From Nitrospirota bacterium (lineage in GTDB: Bacteria > Nitrospirota > Thermodesulfovibrionia > Thermodesulfovibrionales > UBA9159): 64,000 nucleotides of DNA. Made by a program: the position numbers and the translations under genes. The DNA is taken from NCBI GenBank assembly GCA_963699545.1, contig CAVOUE010000007.1, forward strand, positions 32,001 through 96,000, read 5' to 3'. The notes under the pieces were generated by a model. The model was given only the letters and a program-made list of their open reading frames with translations. It searched no databases and was not told the DNA's origin. This document shows positions 1 to 64,000 of the stretch, one piece after another; the first letter of the stretch is position 1, and every line of letters starts with the position of its first letter.

Positions 1-172
1 AACTTGCAGGACCGATGCAGACCGCCTCATCGGCAAGCCTCACGTGCATGGAGTCCTTCTCTATGTCGGAATAGACCGCAACCGTCTTTATTCCCAGCTC
101 CCTGCATGCCCTGATGACTCTGACCGCGATCTCACCACGGTTGGCGATGAGTATCTTTTTGAAGAGTTTCAT
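1..172 (-). CDS. accC: Acetyl-CoA carboxylase biotin carboxylase subunit, 5' part (runs off window)
   Basis: Manual translation from ATG at 172: [39 protein letters not shown] overlap with accB stop. Confidence 0.95.
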
Positions 173-603
173 GAGACCGGCTCAATGATGAAAAGGGGCT
201 CTCCGTACTCCACCGGCTGACCATTTTCGACCAGGGCCCTCACCATAACCCCGTCCACCTCGCTCTCGATCTCGTTCATCAGCTTCATGGCCTCGATAAT
301 ACAGATCACCTGGCCCTTTTTCACCCGTGTCCCGGCATCCGCAAAAGCGGGCGTATCAGGGGACGGCGACCGGTAAAATGTCCCGACAATGGGGGCGGTG
401 ATCGTGACAAGCCTCTGGGTATCTTCTTCCGACTCTGTGGTCTTCTCGATAACGGTATGCGGCTTTTGGTGCATCTCAAGAGACGGCAGCAGCATCTGTC
501 GCCGTATCTTGACCTTTGTTCCGTCCTTCTCCAATTGGATCTCTGTTATGTCCGTGTCCCGAAGAAGGGATATGAGTTCTTTCAGGTCATCAATTTCCAT
601 CAT
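169..603 (-). CDS. accB: Biotin carboxyl carrier protein
   Basis: EAMKLMNEI biotinylation motif; [13 protein letters not shown]; next to accC. Confidence 0.96.
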
Positions 604-1160
604 TTAACCCTTTCGATGTATTCTGACGTCCTTGTATCGATCCTGATCACATCGCCTTCATTGATATGAAAAGGAACTTTCACCACGGCACCGGTTTCCA
701 TAGTTGCAGGCTTGGAACCCCCTGACGCCGTATCGCCCTTGAACCCCGGATCCGTCTGGGCCACCACAAGCTCCACAAAGGTCGGCAGATCCACCGTAAG
801 GGGTTCATCCCGGTAATTCAGTATCTTCACCTTCATATTTTCCTTTAAGAATTTTCTGGCATCCCCAAGCTTAGACTCGGTAAGCGGGATCTGTTCGAAA
901 GTCTCGGTGTCCATAAAATAATGGAAATCCCCGTCCGCATAGAGGTACTGCATCTCCTTTTCCTCGAGGTGGGGAGTCTCGAATTTCTCTCCCGACCGGA
1001 AGGTATCCTCCAGAACATTGCCTGTTCTCAGGCTTTTCATCTTTGTCCTGATAATGGCCCCTCCCCTCCCCATTTTTACATGCTGAAAATCGATGATCTC
1101 ACAGGGCTCCCCCTTGTACTCAATCTTTGCGCCTTTCCTGAACTCATTCGTCGAAATCAA
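600..1160 (-). CDS. efp: Elongation factor P (Arg32 type)
   Basis: 186 aa; [10 protein letters not shown] loop; [27 protein letters not shown]. Confidence 0.96.
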
Positions 1161-1224
1161 TGCAGCCCTCCTTGTTCACTCGTTGTCGTGCCCTAGCACC
1201 ATCTCACTGGAGATACCCTATGCA

Positions 1225-2436
1225 TTAAACGATCTCTAACCCTCTCGGCAAGCGTGTAAGCACCTCAGGTCCTCCCGGCTTCACCAGGACCATGTCCTCT
1301 ATCCGGACCCCGCCCACTCCCGGGACATAGATCCCCGGCTCAACCGTAAATATCATATTTTCCCTCAAGACTTCGCTCTTCGACCAGGTTACCCGGGGGA
1401 GTTCATGGACCTCCAGACCCACGCCGTGGCCAGTCCCGTGACCGAAGAATTTTCCATACCCTGCATTTCTTATGAGATCCCTTGCAGCGCTGTCGACCGT
1501 CCTGCTCTCGACCCCTGGTCTCACCGCGAGGACCGCCTGCCTGTTCGCATTCAGCACGTTCCGGTATAGCTCCCTTTTCCTGGCCAGGTCCCTTCCGCGG
1601 GCACGCGATGATCCGGCGCCCTTTAGCAGAAAAGTCCTCGTCATATCAGAATAATACCCTCCGGCCTCTCCCCCCCAGTCCACAACAACAAGGTCTCCGG
1701 CGGAAAGCTTCCTGGAGGTTGCCCTGGCGTGGGGCATGGCCGAGTTGTCACCGGATGCCACTATTATATCAAATGGGATTCGATTACACCCTCTTTTTTT
1801 CAGCCTTTCCTCCAGCATGAGGGCTATCTCCCCCTCCTTCCTGCCCTGCCGTATGTGCGGCCTGACATCGCGGAAAGCGTCCTCTGCACGCCTCACCGCC
1901 TCCCGTATGGAGCGTATTTCCTCACGGTCTTTCACTTCCCTCAATGCCTCAACGGCATCCCGGAAGGGCTTAAGGCCCGCACCGCATTGTGAGAGCCCTT
2001 TAAAGAATTCGTACGAAACAGCGGACTCACAGCCGAGGGACCGTATTCCAAGCTTTCCGATGAGGTCTTTTATGATCTTGAGCCTGTTCCCTTTTTCGAT
2101 GATAATGTCCCAACCGATCCCTCCCCCCGGCGGAGGAAACTTCGTTCTCTTCTCGATCCCTCCAACGGAAAGCTCTCTCTCTGCCTGTTCCTTATATCTG
2201 AAATCGGTAACAAATATATTCTTGTTCTTCGTGATCAGGATGAAGCCTGAGGAACCCGTGAACCCGGAAAGGTACCTGACATTAACAACGGTGGTGACGA
2301 GAAATCCCTGCGTTCTCCTCTTCCCGAAGGATTCCCGTAACCCGGCAAGACGCAATGGGAGATGGCCGAAAATGGTCCTACTCCCTCGAGAGAATATTCT
2401 TTGCAGCGATAAGGGCGAGCAGGTAACTGTCCGCAC
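1225..2436 (-). CDS. Xaa-Pro aminopeptidase (M24B); true start probably ~50-100 nt downstream of ORF start
   Basis: [46 protein letters not shown] metal-site motifs. Confidence 0.92.
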
Positions 2437-2809
2437 CGAAGCCGGTTATCTGACCGTGCGCAACCTCTGCTATATACGACCTTTTCCTGAACTCTTCCCT
2501 TTTGTGGATATTCGAGATATGGACCTCAATGGTAGGCCTGGCGGCAGCGGAAATGGCATCACGGATGGCTATGCTTGTATGCGTGTACGCTCCTGGATTT
2601 ATGATCAGGCAGTCATAGTCACCTTTTTGTATGGCATCGATGATCTCTCCCTCGCTGTTCGACTGTTTGACAGAAACATGCATGCCCATGCCCGATGCCT
2701 CTGAACGTATTCTCCGGTTGATGTCCCTGAGGCTGAGAGCTCCATATACCCCGGGCTCCCTCTTGCCGAGGAGGTTCAGGTTGGGACCATGTATGACCAG
2801 GATCTTCAT
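2378..2809 (-). CDS. aroQ: Type II 3-dehydroquinate dehydratase
   Basis: [47 protein letters not shown]. Confidence 0.96.
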
Positions 2810-2899
2810 GTGCCGAGCAACGAGCGACGAGTAACAAGTGACGGAAAACTGAGAAGATAGTACATCAGCGTTCGACTCGCCACTCACTCCTTGCCGTTC
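2810..2899 (-). repeat. Intergenic heptamer array forming an imperfect inverted repeat
   Basis: CGAGCAA CGAGCGA CGAGTAA CAAGTGA at 2814-2841 and inverse units at ~2874-2894. Confidence 0.6.
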
Positions 2900-3256
2900 T
2901 TAAAATTCCCCTTCTATCTTCGGAACTGTGGTCTTCAGGACAAACCTGCCCTTGCCGTAATTGCCCTCCGGCCTGATCACAAGGGCAAAATAATAAGCAG
3001 TATTGATCTGCCGCAGGATAATTCCGCACTTGTCCGATATGATCGAAAATTCCCGCGCGGCCCCGAGTCCGAGGTCTCTTGCAGCGGAGTTTATGTCCCT
3101 TATCATTGTGGACGCCTCGGCTCCCAGGTCTTCGAGGCTGAGCAGTTTCTCAGTGGCATACTCCTCGACGGGAATACCGTCAGAGCCAAGTATCATGGCA
3201 GCCACCGCACCGTCAACCTTTTCAACAGCCTCTTTCAGGATATCGGAAAAGCTCAC
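2900..3256 (-). CDS. Roadblock/LC7 domain protein (MglB/MglC-like)
   Basis: 118 aa; VDGAVAAMILGSDGIPV N-terminal motif; GNYGKGRFVL C-terminal motif. Confidence 0.8.
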   Translation of the reverse strand: MSFSDILKEAVEKVDGAVAAMILGSDGIPVEEYATEKLLSLEDLGAEASTMIRDINSAARDLGLGAAREFSIISDKCGIILRQINTAYYFALVIRPEGNYGKGRFVLKTTVPKIEGEF

Positions 3257-4245
3257 GGCCTTTTGGGGAACCCCCTGTTCATCGCACTCAGAAATGATTC
3301 CAGTCTCGCGATCAGGACATCATTCCCTTTCCCCATCATCGTCATCAGGGCCTTCAGCTCTGCCACTCTCTGAAGAATCTGCTTATTTCCAGGATCACCG
3401 GTCAGGATCTGCCTGTAGATTTCCAGGGCCTTGTAAAAATTTCCACAGGCGATGAACGCGTCAGCGGCTGACGCATCTGCCGTTTCCCCAGCGGGTCCGG
3501 CCTCCTCCTCGGGGGCAGCAGTTTCCGTAGGACCGGAAACCTCTTCCGTCACCCCGCCTGCTTCGGTCAAGATATCCCCGAAAGATGATTCATCCGGTAT
3601 CTCAAATGACTGATCATCGGGAATCTCGACCACTTCCCCTGCGTTTCCCGAATCTTCTTCCCCCACGCCGCGGAAAGAATTGCTGAACTGCTCAAAGTCC
3701 CTGCCGACCGTTCCCCCCGGTTCCGCTTCTCCTGCAGTGTGCTCCTCAGTTCCCGGTTCCTCGCCGTAAGAGGCCTTGGCCAGCCCGGTCTCAGGGGCAA
3801 AAGGCACCTCCGCCTCTGCAGAGACCGCACGCTCCTCTCCTAAGGCGTCTTCCCCAATCTCTGTCAGGCACATCCTCGCATCTTCATCCAGGGGATTGAG
3901 CTGCAGCACGGTTTTATATTCAGCGACGGCCTTGTCGGTCTCACCGCGCTCCTTATAGATATCGGCAAGCTTTCTGTGGGCAAAGAGGTTGTCGGGTATG
4001 GTGCTCACCACTGCCTCAAACTCGTTCTTTGCCTCGTCCAGCATATTTTTTTCAAGGTATATCCTGCCCAGCGCCACGCGCGCACTGGTATATCCCGGCT
4101 GGTGTTCCAGTCCCCTCAAGAGAACAGTGATGGCTTCATCGGGCATCCCTGATTTTCTGTATTCTTCCGCGAGGGGAAGGAAGAGTCGCGAATTCGGATC
4201 CTTTTCAACCCTGATGCGCAGTTTCTCGATATCTTCCATCGACAT
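3253..4245 (-). CDS. Tetratricopeptide repeat protein with acidic linker
   Basis: DPNSRLFLPLAEEYRK plus TPR-like helices; Glu-rich middle; one further C-terminal TPR-like unit. Confidence 0.85.
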   Translation of the reverse strand: MSMEDIEKLRIRVEKDPNSRLFLPLAEEYRKSGMPDEAITVLLRGLEHQPGYTSARVALGRIYLEKNMLDEAKNEFEAVVSTIPDNLFAHRKLADIYKERGETDKAVAEYKTVLQLNPLDEDARMCLTEIGEDALGEERAVSAEAEVPFAPETGLAKASYGEEPGTEEHTAGEAEPGGTVGRDFEQFSNSFRGVGEEDSGNAGEVVEIPDDQSFEIPDESSFGDILTEAGGVTEEVSGPTETAAPEEEAGPAGETADASAADAFIACGNFYKALEIYRQILTGDPGNKQILQRVAELKALMTMMGKGNDVLIARLESFLSAMNRGFPKRP

Positions 4246-4278
4246 TGTTATTGACTTTAATCAAAAAAAGGCTAAATG

Positions 4279-5455
4279 TCAAGGGATAAAATGTGCAATC
4301 CTGTCAAGAATAATATCGGCAACTTCATCTTTCGACATGAGGGGAAATGACGATTCTTCCTCCTTCAGAATGAGAGTGATTTGATTCGTATCGACGTCAA
4401 ATCCTGAACCGGGACAGAGCACATCGTTAAAAACCACCACGTCCGCGCCCTTGTCAAGGAGTTTTTTCCTTGCGCGGCCGATATCGGCTCCTGTCTCTGC
4501 GGCAAACCCCACCAGGAACGGCCTCCTCTTCATGGAACCTATTTCAGAAAGGATGTCAGGTGTCTTCTTAAGTTTCAGGACAAGGCCCCCGGATTTGTCG
4601 ATCTTCTTGTCGCTTCTGTCCACCGGAGAAAAGTCGGACACCGCTGCAGCCATGATCACGGCATTTGAGCCTTGAGAGCTCTTCATGACCGCATTCCCTC
4701 ATTTCGCTCGGACGGTCTCCACAGCCACAAAAACGGCGCCGGACGGAGGCTTCAACTGAGGAGGGGCCGCTGATAAGGATCACCTCAGCTCCCCTTCTCA
4801 GTGCAGCCCTTGCTATGGCATAGCCCATCTTCCCCGATGACCTGTTGGACATGAACCTCACCGGATCCATGTATTCCCTTGTCGGTCCGGCAGTGACCAT
4901 GATCCTCTTTCCCGATAGGTCCTTTCTCGTGAGGGCAGAACGTACCCCTTCCAGGATATCGGATACATCGGACATCCTGCCCACGGCATCATCACCGCAT
5001 GCAAGACTCCCCTTCTCAGGACCGACCTGGATCACTCCAAGGGAAGCAAGGTAGCGGAGGTTCTTCTGGAAAACGGGGTTCTCGTACATTCTCCAGTTCA
5101 TGGCAGGGGCAATGATCGTCTTGCCCTTGAAGGAAAGAAAGCATGTACTGAGCATGTCATCGGCGATCCCGCCGGCAAATTTCCCGAGACTATTGGCGGT
5201 GGCAGGGGCAACGACCATGAGATCAGCGTCCGAAGTGAGGCTGATATGGGAGAGGGGATCCTGAAACGTATCGGTGAACACCCTGTTCCGGGAGACGATT
5301 TCAAAGGAAAGGGGCGTGATGAATCTCCGGGAGGCGTCGGTCATGATCACCTGTACGGATGCCCCTTCCTCGGTCAGCCTCCGCACAAGATCTACGGACT
5401 TGTAAACCGCAATGCTTCCTGTTACCCCTAACAGGATATTCTTATTCTTCAGCAC
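4279..5455 (-). CDS. coaBC: Bifunctional phosphopantothenoylcysteine decarboxylase/ligase (frameshifted near 4690-4760)
   Basis: [62 protein letters not shown], across two ORFs. Confidence 0.93.
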
Positions 5456-5850
5456 CTTCCTCTGGGTCCTCTTTTTCAGCGAAGAGCTCCTCTAATGCCT
5501 TCTTGTCCTCGCCCGACTCCTTCTCGTGGAGGTAGATCTTCAGATCCCTTTCCAGTTCGGAAAGGTCCTCCGGTGCACCCTCCCTTCTCTTTTCCTCAAG
5601 GAGTTTCCTGTAGTCGAACTTCTTTGGCCTCTTCCCTTGCCTTTCTCGCTTCCTCTCCCGTGAGGAACTCCAGGGTGCCGTTGATCGCCTCTTCAATAGC
5701 GATGGTGGTTACCTTCTTCGCCTTTGTCGGAATCTTCGCCTTTGCTCCCAGGGAGAGCTCCCTTGCCCTCTGGGCAGCGATGGTGGCAAGCCTGTATTTC
5801 CCGTCAATCTTCTTTTTGTCCAGTTCCGCAGGTAATGAAATAAGGTCCAT
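5442..5850 (-). CDS. rpoZ: RNA polymerase omega subunit with long C-terminal extension (frameshift near 5620)
   Basis: [15 protein letters not shown]...TTIAIEE omega core; position between gmk and coaBC. Confidence 0.85.
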
Positions 5851-5859
5851 CTCTTCCTC

Positions 5860-6488
5860 CTAAATCTCGAAAATTTTCCTTCACCCATTTCGGGTCTGTC
5901 TTATCCGTTTTCTCGTCCTCTGCAAGGACAATGGCCTTAAGCTCCGTCAGCGCCTCACTGAAGTCATTGTTTACTATAACATAATCGTACGCATTTATAG
6001 TCCTTTATTTCTTCAGTAGCCTTCTTCAGCCGCAGGTCGATCTCCTCGGCTGAATTGGACATCCGTCTTTTCCAGTCTCTCCTTCAGGGCATCCAAGGAG
6101 GGCGGCAGGATAAAAATGTATACGCCGTCATCGTAGCTGCTCCCGTATCTCTTTGGCTCCCTGAGTATCAATGTCAAGGATAACATCTATGCCTTCGTTT
6201 CCCTCAGCTCTTCCAGCCTCGTTTTTTGGATGTGCCGTAAAGATGGCCGTGGACCTTTGCCCATTCCGCAAATTCGTTCCTCTTCGCCATCTTCCGGAAC
6301 TCATCCTCACTCACAAAAGTGTAGTCCCTGTCATTCACTTCACCTTTGCGGGGCGGCCTCGTGGTATAGGAGACGGAGTGACGGATATTCGGGACAACAG
6401 CGGTCAGCTTCTGGCAAAGGGAGGTCTTTCCGGCACCCGAAGGCGCAGAGACTATAAAGAGGTTCCCCCTACGCTTCCTCACCGTCAT
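5860..6488 (-). CDS. gmk: Guanylate kinase (several frameshifts)
   Basis: [10 protein letters not shown]-loop; [30 protein letters not shown] and YDYVIVN in other frames. Confidence 0.92.
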
Positions 6489-6784
6489 CTGCCGGGCTCT
6501 TCTGGTTTCTTTGGGTTCCCTCTTCTTTCCCTTCGACGAACCTCTGGGTTATGGTCTCGGCCTGGAGGGCACTCAGTATTATATGGTCGCTGTCCGTTAT
6601 GATAATGGAGCGTGTTCGCCTTCCCTCGGTGGCGTCCACGAGCTTGCCCCTCTTCTTGGCCTCCTCCCTCAGCCGTTTCATGGGAGAAGAGCCCGGGGGT
6701 CACGATGGCAATAACCCTTGCAGCAGAAACCACATTGCCAAAACCTATGTTCACCAGTACCGGACTGATATCCCCTCTCTTCAT
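6469..6784 (-). CDS. remA: DUF370 / RemA-family regulator (frameshifted near 6685)
   Basis: [19 protein letters not shown] + [31 protein letters not shown]; yicC-remA-gmk synteny. Confidence 0.88.
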
Positions 6785-6821
6785 CGTCTTCCCTCGGTAT
6801 TCAGTATAAAAGGTAAGTACC

Positions 6822-7676
6822 TTACTGTACATTCTGTGCCTGTTCTCTCATCTTTTCAAGCTCGGATTTCATTTCAACGGTGATACTTGAGATCCTGTAG
6901 TCGTCCGCCTTGGAAGCTATCGTGTTCACTTCCCTGTTCAGTTCCTGGAGGAGAAATTCCACCTTTCTTCCTATTGTATCACCATCAGAAAGAATTTTCC
7001 TCATCTGCGAACAATGGGAGGCAACCCGCGACATCTCTTCGCTGATGTCAGCTTTTTCCGCCATGATCGCGGCCTCCTGAAGCACTCTGTTTTCGTCAAA
7101 CTTCAGATCACCGAAAAGAGCAGCAAGCCTTTCCCTGAACCTCTTCCCGCACTCATTCACCACAGCAGGGCAGAGCAGTGCAACCTCCCCGTTCAACCGC
7201 TCCAGCCGGTCCAGTCTCGAAAGCATGTCCTTTGAGATGCTCTCCCCTTCCCCGTATCTCATGGCCCTGAGCTTTTCCATGGCTTCACGGAAGGCTGCAT
7301 ACAGGGGTTCCGGATCGTATTCCACTTCTTCCGAAAGGATGAGCTCTCTGAACCCTGCGATGGTCTCCATTCCTATGGAACCCTCAAGTGAGAGATCATC
7401 TTTGAGAGAACGCAGGGCGTTGTAAATCTCCCTCGCCAACCCCGTATCAATCCTGACCTTCGTGTTACCCTCATGGATGATGGACACCAGGATATCGAAT
7501 CTCCCCCTCGAAAAGTTCTCCCTCACCATGTTCCTGAGGGGCATCTCATACTGGTTCAGATTCTGGGGCAGCTTGATGGATATGTCCAGAAACCTGTGGT
7601 TCACCGAGCGCATCTCCACCTTAAAGGCGCCCTTCTCTGCGGACCCGAAACCCGTCATGCTCTGCATCATGGACAT
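6822..7676 (-). CDS. yicC: YicC/YloC family endoribonuclease
   Basis: SMTGFG; SVNHRFLD; GRKVEFLLQELNREVNTIASK; REQAQNVQ. Confidence 0.93.
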   Translation of the reverse strand: MSMMQSMTGFGSAEKGAFKVEMRSVNHRFLDISIKLPQNLNQYEMPLRNMVRENFSRGRFDILVSIIHEGNTKVRIDTGLAREIYNALRSLKDDLSLEGSIGMETIAGFRELILSEEVEYDPEPLYAAFREAMEKLRAMRYGEGESISKDMLSRLDRLERLNGEVALLCPAVVNECGKRFRERLAALFGDLKFDENRVLQEAAIMAEKADISEEMSRVASHCSQMRKILSDGDTIGRKVEFLLQELNREVNTIASKADDYRISSITVEMKSELEKMREQAQNVQ

Positions 7677-7699
7677 TAACTATAGAACAGCCCGCATAT

Positions 7700-9082
7700 T
7701 TAGTCAAACCGCCGCGGCGACCCCGCGCCGAACGTGGAGAACAAGCAGAAAAAGAATGGCACTACGCCGTGAAGAATCTTCGGGCTCTTTATTCCCGCCG
7801 TGGCATTCCTTGTGTCGACAACAAGCCTGCTGTGTCTCACTATGGACTCGTAATCATAGGAGGAATGATCGGTGGAGATCACCACGCAATCGTACTTTTT
7901 GAGATTCCGCGGGGTAAGGGGGACCGAGCTCATCTTGAAATCATACCTTCGCATCCTGTGGGTTCTCGGCACATGGGGGTCATTGTAGTCCACCGCAGCC
8001 CCCTTTTCCGTCAGGAGCTCTATCAGCTTAAGGGAAGGCGATTCCCTCACATCGTCCACATCCTTCTTGTAGGCAAGGCCTACGATCAATATCCTTGCCC
8101 CCTTCATCCCCTTTCCCCCGGCATTCAGGGCATCAACGATCCTGCCTACCACATAGTAGGGCATAAAGGTATTGATCTCCCCTGCAAGCTCTATGAACCG
8201 TGTATTGAAGTCATACTTGCGCGCCTTCCATGTGAGATAAAAGGGGTCGATAGGAATGCAGTGTCCCCCGAGCCCCGGACCGGGATAGAATGGCATGAAC
8301 CCGAAAGGCTTGGTGGAAGCGGTCCGGATGACCTCCCACACATCGATCCCCATCCTGTCGAAGAGCATTTTAAGCTCGTTCACAAGGGCAATGTTCACCG
8401 AACGGAAGATATTCTCAAAGAGCTTTGCAGCCTCGGCAACCCTGGTGGACCCAACAGGGACGGTGGTCACGACCGTGTCATAGAGCGCCTTTGCAACCTT
8501 CAGACAGTTCGCGGTATACCCCCCCACCACTTTCGGTATCCTGGCGGTGGAAAAGTCCTGATTGCCGGGATCTTCCCTTTCAGGGGAGTAGGCGAGGGAA
8601 AAATCCCTGCCTGCCTTGAGCCCTGATTCCTCCAGTATCTGTCTCATATCATCGTCCGTCGTGCCGGGGTACGTGGTGGATTCGAGGACTATGAGCTGGT
8701 CTCTACGGAGATATTTCGTGATCGTCCTGGTGGTTTCGAACACGTAGCTGAGATCCGGTTCTCTGTATTGATCCAGCGGTGTGGGCACACAGATGAGGAT
8801 GCATTCCATATTCCTTAGCCTGGCAAAATCATTTGTAGGCGCAAACCTCTTCGACCTGTTCATTTCTGCTATCGTCTCTGCACTGATATGCTTGATATAG
8901 GTCTTGCTTTTGCTCAGGAGCTTCACCTTCTGCGGGTCGACATCAAAACCGGTTACGCAAAATCCTGCCCTTACAAACTCCCTCACGAGAGGAAGTCCCA
9001 CATACCCCAGGCCGATGATGCCGACCCTCGCGGTCCTTTTCGTGATCTTTTCAAGAGTTTTCACCGTGTTATTGTAACCCAA
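7700..9082 (-). CDS. UDP-N-acetylhexosamine 6-dehydrogenase (WbpA/TviB-like); true stop probably near 7762 after a 1-nt indel
   Basis: GLGYVG; ICVPTP; LESTTYPGTT; GPGLGGHCIPIDP; AYKKDVDDVRESP. Confidence 0.9.
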   Translation of the reverse strand: MGYNNTVKTLEKITKRTARVGIIGLGYVGLPLVREFVRAGFCVTGFDVDPQKVKLLSKSKTYIKHISAETIAEMNRSKRFAPTNDFARLRNMECILICVPTPLDQYREPDLSYVFETTRTITKYLRRDQLIVLESTTYPGTTDDDMRQILEESGLKAGRDFSLAYSPEREDPGNQDFSTARIPKVVGGYTANCLKVAKALYDTVVTTVPVGSTRVAEAAKLFENIFRSVNIALVNELKMLFDRMGIDVWEVIRTASTKPFGFMPFYPGPGLGGHCIPIDPFYLTWKARKYDFNTRFIELAGEINTFMPYYVVGRIVDALNAGGKGMKGARILIVGLAYKKDVDDVRESPSLKLIELLTEKGAAVDYNDPHVPRTHRMRRYDFKMSSVPLTPRNLKKYDCVVISTDHSSYDYESIVRHSRLVVDTRNATAGIKSPKILHGVVPFFFCLFSTFGAGSPRRFD

Positions 9083-9213
9083 AACAGCCTCAGAATTGTA
9101 TATGCCCCGTTTCCCGGCAAACTATGCTCGGGTCAATGACAACGAAAGCGTCAGGGTCGTTGACTTTTTGGGCATGGATAGTGTTTAATATTTATCTCGG
9201 AGGTGACAGTGGT

Positions 9214-9531
9214 ATGTACGCGATCATAGAGACGGGCGGAAAACAGTATAAGGTTTCATCGGGAAACACGGTAAAGGTCGACCTCATTTCGTCCGAGCCA
9301 GGGGCGATTCTGGATATAGAGAAAGTTCTCGCCATCGTGGACGGTTCCAAGACGGTCGTCGGGACGCCCTATGTAAAAGGGGCTGAGGTGAAGGCTGAAG
9401 TGCTCGGCGCAGGAAAAGCCAGAAAGGTGCTTGTCTACAGGAAGAGAGCCCGGAGGGTGTACGAGAAACTGAACGGCCACCGGCAGTCTTTCACCACGCT
9501 GAAGATCAAAGAAGTAACGTTTGGAGGATAG
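9214..9531 (+). CDS. rplU: 50S ribosomal protein L21
   Basis: [30 protein letters not shown] upstream. Confidence 0.96.
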
Positions 9532-9533
9532 AC

Positions 9534-9809
9534 ATGGCACATAAGAAAGGTGTTGGAAGTTCGAGAAACGGCCGTGACAGCCAGTCACAGCGCCTCGGAG
9601 TAAAGAGGTTCGGCGGGCAGTTCGTGAAGGCCGGGAATATTCTCGTGAGGCAGAGGGGTACCCAGTTCCATCCGGGAAATAATGTGGCAAAAGGGAGAGA
9701 CGACACCCTTTTTGCCCTGGTCGACGGAATTGTGACCTTTGAGCGGAAGGACAGGGATCGTCTGAAGATAAGCGTGTATCCTGCTGCGGCGCAACCGGTC
9801 GCGAGCTAG
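9534..9809 (+). CDS. rpmA: 50S ribosomal protein L27
   Basis: [33 protein letters not shown]. Confidence 0.97.
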
Positions 9810-9833
9810 CGTTCCTCCCACATCTCACAACGT

Positions 9834-9860
9834 AAAGGCGGTGGAAAACCGCCTTTTTTT
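9834..9860 (+). terminator. Rho-independent terminator after rpmA
   Basis: AAAGGCGGT-loop-ACCGCCTTT hairpin running into a 7-T tract. Confidence 0.8.
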
Positions 9861-9986
9861 GTTACAGATTTCTTACCCGCCCGTTCCCCCCACATAGGTC
9901 GGCTTCCCCTCGATACGATGGAATGGTTATTTTCCTGTCAATGCCGCAAAGAGTATAATGAAGACACGGGAAAGGCAGGTGCGCTC

Positions 9987-11006
9987 ATGCAGTTCGTTGA
10001 TTACGTAAGGATACAAGTGAAGGCCGGTGACGGCGGGAGAGGCTGTGTCAGCTTCCGGAGGGAGAAGTACGTTCCGAAGGGCGGGCCCAACGGGGGCGAC
10101 GGAGGCAAGGGCGGACACATCATCATACGAGCGGTGGGACAACTGAATACCCTCTTGGACCTGAGATATCGCCGCCACTACAAGGCACAGAGAGGACAGC
10201 ACGGCATGGGGAAGAACATGCACGGGAAAGATGGTGACGATCTCATCATCCCCGTCCCTCCGGGAACAACGGTAAAGGACGAAGGGACAGGAGATATCCT
10301 CGCCGACCTTGATGCTGCAGGCAAAGAAGTGATCGCGGCAAAAGCCGGGAGGGGCGGACAGGGGAATGCCCATTTCGCAACTCCCACAAGACAGGCGCCG
10401 AAGTTTGCACAACCGGGGGAAAAGGGAGAGGAAAAGACCCTCGTCATCGAATTGAAGCTTCTTGCCGATGTTGGCCTGGTCGGACTTCCCAATGCGGGCA
10501 AGTCCACGTTCATATCGGTCATATCAGCGGCAAAACCAAAGATCGCCGATTACCCCTTCACTACCCTTGAGCCGAACCTGGGGGTCGTGAAACTCGAGGA
10601 TTTCAGAAGTTTTGTTGTTGCGGATATCCCCGGTCTCATAGAAGGAGCGCATACCGGAGCGGGTCTCGGATTCCAGTTCCTCAGACACGTGGAGCGCACC
10701 TCCGTGCTCCTCCATCTGGTGGATATTTCCGGGATGTCGCCCGGCGACCCGGTGGAGAACCTTGAGAAGATAAACACGGAGCTTGAGCTTTACAGTGAAA
10801 GGCTTCTCGAAAAGCCGCAGATGGTGGTTGCCACAAAACTGGATATCGCTGACGAGAACAAGCTTGACAGACTTTCGGATTACTGCAAGAATAACAGGAC
10901 CGCTTTTTTCGCGGTATCCGCAGCCACTGGGAAAGGGGTGAAGGAGCTCATACGTTATGTTGCGGCAAAGCTGGAGAGGTCTCGTGAGAAGAAACTCGAT
11001 GAGTGA
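9987..11006 (+). CDS. obg: GTPase ObgE/CgtA
   Basis: MQFVDYV..KAGDGGRGCVSFRREKY; GLPNAGKST; DIPGLIEGA; TKLD. Confidence 0.97.
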   Translation: MQFVDYVRIQVKAGDGGRGCVSFRREKYVPKGGPNGGDGGKGGHIIIRAVGQLNTLLDLRYRRHYKAQRGQHGMGKNMHGKDGDDLIIPVPPGTTVKDEGTGDILADLDAAGKEVIAAKAGRGGQGNAHFATPTRQAPKFAQPGEKGEEKTLVIELKLLADVGLVGLPNAGKSTFISVISAAKPKIADYPFTTLEPNLGVVKLEDFRSFVVADIPGLIEGAHTGAGLGFQFLRHVERTSVLLHLVDISGMSPGDPVENLEKINTELELYSERLLEKPQMVVATKLDIADENKLDRLSDYCKNNRTAFFAVSAATGKGVKELIRYVAAKLERSREKKLDE

Positions 11007-11040
11007 TAGTGACCAAGGTATTTTTTTCAGGAGCTGACAG

Positions 11041-12138
11041 TTGAAAAGGCTTGTCATAAAGATAGGCAGCAACATCCTCACTTCGGATAATAACGGTCTT
11101 GACCTTGAGAGGATGCAGTCCCTCACCGACGACATATCCTCCGTCAGGGATGCAGGGTATGAGGTGGTCATCGTCTCTTCAGGAGCTGTAGCCGCAGGGA
11201 TGAAGAAACTCGAACTAAAGGAAAAACCGAAGGACATCATCCTCAAACAGGCGGCTGCGGCAGTGGGCCAGAGCAGCCTTATGTGGGCATATGAAAAATG
11301 CTTCGGAGTCCACGGCAGGAAGGTCGCGCAGATACTGCTGACCCGTGATGATTTTGCTGACAGGAAAAGATATATTAATTCAAGGAATACCCTTCTCACC
11401 CTGCTCTCTTATGACGTCATACCGATCATCAATGAGAATGACAGCGTGGCCACCGACGAGATACGTTTTGGCGACAATGACAGTCTTGCATCTCTGGTTG
11501 CCGGTCTCATTGATGCAGAGCGGTTCATCATCCTCTCTGATGTGGATGGGCTGTTCGACGACGACCCGACGATAAACCCGGAGGCAAAACTCATAAAGGT
11601 GGTAACAAAAATCACTCCTGATCTCGAAAGAAAGGCCGGCGGACCGGGGTCTGCTGTAGGAACAGGCGGGATGTTTTCGAAGCTCCTTGCAGCAAAGAGG
11701 GCGTTGCATCATGGCATCGCGGTAAACATAGTCAACGGAAGGACAAAAGGAGTTCTCTCTTCACTTCTGGAAGGAGCTCACCATGGCACCGAGTTCAGGC
11801 CGCAAGAAACAAGGCTCTCCTCAAAGAAAGGCTGGATAGCCTATGCCTGCAGGACAAAGGGGAGCATTACCGTTGATGAGGGAGCGGCGAAGGCTTTGAT
11901 CCGGGGGGGAAAGAGCCTTCTCCCGTCAGGGATCGTCTCATGGTCAGGAAGCTTTGAGGCAGGAGATGCGGTCTATTGCCTTGACCCGGGCGGCAAGCGC
12001 ATCGCAAAAGGGCTGACGAACTATTCTTCCGCAGAGATAGAGAAGATCAAAGGGAAGAAGACTTCAGAGATAGAGGGCATACTGGGATACCAGTACTCCG
12101 ATGAAGTTATCCACCGGGACAACCTCGTACTGGTGTAG
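11041..12138 (+). CDS. proB: Glutamate 5-kinase with PUA domain
   Basis: VIKIGS; VSSGAVAAG; NENDSV; FGDNDSLA; GTGGM; TTG start with AGGAG RBS. Confidence 0.96.
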   Translation: MKRLVIKIGSNILTSDNNGLDLERMQSLTDDISSVRDAGYEVVIVSSGAVAAGMKKLELKEKPKDIILKQAAAAVGQSSLMWAYEKCFGVHGRKVAQILLTRDDFADRKRYINSRNTLLTLLSYDVIPIINENDSVATDEIRFGDNDSLASLVAGLIDAERFIILSDVDGLFDDDPTINPEAKLIKVVTKITPDLERKAGGPGSAVGTGGMFSKLLAAKRALHHGIAVNIVNGRTKGVLSSLLEGAHHGTEFRPQETRLSSKKGWIAYACRTKGSITVDEGAAKALIRGGKSLLPSGIVSWSGSFEAGDAVYCLDPGGKRIAKGLTNYSSAEIEKIKGKKTSEIEGILGYQYSDEVIHRDNLVLV

Positions 12139-12178
12139 GCATTCTCTGTGCTGCACTTCTCATGGCATACTGCAAGGG

Positions 12179-14137
12179 TTACTGCTGCATCTCAGGCGCC
12201 GCAGAGACATTCGACTCACGTCGGGCAAGCAATCTCTGCACGAGGTAGAACTTCCATACAAAATGATGAAGGTCTTTTCGGCCATACTGGGACATTGCCA
12301 ATGGAATCGGAGAGTCTTTGTGCCGTATCCAGCTCTCAATCGGTGTCGCAAAGCCGATCTTGTCTTTCCTCCACACTATCTTCTCCGGCAGTAGATCCCT
12401 CATTGCCAGTCTGAGGAGCCATTTGCTCCATCCGTTGTAGATTTTATATAGGGAAGGGATCCCCGACACATATTCAACCAACCTATGGTCAACAAAAGGC
12501 ACACGGTTTTCTACGGAAAACGCTGACGCATTTCTGTCATCGTCCTTAAGAAGTTCCCTCAAGTAATCCCTCGTTATATCGCAATGGAGCAGATAATTCA
12601 ATGATCTCGTCCGGTCTATCATCCTCCTGACGCCGCTCTCCCCACAATCTAATTCCCCCAGGAGATGCTCAATGTGTTTAAATTGTTTCCTATTCCTTAC
12701 GTTGAAGATAAATTCCTTAAGACTGCCAGGAATGAATGCATGATAGCCGCCCATTACACAATCAGAAAAAGAGCGCTTGAGACCATACCGTTTTCTTTCC
12801 CCTGACAAAGACGGACAAAGGTCTTTCAAACGCATTTTTCTTATCATGTCAGCCAAATAGACCGGTTCGTATTGGGGGTACCCTCCAAAAAGTTCATCGC
12901 TCCCCTGGCCGTTTAATACCACCTTGACATGGCGCGATGCCAGACGCATAACGTCCCACCCTGCATAGACGTTCGTGTTTTTGCAGAGTTCGTCATGATA
13001 GAACAGGAAACTTTCCAGTTCCTTCCACAACCCGTCTGCTGTGGGATAAACGAAAAAACCTTCAACGCCGGTGTGTTTGATTACTTCTTCCGCATAACGT
13101 TTCTCATCGATACAAGGGTTGTCAAAGGATGCGGTGAAGGTCTTCTGTTTTTGCCCTATTGCGTTTTCATCAATCGCCCCTTCCTTTAACAGCCCGTTGA
13201 TAATGGCCACAATAGACGAGGAATCCAACCCTCCTGAGAGACAGCTTCCGACAGGAACATCCGATATCAACCGCACTCTTACCGCGTCAATGAGCAACTC
13301 CCTGATGTCATCAGCATATTTATAGGCCTGTCGCTCATCATATCTGCCTAATTCATTGGTATAGGGCAATTCATAGTATTTCTTGATCGAAATACCCTGT
13401 CTGTCCAGATCAAAAGTAAGGTTGTGTGAGGGCAGGAGTTGATAAATCCCTTTGTACATATTCTCTTCTGAATGGTGCATCATATGGAACACGATCAATT
13501 CAAACATCAACTCTCTGTTGATCTCCCTCTGCACGAACGGTATTCTCAGCAGTGCCTTTATTTCCGAAGCAAAGGCAAAATGTTCGCCGTCAAACCAGTA
13601 ATAAAAAGGCTTAATCCCAAATCTGTCTCTTGAACAAAACAACCTTTTCTTTCTCTTGTCATAGATGCAGAACGCCCATTGACCATTGAATCTGTTGACA
13701 CAGTCCTCCCCCCATTTTGAGTATGCAGCAAGTATAACCTCTGTGTCGGTCCCGGAAGAAAAGTTGTATCCCGAACCCTGCAATTCCCTTCTTAGTTCCT
13801 TATAATTGAAGATCTCGCCATTGTATGTAATCCAGAGATTGCCATTGTCAAAACTCATGGGCTGATGGCCCTTTGACGATATATCGATGATTGCCAGTCT
13901 TCTCTGTCCCAGTACGACAGGGTGGCCGGATGCATTCACATCCAGTATATCCTTACATCTTTCTTTCGTTTCCGGACTTGAGTTGTCACCAGAAGCCTCG
14001 ATAAAACTATTACCCGCCGCATTGAGGAACACGTACCCTTCATCATCAGGACCTCTGTGCTTAATGGAGTCCAGCGCTTCCTTAATCGTTGCGTTCCTAG
14101 GTAAAGCCGGCGAAAAGATACCTATTATTCCGCACAT
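12179..14137 (-). CDS. asnB: Asparagine synthase (glutamine-hydrolysing) family amidotransferase, probably glycan-modifying
   Basis: N-terminal Ntn Cys (MCGIIG); HRGPDDEG; RDRFGIKP; LSGGLDSS; ENRVPFVD. Confidence 0.9.
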   Translation of the reverse strand: MCGIIGIFSPALPRNATIKEALDSIKHRGPDDEGYVFLNAAGNSFIEASGDNSSPETKERCKDILDVNASGHPVVLGQRRLAIIDISSKGHQPMSFDNGNLWITYNGEIFNYKELRRELQGSGYNFSSGTDTEVILAAYSKWGEDCVNRFNGQWAFCIYDKRKKRLFCSRDRFGIKPFYYWFDGEHFAFASEIKALLRIPFVQREINRELMFELIVFHMMHHSEENMYKGIYQLLPSHNLTFDLDRQGISIKKYYELPYTNELGRYDERQAYKYADDIRELLIDAVRVRLISDVPVGSCLSGGLDSSSIVAIINGLLKEGAIDENAIGQKQKTFTASFDNPCIDEKRYAEEVIKHTGVEGFFVYPTADGLWKELESFLFYHDELCKNTNVYAGWDVMRLASRHVKVVLNGQGSDELFGGYPQYEPVYLADMIRKMRLKDLCPSLSGERKRYGLKRSFSDCVMGGYHAFIPGSLKEFIFNVRNRKQFKHIEHLLGELDCGESGVRRMIDRTRSLNYLLHCDITRDYLRELLKDDDRNASAFSVENRVPFVDHRLVEYVSGIPSLYKIYNGWSKWLLRLAMRDLLPEKIVWRKDKIGFATPIESWIRHKDSPIPLAMSQYGRKDLHHFVWKFYLVQRLLARRESNVSAAPEMQQ

Positions 14138-14205
14138 CTTACTATCCTCTCTCTTTCCACAACCTCTTTTTGTCCATGGTTATTGAGAATGAACCTTATC
14201 TTATG

Positions 14206-15603
14206 TCATAAAAAATCTTTCATATCAAGTCTCTGCTCGACCATGTTCACCTTGCCCGAGGGTGTCGGCTGAATTTCATCGACAAAAAGGATTCCTATTT
14301 GTATGAGCTCTCTCATCAAGCCAAGCATCTCGTCAAGCTTACCCTTTATATATTGTGTATCGGCATCGGTATATGCCTTATCTTTCACGATCTTCAAAGA
14401 GGCTCTTCCCGGTTCTTCCTGATAAAATTGCACCTGACGCACATTGGGAAAGGTCTTTATCCAAGGCATAAGCCTGGGAATAATCTCCCCGTCCTTGCCC
14501 ACAAGAAAGTCCTGCACCCTGCCTTCAATTGCTCGGAATGTTTTGTGACTGCGACCACATTTTGAGCAGAATTCTTTGCCTCCCGTCACCAGGTCGCAGG
14601 TCTTGTACCGTATCAATGGCATGGCATAATTTGTGAACCCGGTGGCAATGATCTCCTCGTGGCCTCTCACCGACTTCGCAAGTCCTGTCAAACCATATTG
14701 GGGGTAGATATGGAGCTCTGTGGACTGTTCGCATTCACCCCCAAGCGCCGCATTCTCCATCATGGAATACATGGAAAAAACCCTGGCGCCAAAGGCCTCC
14801 CCTATCAGTTCCCTTTGCCAGTCGCATAAGGTCTCTGAATACGTGATAACCGCCTTTAGCTTTTTGCCCGATGCCAGATGATTGCTCTTGATAAAAGATG
14901 AGAGAACAGACAGGGAAGATGGATAGCCGGATACGTACTCAGGATCAAACTTCCTCAGCATATCACAGCATTTGGAAAGCCATTCCCCCGTCAGATACCG
15001 TGCGGAAAGGACCAGTTTATTGCCGTATCCCATGAACGGAAGGTTCTTCCTCTTGCCCGTCTCTATGAAAGCCCACAGCATCACTTCCCTCGACCTCGGG
15101 GTATGGCCTATCCTGCCCAACAAGTTCGCCCTGAAGGCATGGAATGCGGCCTCAGCTTCACGACTTTCGTAGATGGTCATGGGGATGCCGGTAGAACCGC
15201 TCGTGAACTTTTTCTTGAGAGAGTGAAGAGGCCTCCGCTCATCAACGAACTCACCGGACTTCTCTCTTACCGTTTCTTTACTCAGGTAGGGCAGCGATGT
15301 TACATCATCCAAACTCTGCATTTTCTGAGGACAGAAACCAATGTCAGAAAAAAGCTTCCTGTAGTACGGAACATTTTTCGTTGCATGCACAAGGAGGTTC
15401 TTCGCCTGTTCAAACTGGTAGCTCTCAAACTTATCTTTGTCCCATTCCTCGGATTCCTTCAATAAAGAGAGCCAGCGAAAAAATGCGGGACCATAAAAAA
15501 CCCTGCGCCTGAAACCCTGAGGAAGCCTCTCATAAACCTCCAGGGCTGCCTTTTCCATAACACTGGATGATCTCAAGAATCTCTTGATAAATTCAGCATT
15601 CAT
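14206..15603 (-). CDS. Phenylacetate-CoA ligase / CapK-like adenylate-forming enzyme
   Basis: VPYYR; TSGSTG; GYPS; MPLIRYKTCD; IEGR; TPSGK. Confidence 0.8.
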   Translation of the reverse strand: MNAEFIKRFLRSSSVMEKAALEVYERLPQGFRRRVFYGPAFFRWLSLLKESEEWDKDKFESYQFEQAKNLLVHATKNVPYYRKLFSDIGFCPQKMQSLDDVTSLPYLSKETVREKSGEFVDERRPLHSLKKKFTSGSTGIPMTIYESREAEAAFHAFRANLLGRIGHTPRSREVMLWAFIETGKRKNLPFMGYGNKLVLSARYLTGEWLSKCCDMLRKFDPEYVSGYPSSLSVLSSFIKSNHLASGKKLKAVITYSETLCDWQRELIGEAFGARVFSMYSMMENAALGGECEQSTELHIYPQYGLTGLAKSVRGHEEIIATGFTNYAMPLIRYKTCDLVTGGKEFCSKCGRSHKTFRAIEGRVQDFLVGKDGEIIPRLMPWIKTFPNVRQVQFYQEEPGRASLKIVKDKAYTDADTQYIKGKLDEMLGLMRELIQIGILFVDEIQPTPSGKVNMVEQRLDMKDFL

Positions 15604-15659
15604 CCCTTATCTCGCGGAATCCACGATTTCCCTGGCCTCTGCTGCCTCTGCTTCAGGTC

Positions 15660-16691
15660 TCACGCCGTGAAAGGCTCCTTATGGGTCAAGGAGAGCATCG
15701 CCGCATCGAACATGGCCCAAAAAGGCCTTCCTGAGGGCTCGGGTATCCCCAGGCGCATACGGTTGTCAACAAGGTACCAGCGGCCGTAATACCCAAATTC
15801 CCGCGCGGTCACAGTAGAATCTATGGGGAGGGGATAGACATTGATGTCAGTAAAAACCGGAAGGTGGTCAGGGCTTCTTCTCAGATAATCAACAGAAAAG
15901 TACTGTATATTCAGGGTTCGTGCAATCAGGTGAATTGATTCGGTTTCAACCGGCTTCATCTCAAATGTGAATTCGAAACCTTCTCTGTTTGCACGTTCGA
16001 CATTCCATCTGTGGCTGAAGGCCACGTAACTGGGATGAATGATGCCTGCAACGTAGAGAACCCTGTATTGCCTATAGAGACCATCCAGTCCTTTTGAATC
16101 AACAAACTCAAAGGGGCGATATCCCTCAATGGGCCCCCGGTAGCGTGACAGGAGCTTGGGAGACCAATGCTTTTCCCTCATTTTATACACAACAAGTGTC
16201 TCTCCGATATCATGCTCGGTAAACGTCGACCGCGGCACGCCCACCCCGGCTTTTTCGAGGATCCTAAAGGTATCTTCTTCATGGTATGAATTATATACAT
16301 CCGGATGGTTGATCACAGGGATTCCCGGCCTCGCCCTCCCGATGATTTGGAGCAATTCCCTTTTTATTTCGGGAGGCACGGGATCCTGGGAGTATACCCA
16401 TACAATATCGGCATCCTCTACCCTTTCGTTCACCGAAGCAGAACAGCTGCGGCTCCTCTCATTGATCCAGAATGCGGTGAAGCGGCCGAACTTGCCTTCT
16501 CGCGGGTGAATATCGAGAAGACACAGATGGAGCCGTCTTCTTAACTGTTTCTGTTTGGCAATTCTCAGCCAGGTGAGAGGACCCCTGTCATAACCGATAC
16601 GCCGTCTGTCGATGCGGGAAGCAAACCAAAGCCACTGTAGAAGGTTGTCCTTCAAACGCCAGATCGCTTTCTGTACTACAGTGTTATCCAT
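15660..16691 (-). CDS. Hypothetical protein, probable ATP-grasp amide ligase
   Basis: VINHP..LEKAGVGVPRS; QYRVLYVAG; YFSVD...FTDINVYP resembles the RimK-like D...(E/D)xN metal site. Confidence 0.55.
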   Translation of the reverse strand: MDNTVVQKAIWRLKDNLLQWLWFASRIDRRRIGYDRGPLTWLRIAKQKQLRRRLHLCLLDIHPREGKFGRFTAFWINERSRSCSASVNERVEDADIVWVYSQDPVPPEIKRELLQIIGRARPGIPVINHPDVYNSYHEEDTFRILEKAGVGVPRSTFTEHDIGETLVVYKMREKHWSPKLLSRYRGPIEGYRPFEFVDSKGLDGLYRQYRVLYVAGIIHPSYVAFSHRWNVERANREGFEFTFEMKPVETESIHLIARTLNIQYFSVDYLRRSPDHLPVFTDINVYPLPIDSTVTAREFGYYGRWYLVDNRMRLGIPEPSGRPFWAMFDAAMLSLTHKEPFTA

Positions 16692-16731
16692 CGTCGTTCA
16701 TTTCTGCCTTACTGTCCCATTACAACAATGA

Positions 16732-17769
16732 TCATGGCCCTTGTAACGCGTCATTCCCATTTGACCCGCTCTTTTTCTTGACAGAATAATAACATTGAAT
16801 CAACCAGGTATAAACCGTACTTGGCACGAACAAGACAAGCAACAGTAATCCCATGTTCGACAGAAACGCGTCAAATGATTCCGTCGATTTGAACATCGCC
16901 AATAACTGCTTTATCCCGCCAAGCCTGTTCCCTGACAGGACGGAAAACAGCAGACGGCCTCTGTAGTGTCTCCTTTTCAGTGCTTTCAGGTCTGCCCGTC
17001 CCACCGAGAGCACAGGTGATAATCTGACCAGGAGCTTTTCATAGGTATAGGAAAAATCCTTATGTATCTCGGCGAGCTGCAACGGGCTTGCATCGACAAA
17101 AAAAGTGACATTCTTATGGTGCAGTCTGTATTGCCCAAGTATTTCCGGCAGGTACAATGCCCGAACGTAACAAGAAGCGACCGCAGTGAGGTAAAAATCC
17201 ACCCCTCGTCTCATATCCTCCGGTATCGGATAAAGTTCCTTTAACAGTGCTCTCCTGAACGAAAAAGAGCTTCCCCCGCAGAAAACATCTCCCTTAATGA
17301 TACGGGTCAATAGCGGTCCGCCGGCGTTCTTCTTGGCAAGGAACGTCCCATAGAAATCCTTATATACAGTCCGTCCGCCGCTATCGATAACATCAAAGGT
17401 ATGATAGACAATCCCGATGTCAGGGTATTGACTGAATGTTTCTGCCACTCTTCTTGTCCTGCCGGAAACCCATACGTCGTCTGCATCGAGAAACGTTATT
17501 ATGTCCCCGTTCGCAAGGGACATTCCTCTATTCCTTGCCGCTGCTACGCCCCGATGCTTCTCATAAAGGTAGGTCACCCTCCCTGCGTATTCCTGAATTA
17601 TTTCCTTTGTGCCGTCCGTGGAGCCGTCATCCACGACAATAAGCTCTACCCTGTCCGTCGGATAGTCCTGAAGAAAAACGCTCTCGATCGTATCGCGTAT
17701 GAAAGCGCCATAATTATACGTCGGAATTATCACCGATATTAACGGCGGACTATTCACCATAACCCACAC
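16732..17769 (-). CDS. Family 2 glycosyltransferase
   Basis: ISVIIPTYNY; VVDDGSTD; AARNRG; FLDADD. Confidence 0.93.
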   Translation of the reverse strand: MWVMVNSPPLISVIIPTYNYGAFIRDTIESVFLQDYPTDRVELIVVDDGSTDGTKEIIQEYAGRVTYLYEKHRGVAAARNRGMSLANGDIITFLDADDVWVSGRTRRVAETFSQYPDIGIVYHTFDVIDSGGRTVYKDFYGTFLAKKNAGGPLLTRIIKGDVFCGGSSFSFRRALLKELYPIPEDMRRGVDFYLTAVASCYVRALYLPEILGQYRLHHKNVTFFVDASPLQLAEIHKDFSYTYEKLLVRLSPVLSVGRADLKALKRRHYRGRLLFSVLSGNRLGGIKQLLAMFKSTESFDAFLSNMGLLLLVLFVPSTVYTWLIQCYYSVKKKSGSNGNDALQGP

Positions 17770-17913
17770 AATGCATTTATCCCGACCAACCCATTCACCC
17801 TATTATAAAGAGTGCTCATAGACAATTGGAAGAACACGGGTGGACGAAGTCATCCATCGGGACAACCTCGCACTGCTCTGATAAATGAATTGCCTTCAGA
17901 GAGACAGGGGAGG

Positions 17914-18428
17914 CTATCTCAACAGCGTCCTTGCCTGTGCAAATATCTCTGCGTAGGCATCACTGGCATAATCTCTGTAGGTGAAGAGGTGAGGCTGGTA
18001 TCTGCGGTCTTTGTCTCTATACACAAGGGTGACCTCGGCGAAGATTCCCTTACCGATATAAATCCGGTGCGAATAGTTCTTGGTTGAAGCAAGGATCACA
18101 TTGTAGGGAGTGAGATAGCCGGGATCAAGATTGATGTTCCTCTTTCCCCCCGTTGATAGCTGCTCTTCTATCTCGATGGTCGCGAGCTTGACATCGGAGA
18201 GGTTTTCACGGTCGATCATGTTCCTGAAGAAGAGAAATCTCCTCCGGATCGGCGAACCCAGTTCCTCCTTATAGTAATCGGAATGCTCCCACGGAAGGGG
18301 GTGGCTCTCCATCCTCAGCTCTCCGAAACATGAACGAAGTCGTTCCCGGGCGGCAGAGAAGTATTCTTCATCATGGTAAAGCGTTGCTGTAAAAAGGAGG
18401 ACGGGTTCGGGGGGGAAGGCTTTCTCAT
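17914..18428 (-). CDS. DUF4416 family protein (1-nt deletion in G7 run at 18409-18415)
   Basis: DYYKEELG; RNINLDPGYL; LASTKNYSHRIYIGKGIFAEVTL; TYRDY; restored N-terminus MRKPSPPEPVLLF. Confidence 0.75.
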
Positions 18429-18438
18429 CACAGAAGGG

Positions 18439-18968
18439 CTATTGCCTCATCATATCTGATATGCGCGCCACAGCCTGGGGAGACGCCCAGTCAAAAGGCC
18501 CGATCATCTTCTCCTTAAGTATCCCTTGCTTATCCACAATGTATGTCTCCGGTACGCCCGTCACACCGTAAGACGTGGCTGTCCTTTCGTCGATGTCAAC
18601 CACCACGGGAAGGTCATAGTTATTACCCTTCAGATAGGCCATCGCCCTTTCGTAATCGTCCCTGTAAAGAATCGTTATCATGCGGAATCCCTTTTGGTCC
18701 CTGAACCGGTTGTAGAGGGAGTGAATGGAAGGCAGCTCTTCCCTGCAGGGCGGGCACCATGTTGCCCAGAAGTTAACAAAAACCACCGTACCTTTCAGTT
18801 CGGAAAGATGAACAGTTTTCCCGGAGGGGTCGCCCACCACAAGCTCTGGAGCATCCAGGCCAACCATAGCCCTGGACGGTTTTGTCTCCTCCTTCTCTTG
18901 ACGCCAAGAACAGCGACCAGCACGACCGCCAGAAGAATGGCAACGATGATAATGGGTTTAGTCTTCAT
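18439..18968 (-). CDS. TlpA/ResA-like membrane-anchored thioredoxin (frameshift near 18895)
   Basis: VNFWATWCPPCREE; YGVTGVPETY; N-terminal hydrophobic anchor from ATG at 18968. Confidence 0.88.
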
Positions 18969-18988
18969 CTTGTTCTCTCTTAAAGGTC

Positions 18989-19022
18989 AAAGAAAAGGTT
19001 CCCCGTGAAATGGAGAACCCCT
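18989..19022 (-). terminator. Probable terminator after clpC
   Basis: Minus strand GGTTCTCC-ATTTCAC-GGGGAACC followed by TTTTCTTT. Confidence 0.6.
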
Positions 19023-19058
19023 TTACCGGTTACGCCAAACGTAGGCTGTGACGCCCTG

Positions 19059-21504
<2,446 letters not shown>

Positions 21505-21523
21505 TAGTGAACCTCCTAAAAAA

Positions 21524-21553
21524 ATAATAATGCTTTTCCATGGTGATTGTCAA
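21524..21553 (-). promoter_or_regulatory. Sigma70-type promoter for clpC
   Basis: TTGACA-18 nt-TATTAT, directly followed by AGGAGG RBS. Confidence 0.5.
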
Positions 21554-21612
21554 CCGAAGGAGCGATGGGGAAGCAGGGAAGGAAGGTATCGTCGAGGCTC
21601 TTTATGCTTTTC

Positions 21613-22355
21613 TTATTTTTCCGTCATGTAGTTGATCAGATACTTGGCAGCCACTGCCGCGACGGAAGACGGGGCGGGCAACCCCTGATGCAGCGAGCGC
21701 AGCGCGTCAAAATCAGACTTCCAGACAACTTCACCGGGGGCAATCAGGCAGACGCTACCCGGTTCATGCGTCGTGACAGAGTTTGCCGTCCTTGAAATAA
21801 TAATAGTCTTCCTCATTTACCTCGGTAGGGAAAGAGCGCATGAACGGGGGAAAATCGCCGGGCTTGAACCAGAGTTTTATCTCTCGTTCAGCCTCGCTAA
21901 CCGTAGCCGAAGCGTGGATGAGGTTATCCATCCTCTCGCCGATGTCGTTTCCTGCAGGGTCCTTGAGGGGGACAATCGTGCCCAGTGACCGGATGCATCC
22001 GGGTCTCTTTTCGCGCGCCACATGGGGATTCGTGGGACCGCAGATGTCACGTATCTTCTTCACCGCATCCTCACCCTGGTAAACGAGCGCTATTACTCTC
22101 CGCTCTCCAGGGTTCATCGGGATAATGGATCAACCCCATGATATATTCAATCAGCGAAGGATAAAACACCTTGCCCCTGTGTTCGGCATAGTGTTCCTCG
22201 GCAAGCATCCTGCTCACATGGACTATCTTTGCGCCGGCAAAGCGCAAACCGGTATGAAACTCCGAAAGATGAGAAAGCACGTACCCCGTCAATGAATTCT
22301 TAAGGGCGTCAGGTTTTATGAGCACAAGTGTCTGCTCGACTTCTTCTCCGTTCAT
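21613..22355 (-). CDS. ndk: Nucleoside-diphosphate kinase, long atypical form (two frameshifts)
   Basis: EQTLVLIKPDA; EEHYAEH; GPTNP..A..PGCIR; NLIHAS..AEREIKLWF. Confidence 0.85.
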
Positions 22356-22437
22356 GCACGGACCCCCTTCCTAAAATGATTTGTGCCAGGAAAGCTCAGC
22401 CTTATCACAGCTGAGCAGGACACACTCTCTCTCAGCA

Positions 22438-23362
22438 TCAGGCAATCTTTTCCATGAGGGCCTTTACCGCGGAAGACAGACCTTTCGAAATCCGCCCTCT
22501 CCTCTTCGTTCAATTCAAGTTCTATCACCTTCTCAATACCGCGGGCCCCGAGGACAGCCGGTACTCCGACGTAGATATCCCTGACGCCGTATTGCCCATC
22601 AAGATATGCGGCGCACGGCAGTATCCTTTTTTCATCGAAGAGAATCGCCCTGATCATCTGGTAGGTCGCAGCTGCAGGGGCATAATATGCGCTCCCCGTC
22701 TTCAGGAGGGACACGATCTCGGCGCCGCCGCCTCTCGTCCTTTCGATGAGGGACGCGATTTTGTCTGCCGGCAGCAACTTGGTTATCGGCACCCCTTTTA
22801 CCGTGGTGTACCGGGGCATGGGAACCATCTGATCCCCGTGTCCCCCCATCACAAGCGCTTCCACATCAACGGGAGAAACACCAAGCTCAAACGAGATGAA
22901 TGTCCTGAACCGCGAAGAATCAAGGACCCCGCCCATCCCGAACACCCTGTGATGGTCCGAGCCGGAGATCTTGCGGGCCACATAGGCCATCACATCCATG
23001 GGATTGGTGACGACGATCACCACCGCATCGGGAGAGAGCTTCGATGTCTCGGCAGCAACGGACTTCACAACCTCAGCGTTGGTCTTCAGGAGATCATCCC
23101 TGCTCATCCCCGGCTTCCGGGGAATGCCGGCAGTGATTACGATAACATCCGATTTTTCGGTATCACGATAACTGTTCGTGCCCTTTATGGAGACCGATGA
23201 GTTCCAGAGGGGACACGCTTCAGCCATGTCAAGGGCCTTGCCCTGGGGCATCCCCTCTGCGATGTCGAACAGCACCACATCCGCAATCCCGTCATGGGCA
23301 ATCAGCTGCGCCGTGGATGCGCCTACGTTTCCCCCGCCTATTACGGATACTTTCTTCCTCAT
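22438..23362 (-). CDS. mdh: Malate dehydrogenase, LDH-like (indel near 3' end)
   Basis: GGGNVG; TAGIPRKPGMSRDDL; GVLDSSRF; GGHGD; GSAYYAPA. Confidence 0.93.
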
Positions 23363-23397
23363 TTCAGCCACCCTTCATGCGATGAAATTTGAGACAT

Positions 23398-23426
23398 AGT
23401 ATAAATGAATGGGCGGAATTAGTAAA
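23398..23426 (-). promoter_or_regulatory. Sigma70-type promoter for mdh-ndk
   Basis: TTTACT-17 nt-TATACT. Confidence 0.55.
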
Positions 23427-23510
23427 TCAATTTTGCGTGTTGGGATTGCTCTCAGACGTTTCCTCCTGCCCCGAAGATACCGTTTGTATCATCGTGGAAT
23501 GAGAAAAAGA

Positions 23511-24812
23511 TCACTCTTCGGGACTCTTCACCGGAACCGTCTCCATCCTTACCTTCGCGATACGCTGGCCGACCATCTCCGACACGGTTATCTTCTTCCC
23601 CTCGATCTCTACTACATCGCTTATCCGCGGGATCCTCTGGAGAGTGGCGAGGAGAAACCCGCCCAGCGTGTCGTATTCCGTGGATTCGGGTATCTCGATC
23701 TGGTAGTCGTCTTCCAGGTCCTTTATGCTTATGGACGCATCGATGAGAAGGGTGCCGTCACTGAGCTGTATCACAGGGCTTTCGATGTCGTACTCGTCCC
23801 TTATCTCTCCGACGATCTCCTCGATGAGATCCTCCATGGTCACAAGGCCGGAAACCCCTCCGTACTCGTCGATGACCAGAGCCATATGGACCCTCTTTCG
23901 CTGCATCTCCCTCAGAAGATTGCTTATCTTCTTTGTCTCAGGGATGAAGAACGGCGGCTTGACCAGTTTTCTGACGTCCGCGTCACCCCGGGCCAGCGCG
24001 TTCAGGAAGTCCTTCGCATAGAGGATGCCCCGGATGTCATTGAGGTCTTTCCCCACGACCGGATAGCGGGAGAACTGTTCCTCGGCAATGGTGGATTTCA
24101 CTTCGTCCACCGACATGGTGAGGCTTATGGAAACCATGCGCGTGGACGGCACCATCACCTGATTTGCCGACATGTCCGTAAATTCGAAGACACTGTGGAT
24201 GAGTTCCTGCTCGGTGGGTTCAAACACCCCTTGCTCGCCTCCCTCCATGATGAGCATCTTCACCTCCTCCTCTGTCACATACGCTCTCTCGGTAAAGGGC
24301 TTCCTCCCGAAAGGTCTCAGGAGTAGATTGGTGCTGAAGGTCAGGACCTTCACAAAGGGGGCCGCGACCTTCGAGAACCCTTCCACAAGCTTTGCGATTC
24401 TCAGCCCGACCCCTTCGGGATGAGTGAGGGCCATGGATTTGGGGATAAGCTCGCCGAAGACAAGGGTAACATAGGTGATCACAAGCGCTACCATACCGAT
24501 GGAGATCGCCTCGCTGGAGACCGCAACCGGCTTATAGGGCAGTTCACTGATGAGCGGCTTTATAACCTGCACCGCGGCAGCACCGCCGATGGTCGACGCA
24601 AGAACACTGGCAAGGGTTATGGCGATCTGGATGGTGGCAAGGAACCGGTCAGGCTCCTCCTTGAACCTCAGAAGGATTTCCGCGTTCCTGTCGTTCTCTT
24701 CCGCGAGCTGTTTCAGTCTGCTCTTCCGTGCAGCAACCACCGCAATCTCCGCGGCGGCAAAGAGACCGTTCAGGCAGATGAAAAACAGGATAAGAAGGAT
24801 GTTAAACCACAT
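23511..24812 (-). CDS. CNNM/CorB (hemolysin-family) DUF21-CBS-CBS-CorC membrane protein
   Basis: NGLFAAAEIA; FGELIPK; FSRYPV; DEYGGVSGLVTMEDLIEEIVGEI; YDTLGG. Confidence 0.92.
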   Translation of the reverse strand: MWFNILLILFFICLNGLFAAAEIAVVAARKSRLKQLAEENDRNAEILLRFKEEPDRFLATIQIAITLASVLASTIGGAAAVQVIKPLISELPYKPVAVSSEAISIGMVALVITYVTLVFGELIPKSMALTHPEGVGLRIAKLVEGFSKVAAPFVKVLTFSTNLLLRPFGRKPFTERAYVTEEEVKMLIMEGGEQGVFEPTEQELIHSVFEFTDMSANQVMVPSTRMVSISLTMSVDEVKSTIAEEQFSRYPVVGKDLNDIRGILYAKDFLNALARGDADVRKLVKPPFFIPETKKISNLLREMQRKRVHMALVIDEYGGVSGLVTMEDLIEEIVGEIRDEYDIESPVIQLSDGTLLIDASISIKDLEDDYQIEIPESTEYDTLGGFLLATLQRIPRISDVVEIEGKKITVSEMVGQRIAKVRMETVPVKSPEE

Positions 24813-24932
24813 CGGAATTCATCCTGAATAGCGGCAGCAATGCCTGCGTTCCATTGTCAGCTGATCGGCTTTCCTGAAGCTTTGCAGTATGGGGCTCTCT
24901 TCGCGGTGAACAGTCGCTTTCCATCGTGACGG

Positions 24933-26012
24933 TTAGGCCATTTTCTCGATGATGGCATCCGCAACCCTCGATGTGGTCGCGGCAGTCACGTCATCCGGGG
25001 TCGGTTTCATGTCGTAGGTGACATCCCTGCCTTCTGCGATAACTGAAGCAACGGCTCGTTCCAAACGCTGCGCCGCTCCTGTTTCGCCGAGGTGAATAAG
25101 CATCATCACTCCTGACAATATCATAGCAATGGGATTCATCTTATTCAAGCCCTTGTACTTCGGGGCGCTGCCGTGGGTGGGCTCAAACACCGCCATCTCG
25201 TCTCCGATATTCGCACCAGGCGCAAGCCCGAGACCCCCGATGAGGCCTGCTCCCAGGTCGGACACCACGTCACCGTACAGGTTCGGAAGCACCAGCACGT
25301 CGTACAGTTCAGGCTTCTGCACAAGCTGCATGCACATATTGTCGATGATCCTATCCTCAAATTCGATGTCGGAGTAGCGTGCAGCGACATCCCGCGCCAC
25401 CTCAAGAAAGAGCCCGTCGGAGAACTTCATGATGTTCGCCTTGTGAACCGCGGTCACTTTCTTCCTCTTGTTCTTTCTTGCATACTCAAAGGCAAACTTC
25501 ACAATGCGCTCGCTGGCGGATACCGAGATCGCTTTTATGCTTATCCCCGAATCGGGAGGTATCTTTCTTCCCGTCGTCTCCCTGATAAAATCAATGAGAC
25601 GCACGGCATCGCCGGAGCTTTTCTGGAATTCGATCCCTGCATAGAGGTCTTCCGTATTCTCCCTCACGATAATGATATCGATATCGTCGTATCGCGTCCT
25701 CGCTCCCCTGAAACTCATGCACGGCCTCAGGCAGCAATAGAGATCAAGGGTCTGTCTGAGAGTGACGTTCACACTCCGGAAGCCGGTACCTACAGGGGTT
25801 GTTACCGGTCCTTTTATGGCGATCTTATTTTTCCTGATCGAATCGATGACGCGCTGCGGAAGAGGTGTGCCTTCTTTTTCGTAGACATCCACTCCGGCAT
25901 CCTGTATCTCCCATCGGATCGGCACCCCCGTGGCATCGATGACCCGCCTTGCCGCTTCCGCTATTTCCGGCCCGACGCCGTCACCCGGTATCAAGGTTAT
26001 CGTGTATTTCAT
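24933..26012 (-). CDS. icd: Isocitrate dehydrogenase, probably NADP-dependent
   Basis: [11 protein letters not shown] (S-x-N isocitrate motif); HKANIMK; HGSAPKY and VTYD NADP-type residues. Confidence 0.8.
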
Positions 26013-27244
26013 GGGTTCACCGTAAGGATCTTTCTGACAACGTCCGGATAACTCGCAATCAGCCGGAGTTCGTCGTCGGTGAGTGGTTTCTGTGTATGAA
26101 GATTCGCGTACTGGACCAGTTCCAGGATCGTCCTCGCATCATTGTCAGTGCTGAAATGGATCCCCAGCTTGTCGTACACATGCCTGAAGCCCTTGACCCC
26201 GCCGTATTCACCGGTGGTGATGATCCTACCGGTTTCATGCAATTCCAGCTCACCCCTGCCCACGTCCTCGGGGTCATAAAGCTCATAGCTCCTCCGGTCC
26301 TTCAAAGCGCCGTCGGCATGAATGCCCGACTCATGGGCAAAGGCATTTGCCCCCACCCCGGGCTGATTTATGGGTATCGGGATATGAAAGGCATACGATG
26401 CATACTTTGCCATCTTCCATGCCTTTTTCAGGTCAACATGCTCATCCAGGGGGATCTTCGTCTTCAGCCCGTGGGAGAACTTCAGCGCGAGGATCGTAGA
26501 AACGAGGTCGCAATTGCCGGCGCGTTCCCCGTATCCGTTGATCGTCGTATTAATGTAGGCGTCCACACCGCTGTCTATCGCTCCCTGGGCCCCTGCCACG
26601 GATACCGCCTCAGCCATGCCGAGGTCATTGTGGCAGTGCATCTCGATGGGGAATCTGGTAGCCAGGGTCAGGGCCTTAATGGTCTCGTATATGGTAATGG
26701 GATCGTCCACTCCAAGGGTATCGCAATACCGGAACCTGTCCGCTCCTGCTTCCTTCCCCGCCTGCACGAATTCGATGAGCTTGCTCAGTTCGGTCCTGGA
26801 GGCATCCTCCGCGTTCACACCGAGGGTCTCCACACTCAGCTCCTTCGCACGCTTCACCGATTTCACCAGGGAATCCATGATGTCCTTCCAGGTCTTCCTC
26901 CCCTGGAATTTTCCCCGGATCATAATGTCCGACGTGGACATGGAGATATTCAGGTGTTTGATCTCCGGACAGTTCTTGAAGGCCAGCTCGATATCTTCAG
27001 GCACCGCCCTGCACCAACCCTCCAGGTGAATCCTCTTTATCGCGCCGACTTTCACCAGTTCAAGGTTGGCATTCACATAGTTCACTTCATGCTTCAGCGT
27101 GGGGAACCCTATCTCGCTCTGGTAAAAACCCATCTCATCCAGATAGAGGTTCAACATGGTCTTTGAGAGTTTCGGCAGCAGTATCCTCGATGTCTGGACA
27201 CCGTCCCTATTGGTCACGTCGATGAGATATACTTTGTGGTGCAT
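26009..27244 (-). CDS. DRE-TIM Claisen-condensing enzyme (homocitrate synthase-like), probable Re-citrate synthase
   Basis: [28 protein letters not shown]; no LeuA regulatory domain; overlaps icd start. Confidence 0.7.
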
Positions 27245-27536
27245 TAAGGCCAAACCCCTTTCGCCGGCATTTCGTTTATAATGGAGCGGTATTATAACTA
27301 AAAAGCCCCTGAGTATAGCAAGTTATTGCAATTTTCTCCCGGTTATGGACAATGGAATAGAGACGGCAGTGTTCTGTTCTCTGGTATTGCATGCCCGCGC
27401 GAACGGCGAAAAGGAGGCTGGAGAGGCAAAATCTTCCGCTTTGTTACGGGGGGTTGCCGGGGGGGTTGAAAAGGACTGGAAAATAAAAAGATTTCTCTGT
27501 TAAAATTATAGCCGTCTTTTTGGGGGAGGTGTCCGG

Positions 27537-28271
27537 ATGGAATTTAAAGGTCAGGTTGCCCTCGTCACCGGGGGTGCACGGGGCATAGGCAGGGCGATAG
27601 CAGAAGCCCTTGCCGGAAAAGGCGCTGATATAGTCATCGCTGATATACATCTCGATGAGGCGAAGGAAACCGCAGCAGCAGTGGCCGGCGTTGGTGTCAG
27701 GACCATGGCCGTGCAGCTTGATGTGTCTCACTCAGGGGAGGTGATAAAGACTTTTGGTGCTATCGTGAAAGAATTCGGGAGGCTGGACATCCTCGTCAAT
27801 AATGCGGGAATAACCAAGGACAGCCTTCTGCTCAGGATGAAGGAGGAAGACTGGGACGCGGTCATCAACGTGAATCTGAAAGGGGTGTTCCTCTGTTCAA
27901 AGGAGGCGGTGAGGATTATGGCAAAGCAGCGCTACGGAAGGATCGTGAATATCGCCTCCGTGGTCGCCTTCATGGGCAATCCCGGACAGGCGAACTACAG
28001 CGCCTCAAAGGCGGGCATTGTCGGGTTGACAAAGACCATCGCGAAGGAATATGCGAGCAGAGGGATAACCGCCAATGCTGTTGCCCCGGGCTTTATCATG
28101 ACGGCGATGACCGATGCGCTCCCTGAGAACGTGAAGGATGAAATGAAAAAAGCGATTCCTATGGCCAGGTTCGGAACCATAGATGATGTTGCTGCCGCTG
28201 TCGCATTCCTCGCATCGAACGGATACATCACGGGCCAGGTGGTCCATGTGAACGGCGGTATGTATATGTAA
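27537..28271 (+). CDS. fabG: 3-oxoacyl-ACP reductase
   Basis: [19 protein letters not shown]; precedes acpP. Confidence 0.96.
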
Positions 28272-28282
28272 GTCGCTGATGA

Positions 28283-28316
28283 GGATTTCAGGTTCATGGC
28301 CGAGAACCTGAAATCC
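28283..28316 (+). other. Perfect 13-bp stem-loop between fabG and acpP
   Basis: GGATTTCAGGTTC-8 nt-GAACCTGAAATCC; no U tract. Confidence 0.7.
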
Positions 28317-28362
28317 CCAGTTGAACATCTGCAATTGTAAAATTTAATAAGGAGGTGCAACG

Positions 28363-28593
28363 ATGGTTGACGAAAAAGTGAAGGAGATTATCGCAAAACA
28401 GCTCGGGGTGAACCCGACGGAAGTGACCCCTGAGGCATCATTTGTAGAGGACCTTGGAGCAGACTCACTGGATACCGTGGAACTCGTCATGGCGTTTGAA
28501 GAGGCATTCAACATAGAGATACCTGACGAGGACGCCGAAAAGATCGCGAAGGTGAAAGACGCGGTTGAGTATATCAAGAACAAGATGGCATAG
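28363..28593 (+). CDS. acpP: Acyl carrier protein
   Basis: [14 protein letters not shown]. Confidence 0.97.
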
Positions 28594-28608
28594 GGTTTTG
28601 TAAAGAGC

Positions 28609-29858
28609 ATGGAAAGACGTCGCGTTGTTGTAACAGGATTGGGACTGGTCACCCCTCTGGGGACAGGAGTGAAGGCTTCCTGGGAGGCACTGCTCGAAGG
28701 GAGATCGGGGATAGGTGTCATCAGGACCTTTGATTCCTCGGATCTCCCGGTCCATATCGCAGGAGAGGTGAAGGACTTTGATCCGCTCCGGTATATAGAG
28801 CCGAAGGAAGTGAAGAAGATGGACCGGTTCATTCACTTCGCTGTCGCTGCTTCCACCATGGCGATGGAGGATTCAGGCCTGAAGATCACACCGGAGAACG
28901 CGGAGAGGGTCGGTGTCATTATCGGCTCCGGCATGGGAGGCCTTCCCGCAATAGAGCACTATCACAAGACCTATCTCGAAAAAGGGTACCGGAGGATCAG
29001 CCCGTTCTTTATCCCGATGCTTATCATCAACCTCGCATCCGGGCAGGTCTCCATAAAGTTCGGGGCAAAGGGCCCGAACTCTGCGGTAGCCACAGCATGC
29101 GCAACGGGAAGCCATGCGATAGGAGACGCCTATAAGGTCATCCAGCGGGGCGATGCCGATGTGATGATCGCGGGAGGCACCGAGTCGGTGATCACCCCTA
29201 TGGCTATCGGGGGATTCGCCGTGATGAAGGCGCTCTCTACGCGGAATGAAGATCCCGGGCATGCAAGCAGACCCTTTGACAGCGGCAGGGACGGGTTTGT
29301 CATGGGCGAAGGGGCCGGGATCGTGATCCTCGAATCCCTCGATAACGCGACGAAGAGGAATGCAAAGGTCTATGCGGAGATCGCCGGCTACGGCATGACC
29401 AGCGACGCGTATCACATCACCTCCCCGGCGCCTGAAGGTGCAGGTGCAGCGGCCTGCATGAAAGCGACCCTCAAGGATGCGGGAGTTCTCCCCTGAGATG
29501 GTCGATTATATCAACGCGCACGGGACATCGACAAAATACGGCGACGAACTGGAAACAGCGGCCATCAAGAAGGTCTTTAAAGAACACGCTTACAAGCTCT
29601 CGGTGAGTTCCACAAAATCCATGACCGGACATCTTCTCGGCGCCGCGGGAGGTGTGGAGACCGTTATTGCTGTCCTCAGCGTCCGGAACAATGTGATCCC
29701 TCCCACCATCAACCTCGACAATCCCGATCCGGAATGCGACCTCGATTATGTTCCCCACAAGCCGAGGCACAGGGATGTGGAATGCGCACTCTCTAACTCC
29801 TTTGGGTTTGGCGGGACAAATGCCTGTTCTCCTCTTCAAGAAATTTAGAAACGCTTGA
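28609..29858 (+). CDS. fabF: 3-oxoacyl-ACP synthase II (indels near 29490 and 29827)
   Basis: [34 protein letters not shown]. Confidence 0.95.
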
Positions 29859-30537
29859 AAGGAACCTCGGCTACTCCTTTAAGGACAGGACGCTCCTCAT
29901 CGAGGCACTGACCCACCGGTCATACCACCACGAGAACCCGGAAAGGGTGTCTTCCTACAATGAGCGGCTCGAGTTCATAGGCGACTCGGTCCTCGGGCTC
30001 GTCGTGGTCGAATATCTCTTCCGCTACAGCAAGGATTTTTCAGAATCGGAGATGTCGGAGATCAAATCCTTTATCGTGAGGGGTTCCCTGCTTTCCGAGA
30101 TAGCAGCAGGCGCATCCCTCGGCACGCATGTGCGGTTGGGGAGAGGAGAGGAAGAGACAGGAGGAAGGGCCAAGGGATCCATTCTCGCCAATGCCATGGA
30201 AGCGGTTTTTGGCGCTGTTTATCTCGATGGGGGGTATGAGGCTGCAAGGAATTTTATCCTCCACCTTCTGAGGGAAAGGATCATAGCGGTGATATCCTCC
30301 GGCCAGTACCACAACTTCAAGACGGAGCTCCAGGAGGAAAGCCAGATGCGTTTCGGGGTGCTGCCAGAGTACCGGATCGTAAGCCAGGAAGGGGAGGAAC
30401 ATCGCAAGACTTTCACTGCGGATGTTTCTATCGCGGGAAAAACGTTCGGGCGCGGCGCAGGAAAGAACAAGAAGGAAGCCCAGACCGCAGCTGCGAAAGA
30501 GGCGATGGAGAGATTAAAAAAGGACCCGGCGCCGTAG
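29820..30537 (+). CDS. rnc: Ribonuclease III (start restored by removing one T near 29827)
   Basis: [20 protein letters not shown]; dsRBD KTELQE...[12 protein letters not shown]. Confidence 0.94.
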
Positions 30538-30570
30538 TGTGACCGTTCGATACCTCAAGAGCGCTACCCC

Positions 30571-30972
30571 TTATCTGCCAGACGACTCAGCATACCCGCC
30601 GCCGGTTTCGAGGACCACAAAAGCGATGCCGTAATCCCGTTCGTGGCTCAGGCTGAGGTGCGCTTTCCGCAGAGCTTTGTCTCTGAAGAGTTCTTCAAGC
30701 CTGCCCTTCGGTCGTATGCAGGGAGCGCCGTTCTCCCCGCTCACCACCTCGATATCCGTGAGGGGAATGAATGGTGATGAACCCATGGCCTTTATCAATG
30801 CTTCTTTTGCGGCGAACCGAACGGACAGGGAAGGATAGGGATTGTTCTTTCTGCGGCAGTACGAGATCTCGTTTCCGGTGAAGACCCTCTGGAGGAATTT
30901 TTCCCCCCACCTTTCCACCGCTTCCTTCATCCTCTCAACTTTTACGATATCTATGCCGATTCCGTAAATCAT
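30571..30972 (-). CDS. acpS: Holo-ACP synthase
   Basis: GIGIDIV; RFAAKEALIKA; LSLSHE. Confidence 0.95.
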   Translation of the reverse strand: MIYGIGIDIVKVERMKEAVERWGEKFLQRVFTGNEISYCRRKNNPYPSLSVRFAAKEALIKAMGSSPFIPLTDIEVVSGENGAPCIRPKGRLEELFRDKALRKAHLSLSHERDYGIAFVVLETGGGYAESSGR

Positions 30973-30983
30973 ATCAACAGGGT

Positions 30984-31694
30984 TCAAGGGTTTATTAGTT
31001 CCCCCATCTCCCTCACCGCCCGTTCCATTCCCACAAGCACCGCCCTGGAAACAATGCTGTGCCCTATGTAAAGCCCCCTCAGTCCCTCAATACACGCCAC
31101 AGGCTTTACATTGAAATAATTGAGCCCATGCCCTGCGTTGGCCTTCAATCCGCCCTGCCCTGCCACCTTCACCGCATCCCCGACCCGCAGCAGTTCCCTC
31201 TTCTCTTTCGGGCCTCTCGCATTGGCATAGAGACCGGTATGTATCTCCACCATATCGGCGCCGAGGTTCCGTGCGATATCAACGTCCATAGTGGAGGGGT
31301 TAATGAAGAGACTGACCGGAATCCCCGCGCCATGGATCTTCCTGATCGCCTTAGCGATGTTCGCCTTCCGGCCCGCCAGATCAAGGCCGCCCTCCGTGGT
31401 CAGTTCCTGGCGCTTCTCAGGGACAAGGGTGACCATGTCAGGCTTTATCGACACGGCGATCCTGATCATCTCGTCCGTGGCCGCCATTTCAAGGTTCAGT
31501 TCCACCGGCACCGTTTCCCTCAGGAGTTTCAGGTCCCTGTCCCTTATATGGCGCCGGTCTTCCCTGAGATGCACGGTAATACCATCCGCGCCGCCAAGGA
31601 TCGCAAGAGTCGCAGCCATGACAGGGTCAGGCTCGGCCCCCTTCCTCGCCTCCCTGATGGTCGCGATATGGTCAACATTCACCCCGAGAATCAT
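30984..31694 (-). CDS. pdxJ: Pyridoxine 5'-phosphate synthase
   Basis: [41 protein letters not shown]. Confidence 0.96.
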
Positions 31695-31795
31695 GGACAG
31701 CCTCCTTGTGAACATATGCCGCTTGCTCACTCTAGATAATAACGGAATCAGGTAAAATTTGCCATATCCCGCCGGAAAACGGGGTTGGGCGAACA

Positions 31796-31824
31796 TTGTC
31801 ATTTGCTCAAGGTTACCGTATACT
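31796..31824 (+). promoter_or_regulatory. Sigma70-type promoter for the signalling cluster
   Basis: TTGTCA-17 nt-TATACT, about 165 nt upstream of the ATG at 31989. Confidence 0.6.
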
Positions 31825-31988
31825 AACTGAAGGGTGAGACGCAAGACTCTCCCGCTCATGGGAGGCGCGGCATGAAGAATACGGACGCTTGGCTCTCTCT
31901 TTCCGTCACCATCGCATATCTCCCGGCACATTGCTCCGGAAATCCAGTGTCTTGAGGGAATGAATCCATTGCGGAAGGAACCTGAATA

Positions 31989-34301
31989 ATGGTAAAAGCA
32001 AGAATCCTTGTGGTCGAAGATGAAAAGCTGCTTTCCGAGGAGATACGGCACATGCTGGAAAGACTCGGATATGAAATTGCCGGCATCGCTTCCTCCGGAG
32101 AGGACGCGATCGGCAGGGCGGCGGCAACACACCCAGATCTGGCGCTGATGGATATCGTGCTTAAAGGGAGTGTGGACGGGGTGAAGGCCGCTGAACATAT
32201 CAGCGCGCGTCTCGACATCCCCGTGGTGTATCTTTCTGCACATGCGGACGAAACGACGTTGCACCGGCTGAAGATAACAGAGCCGTACGGCTACATTCTC
32301 AAGCCGTTTGACGAAAGAGAACTGCATACCAATATCGAGATAGCCCTCTACAGACACCGGACGGAAAGGACGTTAAGGGAGAGCGGGGAAATACTACGGG
32401 TATCTCTCGAAAGGGCCGAAACGGAAACAGCCAGGGCAGAGGCGATCATTGCAGCCATTGGAGACGGAATGAGCATTCAGGATACCGACTACAAGATCTT
32501 ATATCAAAATCAGATCCATAAAGCTTTGGTCGGGGATCACGTTGGCGAGTACTGCTACAAAGCATACGACTTTAGAGACGATGTTTGTGAGGGCTGTCCT
32601 GTGGCACTGTCTTTTAAGGACGGCAAGACCCACACCGTGGAAAAGAGCAACCCCACAAGGAAATTGCTCGTTGAGATCACTGCGTCACCCGTAAAAGATG
32701 CATCCGGCAAGATCATAGCAGGAATCGAGATTGCGAGGGACATTACCCGGCGCAAGCAGTCGGAGGAGGCGCTGCGGGAAAGTGAAGAACGCTACCGCAA
32801 CCTCTTTGAGAACGCCCATGACATGATACAGAGCGTGGACGCAGAAGGAAAGTTCATTTTCGTGAACAGCTCATGGTTGAGGATCCTGGGGTATACTGCG
32901 GAGGACCTTCAGAAGATGACCCTGTTTGGTATTCTCCACCGGGACTGCAAAGATCACTGCATGGCCGTCTTCGGGAAGGTACTGAGCGGTGAAGCCGTGG
33001 ACAATATTGAGGGAACGTTCGTTGCAAAAGACGGGCGGCCGGTCCATGTTGAAGGGAATGTGAGCGTGCGCTCAGCCGGCGGAAAAGTGATCGCCACCCA
33101 GGGGATCTTCCGCGACGTAACCGAGCGCAAGAAAGCAGAAGCGGAAAGGGAGAAGTTGGAAGTGCAACTCCTCCATGCCCAGAAGATGGAAGCCATCGGG
33201 ACGCTGACGGGCGGCATCGCCCATGAATTCAACAATATCATGACCGTGATCATGGGCTATGGTGAGTTCCTGCAGGAGGGACTGGACAAGGATAACCCGT
33301 TATCCCATTATGTCGACTTGATGCAGGCTTCTGCTATTCGGGCAACCCAGCTGACGCGGAGTTTGCTGGCATACAGCAGGAAACAGATCATCAATCCCCG
33401 ACCGGTGAATTTGGACGATACGGTGCAGAACGTGGGAAGACTTCTCTCGAAGCTGATCGGTGAGAACATAGAGCTCAGGATTACCTCTGCGGACGATGGG
33501 ATAAGTATAATGGCGGATTCCGGCCAGATAGAGCAAGTGCTGATCAACCTTGCCACAAACGCAAGGGACGCCATGCCCGGAGGAGGGTTGCTGACCATTC
33601 GTACCGCCCCCATCACGCTGGACCATGAATTTGTGATAAGGCACGGGTACGGGAAACCCGGAAGGTATGCCGCGATATCGGTCAGCGATAGCGGCATTGG
33701 CATGGATGACAAGACAAGGGAAAGGATATTTGAGCCGTTCTTTACCACCAAGGAATCGGGCAAGGGCACGGGACTCGGGCTTGCCATGGTCTACGGGATA
33801 GTCAAACAGCACGACGGGTATATCAACGTATACAGTGAACCGGGGAAAGGCACAACCTTCAAAATATTCCTGCCTTTGACCAAACCTGGGGAAGGGTCGA
33901 AAACGGCTGTCCTCCCCCCTGCCAGGCGGGGCACGGAAACGGTCCTCGTTGCAGAAGATGATGCGGCGGTGAGAAGACTCACAAGGGATGTCCTCGAGAA
34001 AGCAGGGTACAAGGTCATCGTGGCGGAAGACGGTGAAGATGCGCTCCATAAGTTCCTTGAGAGCAGGGACGACATCAGTCTGCTCGTTCTTGACGTAATG
34101 ATGCCCAAGAAGACCGGCCAGGAGGCTTTTCAGGAGATCAGAAAGGTGAAACCGGACGTGAAGGCGCTGTTCATGAGCGGTTATACGACCGATCTCCTGC
34201 AAAGGGACTGGACCCTGGAAGAGGGAATGACCTTTTTGCCGAAACCCGTCTCACCCAATGAGCTTGCGAGAAAGGTGAGGGACCTTCTGGACAACGGATA
34301 A
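31989..34301 (+). CDS. Cytoplasmic hybrid histidine kinase REC-PAS-PAS-HisKA-HATPase-REC
   Basis: N-terminal [13 protein letters not shown]-box; NARDAMP; FFTTK; GTGLGL; C-terminal REC. Confidence 0.93.
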
Positions 34302-34305
34302 CACG

Positions 34306-35838
34306 ATGAACAAGGTCCTCATCATCGATGATGAAGATGTAACGCGGAACACGTTTTCCGAAGTCCTCCGTTCATATCATTTTTCCACACTCGAGGCGTG
34401 CGACGGCAGAAGCGGGATCGGCGTATTTGAGAAAGAAATGCCGGATGCGGTTCTCCTTGACCTTCAGATGCCGGGTATGGACGGCATAGAGACGATGCAA
34501 GAAATGAAGAAGGTCGATCCCGATGTCCCCATCATCTTTGTAACCGGACATGGTGATATTCCCTCCGCGGTGGAAGCGGTCAAAATGGGGGCCTATGACT
34601 TCATTGTGAAGCCTCCAGACTATAGGATGCTCGTTCCTGCCATCGACAGGGCGGTCGCCCAACTGAGGCTGAAGAGAGAGAATGCAGCGGTCGGAGTTCA
34701 GCTCCTTGAGACCGAGGCCGCCAACAGGGAACTGAGAATAGAGATCACCGAGCGAAAGAGAGCCGAGGGTGCACTAAGAAAGAGTGAAGAGAACTATCGT
34801 AATCTGATTGAGACAATGAGCGAGGGACTGGGGGTTCAAGACAAGAACGGGTTGATCGTCTTTATGAACAAGCGGGCTTGTGAGATACTTGGATATGAAT
34901 TGGAAGAATTGATCGGCAAGCCGATCACCTCAGTGTACGATGAAGAAAACCAGAAAATCCTCCGGGAACAGATGGCGCAAAGACACGAGGGAAAACGCCA
35001 AAGTTATGAGATTGCCTGGACACGCAAGGACGGAGGGAAAATATTCACCATCATTGCGCCAAGTCCGCTTTTCGATGAAAGAGGGAACTATGAGGGAAGT
35101 ATTGCAATCTTTACCGACATCAGCGACCGGAAACTCACTGAAGAGGCCTTGCAGCAATATGCCCGGGAAATGAAGAATCTTTCCTCCCATTTGGTGAACG
35201 TTCAAGAAGCAGAGCGCCGCCAGGTGGCGCGAGAACTTCACGATGAGATAGGTCAGGCTTTGACCGGACTTAATTTCACCCTGGAGACAATGGAGAGTTT
35301 GCCGGAAGAGCTGATAAGGAACGAGTTGAAAAAGGCACACGCTCAGGTTGATGAATTGATGAGCCGTGTGCGCGACATGTCGCTCAGTCTTCGCCCGTCA
35401 ATGCTTGACGACCTCGGCCTTCTCCCTGCATTGCTGTGGCACTTCAGGAGATACACTGCCCAGACCAATATCCATGTAACGTTCAAGCACAGCCGCCTGG
35501 ATGGCCGCTTTGAGCCGGAAATCGAGACAGCCGTTTACCGGGTGGTGCAGGAGGCCTTGACGAATGTTGCCCGCCATGCCTCAACGGATAAAGCAGAAGT
35601 GTTGCTTATGCTCGAGAACGACGCTCTGGAGATACGCGTCCAGGACAGCGGCAAAGGCTTCGATCCGGGCGCCGCATCGGCCAGGGGAGATACCTCGGGT
35701 CTCTCCGGAATGCGTGAGCGGGCGGAACTCTTGGGGGGGAGGATGACCATCGAATCCGCACCCGGAACCGGGACCTCCCTGACAGTCAGGGTTCCCTTGC
35801 GGGAGCGAAGCCCGCAGAAGCCTTCAGAGGATGCATGA
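34306..35838 (+). CDS. REC-PAS-HisKA_3 histidine kinase (NarX/UhpB/NreB-type transmitter)
   Basis: ERRQVARELHDEIGQ; QEALTNVARHA; DSGKGFD; GLSGMRER. Confidence 0.92.
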   Translation: MNKVLIIDDEDVTRNTFSEVLRSYHFSTLEACDGRSGIGVFEKEMPDAVLLDLQMPGMDGIETMQEMKKVDPDVPIIFVTGHGDIPSAVEAVKMGAYDFIVKPPDYRMLVPAIDRAVAQLRLKRENAAVGVQLLETEAANRELRIEITERKRAEGALRKSEENYRNLIETMSEGLGVQDKNGLIVFMNKRACEILGYELEELIGKPITSVYDEENQKILREQMAQRHEGKRQSYEIAWTRKDGGKIFTIIAPSPLFDERGNYEGSIAIFTDISDRKLTEEALQQYAREMKNLSSHLVNVQEAERRQVARELHDEIGQALTGLNFTLETMESLPEELIRNELKKAHAQVDELMSRVRDMSLSLRPSMLDDLGLLPALLWHFRRYTAQTNIHVTFKHSRLDGRFEPEIETAVYRVVQEALTNVARHASTDKAEVLLMLENDALEIRVQDSGKGFDPGAASARGDTSGLSGMRERAELLGGRMTIESAPGTGTSLTVRVPLRERSPQKPSEDA

Positions 35839-36485
35839 TAACTGTAGTTCTGGCTGATGATCACCAGATCGTAAGGCAAGGCATCAGGGCGCTGCTTGAA
35901 AAACAGCCTGATTTCAAAGTCATCGGCGAAGCTGAAGACGGACTTGGGGCCGTTCATCTTGTTGAGGAGCTGAAACCCCGCGTCTTGATCCTGGACCTGA
36001 TGATGCCGGGGATTAACGGTATCGAAGTAACGCAGCGCGTCAAGAAAATCTCGCCTCTTACCGGTGTGGTGATCCTCTCCATGTACGAAAACATAGCGTA
36101 TGTCGCCGAAAGTCTCAAGAACGGAGCGGATGGTTATGTCCTCAAGGGTTCATCAGGAAACGACCTGGTTCAGGCGGTGACCGAGGTAATCGCAGGGCAT
36201 CGTCACCTGAGCGCACCTCTTACCGAAGACGATGTTGCGGCGTACGTCGAAATGAGTGAGACCTCACGGCTCGACCCATACGATACGCTCACCGCCCGCG
36301 AGCGTGAAGTCCTCCACATGGCAGCCGAAGGTCTCAGCAGCGCTGAAATAGCCGACCGACTCTCCATTAGCCCCCGAACCGTTGAGATCCATCGCGCAAA
36401 TATGATGCGCAAGCTTCGCTTTCATAGGCAGACCGAGCTTGTGCATTACGCCATACAGCGAGGGATCCTGCCTTTGGATAAGTAA
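35835..36485 (+). CDS. NarL/FixJ family response regulator (REC + LuxR HTH)
   Basis: ADDHQIVR; LDLMMP; LTAREREVL...ISPRTVEIHRANMMRKL. Confidence 0.95.
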   Translation: MITVVLADDHQIVRQGIRALLEKQPDFKVIGEAEDGLGAVHLVEELKPRVLILDLMMPGINGIEVTQRVKKISPLTGVVILSMYENIAYVAESLKNGADGYVLKGSSGNDLVQAVTEVIAGHRHLSAPLTEDDVAAYVEMSETSRLDPYDTLTAREREVLHMAAEGLSSAEIADRLSISPRTVEIHRANMMRKLRFHRQTELVHYAIQRGILPLDK

Positions 36486-36556
36486 GGCACCTGGAAGGGC
36501 ACCGCCTTTCTCCTCCCACAATTTTTCCCCTGAAGTTCAATAGTTAGACAGCTGAT

Positions 36557-36572
36557 TACGTAGAGATACGTA
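36557..36572. promoter_or_regulatory. 7-2-7 inverted repeat, candidate NarL-type binding site
   Basis: TACGTAG-AG-ATACGTA upstream of a TAGCAT -10-like hexamer (36596-36601). Confidence 0.45.
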
Positions 36573-36622
36573 TGGACAATACCTGTAAACATAACTAGCA
36601 TTTTAATTATAGGCAACTAACA

Positions 36623-37762
36623 ATGAGAGAACGGCGTCAAGAGGGATCACCGTATGGAGAGATCATGGCGGAGAAGGTCAAAGAAAGACAGGAATCTTCT
36701 TTTCTGAGATGCGGGGCATTTCCTGCCGGAACGGGGGGATCGCGAGGAGGAGAAATAAGACGGACCCTTCCTCTGAGAGGTAAAGCCGTTCTCATCTTAA
36801 TGCTTGCCGTTGTGATGCTTGTGGCTTTAACGGCCTGTCAAAAGCAACCCGGGCCGCCGGAAAAGATCACCTTTGCTTATTCAACCTTGCCTCATCCCAC
36901 GCTTTTTCATATCGCCTTCATCAGGGGTTTCTTCTCGGCTGAGGGGTTAGCGGTGACACCTCAGCCCCATGAATTCGGGAAACTGGCCCTCGCTTCGGTT
37001 CTCGACGGAAAAGCAGACTTGGCAACCCCCGCAGATACTCCAATAATGTTTGCCGTTACAGGCGGCAGGAAGATCTCCACGATCGCCGCAATCGCAACCT
37101 CAAACAAAAGCGTCGCCATTGTTGCCAGGAAGGACTTGGGGTTCGCGAGGCCCTCAGACATTAAAGGGAAAAAGATCGGCCTGACACGTGGCACTGCAGG
37201 CGAGTTCTTTATGGATTCCTTCCTTTCTACACGTGGGATAGGCAGGGAAGAGGTCAGGATCATTGACATGAAGCCCAACGAGATGCCCGATGCCCTCATC
37301 AAGGGAAAGGTCGATGCAGTCTCGACCTGGAATCCTACGCTGAAACACCTGCAAAAGGGCTTGGGAGACAACGGACTTACCTTTTACGACGAAACCATCT
37401 ATAGTGAAACCTTTTGTGTAGTAGCATCGCAGAAATTCATTAAAGAACGCCCCGAAGCGATAAAGAGCGTTCTGAGGGCTCTCATCAAGGCTGAGACATT
37501 TGTAAAACAGAACCCTGAGGAATCCAGGCGTCTTGTCGCCGAATTCATCAAAACAGATAAGGCCCTTCTTGACGAGATATGGGACTCCTACGATTTCAGG
37601 GTGACCCTGGACCAGTCCCTGCTCGTCAGCCTTGAGGACCAGACAAGGTGGGCATTGAAAAACAGATTGACCGGCAGTACAGGTATGCCCAACTATCTTG
37701 ACTTCATTTACTCCGACGGCCTGCGATCTGTCAAACCTGAGGCTGTCAGGATAATCAGGTAG
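36623..37762 (+). CDS. NMT1/SsuA/NrtA-type substrate-binding lipoprotein without cognate permease; start uncertain
   Basis: Hydrophobic stretch + LTAC lipobox; DIKGKKIG..GT; VDAVSTWNP. Confidence 0.8.
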   Translation: MRERRQEGSPYGEIMAEKVKERQESSFLRCGAFPAGTGGSRGGEIRRTLPLRGKAVLILMLAVVMLVALTACQKQPGPPEKITFAYSTLPHPTLFHIAFIRGFFSAEGLAVTPQPHEFGKLALASVLDGKADLATPADTPIMFAVTGGRKISTIAAIATSNKSVAIVARKDLGFARPSDIKGKKIGLTRGTAGEFFMDSFLSTRGIGREEVRIIDMKPNEMPDALIKGKVDAVSTWNPTLKHLQKGLGDNGLTFYDETIYSETFCVVASQKFIKERPEAIKSVLRALIKAETFVKQNPEESRRLVAEFIKTDKALLDEIWDSYDFRVTLDQSLLVSLEDQTRWALKNRLTGSTGMPNYLDFIYSDGLRSVKPEAVRIIR

Positions 37763-37774
37763 GAAGATAACAGG

Positions 37775-39725
37775 ATGAAGATCAGCACGAGACTACGATT
37801 CAATTCCTGGATCTCCCTGAGCGTGATTCTTCTCACGGTTCTTTCCCTCGGCTGGTCTTTGCGGGAAGCGTCCAAAGCAGACAAGAATCAGAGCCTCGTT
37901 ACGGAGCTCCGGAAAACCGCCCTTGAGAGAACAGTATTAAGGGACGAATATCTGCTGAATCGCGAAGAGCGTGCGAGGAGCCAGTGGCATTCGAAGTCTG
38001 AAAAGTTCAGAGGCCTATTGGGACTGGCCCGGGAGAGGTTCACCAAAACGTCGGACAGGGCGCTGTGTGAACAGATACAAAGAGACTTTGAGAGAACTGT
38101 CTCCATATTCTCTAAGATAGTGGAAAATCGTGAAAGGGAGAAAACCGCAGGAAAGGGCAGTCTCTTTTCCCCTGAGGGTGAGAAAAGGCTGCTCAGTCAG
38201 ATAATACTGAATGCATATGACTTGCTCGACAGCATCGGCAGACTGCATGAATCGGCTCAGAGGACATCTGCAACGGCACACAAAAGGATAGTTCTTTTCC
38301 TTATCACTTTTATCGCTCTTGTCGTCGTTACTACCGTTGGAAATTCCGCAATCGTCAACGGAATATTGGCGAGACGCATCTCGAGACTCCGCGAAGGAAC
38401 CGTAATCATCGGGGCCGGCAATCTGGACCATAGGATTGATATCAAGGGCAGTGACGAACTCTCGGACTTAGCCCGTGAGACAAATGAAATGGCAGCCAAA
38501 TTGATGGAATCGTATACGTCGGTGGCGAACTTGCAGAGGGAAATCACCGAACGCAAACGGGCTGATGCTGCGCTTTGCGAAAGCGAGGGACGCTATCGCT
38601 CATTGTTCGAGAATATGATCGAGGGTTATGCTTATTGTCAGATGCTCTTTGACGGCGATCGTCCGCTGGACTTCATCTATCTCGATGTCAACGGCGCATT
38701 CGAGAAACTGACGGGACTGAGAAATGTCGTCGGGAAGAAAGTCACGGAAGTGATCCCGGGCATACGCGAAGCTGACCCAGAGTTGTTCGAGATCTACGGC
38801 AGAGTGGCCTTGACAGGCGAGCCTGAGAGGTTCGAGACATACGTGGAAGCCTTAAACAACTGGTTTCATATCTCGGTATATAGCCCGAAAAAAGAACACT
38901 TCGTCGCGGTATTTGACGTCGTCACCGACCGCAAGCGGGCAGAGAAGGAGATCAGGAAACTCAACGAGGAACTGGAGCAGCGCGTCGTTGACCGCACGGC
39001 CCAACTGGGAGACTGCCAACAAGGAGATGGAGGCGTTCAGCTATTCGGTCTCCCATGACCTCCGGGCGCCGCTTCGTCATTTGACAGGATTTGTGGAATT
39101 GCTGAACAACAGAGCACCAGAGTCTCTGGATGAGAAGGCCAAACACTATCTGACAGTGATCTCGGATTCAGCACGGCAGATGGGCAGGCTAGTGGATGAC
39201 CTTCTCTCCTTTTCGAAGATGGGCCGCTCTGAAATGACGAGAAAGCATGTTAACCTTGACCATCTTGTGAAAGAAGTGTTAGGAGAACTTCAAACTGATA
39301 TGAAAGGACGGAACATCTTCTGGAAGATCGATCCCCTTCCGGAAGTGAACGGCGATCCTTCCATGCTCCGTCTCGTGTTCATCAACCTCGTCAGTAACGC
39401 GATCAAATTCACGCGCAAGCAGCCGCAGGCGCGAATTGAGATCGGGTGCATCCCGGACAATCCGGGAGAGAAGGTGTTTTTTGTGAAAGACAACGGAGTG
39501 GGCTTTGATATGCGTTACGTGGACAAGCTTTTCGGCCTGTTCCAGCGCCTCCACAGGACAGAGGAGTTTGAGGGAACAGGGGTGGGCCTTGCCAACGTCC
39601 AGCGCATCATCCACCGCCACGGCGGCAGGACCTGGGCCGAAAGTTCTTCAGAAGGAGGAGCAATCTTCTATTTTTCATTGCCGAAACAAATAGCAGTCAG
39701 CGATCAGCAATCAGCGGTTAGCTAA
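37775..39725 (+). CDS. Membrane sensor kinase TM-periplasmic-TM-HAMP-PAS-HisKA-HATPase (frameshift near 39010)
   Basis: Two TM segments; HAMP; FSYSVSHDLRAPLR; NAIKF; DNGVGF; FQRLH; GVGLA. Confidence 0.9.
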
Positions 39726-39790
39726 AGGATTATGAAAAGACATCAGCGATCAGCAATCAGCGGTCAGCTAAAGGCTGATAGCTAGAAGCG
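39691..39790 (+). repeat. Heptamer array TCAGCnn containing a 32-bp direct repeat
   Basis: tcagcgatcagcaatcagcggt(t/c)agctaaagg at 39697-39728 and 39743-39774. Confidence 0.9.
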
Positions 39791-39798
39791 AGGTTAAG

Positions 39799-40158
39799 TT
39801 GAAAGATTTGAGAGGATTGAAGGTCTGGGAAAAAGCTCATAACCTTGTTTTGTCAATCTATCATGCCACCAGCAAATTTCCCAAGGATGAGCTGTACGGT
39901 TTAACAAGCCAGATTAGGCGAGCCGGTATTTCAATCCCTGCCAATATAGCTGAGGGATGTTGCAGAAGCGGAGATGTGGAGTTTGCACGTTTTCTTCAGA
40001 TTGCAGCAGGGTCAGCAAGTGAACTCGAATACCATCTGTTGCTTGCTCATGATCTCAGGTTTCTCAATAGTGCAGACTTTGAACAGCTGAGAAAGGAATT
40101 GGTCGACGTGAAGCGTATGCTTTCGTCTTTCATTAAGAAGCTGAGAGCTGAACGCTGA
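39799..40158 (+). CDS. Four helix bundle protein (23S rRNA IVP / TIGR02436-like; Avd-related fold)
   Basis: LKVWEKAH; FPKDELYGLTSQIRRAGISIPANIAEG; FLQIAAGSASELEY. Confidence 0.92.
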   Translation: MKDLRGLKVWEKAHNLVLSIYHATSKFPKDELYGLTSQIRRAGISIPANIAEGCCRSGDVEFARFLQIAAGSASELEYHLLLAHDLRFLNSADFEQLRKELVDVKRMLSSFIKKLRAER

Positions 40159-40170
40159 CTGCTGAAAGCT
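40139..40170 (+). repeat. Inverse heptamer array nGCTGAn overlapping the four-helix gene stop
   Basis: AGCTGAG AGCTGAA CGCTGAC TGCTGAA AGCT. Confidence 0.85.
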
Positions 40171-40190
40171 TACTGAAGGAGGGATGATCC

Positions 40191-40646
40191 ATGATAACTG
40201 ACGTAAGGAGGATTTTACTTGTAGAGGACAATCCCAATGATGTGGAACTCACCATCGAGGCGCTGGGCGAGCATAATATCGCAAACATGGTCGATGTTGT
40301 CCGTGACGGAGAAGAGGCACTGGATTATCTCTATCGCAGGGGACAGTTCAAATCCCGGCCGAACGGTAATCCGGCTGTGGTACTCCTCGATCTCAAGCTT
40401 CCAAAGGTGAATGGCCATGAGGTGCTGAGAACGATACGATCAGATGAACGACTGAAGTTGCTTCCCGTCGTGGTCCTTACGTCTTCACGCGAGGAACAGG
40501 ACCTGACAGAAAGCTACAAGCTCGGTGCGAACGCCTATGTGGTCAAACCGGTGAATTTCCAGCAATTCATGGAGGCAGTGAAGAAGTTAGGTATATTCTG
40601 GGCGATCATCAATGAACCGCCGCCCATTAGCCGGGGAAAGGAGTAG
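40191..40646 (+). CDS. Single-domain response regulator (Rcp1-like)
   Basis: LLVEDNPND; LLDLKLPK; VVLTSSREEQD; GANAYVVKP. Confidence 0.93.
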   Translation: MITDVRRILLVEDNPNDVELTIEALGEHNIANMVDVVRDGEEALDYLYRRGQFKSRPNGNPAVVLLDLKLPKVNGHEVLRTIRSDERLKLLPVVVLTSSREEQDLTESYKLGANAYVVKPVNFQQFMEAVKKLGIFWAIINEPPPISRGKE

Positions 40647-40649
40647 GAT

Positions 40650-40731
40650 TGAGCCGTCGGCGATGAGCTCCCAGCTTGAGATTGTGGGCTGACCACCGAT
40701 AGCTGATTGCTGACCGCTGATAGCCGATTGC
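40650..40731 (+). repeat. ORF-less heptamer inverted-repeat element
   Basis: TGAGCCG TCGGCGA TGAGCTC CCAGCTT, loop, then GGCTGAC CACCGAT AGCTGAT TGCTGAC CGCTGAT AGCCGAT. Confidence 0.8.
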
Positions 40732-40738
40732 GAAAAAG

Positions 40739-42767
40739 ATGAAACAGACATTGCGCATACTTCATCTGGAAGACAATAAGCACGATGCCGAGCTTATTCA
40801 TGAAAAGCTTGCGGCGGAAGCCATCGAATGCGACGTGACACTTGTAGACACCCGCGAAGGTTTTATTTCTGCCGTTGAGCAGGGCGGATTTGACATAATC
40901 CTTGCAGACTACAAACTTCCTTCTTTTGACGGCATGTCAGCCCTGAAGCTTGCGAATGAAAAGTGTCCTGAAGTACCTTTTATCTTTATATCGGGAACTA
41001 TAGGCGAAGACACGGCCGTCGAAGCCCTCAAGAGCGGAGCAACCGATTATATCATCAAAGACAGACTCTCACGGCTTGCATCGGCGGTGAATAGGGCGTT
41101 ACAGGAGGCTGAATCCGGAAGAGAGCGCAAGCGGGCAGAGGGCGAACTGGTGCGTCTTTATCAGCAGGTGAAGGAAGAGGCGGAGGTCTCCGGGTCGCTC
41201 CTGCAGATGGTCGAGGCGTTGAACAGGAGCCTTGATGAAAGGGAACTCATAAAGACTGTCACTCAACTTGCTCCACACTACCTGAAATTCGACAGGATTG
41301 CGATATTCCTCCTCGATGAGGACGTCAAGAGTTTTATGTTTTCCGGCGGATACGGTTTCAGCCCTGTGGAAGAGGGGATATTGCTTTCGCGGAACTTCAA
41401 GTCAGGTGATTTCCCTGCAATGGACAAGGCGATCGCAGGGGAGACGGTAATCGTAGAAAATGGGCGGGAAACCGATCTCATAAGCAAAGAGCTGGTTGAC
41501 ACATTCGGCATAATGGGCGCCGTGATCGTTCCCATCATTGCCAGGGAGAAAGTGATCGGAGGGATATATGCTGATTATAAGACCCTGAGGCCCATCGAAA
41601 AGAGGGAAGTCTCATTCCTGAAAGGCCTTGCAGACGGGATTGCCATCGCCCTTCAGAACAGCAGGCTTTACAGGGACTCCGTCAAAAAACTGATGGAGTT
41701 GCAGGGGAAGATCGGGACGATCAAGGCCATGTCACAGCTGGATAAAGAGATACTTTCCTCTATTGACAGGAACACCGTTCTGAGAACGGCTGCGGCGCTG
41801 ATAAACAAGGTAGTCCCCTGCGACCGAGTGGGCATCGTCCTTAGGGAAGGGGACAGGTGTGCGGTTGTTTCGGAATGGGGCGCCGGAGATTTCCGCGACA
41901 AGACGTATACGATTAAGGGCAGTCATCTTGAGGCCTTTGACAGAAACCGGGCGGCCGTTTACATTGACGACGTCACCCGGGACGACTGTCCCTATCATAA
42001 AAGCCAGAGGGAGATCGGTATCGTGTCTTCCCTTCTCATCCCCCTCGTGACGAAGGAAGGGGTCGTGGGCTTTCTGGATATCGGTTTGACCCATCCCGGC
42101 AGGCTTACTCCCGAACATCTTATGACCGCAGAGAACATCGCGTCACAGATATCGGTGGCATTGGAAAATTCCAGGCTTTATGACGAACTGCAGCAGCTTC
42201 TCGTCAGCACTATTAAGTCCCTGGCCTCCGCCATTGATGCGAAATCCCCCTGGACACAGGGACATTCCGAGAGGGTAACACAGTACGCGCTGCAGATCGG
42301 CGGCGAAATGGGATTGAAGGAGGAAGAACTGGAACGGCTGAAGCTTTCAGGTCTCCTCCACGACGTGGGCAAGATCGGTACCTATGACATACTCCTTGAC
42401 AAGCCCTCCAAACTCACGGACGAGGAGTTCGCGCTGGTGAAGAAGCATCCGGGGAAGGGAGCGGAGGATCCTGGCGCCTATACGGCAATTAAGCGATGTC
42501 ATTCCCGGTGTCCGTTACCATCACGAGCGATATGACGGCAAGGGATATCCCGACGGCCTGAAGGGAGAGAACATACCCTTTTTTGCCCGTATCCTCTGTG
42601 TAGCGGATTCCTTCGATTCCATGACCGCGGACAGGCCTTACCGGCCGTCACCGGGGAAGGAGTATGCGATCTCAGAATTCAGGCGGTGCAGCGGTTCACA
42701 GTTCGACCCTCATGTGGTCGATGCGTTCCTGAAGGTCCTCAGCAGGCCGGAGGAGGGATCACCATAA
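40739..42767 (+). CDS. REC-GAF-GAF-HD-GYP cyclic dinucleotide phosphodiesterase (frameshift near 42466)
   Basis: GHSERV; LLHDVGKIG; the shifted frame gives HHERYDGKGYPDGL, ADSFDSMT, GSQFDP and a TAA at 42765-42767. Confidence 0.9.
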
Positions 42768-42788
42768 GAAGGGCCACCCTCTCTTATT

Positions 42789-44960
42789 TCAGCTCCACAT
42801 CATGGCCTCAAAGTCGGGTGTCGGTACGGCAACAGTGATATAGCCCCTCCACGGACATCGCTCGAACTGCTCCCCTTCCTTCCTGACCGTGATGAAGAGA
42901 TGCAGCTCGTCCCGCTCCTTTGCCCTGATATCCCGAAAAGGGATCGCGCACTCAAGGATCTCGTCAACCGCGACATCCGTGATCTCCCTGATCTCGGACC
43001 AGGTACCGTCGCTTCCGTCCAGGAGATTTGCCGTAGTCCCTTTTCTCACGGGGACATCGAGCCTGCAAGGGAAAGGCCTGCTGATCTCCACGGAAAGCAC
43101 CGAGCCTTCAGGAAAAGCATCGAAGGTACCCACAGGGTCGACACGGACAAAAAGCGTCTCCTTGTTAAAGCCGTAGTAGATCCTTGATATGAGGCCCTCG
43201 GTCATGTGCATGCTCCCGCCCGATTTTCCCACATCCAAGTGCGCACCCTGATACCACTCAAAATAGCTCGTCATAATACCGTCGATCTTGGGATGAATAA
43301 AGCCCCTGATCTCGACCGAAGGCGCGACAGCCCTGTCCTCTCTGAGGACGGGCACATAGAGGTGCTGGGGGACCTCCTGCCCGATCTCTTTATACACCTT
43401 CATGAGATTCAGCCGGAAGAGCTCGTCGAATTCCCCTGCAAGTTCGGTGGAGTGTTCGTCTCCGTACCACCAGTTCCAGTCGCTCCCCTCCGCAACGTAG
43501 AGGGACTTCCACGCAGAATGCAGTTCCTGTTCGGGATGTGCTCTCTGAAACGCCTCAAGGGCATCCCTCGTCTCCGTCAGATAGTCCCATGAGGTATTGT
43601 CCTCTTCGTGGCCGATCCAGACATTGAAGTTCGCATAGATCCAGGAACCTGCTGCCAGGTGTTCCAGCTTCCTCCTCCCTCCCTGCATGTGGAGAAAGTC
43701 GGATATGGTGGTGGTCTTCAGGCGTTCATTTCTTGAAAGACCTTCGTACAGATACCGGAAGAAGTCATTGCCGTCGTTCCCGTAATACTCCCACGCGTTC
43801 TCACCATCAAGGATGATCGGAACGACGTGGGGCTCATTCTGCGGCAGCGAACCCTGGATCTGAAGCAGCCGGCTGATCAGATCGTTGGCAGCGCTCTTCG
43901 GGTCCCACCCGGAGTAGACAAATCCAAGCAGGTCGGAGATCTTGTGGTCCCTGAAAACCATAGAGACACCGGAATATTCATAGGCAGAGTAAAGAGCGGC
44001 CGGGTCAAGCACATTCCCCGATGAGCCCCTCAGGCCTTCCCTGAGCGAACGGGCGAGAATGTCCTCATCAGTGGCGATCCACTGTATTCCCGCTTCGTGA
44101 AAGGCCCTCACAACGTCTTCGCTCACCGACCCCTCAGACGGCCACATGCCGAGGGGTTTGCTCCCGAACAGCGTTTCGTAGTGTTCAATCGCCATCCGGA
44201 TCTGCGTTCGCGCATCCTCGGGATGGGCGAACCGTCTCTTCGGAAGACGCACCTCGGGGACCGGGTCCCTGGCCGTGTTCGTGTCGCAGAGCAGAGGGAG
44301 GATGGGATGATAGAACGGCGTGGTGGATATCTCTATCTGCCCCTTCTGCGAGAGCTCCTTGTATTTAGGGATGATGGCCCGCAGCAGGGAAAACTGCCTT
44401 TCGATCAGGAGTTTCTTTTCGTCCTCCGTAAACCCCTTGCCCTTTGCGGCAAGCTGGCCGAGAAAGGGGTCCTGTGTCCTGAAGACAGGGTCTATCCATG
44501 CAAGGTTGAACAGCACCTGGAGGTCAAGGAAATCGCCGTCGGTAAAGTACCGGACGGCGCGGCGGAGGTCGGTTCCCGAGAACCGCATTCCCCTCTTCAG
44601 CAGCAGCTCATAGTACCGTGGAAACGGCCTCACCATGGTATCCCAGTTGGCGAGGAAGAATTTCTCGAGGATGAACACCCGCTCGTCGTCCGTCAGTTCG
44701 GACGCCTTTTTGAGAGTGACCTGGAGGAACGAGTCCTGCGCGTCATTATCCGTATAGTCGGTGATCTGCTCCAGCAGGGACGGTACAAGGTTAAAGGTCT
44801 GCTTTATATCGGGAAACTCCTCGAGAACCGCTGCCATATCGAGATAATCCTTTGTCCCGTGAAGTCTCACCCAGGGCAAACGGTAGATACCGGTGAAAGG
44901 GTCTTTGTAATACGGCTGGTGCATGTGCCAGAGGAAGGCAACATGCAGCTGATGGCTCAT
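42789..44960 (-). CDS. Glycoside hydrolase family 57 (amylopullulanase-like)
   Basis: WHMHQP; HPILPLL; GMWPSEG; ILDGENAWE; AEGSDWNWW. Confidence 0.92.
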   Translation of the reverse strand: MSHQLHVAFLWHMHQPYYKDPFTGIYRLPWVRLHGTKDYLDMAAVLEEFPDIKQTFNLVPSLLEQITDYTDNDAQDSFLQVTLKKASELTDDERVFILEKFFLANWDTMVRPFPRYYELLLKRGMRFSGTDLRRAVRYFTDGDFLDLQVLFNLAWIDPVFRTQDPFLGQLAAKGKGFTEDEKKLLIERQFSLLRAIIPKYKELSQKGQIEISTTPFYHPILPLLCDTNTARDPVPEVRLPKRRFAHPEDARTQIRMAIEHYETLFGSKPLGMWPSEGSVSEDVVRAFHEAGIQWIATDEDILARSLREGLRGSSGNVLDPAALYSAYEYSGVSMVFRDHKISDLLGFVYSGWDPKSAANDLISRLLQIQGSLPQNEPHVVPIILDGENAWEYYGNDGNDFFRYLYEGLSRNERLKTTTISDFLHMQGGRRKLEHLAAGSWIYANFNVWIGHEEDNTSWDYLTETRDALEAFQRAHPEQELHSAWKSLYVAEGSDWNWWYGDEHSTELAGEFDELFRLNLMKVYKEIGQEVPQHLYVPVLREDRAVAPSVEIRGFIHPKIDGIMTSYFEWYQGAHLDVGKSGGSMHMTEGLISRIYYGFNKETLFVRVDPVGTFDAFPEGSVLSVEISRPFPCRLDVPVRKGTTANLLDGSDGTWSEIREITDVAVDEILECAIPFRDIRAKERDELHLFITVRKEGEQFERCPWRGYITVAVPTPDFEAMMWS

Positions 44961-45021
44961 AGCTGACAGCTCACAGAGAAATGAACGCCTGAACCATGGA
45001 CCATGGAGGATGAGCCGGTCT
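44947..45021 (-). repeat. Heptamer arrays at the GH57 start / ftsB junction
   Basis: Plus strand AGCTGAT GGCTCAT AGCTGAC AGCTCAC, then CCTGAAC CATGGAC CATGGAG GATGAGC. Confidence 0.6.
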
Positions 45022-45023
45022 GA

Positions 45024-46630
<1,607 letters not shown>

Positions 46631-46730
46631 CTATAGTGAAAAATATCTCTCACTGCATCTCTTCCCGTGTCCTTCGGGTCGGTTCTCCCTTTTCCGGTTC
46701 ACCGCTCATCACTCGTTCGAACAAGGTTGC

Positions 46731-48114
46731 TTATTGCAAGTACTGCTTCAGGCTGTTTTCAACCCGCTCCATATCAACGGGCAGATCGCCCAATTCGGCC
46801 CTGCCGGAGATTTGCCGCAGGCACGTCTCCGTAAATATCCTGAACTGCCTCAGCCTGTCCAGCATTTTATCAAACCCCTTCCCGTTCACCTCATCCCTGT
46901 TGAAGGACAGCACCTTATAAAAAAAAGAAGAGAATTCCTCATAGTCATCGTACCTCAGGAGTTTGAACGTAAAGCTTTGAAAATAGAACATGAAATTCCT
47001 CATGGCATCGAAAAGAGGGAGCCGCTGCGTTCTCCCGACCGTCCTCGACAAGGGCCAGGAACCGGTTCAGGATCAGGACATCTTCCCGCAACCTCAGGGA
47101 TTGTTCACGTTTCGTGATGAAGGCGTCAAAGATCTCGCTCCCTTTCACATCGGGCCGCAAGAACTGTACGAGCTGGACAATGCTCTGCTCCGTGAGGTTT
47201 CTCAGGATGCCGTGACTGTTCTCTATCTTCCCCTTAAGATACTGGGGAGACCTGTTCCTGAATACCTCCCTCAGTTCCTGAAGGAATACCCTTTTTGATT
47301 CCATGGAGGCCTGGTAGAAGATCACTCCGAGAAATGTCCGTAACTCATTCCCGGTGACCGTTCGCATCGCTCTGTCGAGATACGCAAGGAGAACGGTGAA
47401 TTCGGACCGGAGCAGCAGGATGATGAGGAGGGAAGAACTGAGGGAGCCGAACCTGGTCGACGTGTCGGCGTATCTGAGATATCTGAGGAAACGGAAAAGA
47501 TAGAGCAGGACCGTGGAGGAATACTTTTTTGTCTCGGCATCCCTGATGTCCTTCACGACACGGGAAACTTCCCGGTTCTCGATCACATCAAAATCGGCAT
47601 TCAGGTTCCGCTTGAAGGGGTTAAAGAAAGTATTTTCCCGGATCTCCCTCCCGACGATCTGACCTATGTTGGTGAACGTGAGGTACGGTATGTGCTCGGT
47701 CTTCAGGATGTCCGAAATGATCCCCTTGAGGTTAATGAACGTATCGTAGAGCAGGAAGAGGCTTTTTTCGGGCACGTCCTGTTTGTACAGCTCCTCCCGG
47801 AGGGCATCCCTCTTTGTGTCATCCAGGAACTTGGAACGGGCGAACTTCTGGAACCAGTAGATGTTTTTCTTCGTCTCAGGGATGATGGCTTCGAGGAGAC
47901 CCACGATCCTGAGAGTAGTGTCCCTCGCGGCGGACAGTTCGTCAAAGAAATTCCTGCTCGCCATGTCCTCCTTCGAGAGGGGAAGATTGTCCACATTGAA
48001 GAACCGGTCCAGGGCGCGGAGGAGGACGTCCAGTTCAGAGAATATGTCCTTGTTCTTCCTCTTTATGGAAGAGACCCAGCTGTCCGCCAGTGATCCCACG
48101 GGCATGGCATTCAT
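46731..48114 (-). CDS. Hypothetical protein, ~460 aa, predicted helical (frameshift near 47030)
   Basis: Two adjoining ORFs in the gcvH-lpdA gene run; no motif recognised. Confidence 0.7.
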
Positions 48115-48123
48115 CCCGCAAGG

Positions 48124-49510
48124 TCACTTCTTCTGGACATGGATGGCCTCCCCGTGGACATCTTCACACGCTTCCAGCACCCCTTCGGACAGGGTGGGAT
48201 GGGCATGTATTGTTTCCACGATACTCTTCACCGTGAGCCCCGCACGCATCGCCAATGCAACCTCGTGAATAAGATCGGATGCGTGGGACCCCGCAATATG
48301 CGCGCCGATTATCCTGTCGGTCGCGGCCTCCGCCATGATCTTGAAAAATCCTGTTATCTCACCCATGGCATGGGCCTTCCCAAGGGCCCGGTAGAGAAAG
48401 CTTCCCTTCCTGAAGGCGATCCCTTTTTCGACTGCCTGATGTTCCCTCAGCCCCACCGAAGCGATCTCAGGAGAGGTAAATATGGCAGCGGGCACCACCG
48501 AGTAATCCATCCTCGCGTCCTCCGCCGCATGCATTCGATGCAGCAACGATCCCCTCCCTTGATGCCTTATGGGCAAGGAGCATGCCTCCGACAACATCGC
48601 CGACGGCGTATACTCCCGCAGCATCCGTCTCCATCTTCTCATTGACGATGATCTCGCCCTTCCCGCCTTTTTGTATGCCAAGGGATTCGATCCCCATGTT
48701 TTCGGTGTTAAATGATCTTCCGACAGAGACGATGATCTTCTCCGTGACCACTTCTTTCCCGTCTGAGAGAGAGGAATGCATGCCGTCTTTCCCGGCCTCG
48801 ACCTTGGTCACACTCACTCCCGTGAGGAGTTTGATCCCCCTCTTCTTGAACTCTCTTTCGAGGAGTTCCGACACCTCCCCATCTTCGGTGGAGAGCGCCC
48901 TGTCCCGGATCTCGACCATGGTCACTTCCGTCCCAAGCTCAGAAAACAGGCAAGCGAATTCCGAGCCGATAACCCCTGCCCCCACGATGAGCAGGCTCTT
49001 CGGGATTTCCTTGATGGTGACCGCATCATCACTGGAGAGAATCTTCTCTCCGTCGAAGGGGAATGCGGGGATCCGGGCAGGTCTTGACCCTGTGGCGATG
49101 ATGATCCTGTCCGCTTCCACCGTATCTCTTGTGCCATCCTCTTTTTCGACCTCAACGCTTCCCGCACTCAGCAGCTTACCGTTCCCCTCGATGAGGGAAA
49201 CGCCCCAGCTCTTGAAGAGCCCCTTGATCCCCTTGACCTGAACCGATACGACCTTGTCCTTCCTCTCCATCATTTTTGGGAGATTCGCCGTAACAGTACC
49301 GTTCAGTTCAATACCGTAATCGGAGAGACTCTTAAGCTTGTGAAGGATCTCTGCGGAAGCGATCAGCGTCTTGGTGGGGATGCACCCCCGGTTAAGACAC
49401 GTCCCCCCCACCTCTGATCGTTCGATCACCGCAGCCTGGGCGCCCAGCTGTGCGGCTTTCAATGCCGCCACATAACCGCCGGGACCTCCCCCAATGACCA
49501 CAACTCTCAT
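48124..49510 (-). CDS. lpdA: Dihydrolipoyl dehydrogenase (frameshift near 48530)
   Basis: GGGPGGY; GGTCLNRGCIPTK; GAGVIG; HAHPTLSE. Confidence 0.95.
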
Positions 49511-49892
49511 TTAGCCTCTTCCTCCAGATACCGTTCATATTCCGTGGAATCCATGAGTTCATCCAGCTCTGACTCATCTTCAATTTCAAGGACCGCGACC
49601 CAGCCCTTCCCGTAGGGCTCTTCGTTGATGACCTCGGGGACTCGGCCAGATCCTCATTCACCTCGATGACCGTCCCGCTCACAGGAGATATGACCGAAGA
49701 GGTGGCCTTTGTGGATTCTATTTCGGCAAGCTCGCTATTCGCTTCAACGGTGGTTTCCGCGTCGGGAAGGTCGATATAGACGATATCGCCGAGGGCCTCC
49801 TGGGCATGGTCGGTGATACCGATGGTCGCCCTCTTCCCCGATACCTTCACCCATGTGTGTTCCTTATGATACCTGATATTCTCCGGATTCAT
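49507..49892 (-). CDS. gcvH: Glycine cleavage H protein / lipoyl carrier (frameshift near 49640)
   Basis: EHTWV; GITDHAQEALGDIVY; ESTKAT lipoyl-Lys; INEEPYGKGW in shifted frame. Confidence 0.92.
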
Positions 49893-50045
49893 TCGAGCCT
49901 CCTTGTCTTATGTGTGAGCATTTCTATCATAGATTTTCCTCTTTGTCAATCGCTTTCTCGGTCTACGTGAGATTGTATCATATCTCGCCCGAAGAACGAA
50001 CCGTTCCCCCTGTGCGCGAGAAAACCCCGGACGCAGAAAAAAAGA

Positions 50046-52637
50046 TCACTGTTTGCGATTCGACAAAACCCGCGATTCAGCCCTGTTCTTAAGCTCCCTG
50101 AGTTGTGCCAGCGCGGTCCTGGACGTCATCTTTGACAGATCCAGGTGAATGAGTTCCAGCAGGAGTGGGTCCAGCCCCGTCAGGAAAAGATCCATCTGGC
50201 CCTGGATCGAGACATCCCTGAGCATAGACCGCGTTTTTCCCGAACCGGTCAGTTCATCCTCAAAGTTCATGAGCACTTCCTTCGCCCTCCCGATCACCTC
50301 TTCGGGAAGTCCGGCAAGGCGGCCTACCTGGATCCCGTAGCTCCTGTCTGCCGGTCCGGGGGCGATCTTCCTCAGGAAGATGATCTCTTCTCCCCACTCC
50401 TTGACCGAGACATTGTAGTTCTTCACACCGTCGAGGGTGAGACTCAATTCAGTGAGTTCGTTGTAATGGGTGGCGAAAAGCGTCCTCGCCTTTATTGCCT
50501 TTGCGATGTGTTCGGCGACCGCCCAGGCGATGCTGATACCGTCAAAGGTGCTCGTCCCCCTGCCGATCTCGTCCAGGACAATGAGACTGCGTTCCGAGGC
50601 GTTGTTCAGGATATTCGCCGTCTCGATCATCTCGACCATAAAGGTGCTCTGCCCTTTCGCGAGGAAGTCCGAGGCGCCGATCCTTGTGAAGATCCTGTCG
50701 ACAACGCCGATCCTCGCTTCCGTCGCAGGCACGAAGCTTCCCATCTGGGCCATAAGGACGATGAGGGCGATCTGTCTCATATAGGTTGACTTCCCTGCCA
50801 TGTTCGGCCCCGTGAGGATCAGAAGCCGGTCACTTTCGTTGTCGATATAGGTGTTGTTGGGAATGAACGGCTCCGGTAAGAGCCGTTCGAGCACCGGGTG
50901 CCTTCCTTCTACGATCTCGATGACAGCGCTGCTGTCATCAATCACGGGTTTGATGTAATTGTGCCTTCTCGCAACCACCGCAAGGGAAGTGAGAAAATCC
51001 AGGAGAGCAATGACATGACCGCAGGAAATGAGACGGCTGCCCTCTGAACGTATCTTGTCGAGGATCTCCTGGAACAAACCATACTCGAGGGTCTTGAGCT
51101 GTTCCTCCGAACCTATGACTTTTGCTTCATATTCCTTGAGCTCGGGGGTGATAAACCTCTCTCCGTTCACAAGGGTCTGTTTCCTTACGTAGTATTCCGG
51201 CACAAGGTCAAGATTTGCCTTCGTCACCTCAATGTAATAGCCGAATATCCTGTTATATCCAACCTTGAGAGAAGAGATCCCGGCCTTCTTCTTCTCCCTT
51301 GCCTCAAGGTCGGCAATGAAATCCTTGCCGCTCACCGAGATCTTCCTGAGTTCATCCACTTCTCTGCTGTATCCGGTCCTGAGGATGCCTCCTTCCCTGA
51401 TACCGAGGGGAGGGTTGTCCGTGATCGAGGAGTCTATGAGTTCCCTGACCGCCCTCAGGTCGGGGATATCTTCGCCCAATGAACCGAGATATGCATCCGG
51501 CGATGATAATGCCGCCTTCTTTATGGCGGGAAGAGCTGCAAGGGAATTTCTGATGGCGATGAGATCCCGCGGGGTGGCTGATCCCCCGATCACTCTGGAG
51601 GCAAGTCTCTCCAGGTCCTGAACCTTCCGGAAATTGCTGCGCAGTGTCTCGATGAGTTCGTAATCATCCACCAGCGCCTCGACCGCCTCAAGGCGCTTCC
51701 GTATCGCGGCGACATCGATGAGCGGCCTGAGGAGAGCGCTCCTGAGGTGCCGTCCGCCCATGGGAGTGAGTGTCTCGTCGAGCACAGCGAGAAGGGTTCC
51801 GTCGGTCCCTCCCTTCAGATTGCGTGTGAGTTCAAGGTTACGCTGCGTTGTTGCGTCAAGAAACATATACGCACTCTGAATAAGAGGGGTGATCTTCTTG
51901 AATTGAATGGACTCTTTCTGTGTGTTCTCGATATAGACGATGAGCGCCCCTGCTGCTGATACGGCGGCGTTCATTCCCTCACACCCATACCCTTCCAGGG
52001 AAGATACCGCGAAGTGCTTCAGAAGAACCCGGTAGGCCTCGGAGAAGTGAAACGTCCAGTCCTCGGCCGTAGTGGCGTAATACCCTTTCATGATCTCGGA
52101 ATATTGGATATTGTCCTTAAGGCTTTCGGGGAGCAAAAGCTCGGTGGGCTCAAACCTGCTGAGTTCGTCTTCTATGGGCTGCTCGGTCTCGTAGACCATG
52201 AACTCGCCCGTGGAGATATCCGCAAGGGCGACCCCATGCTTTTTCCCGTCAGGAAAGAGACTGAAGAGGTAATTGTTCTCTTTCGGATTTTCCGGCGTGT
52301 ACGTCCCGGGAGTGATCACCTTCACCACATCCCGCTGAACAATGCCCTTGCCTTCCTTCGCATCTTCCATCTGTTCGCACACGGCGACCCGGTGACCTGC
52401 CTTGACAAGCTTTGCTATGTAGGATTCAGCGGCGAAATAGGGTATGCCGCACATGGGGATGGGGTCTTCCTTTGCCCTGTCCCTGGTCGTGAGCGCGATC
52501 TGGAGGATCTTTGAAGCAACCTTCGCGTCTTCACCGAACATCTCGTAAAAGTCACCAAGACGGAACATGAGGATGGCATCCCCATGCTTCTCTTTGATGC
52601 TGAAATACTGCTTCATCAACGGGGTCAGTTCGGGCAT
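50046..52637 (-). CDS. mutS: DNA mismatch repair protein MutS
   Basis: TPLMKQY; GDFYEMF; GPNMAGKST; DEIGRGT; SYGIQV. Confidence 0.97.
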   Translation of the reverse strand: MPELTPLMKQYFSIKEKHGDAILMFRLGDFYEMFGEDAKVASKILQIALTTRDRAKEDPIPMCGIPYFAAESYIAKLVKAGHRVAVCEQMEDAKEGKGIVQRDVVKVITPGTYTPENPKENNYLFSLFPDGKKHGVALADISTGEFMVYETEQPIEDELSRFEPTELLLPESLKDNIQYSEIMKGYYATTAEDWTFHFSEAYRVLLKHFAVSSLEGYGCEGMNAAVSAAGALIVYIENTQKESIQFKKITPLIQSAYMFLDATTQRNLELTRNLKGGTDGTLLAVLDETLTPMGGRHLRSALLRPLIDVAAIRKRLEAVEALVDDYELIETLRSNFRKVQDLERLASRVIGGSATPRDLIAIRNSLAALPAIKKAALSSPDAYLGSLGEDIPDLRAVRELIDSSITDNPPLGIREGGILRTGYSREVDELRKISVSGKDFIADLEAREKKKAGISSLKVGYNRIFGYYIEVTKANLDLVPEYYVRKQTLVNGERFITPELKEYEAKVIGSEEQLKTLEYGLFQEILDKIRSEGSRLISCGHVIALLDFLTSLAVVARRHNYIKPVIDDSSAVIEIVEGRHPVLERLLPEPFIPNNTYIDNESDRLLILTGPNMAGKSTYMRQIALIVLMAQMGSFVPATEARIGVVDRIFTRIGASDFLAKGQSTFMVEMIETANILNNASERSLIVLDEIGRGTSTFDGISIAWAVAEHIAKAIKARTLFATHYNELTELSLTLDGVKNYNVSVKEWGEEIIFLRKIAPGPADRSYGIQVGRLAGLPEEVIGRAKEVLMNFEDELTGSGKTRSMLRDVSIQGQMDLFLTGLDPLLLELIHLDLSKMTSRTALAQLRELKNRAESRVLSNRKQ

Positions 52638-52776
52638 AGGATATTAAATACCATAATACGGCGAAAGTGCAAGAGAGGGTGGTCGCTCACAAATCAGGTA
52701 TAGATCAAGGCTAAGGACATTATGGATGAGATTCCCGACCTGGACCTTAACGACGATCTCGCTCTCTTGCTCTCTC

Positions 52777-53154
52777 CTAAAACGTCACGCTCTGCCGTTC
52801 CAGGAGCATTTCCCCCAGGAACGAGCCGGGCTTCACTTCCGCGTTCTTCACCAGCTCCGCCTTATCGAGACCGTAGTGCTTCACACAGGATGCACAGATG
52901 TAGAACTGCACATCAAAATCTTCCAGCAGGGTTCTCATAAGTTCGTGGACAGGCGAGAACTCGTCCTTCTTCTGAAGCTCGGACAACGTCTCGGCAAAGC
53001 CCTTCTTTGCGATGAGGACCCCATCGTCCATGAGAAAAAAGACAAGATCGATATCAAAGGCCTTCATGTTGGACGCAAGCTGCATCGCCCCTGCAACGAT
53101 GTCAGGCCTGTCGTAGGAGTGGCTGAGGATGAAAACAAATTTTTTGTTCTCCAT
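52777..53154 (-). CDS. DsrE/DsrF-like family protein with CxxC
   Basis: 125 aa from MENKKFVFI; FFLMDDGV; YICASC; GAGGA RBS. Confidence 0.75.
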   Translation of the reverse strand: MENKKFVFILSHSYDRPDIVAGAMQLASNMKAFDIDLVFFLMDDGVLIAKKGFAETLSELQKKDEFSPVHELMRTLLEDFDVQFYICASCVKHYGLDKAELVKNAEVKPGSFLGEMLLERQSVTF

Positions 53155-53259
53155 AAGTTCCTCCTTTATTTCAATTATATCTGAAGCAGTGGGTTCCCGT
53201 CTTCCCGACAAACGATTTTCTTCTTCTCCGCGCTTCCCGTTAAGGTTCTGCAAACAAAG

Positions 53260-53288
53260 TTGACTACACAAGGGAAATATGACATAAT
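53260..53288 (+). promoter_or_regulatory. Sigma70-type promoter for the multiheme cytochrome
   Basis: TTGACT-17 nt-CATAAT with extended -10 TG. Confidence 0.6.
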
Positions 53289-53396
53289 GGCAAGAAATTT
53301 GGGTCTTGTGTGGAATCTTTGCGGCATAACGTGTCATTCTGGTACTGTTTTCATAGAAAAGAGGGGCGCTTTTGAGAAATAAAAATGGAGGGAAAG

Positions 53397-54293
53397 ATGA
53401 AACGAGAAAAGCGCAGTAGTCTTCTGGTCGTGTTATGCCTGATGGTGGGGATCGGGATGCTTCTGACGTATGGAGGGTCGGCCCCCGCACAGACGCCGGC
53501 GAAGTCACCAACTCTCGCTGTGGCACAGACGCCGCCGGCGAAAGCACCAACTCTTTCGAATGATGATTGCATTAAATGCCATGCAGGTCCGCCTGCGGAC
53601 GTAATTGCGAATGGAGGAAAACACCAGTATGTCGGTTGCATGGACTGTCACGCCGGTCATCCGCCCACGGTAAAGAAGCCCATCCCGCAGTGCAGCCAGT
53701 GTCACATGGGCAAACCTCACTATGAACTGAAAGGCTGTCTGGCCTGTCACAGGAATCCTCACACACCCCTGAAGGTCACGTTCGCGAGCAACGTCACTGA
53801 CCCGTGTCTCACCTGTCATACCCAGCAGATCGCTCAGCTCAGGGAAAACAAGAGCAAGCATACCGCCCTGTACTGCAGCACGTGTCACAGCGTTCACCGC
53901 AAGGTGCCGGAATGTACTCAGTGTCACAAACCGCACGCCGCAGATATGGGTGCAGGAAACTGTAAGAAATGCCATAAGGCACATATGCCAAAGGTCGTGA
54001 CCTATGCGTCCGACATCCCGTCAAAAGACTGTGCGGCATGCCATAAAAAGGCATTTGCCCTCCTCGCCGAAAGCGCGGCCAAGCATAAGACCTTCGCTTG
54101 TGCTTTCTGCCATCAGACAAAGCATAAAATGCTGCCTAAGTGCCAGGACTGCCATGGCACTCCCCATCCGGTGGGTATTATGGCCAAATTCCCGAAATGC
54201 GGCGATTGCCACAGCATCGCCCATGACCTGAACCACTGGCCGCCGGCCGGAAAAACTAAAGAGTCACCCGGGGACATGAAGAAAAAGAAATAG
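53397..54293 (+). CDS. Exported dodecaheme c-type cytochrome
   Basis: Signal peptide; 12 CxxCH motifs counted (CIKCH ... CGDCH) plus extra His residues. Confidence 0.93.
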   Translation: MKREKRSSLLVVLCLMVGIGMLLTYGGSAPAQTPAKSPTLAVAQTPPAKAPTLSNDDCIKCHAGPPADVIANGGKHQYVGCMDCHAGHPPTVKKPIPQCSQCHMGKPHYELKGCLACHRNPHTPLKVTFASNVTDPCLTCHTQQIAQLRENKSKHTALYCSTCHSVHRKVPECTQCHKPHAADMGAGNCKKCHKAHMPKVVTYASDIPSKDCAACHKKAFALLAESAAKHKTFACAFCHQTKHKMLPKCQDCHGTPHPVGIMAKFPKCGDCHSIAHDLNHWPPAGKTKESPGDMKKKK

Positions 54294-54314
54294 ACACTTC
54301 CCGGTGGAGCGACC

Positions 54315-54351
54315 AAGGAGGGCCTGTGAATCACAGGCCCTCCTTTTTTTT
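54315..54351 (+). terminator. Rho-independent terminator after the cytochrome
   Basis: AAGGAGGGCCTGTG-AAT-CACAGGCCCTCCTT hairpin running into an 8-T tract. Confidence 0.9.
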
Positions 54352-54437
54352 GCTACTCACCGGGAACGTTCAACATCAGGCGGTCGGAGTCACGCTGTGG
54401 ATACATAAAGACCGGTAAGCCAGGATCTTCTTCAGAA

Positions 54438-54512
<75 letters not shown>

Positions 54513-54613
54513 ACTCCATTGGTTATAAACTACCACTCTCTCAAAAGTCAAGGAACGACAACCGTCTATTGTCCGTGCTGCATCAGTCCAGTTTGTCATA
54601 CAACAGCAGGCGT

Positions 54614-55204
54614 TCAAATCTTTGCGATGATATTTTCTAACCCCACGCGTATGAGCATGACCGCAATGGATGCCAGGAGCAGCGCCATGATCTTTGAAAC
54701 AGCCAGGATACCCCCCCTGCCGAAGATGGAGAGTATCTTTGCCGAAGCCCTGAAGGAAAGCCAGACGATAATGAGGTTCACAATAAAGGAGATGATGGTG
54801 GGAACAACGCCGTAGTGATCTACGAGCACAAGGATCGTGGCGAGCACCGCCGGTCCCACGATAAGAGGGACTCCGAGGGGAACGACGCCAAGCTTCCCTG
54901 CCTGTTCCCGCATCTTCGTGTAGCCCATGAGATCGAGGATCGCAAATATGAGAAGGATAAGTCCTCCTGCGATCTTGAAATCATTTTCAGTGATCCCGAG
55001 GATCCTGAATATCGCCTCTCCCACGGCAATAAACGTGAGGCCCACCGCCAGGGCAGTGATGACTGATTCACGCTCCACATCAAGTTTCTTCCTGCCCGGC
55101 ATCCCTTCGGTCATTGACACAAAAATGGGGATGACGGCAAAGATATCGATCGCCACAAATATCGGGATGAATGCGTAGAGTGCGTCTCTTATTACGTTTG
55201 GCAT
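54614..55204 (-). CDS. MarC family membrane protein
   Basis: Six hydrophobic segments; FKIAGG; VVPLGVPLIVGP. Confidence 0.88.
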   Translation of the reverse strand: MPNVIRDALYAFIPIFVAIDIFAVIPIFVSMTEGMPGRKKLDVERESVITALAVGLTFIAVGEAIFRILGITENDFKIAGGLILLIFAILDLMGYTKMREQAGKLGVVPLGVPLIVGPAVLATILVLVDHYGVVPTIISFIVNLIIVWLSFRASAKILSIFGRGGILAVSKIMALLLASIAVMLIRVGLENIIAKI

Positions 55205-55221
55205 ATCAATTCCTCTTCATG

Positions 55222-56757
55222 TTAATGCGCCCCCGGCGGCATCGTTCCCGCCGCCTTCGGTCTTCTCATGATCAGTACCAGAGGCAGCACCAGCACCATG
55301 AGCACGCTCAAGACATGAAACGCGTCATTAAATGAGATCATGGAAGCCTCCCTGAGAAGTTTACCATAGATTATTCCCAGGGTTCCCTGGTCTGCAACTC
55401 CCGGACTCAGTCCCTTGTATTGGAGGATGTGGGACGTCTGGCTTGTAACCAGCTGGTAGTGGGTATCAAAGGGCGTAAGATGGTCCACCAGGTGATGCTG
55501 GTGGACCTGCGCTCTTCGTGTCAGCACCGTCGTCACAAAGGCAACGCCGAAGCTCCCGCCGAGGTTCCTCAGGAGATTATAGATGGCCGAGGCGTTTCCC
55601 ATATCTTCCTTCTTTATCTCTGCCATGGTCAGAGTCGTGAGAGGGATGAAGAGGAACCCCATACCGATGCCAAGAACGATCCGCGGCCAGATCACGGTAT
55701 CGAAATCAGCGAGGAGGTTGAACTTCGACATGAGATACGTCGAATACGAAGAAACGATTATCCCGAAGGCGAGCAGGCCCTTCGGGTTTACCTTTGTCAC
55801 AAGCTTTCCCGCAATGGGCATCGCCACAAGGGTTGCAACGCCGCCGGGCCCAAGCACCATGCCCGACAGGGTCGCATTGTACCCCATGAGGGTCTGGAGA
55901 TAAATGGGCAGGAGGACAATGCTGCCGAAGAGGTTGAAAAAGGCAAAGAACATCACGAGATTTCCGGTGCTGAATGTCCGGTTCCTGAATGTCTTCATGT
56001 TCACAATCGGGTGTTCCGCAAAGAACTCAACGATCACGAAGAGGAGCAAGGACAATGCAGAGATAGCGGTGAGCCACGTGATGAAGCCTGAAGAGAACCA
56101 GTCTTCCCTTTCTCCCTTGTCCAGGACGATCTGGAGGCACCCCAGTCCGATGGCGAGAAAGGCGAGCCCCCAGTAATCGATCCTCATCTTCATCCGTCTC
56201 ATGTACGGCGGGTCAACGATAAAGAACAGGCACATCAGGATCGAGACAACCCCTATGGGGATATTGATGAAAAATATCCAGTGCCATGACCAGTTGTCGG
56301 TGATCCAGCCGCCGAGAAGGGGCCCGACGATGGGTCCGAACATAATGCCAACGCCGAATATCGCCATGGCCATGCCGTGCTGCCGGGGAGGGAATGTTTC
56401 GAGGAGAATGGATTGTGAGATCGGCTGAAGCGCCCCACCCCCGATGCCCTGAAGGATCCTGAATACAATGAGACTTTGGAGGTTCCAGGCGGAACCGCAG
56501 AGCAATGAACTCAGGGTGAAAAGGGATATGGAAAAGATCATATACCGTTTCCTCCCGAAGAGCCTGCTGAGCCATCCGGTCATGGGGATGATGATGGCGT
56601 TGGAGACCAGATACGAGGTGATCGCCCAGGTGGATTCGTCGATACCGGCAGACAGGCTGCCCCGTATGTGATCGAGAGCGACGTTCACGACCGATATGTC
56701 GATGATCTCGATGAGGGTGGGGAGCATGACCGTGAGGGAGATAATCCATTTATTCAT
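55222..56757 (-). CDS. DHA2 family MFS efflux permease (EmrB-like)
   Basis: EIIDISVVNVAL; LQGIGGG; GPIVGPLLGGWI; WIFFINIPIG. Confidence 0.93.
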   Translation of the reverse strand: MNKWIISLTVMLPTLIEIIDISVVNVALDHIRGSLSAGIDESTWAITSYLVSNAIIIPMTGWLSRLFGRKRYMIFSISLFTLSSLLCGSAWNLQSLIVFRILQGIGGGALQPISQSILLETFPPRQHGMAMAIFGVGIMFGPIVGPLLGGWITDNWSWHWIFFINIPIGVVSILMCLFFIVDPPYMRRMKMRIDYWGLAFLAIGLGCLQIVLDKGEREDWFSSGFITWLTAISALSLLLFVIVEFFAEHPIVNMKTFRNRTFSTGNLVMFFAFFNLFGSIVLLPIYLQTLMGYNATLSGMVLGPGGVATLVAMPIAGKLVTKVNPKGLLAFGIIVSSYSTYLMSKFNLLADFDTVIWPRIVLGIGMGFLFIPLTTLTMAEIKKEDMGNASAIYNLLRNLGGSFGVAFVTTVLTRRAQVHQHHLVDHLTPFDTHYQLVTSQTSHILQYKGLSPGVADQGTLGIIYGKLLREASMISFNDAFHVLSVLMVLVLPLVLIMRRPKAAGTMPPGAH

Positions 56758-56856
56758 AATGAAGGCATTTGCGCTACGAGTGCTCTGGCGTTCGGGCGGC
56801 CAAGGGTCTTAGTGAAAAAATACGACGATACCTCACTCCGTTCGCCCCTGACCCTC

Positions 56857-57953
56857 TTAATCCTTCACAAGTATCGTCGGCTCCACAGACATGCCGACCC
56901 TGAGGATGTGATCCGGGTCTGTCCCCTTATCCAGGACTATTTTGACCGGTACCCTCTGCACCACCTTCACGTAGTTGCCCGTGGCGTTCTCAGGGGGAAG
57001 AGGGAGAACGTGGAACCCGTTCCCGCCATGATGCTGTCGACCTTCCCACGGAATTTCTTTCCGGGATACGAATCCACCTTGATCTCCACTTTCTGACCCG
57101 TTCTCACTTTTTCCAACTGCGTTTCCTTGTAGTTTGCGGCCAGCCATACGTCGTCCAGAGGAACCACCGCCATAAGCGCCTGACCCGCCTGTATCTGGTT
57201 ACCCACCTCAACTGACTTTTTCGTCACGTACCCGTCTGATGGAGCATAGAGCTTCGTATATCCGTAATTAAGCTCGGCGGTCCTGAGCACCGTCTTCTTC
57301 TGCGCTGCGGAAGAGACCCGGGAGGTCCTCGCCGCTTCCGCCTGCCGCACCAATGCCTTTTGCGTCTCAAGAGCGGTCTCTGCCTGCTTCAACTGCTCAC
57401 CAGCTGTCTTCACCTGTGCACGGCTGACATTATAACCGGTCATGGTTTTTTCGTATCTCTCTTTGGAAAGGGCATCGTACCGGTAAAGGTTCTCCGCTCT
57501 TTTCCTGTCCATCTCGGCCTGCCCGAGGTTCACTTCCTGGAGCTCCAGGTTCGCCTTTGCCGCTTCCACCGCAGCCTTTGCCTCGGACACCCGCCTGCGT
57601 GAGGCCTCCACCCGGGCCTCGTTCTCTCCGATCTTCGCCGTCTCTGCATTCAGTCCTGAGGCTGCTTCGTTCACCTTCGCATCGTAATCCGCGGGGTCAA
57701 TCTCCAAGAGAAGGTCTCCCTTTTTCACGGGCTGATTGTCTTTCACATGCACCGCCTTCACTGTCCCGTAGACCTTTGATGCAATGACATGGATGCGGCC
57801 TTCCACAAAGGCATCATCGGTGCTGATATGGGTGTTCTTGTACTGGATATAGAAAAGAACAGCAACAGCCCCTATCACCGCAAGGACCGCAAACACCCCC
57901 AAGGCTATGAAATTTCTCCGATGGTTATTGACAGGCTGTTTTATCTCCTCCAT
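56857..57953 (-). CDS. EmrA/HlyD periplasmic adaptor (frameshift near 56995)
   Basis: STDDAFV; ANYKETQL; PPENATGNYVKVVQRVPV in second frame. Confidence 0.92.
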
Positions 57954-59270
57954 CTATCTATACACCTCCGCCAGATCTCTCCCCATTGCATAGAATACCG
58001 CTGACTCGGCCCTCCTGAAATCGTAGAGGGAGCGGTAATAGTTCGTCTCGGCCACGGTCAGAAGGGTAACCGCATCGAGCACCTCAGTGGCGGTACCGAC
58101 CCCTTCTTCGTACCGCACCCTGTTGATCCTGAGGTTTTCCTCTGCCTGGCCTACCGCGTCTTTTGCAACGTTGATCCTCTCCTGAGCGTTCTTCAGGTCC
58201 AGGATATTCCGTTCCACCTCGAGCCTGATCTCATCCCCCAGTCTTGCCCTCTGTTCCTGCAACTGGATCTTCTGATGTTCCGTCTTTAACACCTCGGCCT
58301 GTGTGCTCCCGCCGCTGAAAAGGTTCATAGTCATCCCCAGGACCAGCGAAGCATTCCCCGCATGGAGCATATACCTGTTTTCCGTGTAGTCATAAGAAGC
58401 GCCTGCAAAAAACCTGGGATAGAATTCGGATTTTCTCGACTTCTCTTCCAGATTCAGGGACCTCATGGTCTCGTCAACGATCCTCATCTCCGGCCTTTCG
58501 CTGAGCGCTGCTTCCCAGGCCTTTTCCCTGTCCGGAAGCAGGTAATCGGAGGGAGATTCCTGAATATCCAGGACCTCGACATCCGAGCTCAACGGCCGGG
58601 AAAGCACTGTGTTGAGACGGGACGCATTGATCGCGCGGAGGTTCTTCGCATTCAGAAGCCTCTGCCGGGCGTCCGCAAGCCTCACTTCCGCCTGGAGCAG
58701 GTCATTCCTGGTGATGACCCCGTTTTCAAAGAGGGTCTTCGCGTCATGGAGATGGGAAGAAACACTTTCCACCTCTTTTTGAGCAACCAGGACCAGCTTT
58801 CCGGCCTCCAGGAGATCAAAATAGACGAGAGCAAAATCGATCGAGATCTGATTTCTGACACGGAGCGTGTCCAACTTCTTTGTCTCGAGGATCGCCTTGC
58901 TCGCCTTGTATCGCGATGCGCTGCCCTCGAAATCATAGAGAAGCTGCTGGATACTCAAACTGTAAGAAGCAAACCCTTTTTCGGATGTGGGAACAGACTG
59001 CTGGCCGAACAGGGCGATAGGCTGATGGGAAAGGAACGTCTGGCTTGCCGACGCATTCAGATTGGGGAGCAATGGTGACCTCGCGATGAGAGTGTCCGCC
59101 TCCGACATCCTCTCCCCCTGCTGCGTGATCTTTATCATCCTGTTATTTTCAGCGGCCAGTTTCAATCCATGGGAGAGCGTCAACACCTCAGCATGGACGC
59201 TCCCCGCATGTGTGGAAAAGAATAGAAGCATCGTGCCTAGCCCTACGAAAATGATCTGCCTTCTTTTCAT
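57954..59270 (-). CDS. TolC family outer membrane efflux protein
   Basis: Signal peptide; two OEP-like repeats; RYEEGVGT..VLDA. Confidence 0.9.
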   Translation of the reverse strand: MKRRQIIFVGLGTMLLFFSTHAGSVHAEVLTLSHGLKLAAENNRMIKITQQGERMSEADTLIARSPLLPNLNASASQTFLSHQPIALFGQQSVPTSEKGFASYSLSIQQLLYDFEGSASRYKASKAILETKKLDTLRVRNQISIDFALVYFDLLEAGKLVLVAQKEVESVSSHLHDAKTLFENGVITRNDLLQAEVRLADARQRLLNAKNLRAINASRLNTVLSRPLSSDVEVLDIQESPSDYLLPDREKAWEAALSERPEMRIVDETMRSLNLEEKSRKSEFYPRFFAGASYDYTENRYMLHAGNASLVLGMTMNLFSGGSTQAEVLKTEHQKIQLQEQRARLGDEIRLEVERNILDLKNAQERINVAKDAVGQAEENLRINRVRYEEGVGTATEVLDAVTLLTVAETNYYRSLYDFRRAESAVFYAMGRDLAEVYR

Positions 59271-59869
59271 TTCGCTGTCCCCTCAATGAATAGTTTGACG
59301 AATTCCCTCACCATCCTGTCGGTATCAACGGACCTGTACCGTTTCCCCATCATGAGTTCCTGAACACTAAAATAAGAAAAAAACATCCCAAGAAAAGCCC
59401 GCGCCCCCGACTCGGCATTGAATTCCTTCAGGACCCTCTTTTTCTGCATTGCACTGAAGTATGATGCAAGGACCCTGATTATCCCGTCAATGAAGGCATG
59501 ATAGACCTTATGTATCTTACGGGGGTACCGGTGCATTTCCGAATGCATTATCTGTATCATGTTTTTCCTTGCGGCGAGGGTTTCGAGGAATCTTACTGCT
59601 ATCATTGTTAAGGCATCCATGTACGTCATCTCTGCAATCTCCGGGAGAAGTCCCTTCAGCGCGGGCAGGAATGAATAATGCTTGATCACCTCTTCAAAGA
59701 GCTTTCCCTTGGAAGAAAAGTGCCTGAAAAGGGTGAGCTCTGCAACGTCGGCCTTGAGGGCTATCTCCTTTGTCGTTGCCCCGAGATAACCCTTCTCCGA
59801 AAAGGCTTTCAAGCCGGCCTCCAGTATCCTGTCTCTCGTCCCGCGTGCCTTCATAATGTTAGTGGTCAC
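59267..59869 (-). CDS. TetR/AcrR family regulator (start possibly ATG at 59854)
   Basis: RILEAGLKAFSEKGY..TTKEIA...TLFRHFSSK HTH. Confidence 0.93.
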   Translation of the reverse strand: MTTNIMKARGTRDRILEAGLKAFSEKGYLGATTKEIALKADVAELTLFRHFSSKGKLFEEVIKHYSFLPALKGLLPEIAEMTYMDALTMIAVRFLETLAARKNMIQIMHSEMHRYPRKIHKVYHAFIDGIIRVLASYFSAMQKKRVLKEFNAESGARAFLGMFFSYFSVQELMMGKRYRSVDTDRMVREFVKLFIEGTAK

Positions 59870-59871
59870 TT

Positions 59872-59901
59872 ACATTACATGGACACGTCCATGAATGTCA
59901 A
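59872..59901 (-). promoter_or_regulatory. Promoter with palindromic operator in the spacer (probable TetR site)
   Basis: TTGACA-18 nt-TAATGT; spacer contains CATGGAC-AC-GTCCATG (59878-59893). Confidence 0.75.
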
Positions 59902-59951
59902 GTGCCCCTGGGACCACGTCCATTGCGCATCGCTCCCGTGGACCACAACGC

Positions 59952-60731
59952 TTACCTTTCTTTCCCCTTCGCTTCGTTCCATAAGGCATCCATTTCCTCA
60001 AGGGACATTCCTGAAAGGCTTTTTCCCGATTCCGCAGACTTCATCTCTATATAGCGGAACCGGGAGATGAACTTGCTGATGGTCTTCCGCAGAGCGTCCT
60101 CAGGGTTCACCCCCACAAAGCGGGAGATGTTCACGAGGACAAAAAAGACATCACCCAGTTCATCCTCTATCCCCTGCTGGTCCTTCTTTTCGAGCGCATC
60201 CCTGAACTCCTTCAGCTCCTCATCCAGTTTTTCGACCACATCTTCCACGCGTTCCCAGTCGAACCCCACCCGCGATGCCCTGGTCTGGATGCGGTGCGCC
60301 TTCAAAAGGGAAGGAAGCTCCCTGGGAACGCCTTCAAGTATGGATTCCCTGCCTTTTCCTTCTTCCTTTTTACGCTCCTCCCATTGCTTCATCACGTCTT
60401 CGGGGGTTTCATACGTCGCGTCTCCGAAGACATGGGGATGCCGTCCGATCATTTTCTCAGAAATCTTCCGGACCACGTCATTGACGTCAAACTCTCGCCG
60501 CTCCTTTGCAAGCTGGCAATGAAATATGATCTGAAAGAGCAGGTCACCCAGTTCTTCCCTGATCTTTTCAGGGTTCCCTTCGTCTATGGCCTCAAGGACC
60601 TCGTAGGTCTCTTCCACCAGAAAGGGTTTGAGGGATTCCCTTGTCTGTTCCCTGTCCCATGGACAGCCTTTTTCTCCCCTCAGCACGGTCATGATACCTA
60701 CCAGTTTTTCGAATTCGCTCTCCGGCATCAT
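59952..60731 (-). CDS. mazG: Nucleoside triphosphate pyrophosphohydrolase MazG
   Basis: GCPWDREQT; EELGDLL; RHPHVF; GFDW; LWNEAK. Confidence 0.95.
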   Translation of the reverse strand: MMPESEFEKLVGIMTVLRGEKGCPWDREQTRESLKPFLVEETYEVLEAIDEGNPEKIREELGDLLFQIIFHCQLAKERREFDVNDVVRKISEKMIGRHPHVFGDATYETPEDVMKQWEERKKEEGKGRESILEGVPRELPSLLKAHRIQTRASRVGFDWERVEDVVEKLDEELKEFRDALEKKDQQGIEDELGDVFFVLVNISRFVGVNPEDALRKTISKFISRFRYIEMKSAESGKSLSGMSLEEMDALWNEAKGKER

Positions 60732-60803
60732 CGAAGTATATAATAGGGAGAGAACAAAGGTAAATAAAGCAGAGTCTTATGATCGAGAACGGCTGAGTAC
60801 AGA

Positions 60804-61933
60804 ATGATTAACTCCCTCTATATCCACATCCCCTTCTGCGTGAAAAAATGCATCTACTGCGATTTCTTCTCTGTCCCTTATGATGAAGCCCTTGTCCTGA
60901 GATATGTCACCGCAGTGGTTCATGAACTTGAGATCAGGAAAGACCTGGCAGGCGAATTAAGGACGGTCTACATCGGCGGCGGCACGCCGACCACCGTGCC
61001 GACCTTATCACTGATACGGTTGCTCCGAAAGATAAAAGACTCCTTCGCGTTATCTGCCGATGCTGAAATTACGATCGAGGCGAATCCCGGGACTGTTGAT
61101 CTGGCGAGAGTCCGCGCCCTGGCTGGCTCCGGGGTGAAACGATTCAGTGTCGGTGTCCAGTCCTTTCACGACAAAGAATTGAAGCTCCTTGGGAGGATAC
61201 ATACTTTCGAGGACGTGATAAAGGCCATCGCAGCACTGCGGCGCGCGGACTTCCGGAATATCTCTATTGACCTCATCTACGGCATCCCGGGGCAGACCAT
61301 GGAGGCCTGGTTACAGACGCTCGGAATGGCCGTGGAATTATCGCCTGAACATATCTCGGCATATGAACTCACTCCGGAGAAGGGTACGCCGTTGTACGAA
61401 TTAATCGCTCAGGGGAAGCTCAACAAACCCGATGAGGAGAACCATCGTCGAAATGTATTATCACACCATAGACAGACTGGCGAAAGCCGGATACAGGCAC
61501 TATGAGATATCGAACTTCGCAAAGACCGGTTTTGAATGCAGGCATAACCTGAATTACTGGGACAGGGGGCAGTATCTCGGCATCGGCGCCGGCGCCCACA
61601 GTTTCATCGGAGAACAAAAGAATCGGGAACGTGAGCGATATCGACAGGTATATCGCGTTATTAAAGAAAGGCGAACCTGCCGTTGAGAAAAGTGTGGAGA
61701 TCTCCTGTGAGGAAGCGCAGAAAGAATTCATCTTCCTCGGGCTCAGGAAGACTGATGGAGTGAATATCAGGCAATTCAGAGAAGACCTGGGCATCGACAT
61801 TGTCGGAGCTGCCCATGAACTGATACATCAAGCGCTCCTTGAAGTCGAAGGAGAGCACCTCCGTCTCACGAGAAAAGGGATCATTGTATCCAATACGGTG
61901 ATTACGGAGTTATTTCAAAAGTTAGCGCTGTAA
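60804..61933 (+). CDS. hemW: Radical SAM heme chaperone HemW (two frameshifts)
   Basis: YIHIPFCVKKCIYCDF; GGGTP; YEISNFA; HNLNYW. Confidence 0.9.
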
Positions 61934-61964
61934 TAGAGGGCCCTCCAAGACAAAAACCAAACGC

Positions 61965-63220
61965 TCACTCTTCGATATAATTAAGGTCCTTGTGGAATGT
62001 CTCCTCCAGGTTATAGAGGGCGTAGAGGGAAATGGCAAGACATATCATGCCGACGACTGCAGCACCCTGGATAATTCCGAGATGCTCCTTTGCGAGCTGG
62101 AAAGAAAAGGTGATGGGGATGACCATGCCACGGATGAAATTCGGGACGGTGGATGCGACAGTGGACCTTAAGTTCGTGCCGAACTGCTCGGCCGCTATGG
62201 TGATGAATACCGCCCAATATCCCACAGCAAAACCGATCGCCGCGCAATACGCATAAAACAAGGCCGGGCTCACCTGACGAAGCATGAAATAGCCGGCTAT
62301 CACGACACCGGACAGGACCTGGAAAAGCAGGACTATCTTCTTCCTGCTTCCAAAGAACTGGCTCAGGAAGCCGCTCACAAAATCGCCGAATACAAGCCCA
62401 AGATAGCAGAACATGACCGCCTCGCCGGCATTGACAGGCCCTGAAACAGCGAGGGCCTTCGCAAATTCAGGCGAGAAGGTGATGAGTATCCCGACGGCAA
62501 ACCATATGGGAAGGCCGATCAGGATCGATTTCATATACTTGAAGAAATTGGTCCGCTTCGTAAAAAGACTGAAGAAGTCACCTTTGCTTACCTCCCTGGA
62601 TTCCATCTCTTTATACATCCCGGACTCAAATACGCCTACCCTCATGATAAGAAGCGCCAGCCCGAGCCCCCCTCCGATGAAATACGCTATCCGCCAGTCG
62701 AAATGCTGTGCGATGAAATTGGCCAGTATCGCGCCCAGTAACTCCGACGGAAGCGACAATCATCGTGCCGTACCCCCGCACGTTCTTCGGAAGGTTTTCG
62801 AGGACGAGGGTAACTCCCGCACCGAGTTCACCGGCGAGTCCTATCCCCGCAATGAATCGCCACAGGGCATATCCGCCGATGGAATTGACGAAACCGTTGG
62901 CGATATTCGCTAGCGGAATAAAGAAATATGGAGCCGAACAGTATCTTCACCCTTCCTTTTTTATCGCCGAGGACGCCCCAGAGAATGCCTCCTAGGAGCA
63001 TGCCGCCCATCTGCATGTTCAACAGGAAAACCCCCCGGTCAAGAAGGTCCTTCCCCTGAAGTCCCATGGCTTTGAGGCTCGGTATCCGAACAATGCTGAA
63101 GAGGATGAGGTCGTAAATATCGACGAAATATCCCAGCGAGGCGACGATCACCGGAATGGTGAGCATCTCTTTTATCGAAACGCGGGAAGAACTTGGACAG
63201 GCAGCTTCTGTCTTTTCCAT
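61965..63220 (-). CDS. MFS transporter (frameshifted near 62760-62920)
   Basis: LGYFVDIYDL; GVLGDKKGR motif A; AAEQFGTNLRST. Confidence 0.85.
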
Positions 63221-63372
63221 ATGGATTTTGATTCTAGAATATTAACGGTTTAAATAACAATGTGTTATCACTACTGAGGACCGTCTGAGGTATCACTTAT
63301 CGCCGCGGACTATTGTAAATTTTCAGAAAGGGGTCATGGCACAAATGCGGCTTGCAGCGTGCCCTTGCCTTA

Positions 63373-64000
63373 CTACGCCACTTCCAGAAACGCACACTTG
63401 AGATACTCCGTCTCCGGCATGGAGAGCAGGACAGGATGGTCCTTAGCCTGGGAGCGCATCTCGATGAGCCTTACCGGCCTGCCCGCATCCCTGGCCGCCG
63501 ACCGCAGCATCTCCACGAACATCTCCCTGTCGATATGGTAGGAACATGATGACGTGGCCAGGAGTCCGCCCTTTTTCAGAAGGCCCATTGCATGCGCGTT
63601 GATCACCCTGTAAGCCTTCAGCGCCTCCTTCACTCTGGTCCTCGATTTCACGAATGCGGGCGGGTCGAGAACGATGAAGTCATAGACGCTTCCGCGGGAA
63701 ACCTCATCCTTCAGAAACGTAAAGACGTCGCCCGGCCTGAAGACGCACCGTTCTGAAAGACCGTTCAGCCCGGCATTCCTCCGCGCCAGTGCGATCGCAT
63801 TTTCAGATTCATCAATGCCGGTCACGTCTGCGCCCTTATGTCCAAGATGGAGACTCCAAGCTCCGGCGTAACAGAAGAGATCAAGCCCCTTCCCTCCCTT
63901 CACAAGACGGCTGAAAGCAACCCTGTTCTCCCTCTGGTCGAGGAAGAACCCGGTCTTCTGCCCGGACAAGGGGTCTGTTTCGAAGAGAAGGGAAGACTCC
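63373..64000 (-). CDS. rlmI: RlmI-like SAM-dependent rRNA m5C methyltransferase, 3' part
   Basis: GQKTGFFLDQRENR; LDLFCYAG; VLDPPAF; DHP...YLK. Confidence 0.85.
   Translation of the reverse strand, partial: ESSLLFETDPLSGQKTGFFLDQRENRVAFSRLVKGGKGLDLFCYAGAWSLHLGHKGADVTGIDESENAIALARRNAGLNGLSERCVFRPGDVFTFLKDEVSRGSVYDFIVLDPPAFVKSRTRVKEALKAYRVINAHAMGLLKKGGLLATSSCSYHIDREMFVEMLRSAARDAGRPVRLIEMRSQAKDHPVLLSMPETEYLKCAFLEVA

Follow-up and report, generated by a model that had tools for sequence, protein, structure and literature searches.

What is a four-helix-bundle gene of the IVP family doing between a sensor histidine kinase and its receiver, and why is it enclosed by inverted arrays of heptamers? 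The locus that raises this question lies in a stretch of 64,000 nucleotides (the window, whose coordinates are used below) from the genome of a Nitrospirota bacterium, a 13-contig assembly of 3.04 Mb that is 87% complete and is called G000 in the counts. rRNA intervening sequences brought the IVP family to notice in the early 1990s, and its Pfam family, PF05635, is still described as functionally uncharacterised. A sequence-only reading of the window had proposed an intervening element acting at the level of mRNA, with the arrays as private termini of the gene.

Architecture of the locus

The features named in that reading are present, displaced by no more than a few bases from the positions it gave; all those described here are on the plus strand unless stated otherwise. 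On the 5′ side, the ORF list and Pfam matches place the sensor histidine kinase at 37775..39725 in two overlapping frames, the first (37775-39058) with HAMP (E 2.2e-8) and PAS (PAS_8, E 1.4e-5) domains and the second (38913-39725) with HisKA (E 3e-14) and HATPase_c (E 1.6e-24) domains. The frame break, seen in the ORF coordinates, reflects either a real frameshift or an assembly indel. The kinase ends inside the first of two upstream array copies, which were located from the sequence and by repeat finding. Copy 1 (39697..39728) reads TCAGCGA, TCAGCAA, TCAGCGG, TTAGCTA and AAGG, and provides the last 10 codons of the kinase (IAVSDQQSAVS) together with its stop. Copy 2 (39743..39774) differs from copy 1 at a single base over these 32 nt, and the longer stretches 39697-39733 and 39743-39779 share 92% identity over 37 nt.

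A putative Shine-Dalgarno-like GCGAGG (39788..39793), proposed from its sequence, stands 5 nt 5′ of the TTG start of the IVP ORF, which spans 39799..40158 and encodes 119 residues (PF05635, E 1.8e-39). An inverse array at 40139..40170 (AGCTGAG, AGCTGAA, CGCTGAC, TGCTGAA and AGCT) encodes the end of this ORF, with its KLRAER tail and stop codon; within the array TGA recurs at period 7 and thus supplies a stop in every frame. The repeats have been absorbed into the coding ends of both genes, as had been noticed at the outset. In the output of Tandem Repeats Finder, arrays of period 7 span 39692-39715, 39742-39768 and 40138-40170. No promoter-like or terminator-like sites beyond chance were seen inside the cassette.

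The single-domain response regulator, or receiver, follows at 40191..40646 (Response_reg, E 1.6e-20), and a Receiver-GAF-HD(-GYP-like) protein, recognised from its ORFs and Pfam matches, occupies 40739..42767 in two frames (40739-42535 and 42621-42767). Two further arrays near the cassette had been overlooked. One is a second inverse array at 40688..40731, between the receiver and the next gene (GCTGACC, ACCGATA, GCTGATT, GCTGACC, GCTGATA and GCCGATT; period 21, 2.1 copies), which shares 95% complementarity with each upstream copy over 19-20 nt; the other, at ~44944-44975, is of the TCAGC type and lies on the minus strand.

The IVP protein

The IVP ORF matches PF05635 with 134.7 bits (cut-off 33.8) over profile positions 3-105 of 106, and is the one PF05635 gene found in this genome. 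Its assignment to the four-helix bundles agrees with sequence similarity to the PDB entries 2gsc (XCC0516, five chains in the entry; E 1.4e-21) and 2rld (E 8.9e-7). The protein is basic, with a calculated pI of 9.2. The IVP motif GxxRxxxSxxxNxxE, quoted by Zhang and Ye (2013), is present: R41, S45, N49 and E52 are invariant in 16 of 16 aligned IVPs, as are Q38, G53, S72 and E75, and the first position of the motif is Q, not G, in all 16. A search of viral contigs for close relatives of the protein found none.

No nuclease or recombinase domain is recognisable in the IVP, which is the sole ORF of the cassette, and the 87%-complete genome has no match to the reverse transcriptase family PF00078, so the original remark that neither transposase nor reverse transcriptase is visible holds. 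A retroelement mechanism was set aside because of the missing PF00078 match. The IVP belongs to a fold family related to that of DGR Avd and matches PF22296 weakly (E 7.3e-4), but this match reaches 20.5 bits against a cut-off of 40, and the DGR hallmark of a template/variable repeat pair is not found here.

The arrays are predicted to close a stem around the IVP gene

Pairing of the arrays had been expected to loop out the whole ORF, and RNA folding predicts the same. Complementarity between the arms, at 39692-39715 and 40140-40163, reaches 88% over 24 nt, and they enclose the entire IVP ORF in both the predicted minimum free energy (MFE) and centroid structures. Copy 1 forms the 5′ arm and the downstream array the 3′ arm of this closing stem, and copy 2 is predicted to form a local hairpin with 39775-39786. 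For this 496-nt stretch the folding z-score is -2.55; none of 100 shuffles folds as well. Over 111 loci, the predicted energy of the duplex between upstream and downstream flanks has a median of -55.5 kcal/mol, versus -34.3 for swapped partners (Wilcoxon p 2.7e-17). Mismatches in the stems were tested for an excess of G-U over A-C and show none (76 vs 88, p 0.39); they give no indication that selection acts specifically on the sense RNA, and the complementarity is therefore not assignable to RNA function.

Insertion at operon junctions

Kinases and receivers of this type are normally adjacent, as the sequence-only reading had stated. In four homologous kinase-receiver pairs lacking the cassette, the stop and start codons range from a 13-nt overlap to 45 nt apart, which identifies the cassette as an insertion. 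In another family of this order, the equivalent kinase-receiver junction holds an IVP gene of a different heptamer class, GTGATGA. Many lineages have such cassettes at operon junctions, among them those of ArsD/ArsA, HisA/HisF, Cas4/Cas1, NuoC/NuoD, SdhA/SdhB and ABC ATPase/FtsX (Pfam names), and both neighbours are on the strand of the IVP gene at 83 of 107 loci.

No orthologous empty allele was found in the same genus: G001 gives no match, G002 gives only a 70-nt array match, and an exact 30-nt query from the kinase end has 0 matches among metagenome contigs. Comparison by eye with the homologous, not orthologous, empty junctions showed no target-site duplication, and no direct repeat flanking the arms is listed. 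A contig that appears to join 39771 to 40146 with 31 other letters between them was considered as an empty allele and rejected; its 25-nt side is only 85% alike, and it is read for that reason as a gene-less hairpin of another organism.

Array class follows the IVP clade across phyla

A scan of the flanks of four-helix-bundle genes for inverted periodicity, proposed with the original reading, shows that the arrays are enriched there. Among 56 full-length IVP loci from 41 related genomes, which are not independent samples, 40 combine an array of period 6-10 with complementarity between the upstream and downstream sides, compared with 0 of 600 control ORF flanks, all from G000. Both measures had to exceed the 95th percentile of the controls, and 16 of the 56 loci fail this joint test. 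The period is 7 nt in 57 of 71 arrays, 8 nt in 9, 9 nt in 3 and 6 nt in 2. More than 100 independent assemblies show this architecture, some of them finished plasmids from named cyanobacteria. Among five plasmid loci of the latter kind, two have a downstream array only and one has direct, not inverted, arrays.

The repeat unit varies among loci yet tracks the IVP protein clade across phyla. With the classes of relatives read from the IVP flanks, and with the loci of other phyla gathered by a single IVP protein query that covers close relatives only, the TCAGC (29), TCAGT (8) and TTAGC (5) classes all fall within one 45-row clade of a tree of 115 IVP proteins. On this tree the class labels change 10 times, versus a mean of 38 when shuffled, and none of 200 shuffles gives so low a number. 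The TCAGC-class loci are distributed over Acidobacteriota (17), Verrucomicrobiota (6), Nitrospirota (2), Binatota (1) and Thermodesulfobacteriota (1), the remaining ones being those of this genome and of one genome of the same order. At 28 loci TCAGC is upstream and GCTGA downstream, and the reverse orientation is found at 0 of 115. The 5-nt core stays fixed while the IVP proteins diverge to ~55% identity, and each arm contains ~5-6 units by lenient counting (163 and 186 units over 29 loci). Array class and protein clade are thus co-inherited across phyla, with the orientation unchanged; tree co-inheritance alone does not prove recognition. A crude motif-based calling of classes was also tried and discarded, since it over-calls, assigning for example G023 to TCAGC owing to AGGCTGA units.

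Gene-less arrays are dispersed genome-wide

The arrays are not private termini of the IVP gene, as first supposed, and belong instead to one genome-wide repeat family found in rRNA, in intergenic hairpins and in coding loops. The genome contains 14 TCAGC arrays (period 7, at least three units), compared with a median of 0 for 60 permuted 5-mers, the next highest count being 4, and TCAGC at periods other than 7 is found 0-3 times. Gene-less TCAGCNN hairpins are present inside the 16S and 23S rRNA of both rrn operons (a 16S hairpin at G000:C6:200109-200194 and a 94-nt insert near model position ~283 of 23S), and others are intergenic. In-frame TCAGC runs are found in class II ribonucleotide reductase, chorismate synthase and a FabF-like synthase. 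The copies inside ORFs are all in the open TCAGC sense; the GCTGA sense has TGA in all frames. Arrays are often located just 5′ of start codons or at gene junctions, and solo arrays without a partner arm occur inside ORFs as well as at junctions. One and the same site may hold different classes in different genomes, as observed at rRNA helix tips and FabF-type coding sites, and the FabF array has 3 units in G000 and 4 in G002.

Class-specific copy numbers are also seen in other genomes. Three relatives whose IVP is of the cognate class contain 148, 51 and 19 matches to GGTGAANN x3; there are 37 in a congener of one of them, at most 5 in five relatives and 0 in the remaining 32 of the 41. AGTGAAN x3 has 31, 27, 18 and 7 matches in four relatives with an AGTGAAN-class IVP. 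Ten genomes of other phyla give reciprocal counts for two units: TCAGT x3 has 41, 21, 81, 9 and 69 matches in those with a TCAGT-class IVP versus 2, 0, 0, 1 and 0 in those with a TCAGC-class IVP, and TCAGC x3 has 170, 127, 20, 23 and 64 in the latter versus 15, 9, 33, 27 and 4 in the former, so that TCAGT-class genomes still contain 4-33 TCAGC matches; reversed-pattern controls give 0-4. Arrays are also found apart from a cognate gene. G010, which is 95% complete, has 33 TCAGC matches and no PF05635 match, G018 has 13 TCAGC and 37 GGTGAA matches and again no PF05635 match, and G002 has 22 TCAGC matches with none of its six examined IVP loci in the TCAGC class. Unless the assemblies miss the gene, these genomes indicate that arrays can persist or arise without it.

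Relation to known repeats and elements

In the 23S rRNA intervening sequence (IVS) of Coxiella, tandem heptamers (GACAGAT) precede the S23p ORF within a 28-bp terminal stem that is cut by RNase III in vitro (PMC4990558). The locus described here resembles the 23S IVSs of Leptospira and Coxiella in its PF05635 ORF and in terminal inverted repeats that form, here by prediction, an ORF-enclosing stem. Heptamers directly 5′ of the ORF are a further likeness to the Coxiella IVS, in which the unit number varies among strains, and the same heptamer family builds the ORF-less 16S and 23S insertions of this genome. Unlike in rRNA IVSs, the gene-bearing copy is located in a protein-coding operon, and its arms are multi-unit arrays of a class-specific unit that is dispersed genome-wide.

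Dispersed heptamer repeats include the STRR type of cyanobacteria. Others are TAACTGA, in Beggiatoaceae, Cyanobacteria and Bacteroidetes, and the heptanucleotide and octanucleotide multicopy elements of Geobacter metallireducens. Such repeats form runs of 2-6+ tandem units of 7-8 nt and occupy from tens to hundreds of sites, most of them between genes or overlapping the end of one. They have a patchy phyletic distribution, with stops in all frames in one orientation and copies inside ORFs in the other. The arrays described here share the many period-7 sites, the one dominant unit and the orientation-dependent stops, and the TCAGTTA class, which is found on the flanks of IVP genes at four loci (L093, L108, L116 and L120), reads TAACTGA on the opposite strand. 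Unlike the present arrays, those of the earlier papers are assigned no associated protein: the terms 'four helix', 'S23' and 'intervening sequence' are absent from the TAACTGA and Geobacter main texts, apart from one unrelated 'intervening', and MacGregor (2015) states that no mechanism is evident for the TAACTGA repeats. A search that covered these main texts found no study in which IVP genes are tied to dispersed heptamer repeats; the supplements of the TAACTGA and Geobacter papers may bear directly on novelty. The link between IVPs and heptamer repeats is made here, in organisms other than those of these papers.

A third resemblance is with RAYT/REPIN systems, in which an often single-copy gene has inverted copies of its cognate repeat on either side, repeat class and protein clade co-vary, and gene-less copies, often hairpins, are dispersed. 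The cassette differs from them in encoding a ~120-residue four-helix bundle of PF05635 as its only ORF and no HUH/Y1 transposase, in having tandem arrays of 7-nt units rather than a single palindrome, and in having copies inside rRNA and coding loops. With insertion sequences (IS) and their MITEs it shares a gene-bearing, presumptively autonomous copy and shorter gene-less derivatives with inverted repeats; unlike those, it has no transposase domain, and its termini are arrays of variable unit number.

Discussion

Taken together, the locus is probably one copy of a widespread selfish cassette of the IVS type, whose protein recognises its own arrays in a manner resembling RAYT/REPIN systems. 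Such a cassette, of ~470 bp, would consist of an IVP gene within inverted, class-specific short tandem arrays, usually of a 7-nt unit; it would spread horizontally, and the copy described here would have inserted into a normally tight histidine kinase/receiver junction. Binding, RNase III cutting and the mode of spread are steps that we infer. An oligomer of the IVP would recognise its own repeat units, and the gene-bearing cassette would be the autonomous partner of the gene-less arrays, as RAYT is for REPINs and an IS for MITEs, with a spread at the level of DNA that needs neither transposase nor reverse transcriptase. In the operon transcript, the arms would form a long stem with interruptions, which RNase III could cut, as documented for rRNA IVSs, and cutting would free the IVP message and uncouple the translation of kinase and receiver. 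The arrays themselves may make insertion tolerable: one orientation has stops in three frames, so that the upstream gene and the IVP gene end cleanly, and the other is open, which would permit survival inside coding loops.

The observations could also be read as a purely RNA-level element, in which RNase III excises the IVP message and the protein binds the stem, with no role for DNA and with the dispersed arrays as unrelated by-products. In favour of this view, which is that of the original proposal, are the closing stem predicted in MFE and centroid folds, the in vitro cutting of heptamer-bearing rRNA IVSs by RNase III, an RNase III gene in this genome, the presence of the same array family at rRNA helix tips, where selection acts on RNA structure only, and the co-orientation of most cassettes with their neighbours. 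We nevertheless regard an element confined to RNA as unlikely, given that the stem mismatches lack a G-U over A-C bias and that it explains neither the solo, partnerless arrays in ORFs and at junctions, nor the class-specific copy numbers genome-wide, nor a 5-nt core that is fixed despite ~55% protein identity. A genome-wide family that co-varies with the IVP clade makes an autonomous/non-autonomous system at the DNA level at least as likely as an intron-like element of mRNA. Quite unlikely, too, is a regulon in which the IVP serves the host as a trans regulator, the arrays are operator or attenuator sites in DNA or mRNA and those flanking the gene are autoregulatory, by analogy with TRAP, which binds spaced triplets. 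The basic pI, the ~5-6 units per arm and the frequent position of arrays just before start codons or at junctions are compatible with such a role, and unidentified global regulators or translational control were proposed earlier for heptamer and octamer repeats, in work on Geobacter metallireducens and TAACTGA. However, the arrays are also found inside helices of rRNA and in loops on the surface of ribonucleotide reductase and FabF, with different classes at these sites in different genomes, the cassette crosses phyla and lands in unrelated operons, and some array-rich genomes have no IVP; a selfish repeat fits these observations better than a conserved regulon.

It is very improbable that the IVP gene is a mere passenger, accumulating or surviving between arrays that replication slippage makes at permissive sites, without any relation between protein and repeat. 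Variation in unit number at one site, as in FabF and between Coxiella strains with 2 or 3 units, and the occurrence of arrays without IVP genes are what slippage would produce, but it would leave unexplained a single dominant core (14 arrays versus a median of 0), a core that tracks the IVP clade across phyla in fixed orientation, and the clean reciprocal counts of TCAGT and TCAGC. A chimeric join or a collapsed repeat in the assembly might be suspected from the 13 contigs, from the two genes near the cassette that are each in two frames, and from the frequent location of IVP loci at contig ends in other assemblies. Such an artefact is scarcely credible for an architecture that recurs in so many independent assemblies, finished cyanobacterial plasmids included, and an independent public run contributes two 151-nt contigs that are identical to the window in the IVP and receiver genes.

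The selfish cassette thus remains the preferred reading. A broader form of it is possible, although we would stop short of calling it probable: the dispersed heptamer and octamer repeats (TAACTGA, those of Geobacter, and STRR) might have in the IVPs the trans-acting partners that they have so far lacked, and the gene with its inverted arrays might be a new kind of autonomous element that needs neither transposase nor reverse transcriptase. Such an element would place arrays and hairpins of its class in rRNA helix tips, giving rise to intervening sequences, in operon junctions and in protein surface loops, and would swap classes at the same permissive sites.

For genome annotation, the practical consequences of the arrays are broken assemblies, annotated proteins with extra tails and loops of low complexity, and longer 16S and 23S rRNA genes. 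IVP genes have been reported as associated with cas loci; if the reading given here is true, this association might mean insertion at operon junctions, although a possibly cas-specific IVP clade points the opposite way. The rRNA intervening sequences, the operon-junction cassettes and the heptamer repeats would then be one phenomenon, and a large and widespread protein family would gain a testable function, the recognition of its own short tandem repeat.

Anatomy of the window cassette

The small ORF at 39799–40158 encodes a clear member of PF05635 (IVP; Pfam E-value of 1.8e-39), whose nearest solved relative is XCC0516 (2gsc; E-value of 1.4e-21), confirming the four-helix identity suggested by a sequence-only reading of the window. 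Two array copies precede it on the plus strand (39697–39728 and 39743–39774), differing by one base over 32 nt (92% identity over 37 nt), and an inverse plus-strand array of four NGCTGAN units (40139–40166) overlaps its stop codon. The kinase (37775–39725) terminates in IAVSDQQSAVS and the IVP in KLRAER. The sequence, the ORF listing and both repeat finders thus bear out the array coordinates, unit make-up, stop-codon overlap and ORF ends that the earlier reading had reported. Its inventory of arrays was correct for those it listed but overlooked a second inverse array on the plus strand behind the receiver gene (40688–40731), which is 95% complementary to both upstream copies over 19–20 nt, better than the inner arms. 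There are therefore two arrays on each side, the inner pair enclosing the IVP gene alone and the outer pair the IVP gene and the receiver (40191–40646). The inner arms (39692–39715 and 40140–40163) are 88% complementary over 24 nt and are predicted to close the ORF in both the MFE and centroid folds of a 496-nt RNA (z-score of −2.55), in keeping with the proposal that they can pair around it. Promoter-like and terminator-like sites within the window cassette do not exceed chance. The kinase is split into two frames (37775–39058 and 38913–39725), as is the downstream receiver-GAF-HD gene (40739–42535 and 42621–42767), reflecting either real frameshifts or assembly indels.

Homologous kinase–receiver pairs were sought by DNA search in 19 genomes of the same family. 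In four loci (L152, L153, L155 and L157) no gene intervenes, the kinase stop lying from 13 nt inside the receiver gene to 45 nt before it. These are homologous cassette-free pairs; of the empty alleles that the earlier reading proposed to look for, the DNA search found no orthologous one within the genus. In L002, which comes from a genome of a different family in this order, the equivalent junction holds an IVP gene with a GTGATGA-and-variant unit, between a kinase and a receiver that are 57% and 53% identical to those of the window. Judged from these sequences, the window cassette is an insertion at the kinase–receiver junction.

Inverted short-period arrays flank IVP genes in general

Of 41 related genomes, 26 have PF05635 matches, commonly more than one each, and the genome carrying the window (G000) has a single copy. 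Flanks were taken from 70 matched places, 56 of them full-length with enough flank, and were scored by lag-match for periods 6–10 and for an ungapped inverted repeat, against a threshold set at the 95th percentile for the flanks of 600 control ORFs, all from G000. Upstream flanks exceeded it in 37 of 56 loci, downstream flanks in 32 and inverted-repeat scores in 44. The proposed check for inverted arrays around IVP genes gave a positive outcome, array and inverted repeat occurring jointly in 40 of 56 loci versus 0 of 600 controls from G000 only. Predicted flank-to-flank duplex energy over 111 loci has a median of −55.5 kcal/mol, compared with −34.3 kcal/mol for swapped partners or a reversed downstream flank. 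A 7-nt period accounts for 57 of the 71 upstream arrays scored, nine others having period 8, three period 9 and two period 6. The median gap between array and start codon is 21 nt, and of 68 downstream arrays scored, 32 extend over the IVP stop codon. Although the unit varies by locus (for example GGTGAAGN, AGTGAAY, GTCCACR, GGGATTA and CAAACGGYT), the downstream arm is the reverse complement of the upstream unit. The window cassette belongs to a class that is both large and consistent.

With crude ORF calling, the nearest long ORF shares the strand of the IVP gene in 96 of 112 loci on the upstream side, in 100 of 116 on the downstream side and in 83 of 107 on both. Pfam, covering 82 of 112 upstream and 32 of 116 downstream neighbours, identifies classical co-transcribed pairs, including kinase|receiver (five loci, window included), HisA|HisF and ArsD|ArsA (two loci each), Cas4|Cas1, NuoC|NuoD, two Proton_antipo_M subunits, SdhA|SdhB, ABC ATPase|FtsX, ArgC|ArgD-like, LysA|Asd and 3-hydroxyacyl-CoA dehydrogenase|acyl-CoA dehydrogenase. 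The suggestion that such elements occupy gene junctions therefore holds for many operon-type pairs.

A clade of longer IVPs (137–152 aa) lies beside Cas6, Cas4|Cas1 or RAMP genes (L016, L030, L017, L032 and L036 in the related genomes, and L213 on a Pseudanabaena galeata plasmid), and L001 and L019 are situated between CRISPR-like direct repeats. Among the 82 upstream neighbours covered by Pfam, about 5 are cas genes, which seems to exceed expectation from operon-junction insertion alone. A tblastn search against plasmids returned 32 records, mostly cyanobacterial, of which five were read: Nostoc punctiforme pNPUN02 and Trichormus variabilis plasmid C carry GTCAGGA/GTCAGAA arrays upstream and the inverse downstream, the Calothrix and Nostoc PCC 7120 loci carry a downstream array only, and P. 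galeata has cas6-IVP-cas4 with 15 and 10 units that are direct rather than inverted. At least nine Pfam matches over the cut-off start no more than 700 nt from the first base of their contig (for example G038:C83:338, G035:C15:106, G016:C8:273, G040:C4:322, G002:C90:234, G025:C7:238 and G005:C295:168), and the 16S contig of G019 terminates inside a TCAGC array; the arrays seem to break short-read assemblies.

Unit class follows protein clade across phyla

From one-genome-per-species contigs, the 80 nearest loci were taken, 67 being displayed and 13 with partial or interrupted matches left out. Proteins about 55–69% identical to the window IVP bear the same TCAGCNN/NNGCTGA arrays in Acidobacteriota, Verrucomicrobiota, Nitrospirota, Binatota, Thermodesulfobacteriota and others, and more distant IVPs have TCAGTTN, TTAGCTN or unrelated units. 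In a FastTree tree of 115 proteins, three related classes fall inside one 45-row clade, and class labels require 10 changes, whereas shuffled labels need 38 on average and none of 200 shuffles reaches so low a number, a test limited by the short alignment and by kinship. Orientation is fixed: 28 loci have TCAGC upstream with GCTGA downstream, and none of 115 has the opposite; lenient counting over 29 TCAGC-class loci gives 163 upstream and 186 downstream units. Since insertion sites differ between lineages (examples being DprA|TopA for Terriglobia, ABC ATPase|FtsX permease for Verrucomicrobiia and kinase|receiver for the window), the IVP gene and its arrays move as one.

Arrays without the gene

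G000 contains 14 TCAGC arrays of at least three units with period 7, versus a median of 0 for 60 permuted cores and 0–3 at other periods. Gene-less hairpins (TCAGCnn units, a short loop, nnGCTGA units) lie in its 16S (G000:C6:200109–200194) and 23S (G000:C6:202357–202430) rRNA genes, as called by Rfam, and likewise in both genes of its second rrn operon; the 16S is 1602 nt long where its model has 1533 positions, and the 23S is enlarged by 94 nt inserted near model position 283. Further hairpins are intergenic (C12:135048–135102 and C3:202306–202358), and solo arrays, open in the TCAGC sense every time, run in frame through class II ribonucleotide reductase, chorismate synthase, a FabF-like ketoacyl synthase and TPR proteins.

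Several other repeats were observed. A TCAGC-type run in minus-strand sense (44944–44975) overlaps the start codon of minus-strand ORF 42789–44960 (723 aa) and encodes its N-terminus, MSHQLH. Another heptamer type (CGAGCAA CGAGCGA CGAGTAA CAAGTGA) lies at 2810–2843 and is related to GTGACGA at the FabF loop of the congener G001. A second 23S insertion of more than 130 nt, free of heptamers, lies at model position 583 (G000:C6:202001–205300, L168), in the region of the helix-25 IVS site. Three paralogous units of about 1.5 kb (G000:C2:39001–52000, L161; C2:10001–14000, L162) encode TPR proteins whose reading frames pass through AATCGTG arrays and adjoining GCTGANN arrays; G000 yielded no IVP gene flanked by AATCGTG.

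Across 41 relatives, counts of TCAGCNN x3 are bimodal (G019 56, G010 33, G040 31, G002 22, G000 21, G018 13; 21 genomes zero), with reversed-pattern controls near 0 except in G030 and G002. GGTGAANN x3 gives 148, 51 and 19 matches in G005, G023 and G026, whose IVP flanks bear that unit, versus 37 in G018, at most 5 in five others and none in 32; many are inverted pairs 10–40 nt apart, and 20 sampled G023 sites are mostly solo arrays at gene junctions, with some hairpins and in-ORF copies. AGTGAAN x3 counts are 31, 27, 18 and 7 in the AGTGAAN-class genomes G035, G030, G040 and G002, and at most 7 elsewhere. Ten genomes from other phyla, accessed by way of their loci, served for a reciprocal test: TCAGT x3 counts separate cleanly (41, 21, 81, 9 and 69 where the IVP is of TCAGT class versus 2, 0, 0, 1 and 0 where it is of TCAGC class) and TCAGC x3 counts are graded (170, 127, 20, 23 and 64 in the TCAGC-class genomes versus 15, 9, 33, 27 and 4 in the others). 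A strict dependence of arrays on the IVP is disfavoured because the profile search gave no PF05635 match in array-bearing G010 and G018 and none of the six IVP loci examined in G002 is of TCAGC class; either the arrays persist after loss of the gene, or the gene sits in a part of the genome that was not assembled. GGTGAA/TTCACC arrays of G023 (L170, L173, L184–L186 and L189) often abut AGGCTTA/TAAGCCT units ('cctaaagcctatttacc'), which suggests composite repeated elements built from two array classes.

The same sites carry different classes in relatives. The ribonucleotide reductase loop holds (TCAGCGG)x4 in G000, a CCGAACT-type run in G002, a GTCACNN run in G013, a different short insert in G010 and little or nothing in G001 and G007; the FabF loop holds (GCTGATC)x3 in G000, (GCTGATT)x4 in G002 and GTGACGA units in G001. 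Helix 6 of 16S rRNA bears TCAGC arrays in G000 and G019, a long hairpin of another unit in G023 and short helices in G040 and G033, and the 23S site of G040 a hairpin of AGGTA-type unit. Such recurrent sites are either the few places where insertions survive or places where existing arrays are overwritten.

Relation to known elements and possible function

According to PMC4990558, the Coxiella IVS has tandem GACAGAT heptamers of variable number before the S23p ORF and a 28-bp terminal stem cut by RNase III in vitro, and an older idea was that this IVS was mobile. Zhang and Ye 2013 (PMC3936711) and PMC10910872 report that IVP genes occur within cas loci, and a preprint on CPR rRNA insertions terms the IVP domain functionally uncharacterised. 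Dispersed heptamer and octamer repeats are described by Aklujkar 2009 (PMC2700814) and MacGregor 2015 (PMC4679880); these leave the binding factors that they propose unnamed, and the latter states that "no mechanism is evident". None of these main texts, nor that of PMC4853749, names four-helix-bundle, S23 or intervening-sequence proteins alongside dispersed repeats, and full-text searches covering main texts found no paper linking IVP genes to them. The TCAGTTA unit that flanks IVP genes in Phycisphaerae and Chloroflexia loci has TAACTGA as its reverse complement.

Whether the arrays act as RNA or DNA was addressed with 94 distinct stems (2636 positions): mismatches that are G-U in sense RNA number 76 versus 88 that are G-U only in antisense (p 0.39), thus showing no sign of sense-RNA selection in pairing, in a test that is weak because most mismatches fall at two variable positions. 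As the earlier reading had noted for the window, no reverse transcriptase was found, here across G000. The RNase III gene of G000 (29884–30270) is in the window too, some 9.5 kb before the cassette, probably by coincidence. We think that the cassette works like an autonomous repeat element with a protein that would recognise its own arrays, and that processing of its transcript probably resembles that of an rRNA IVS.
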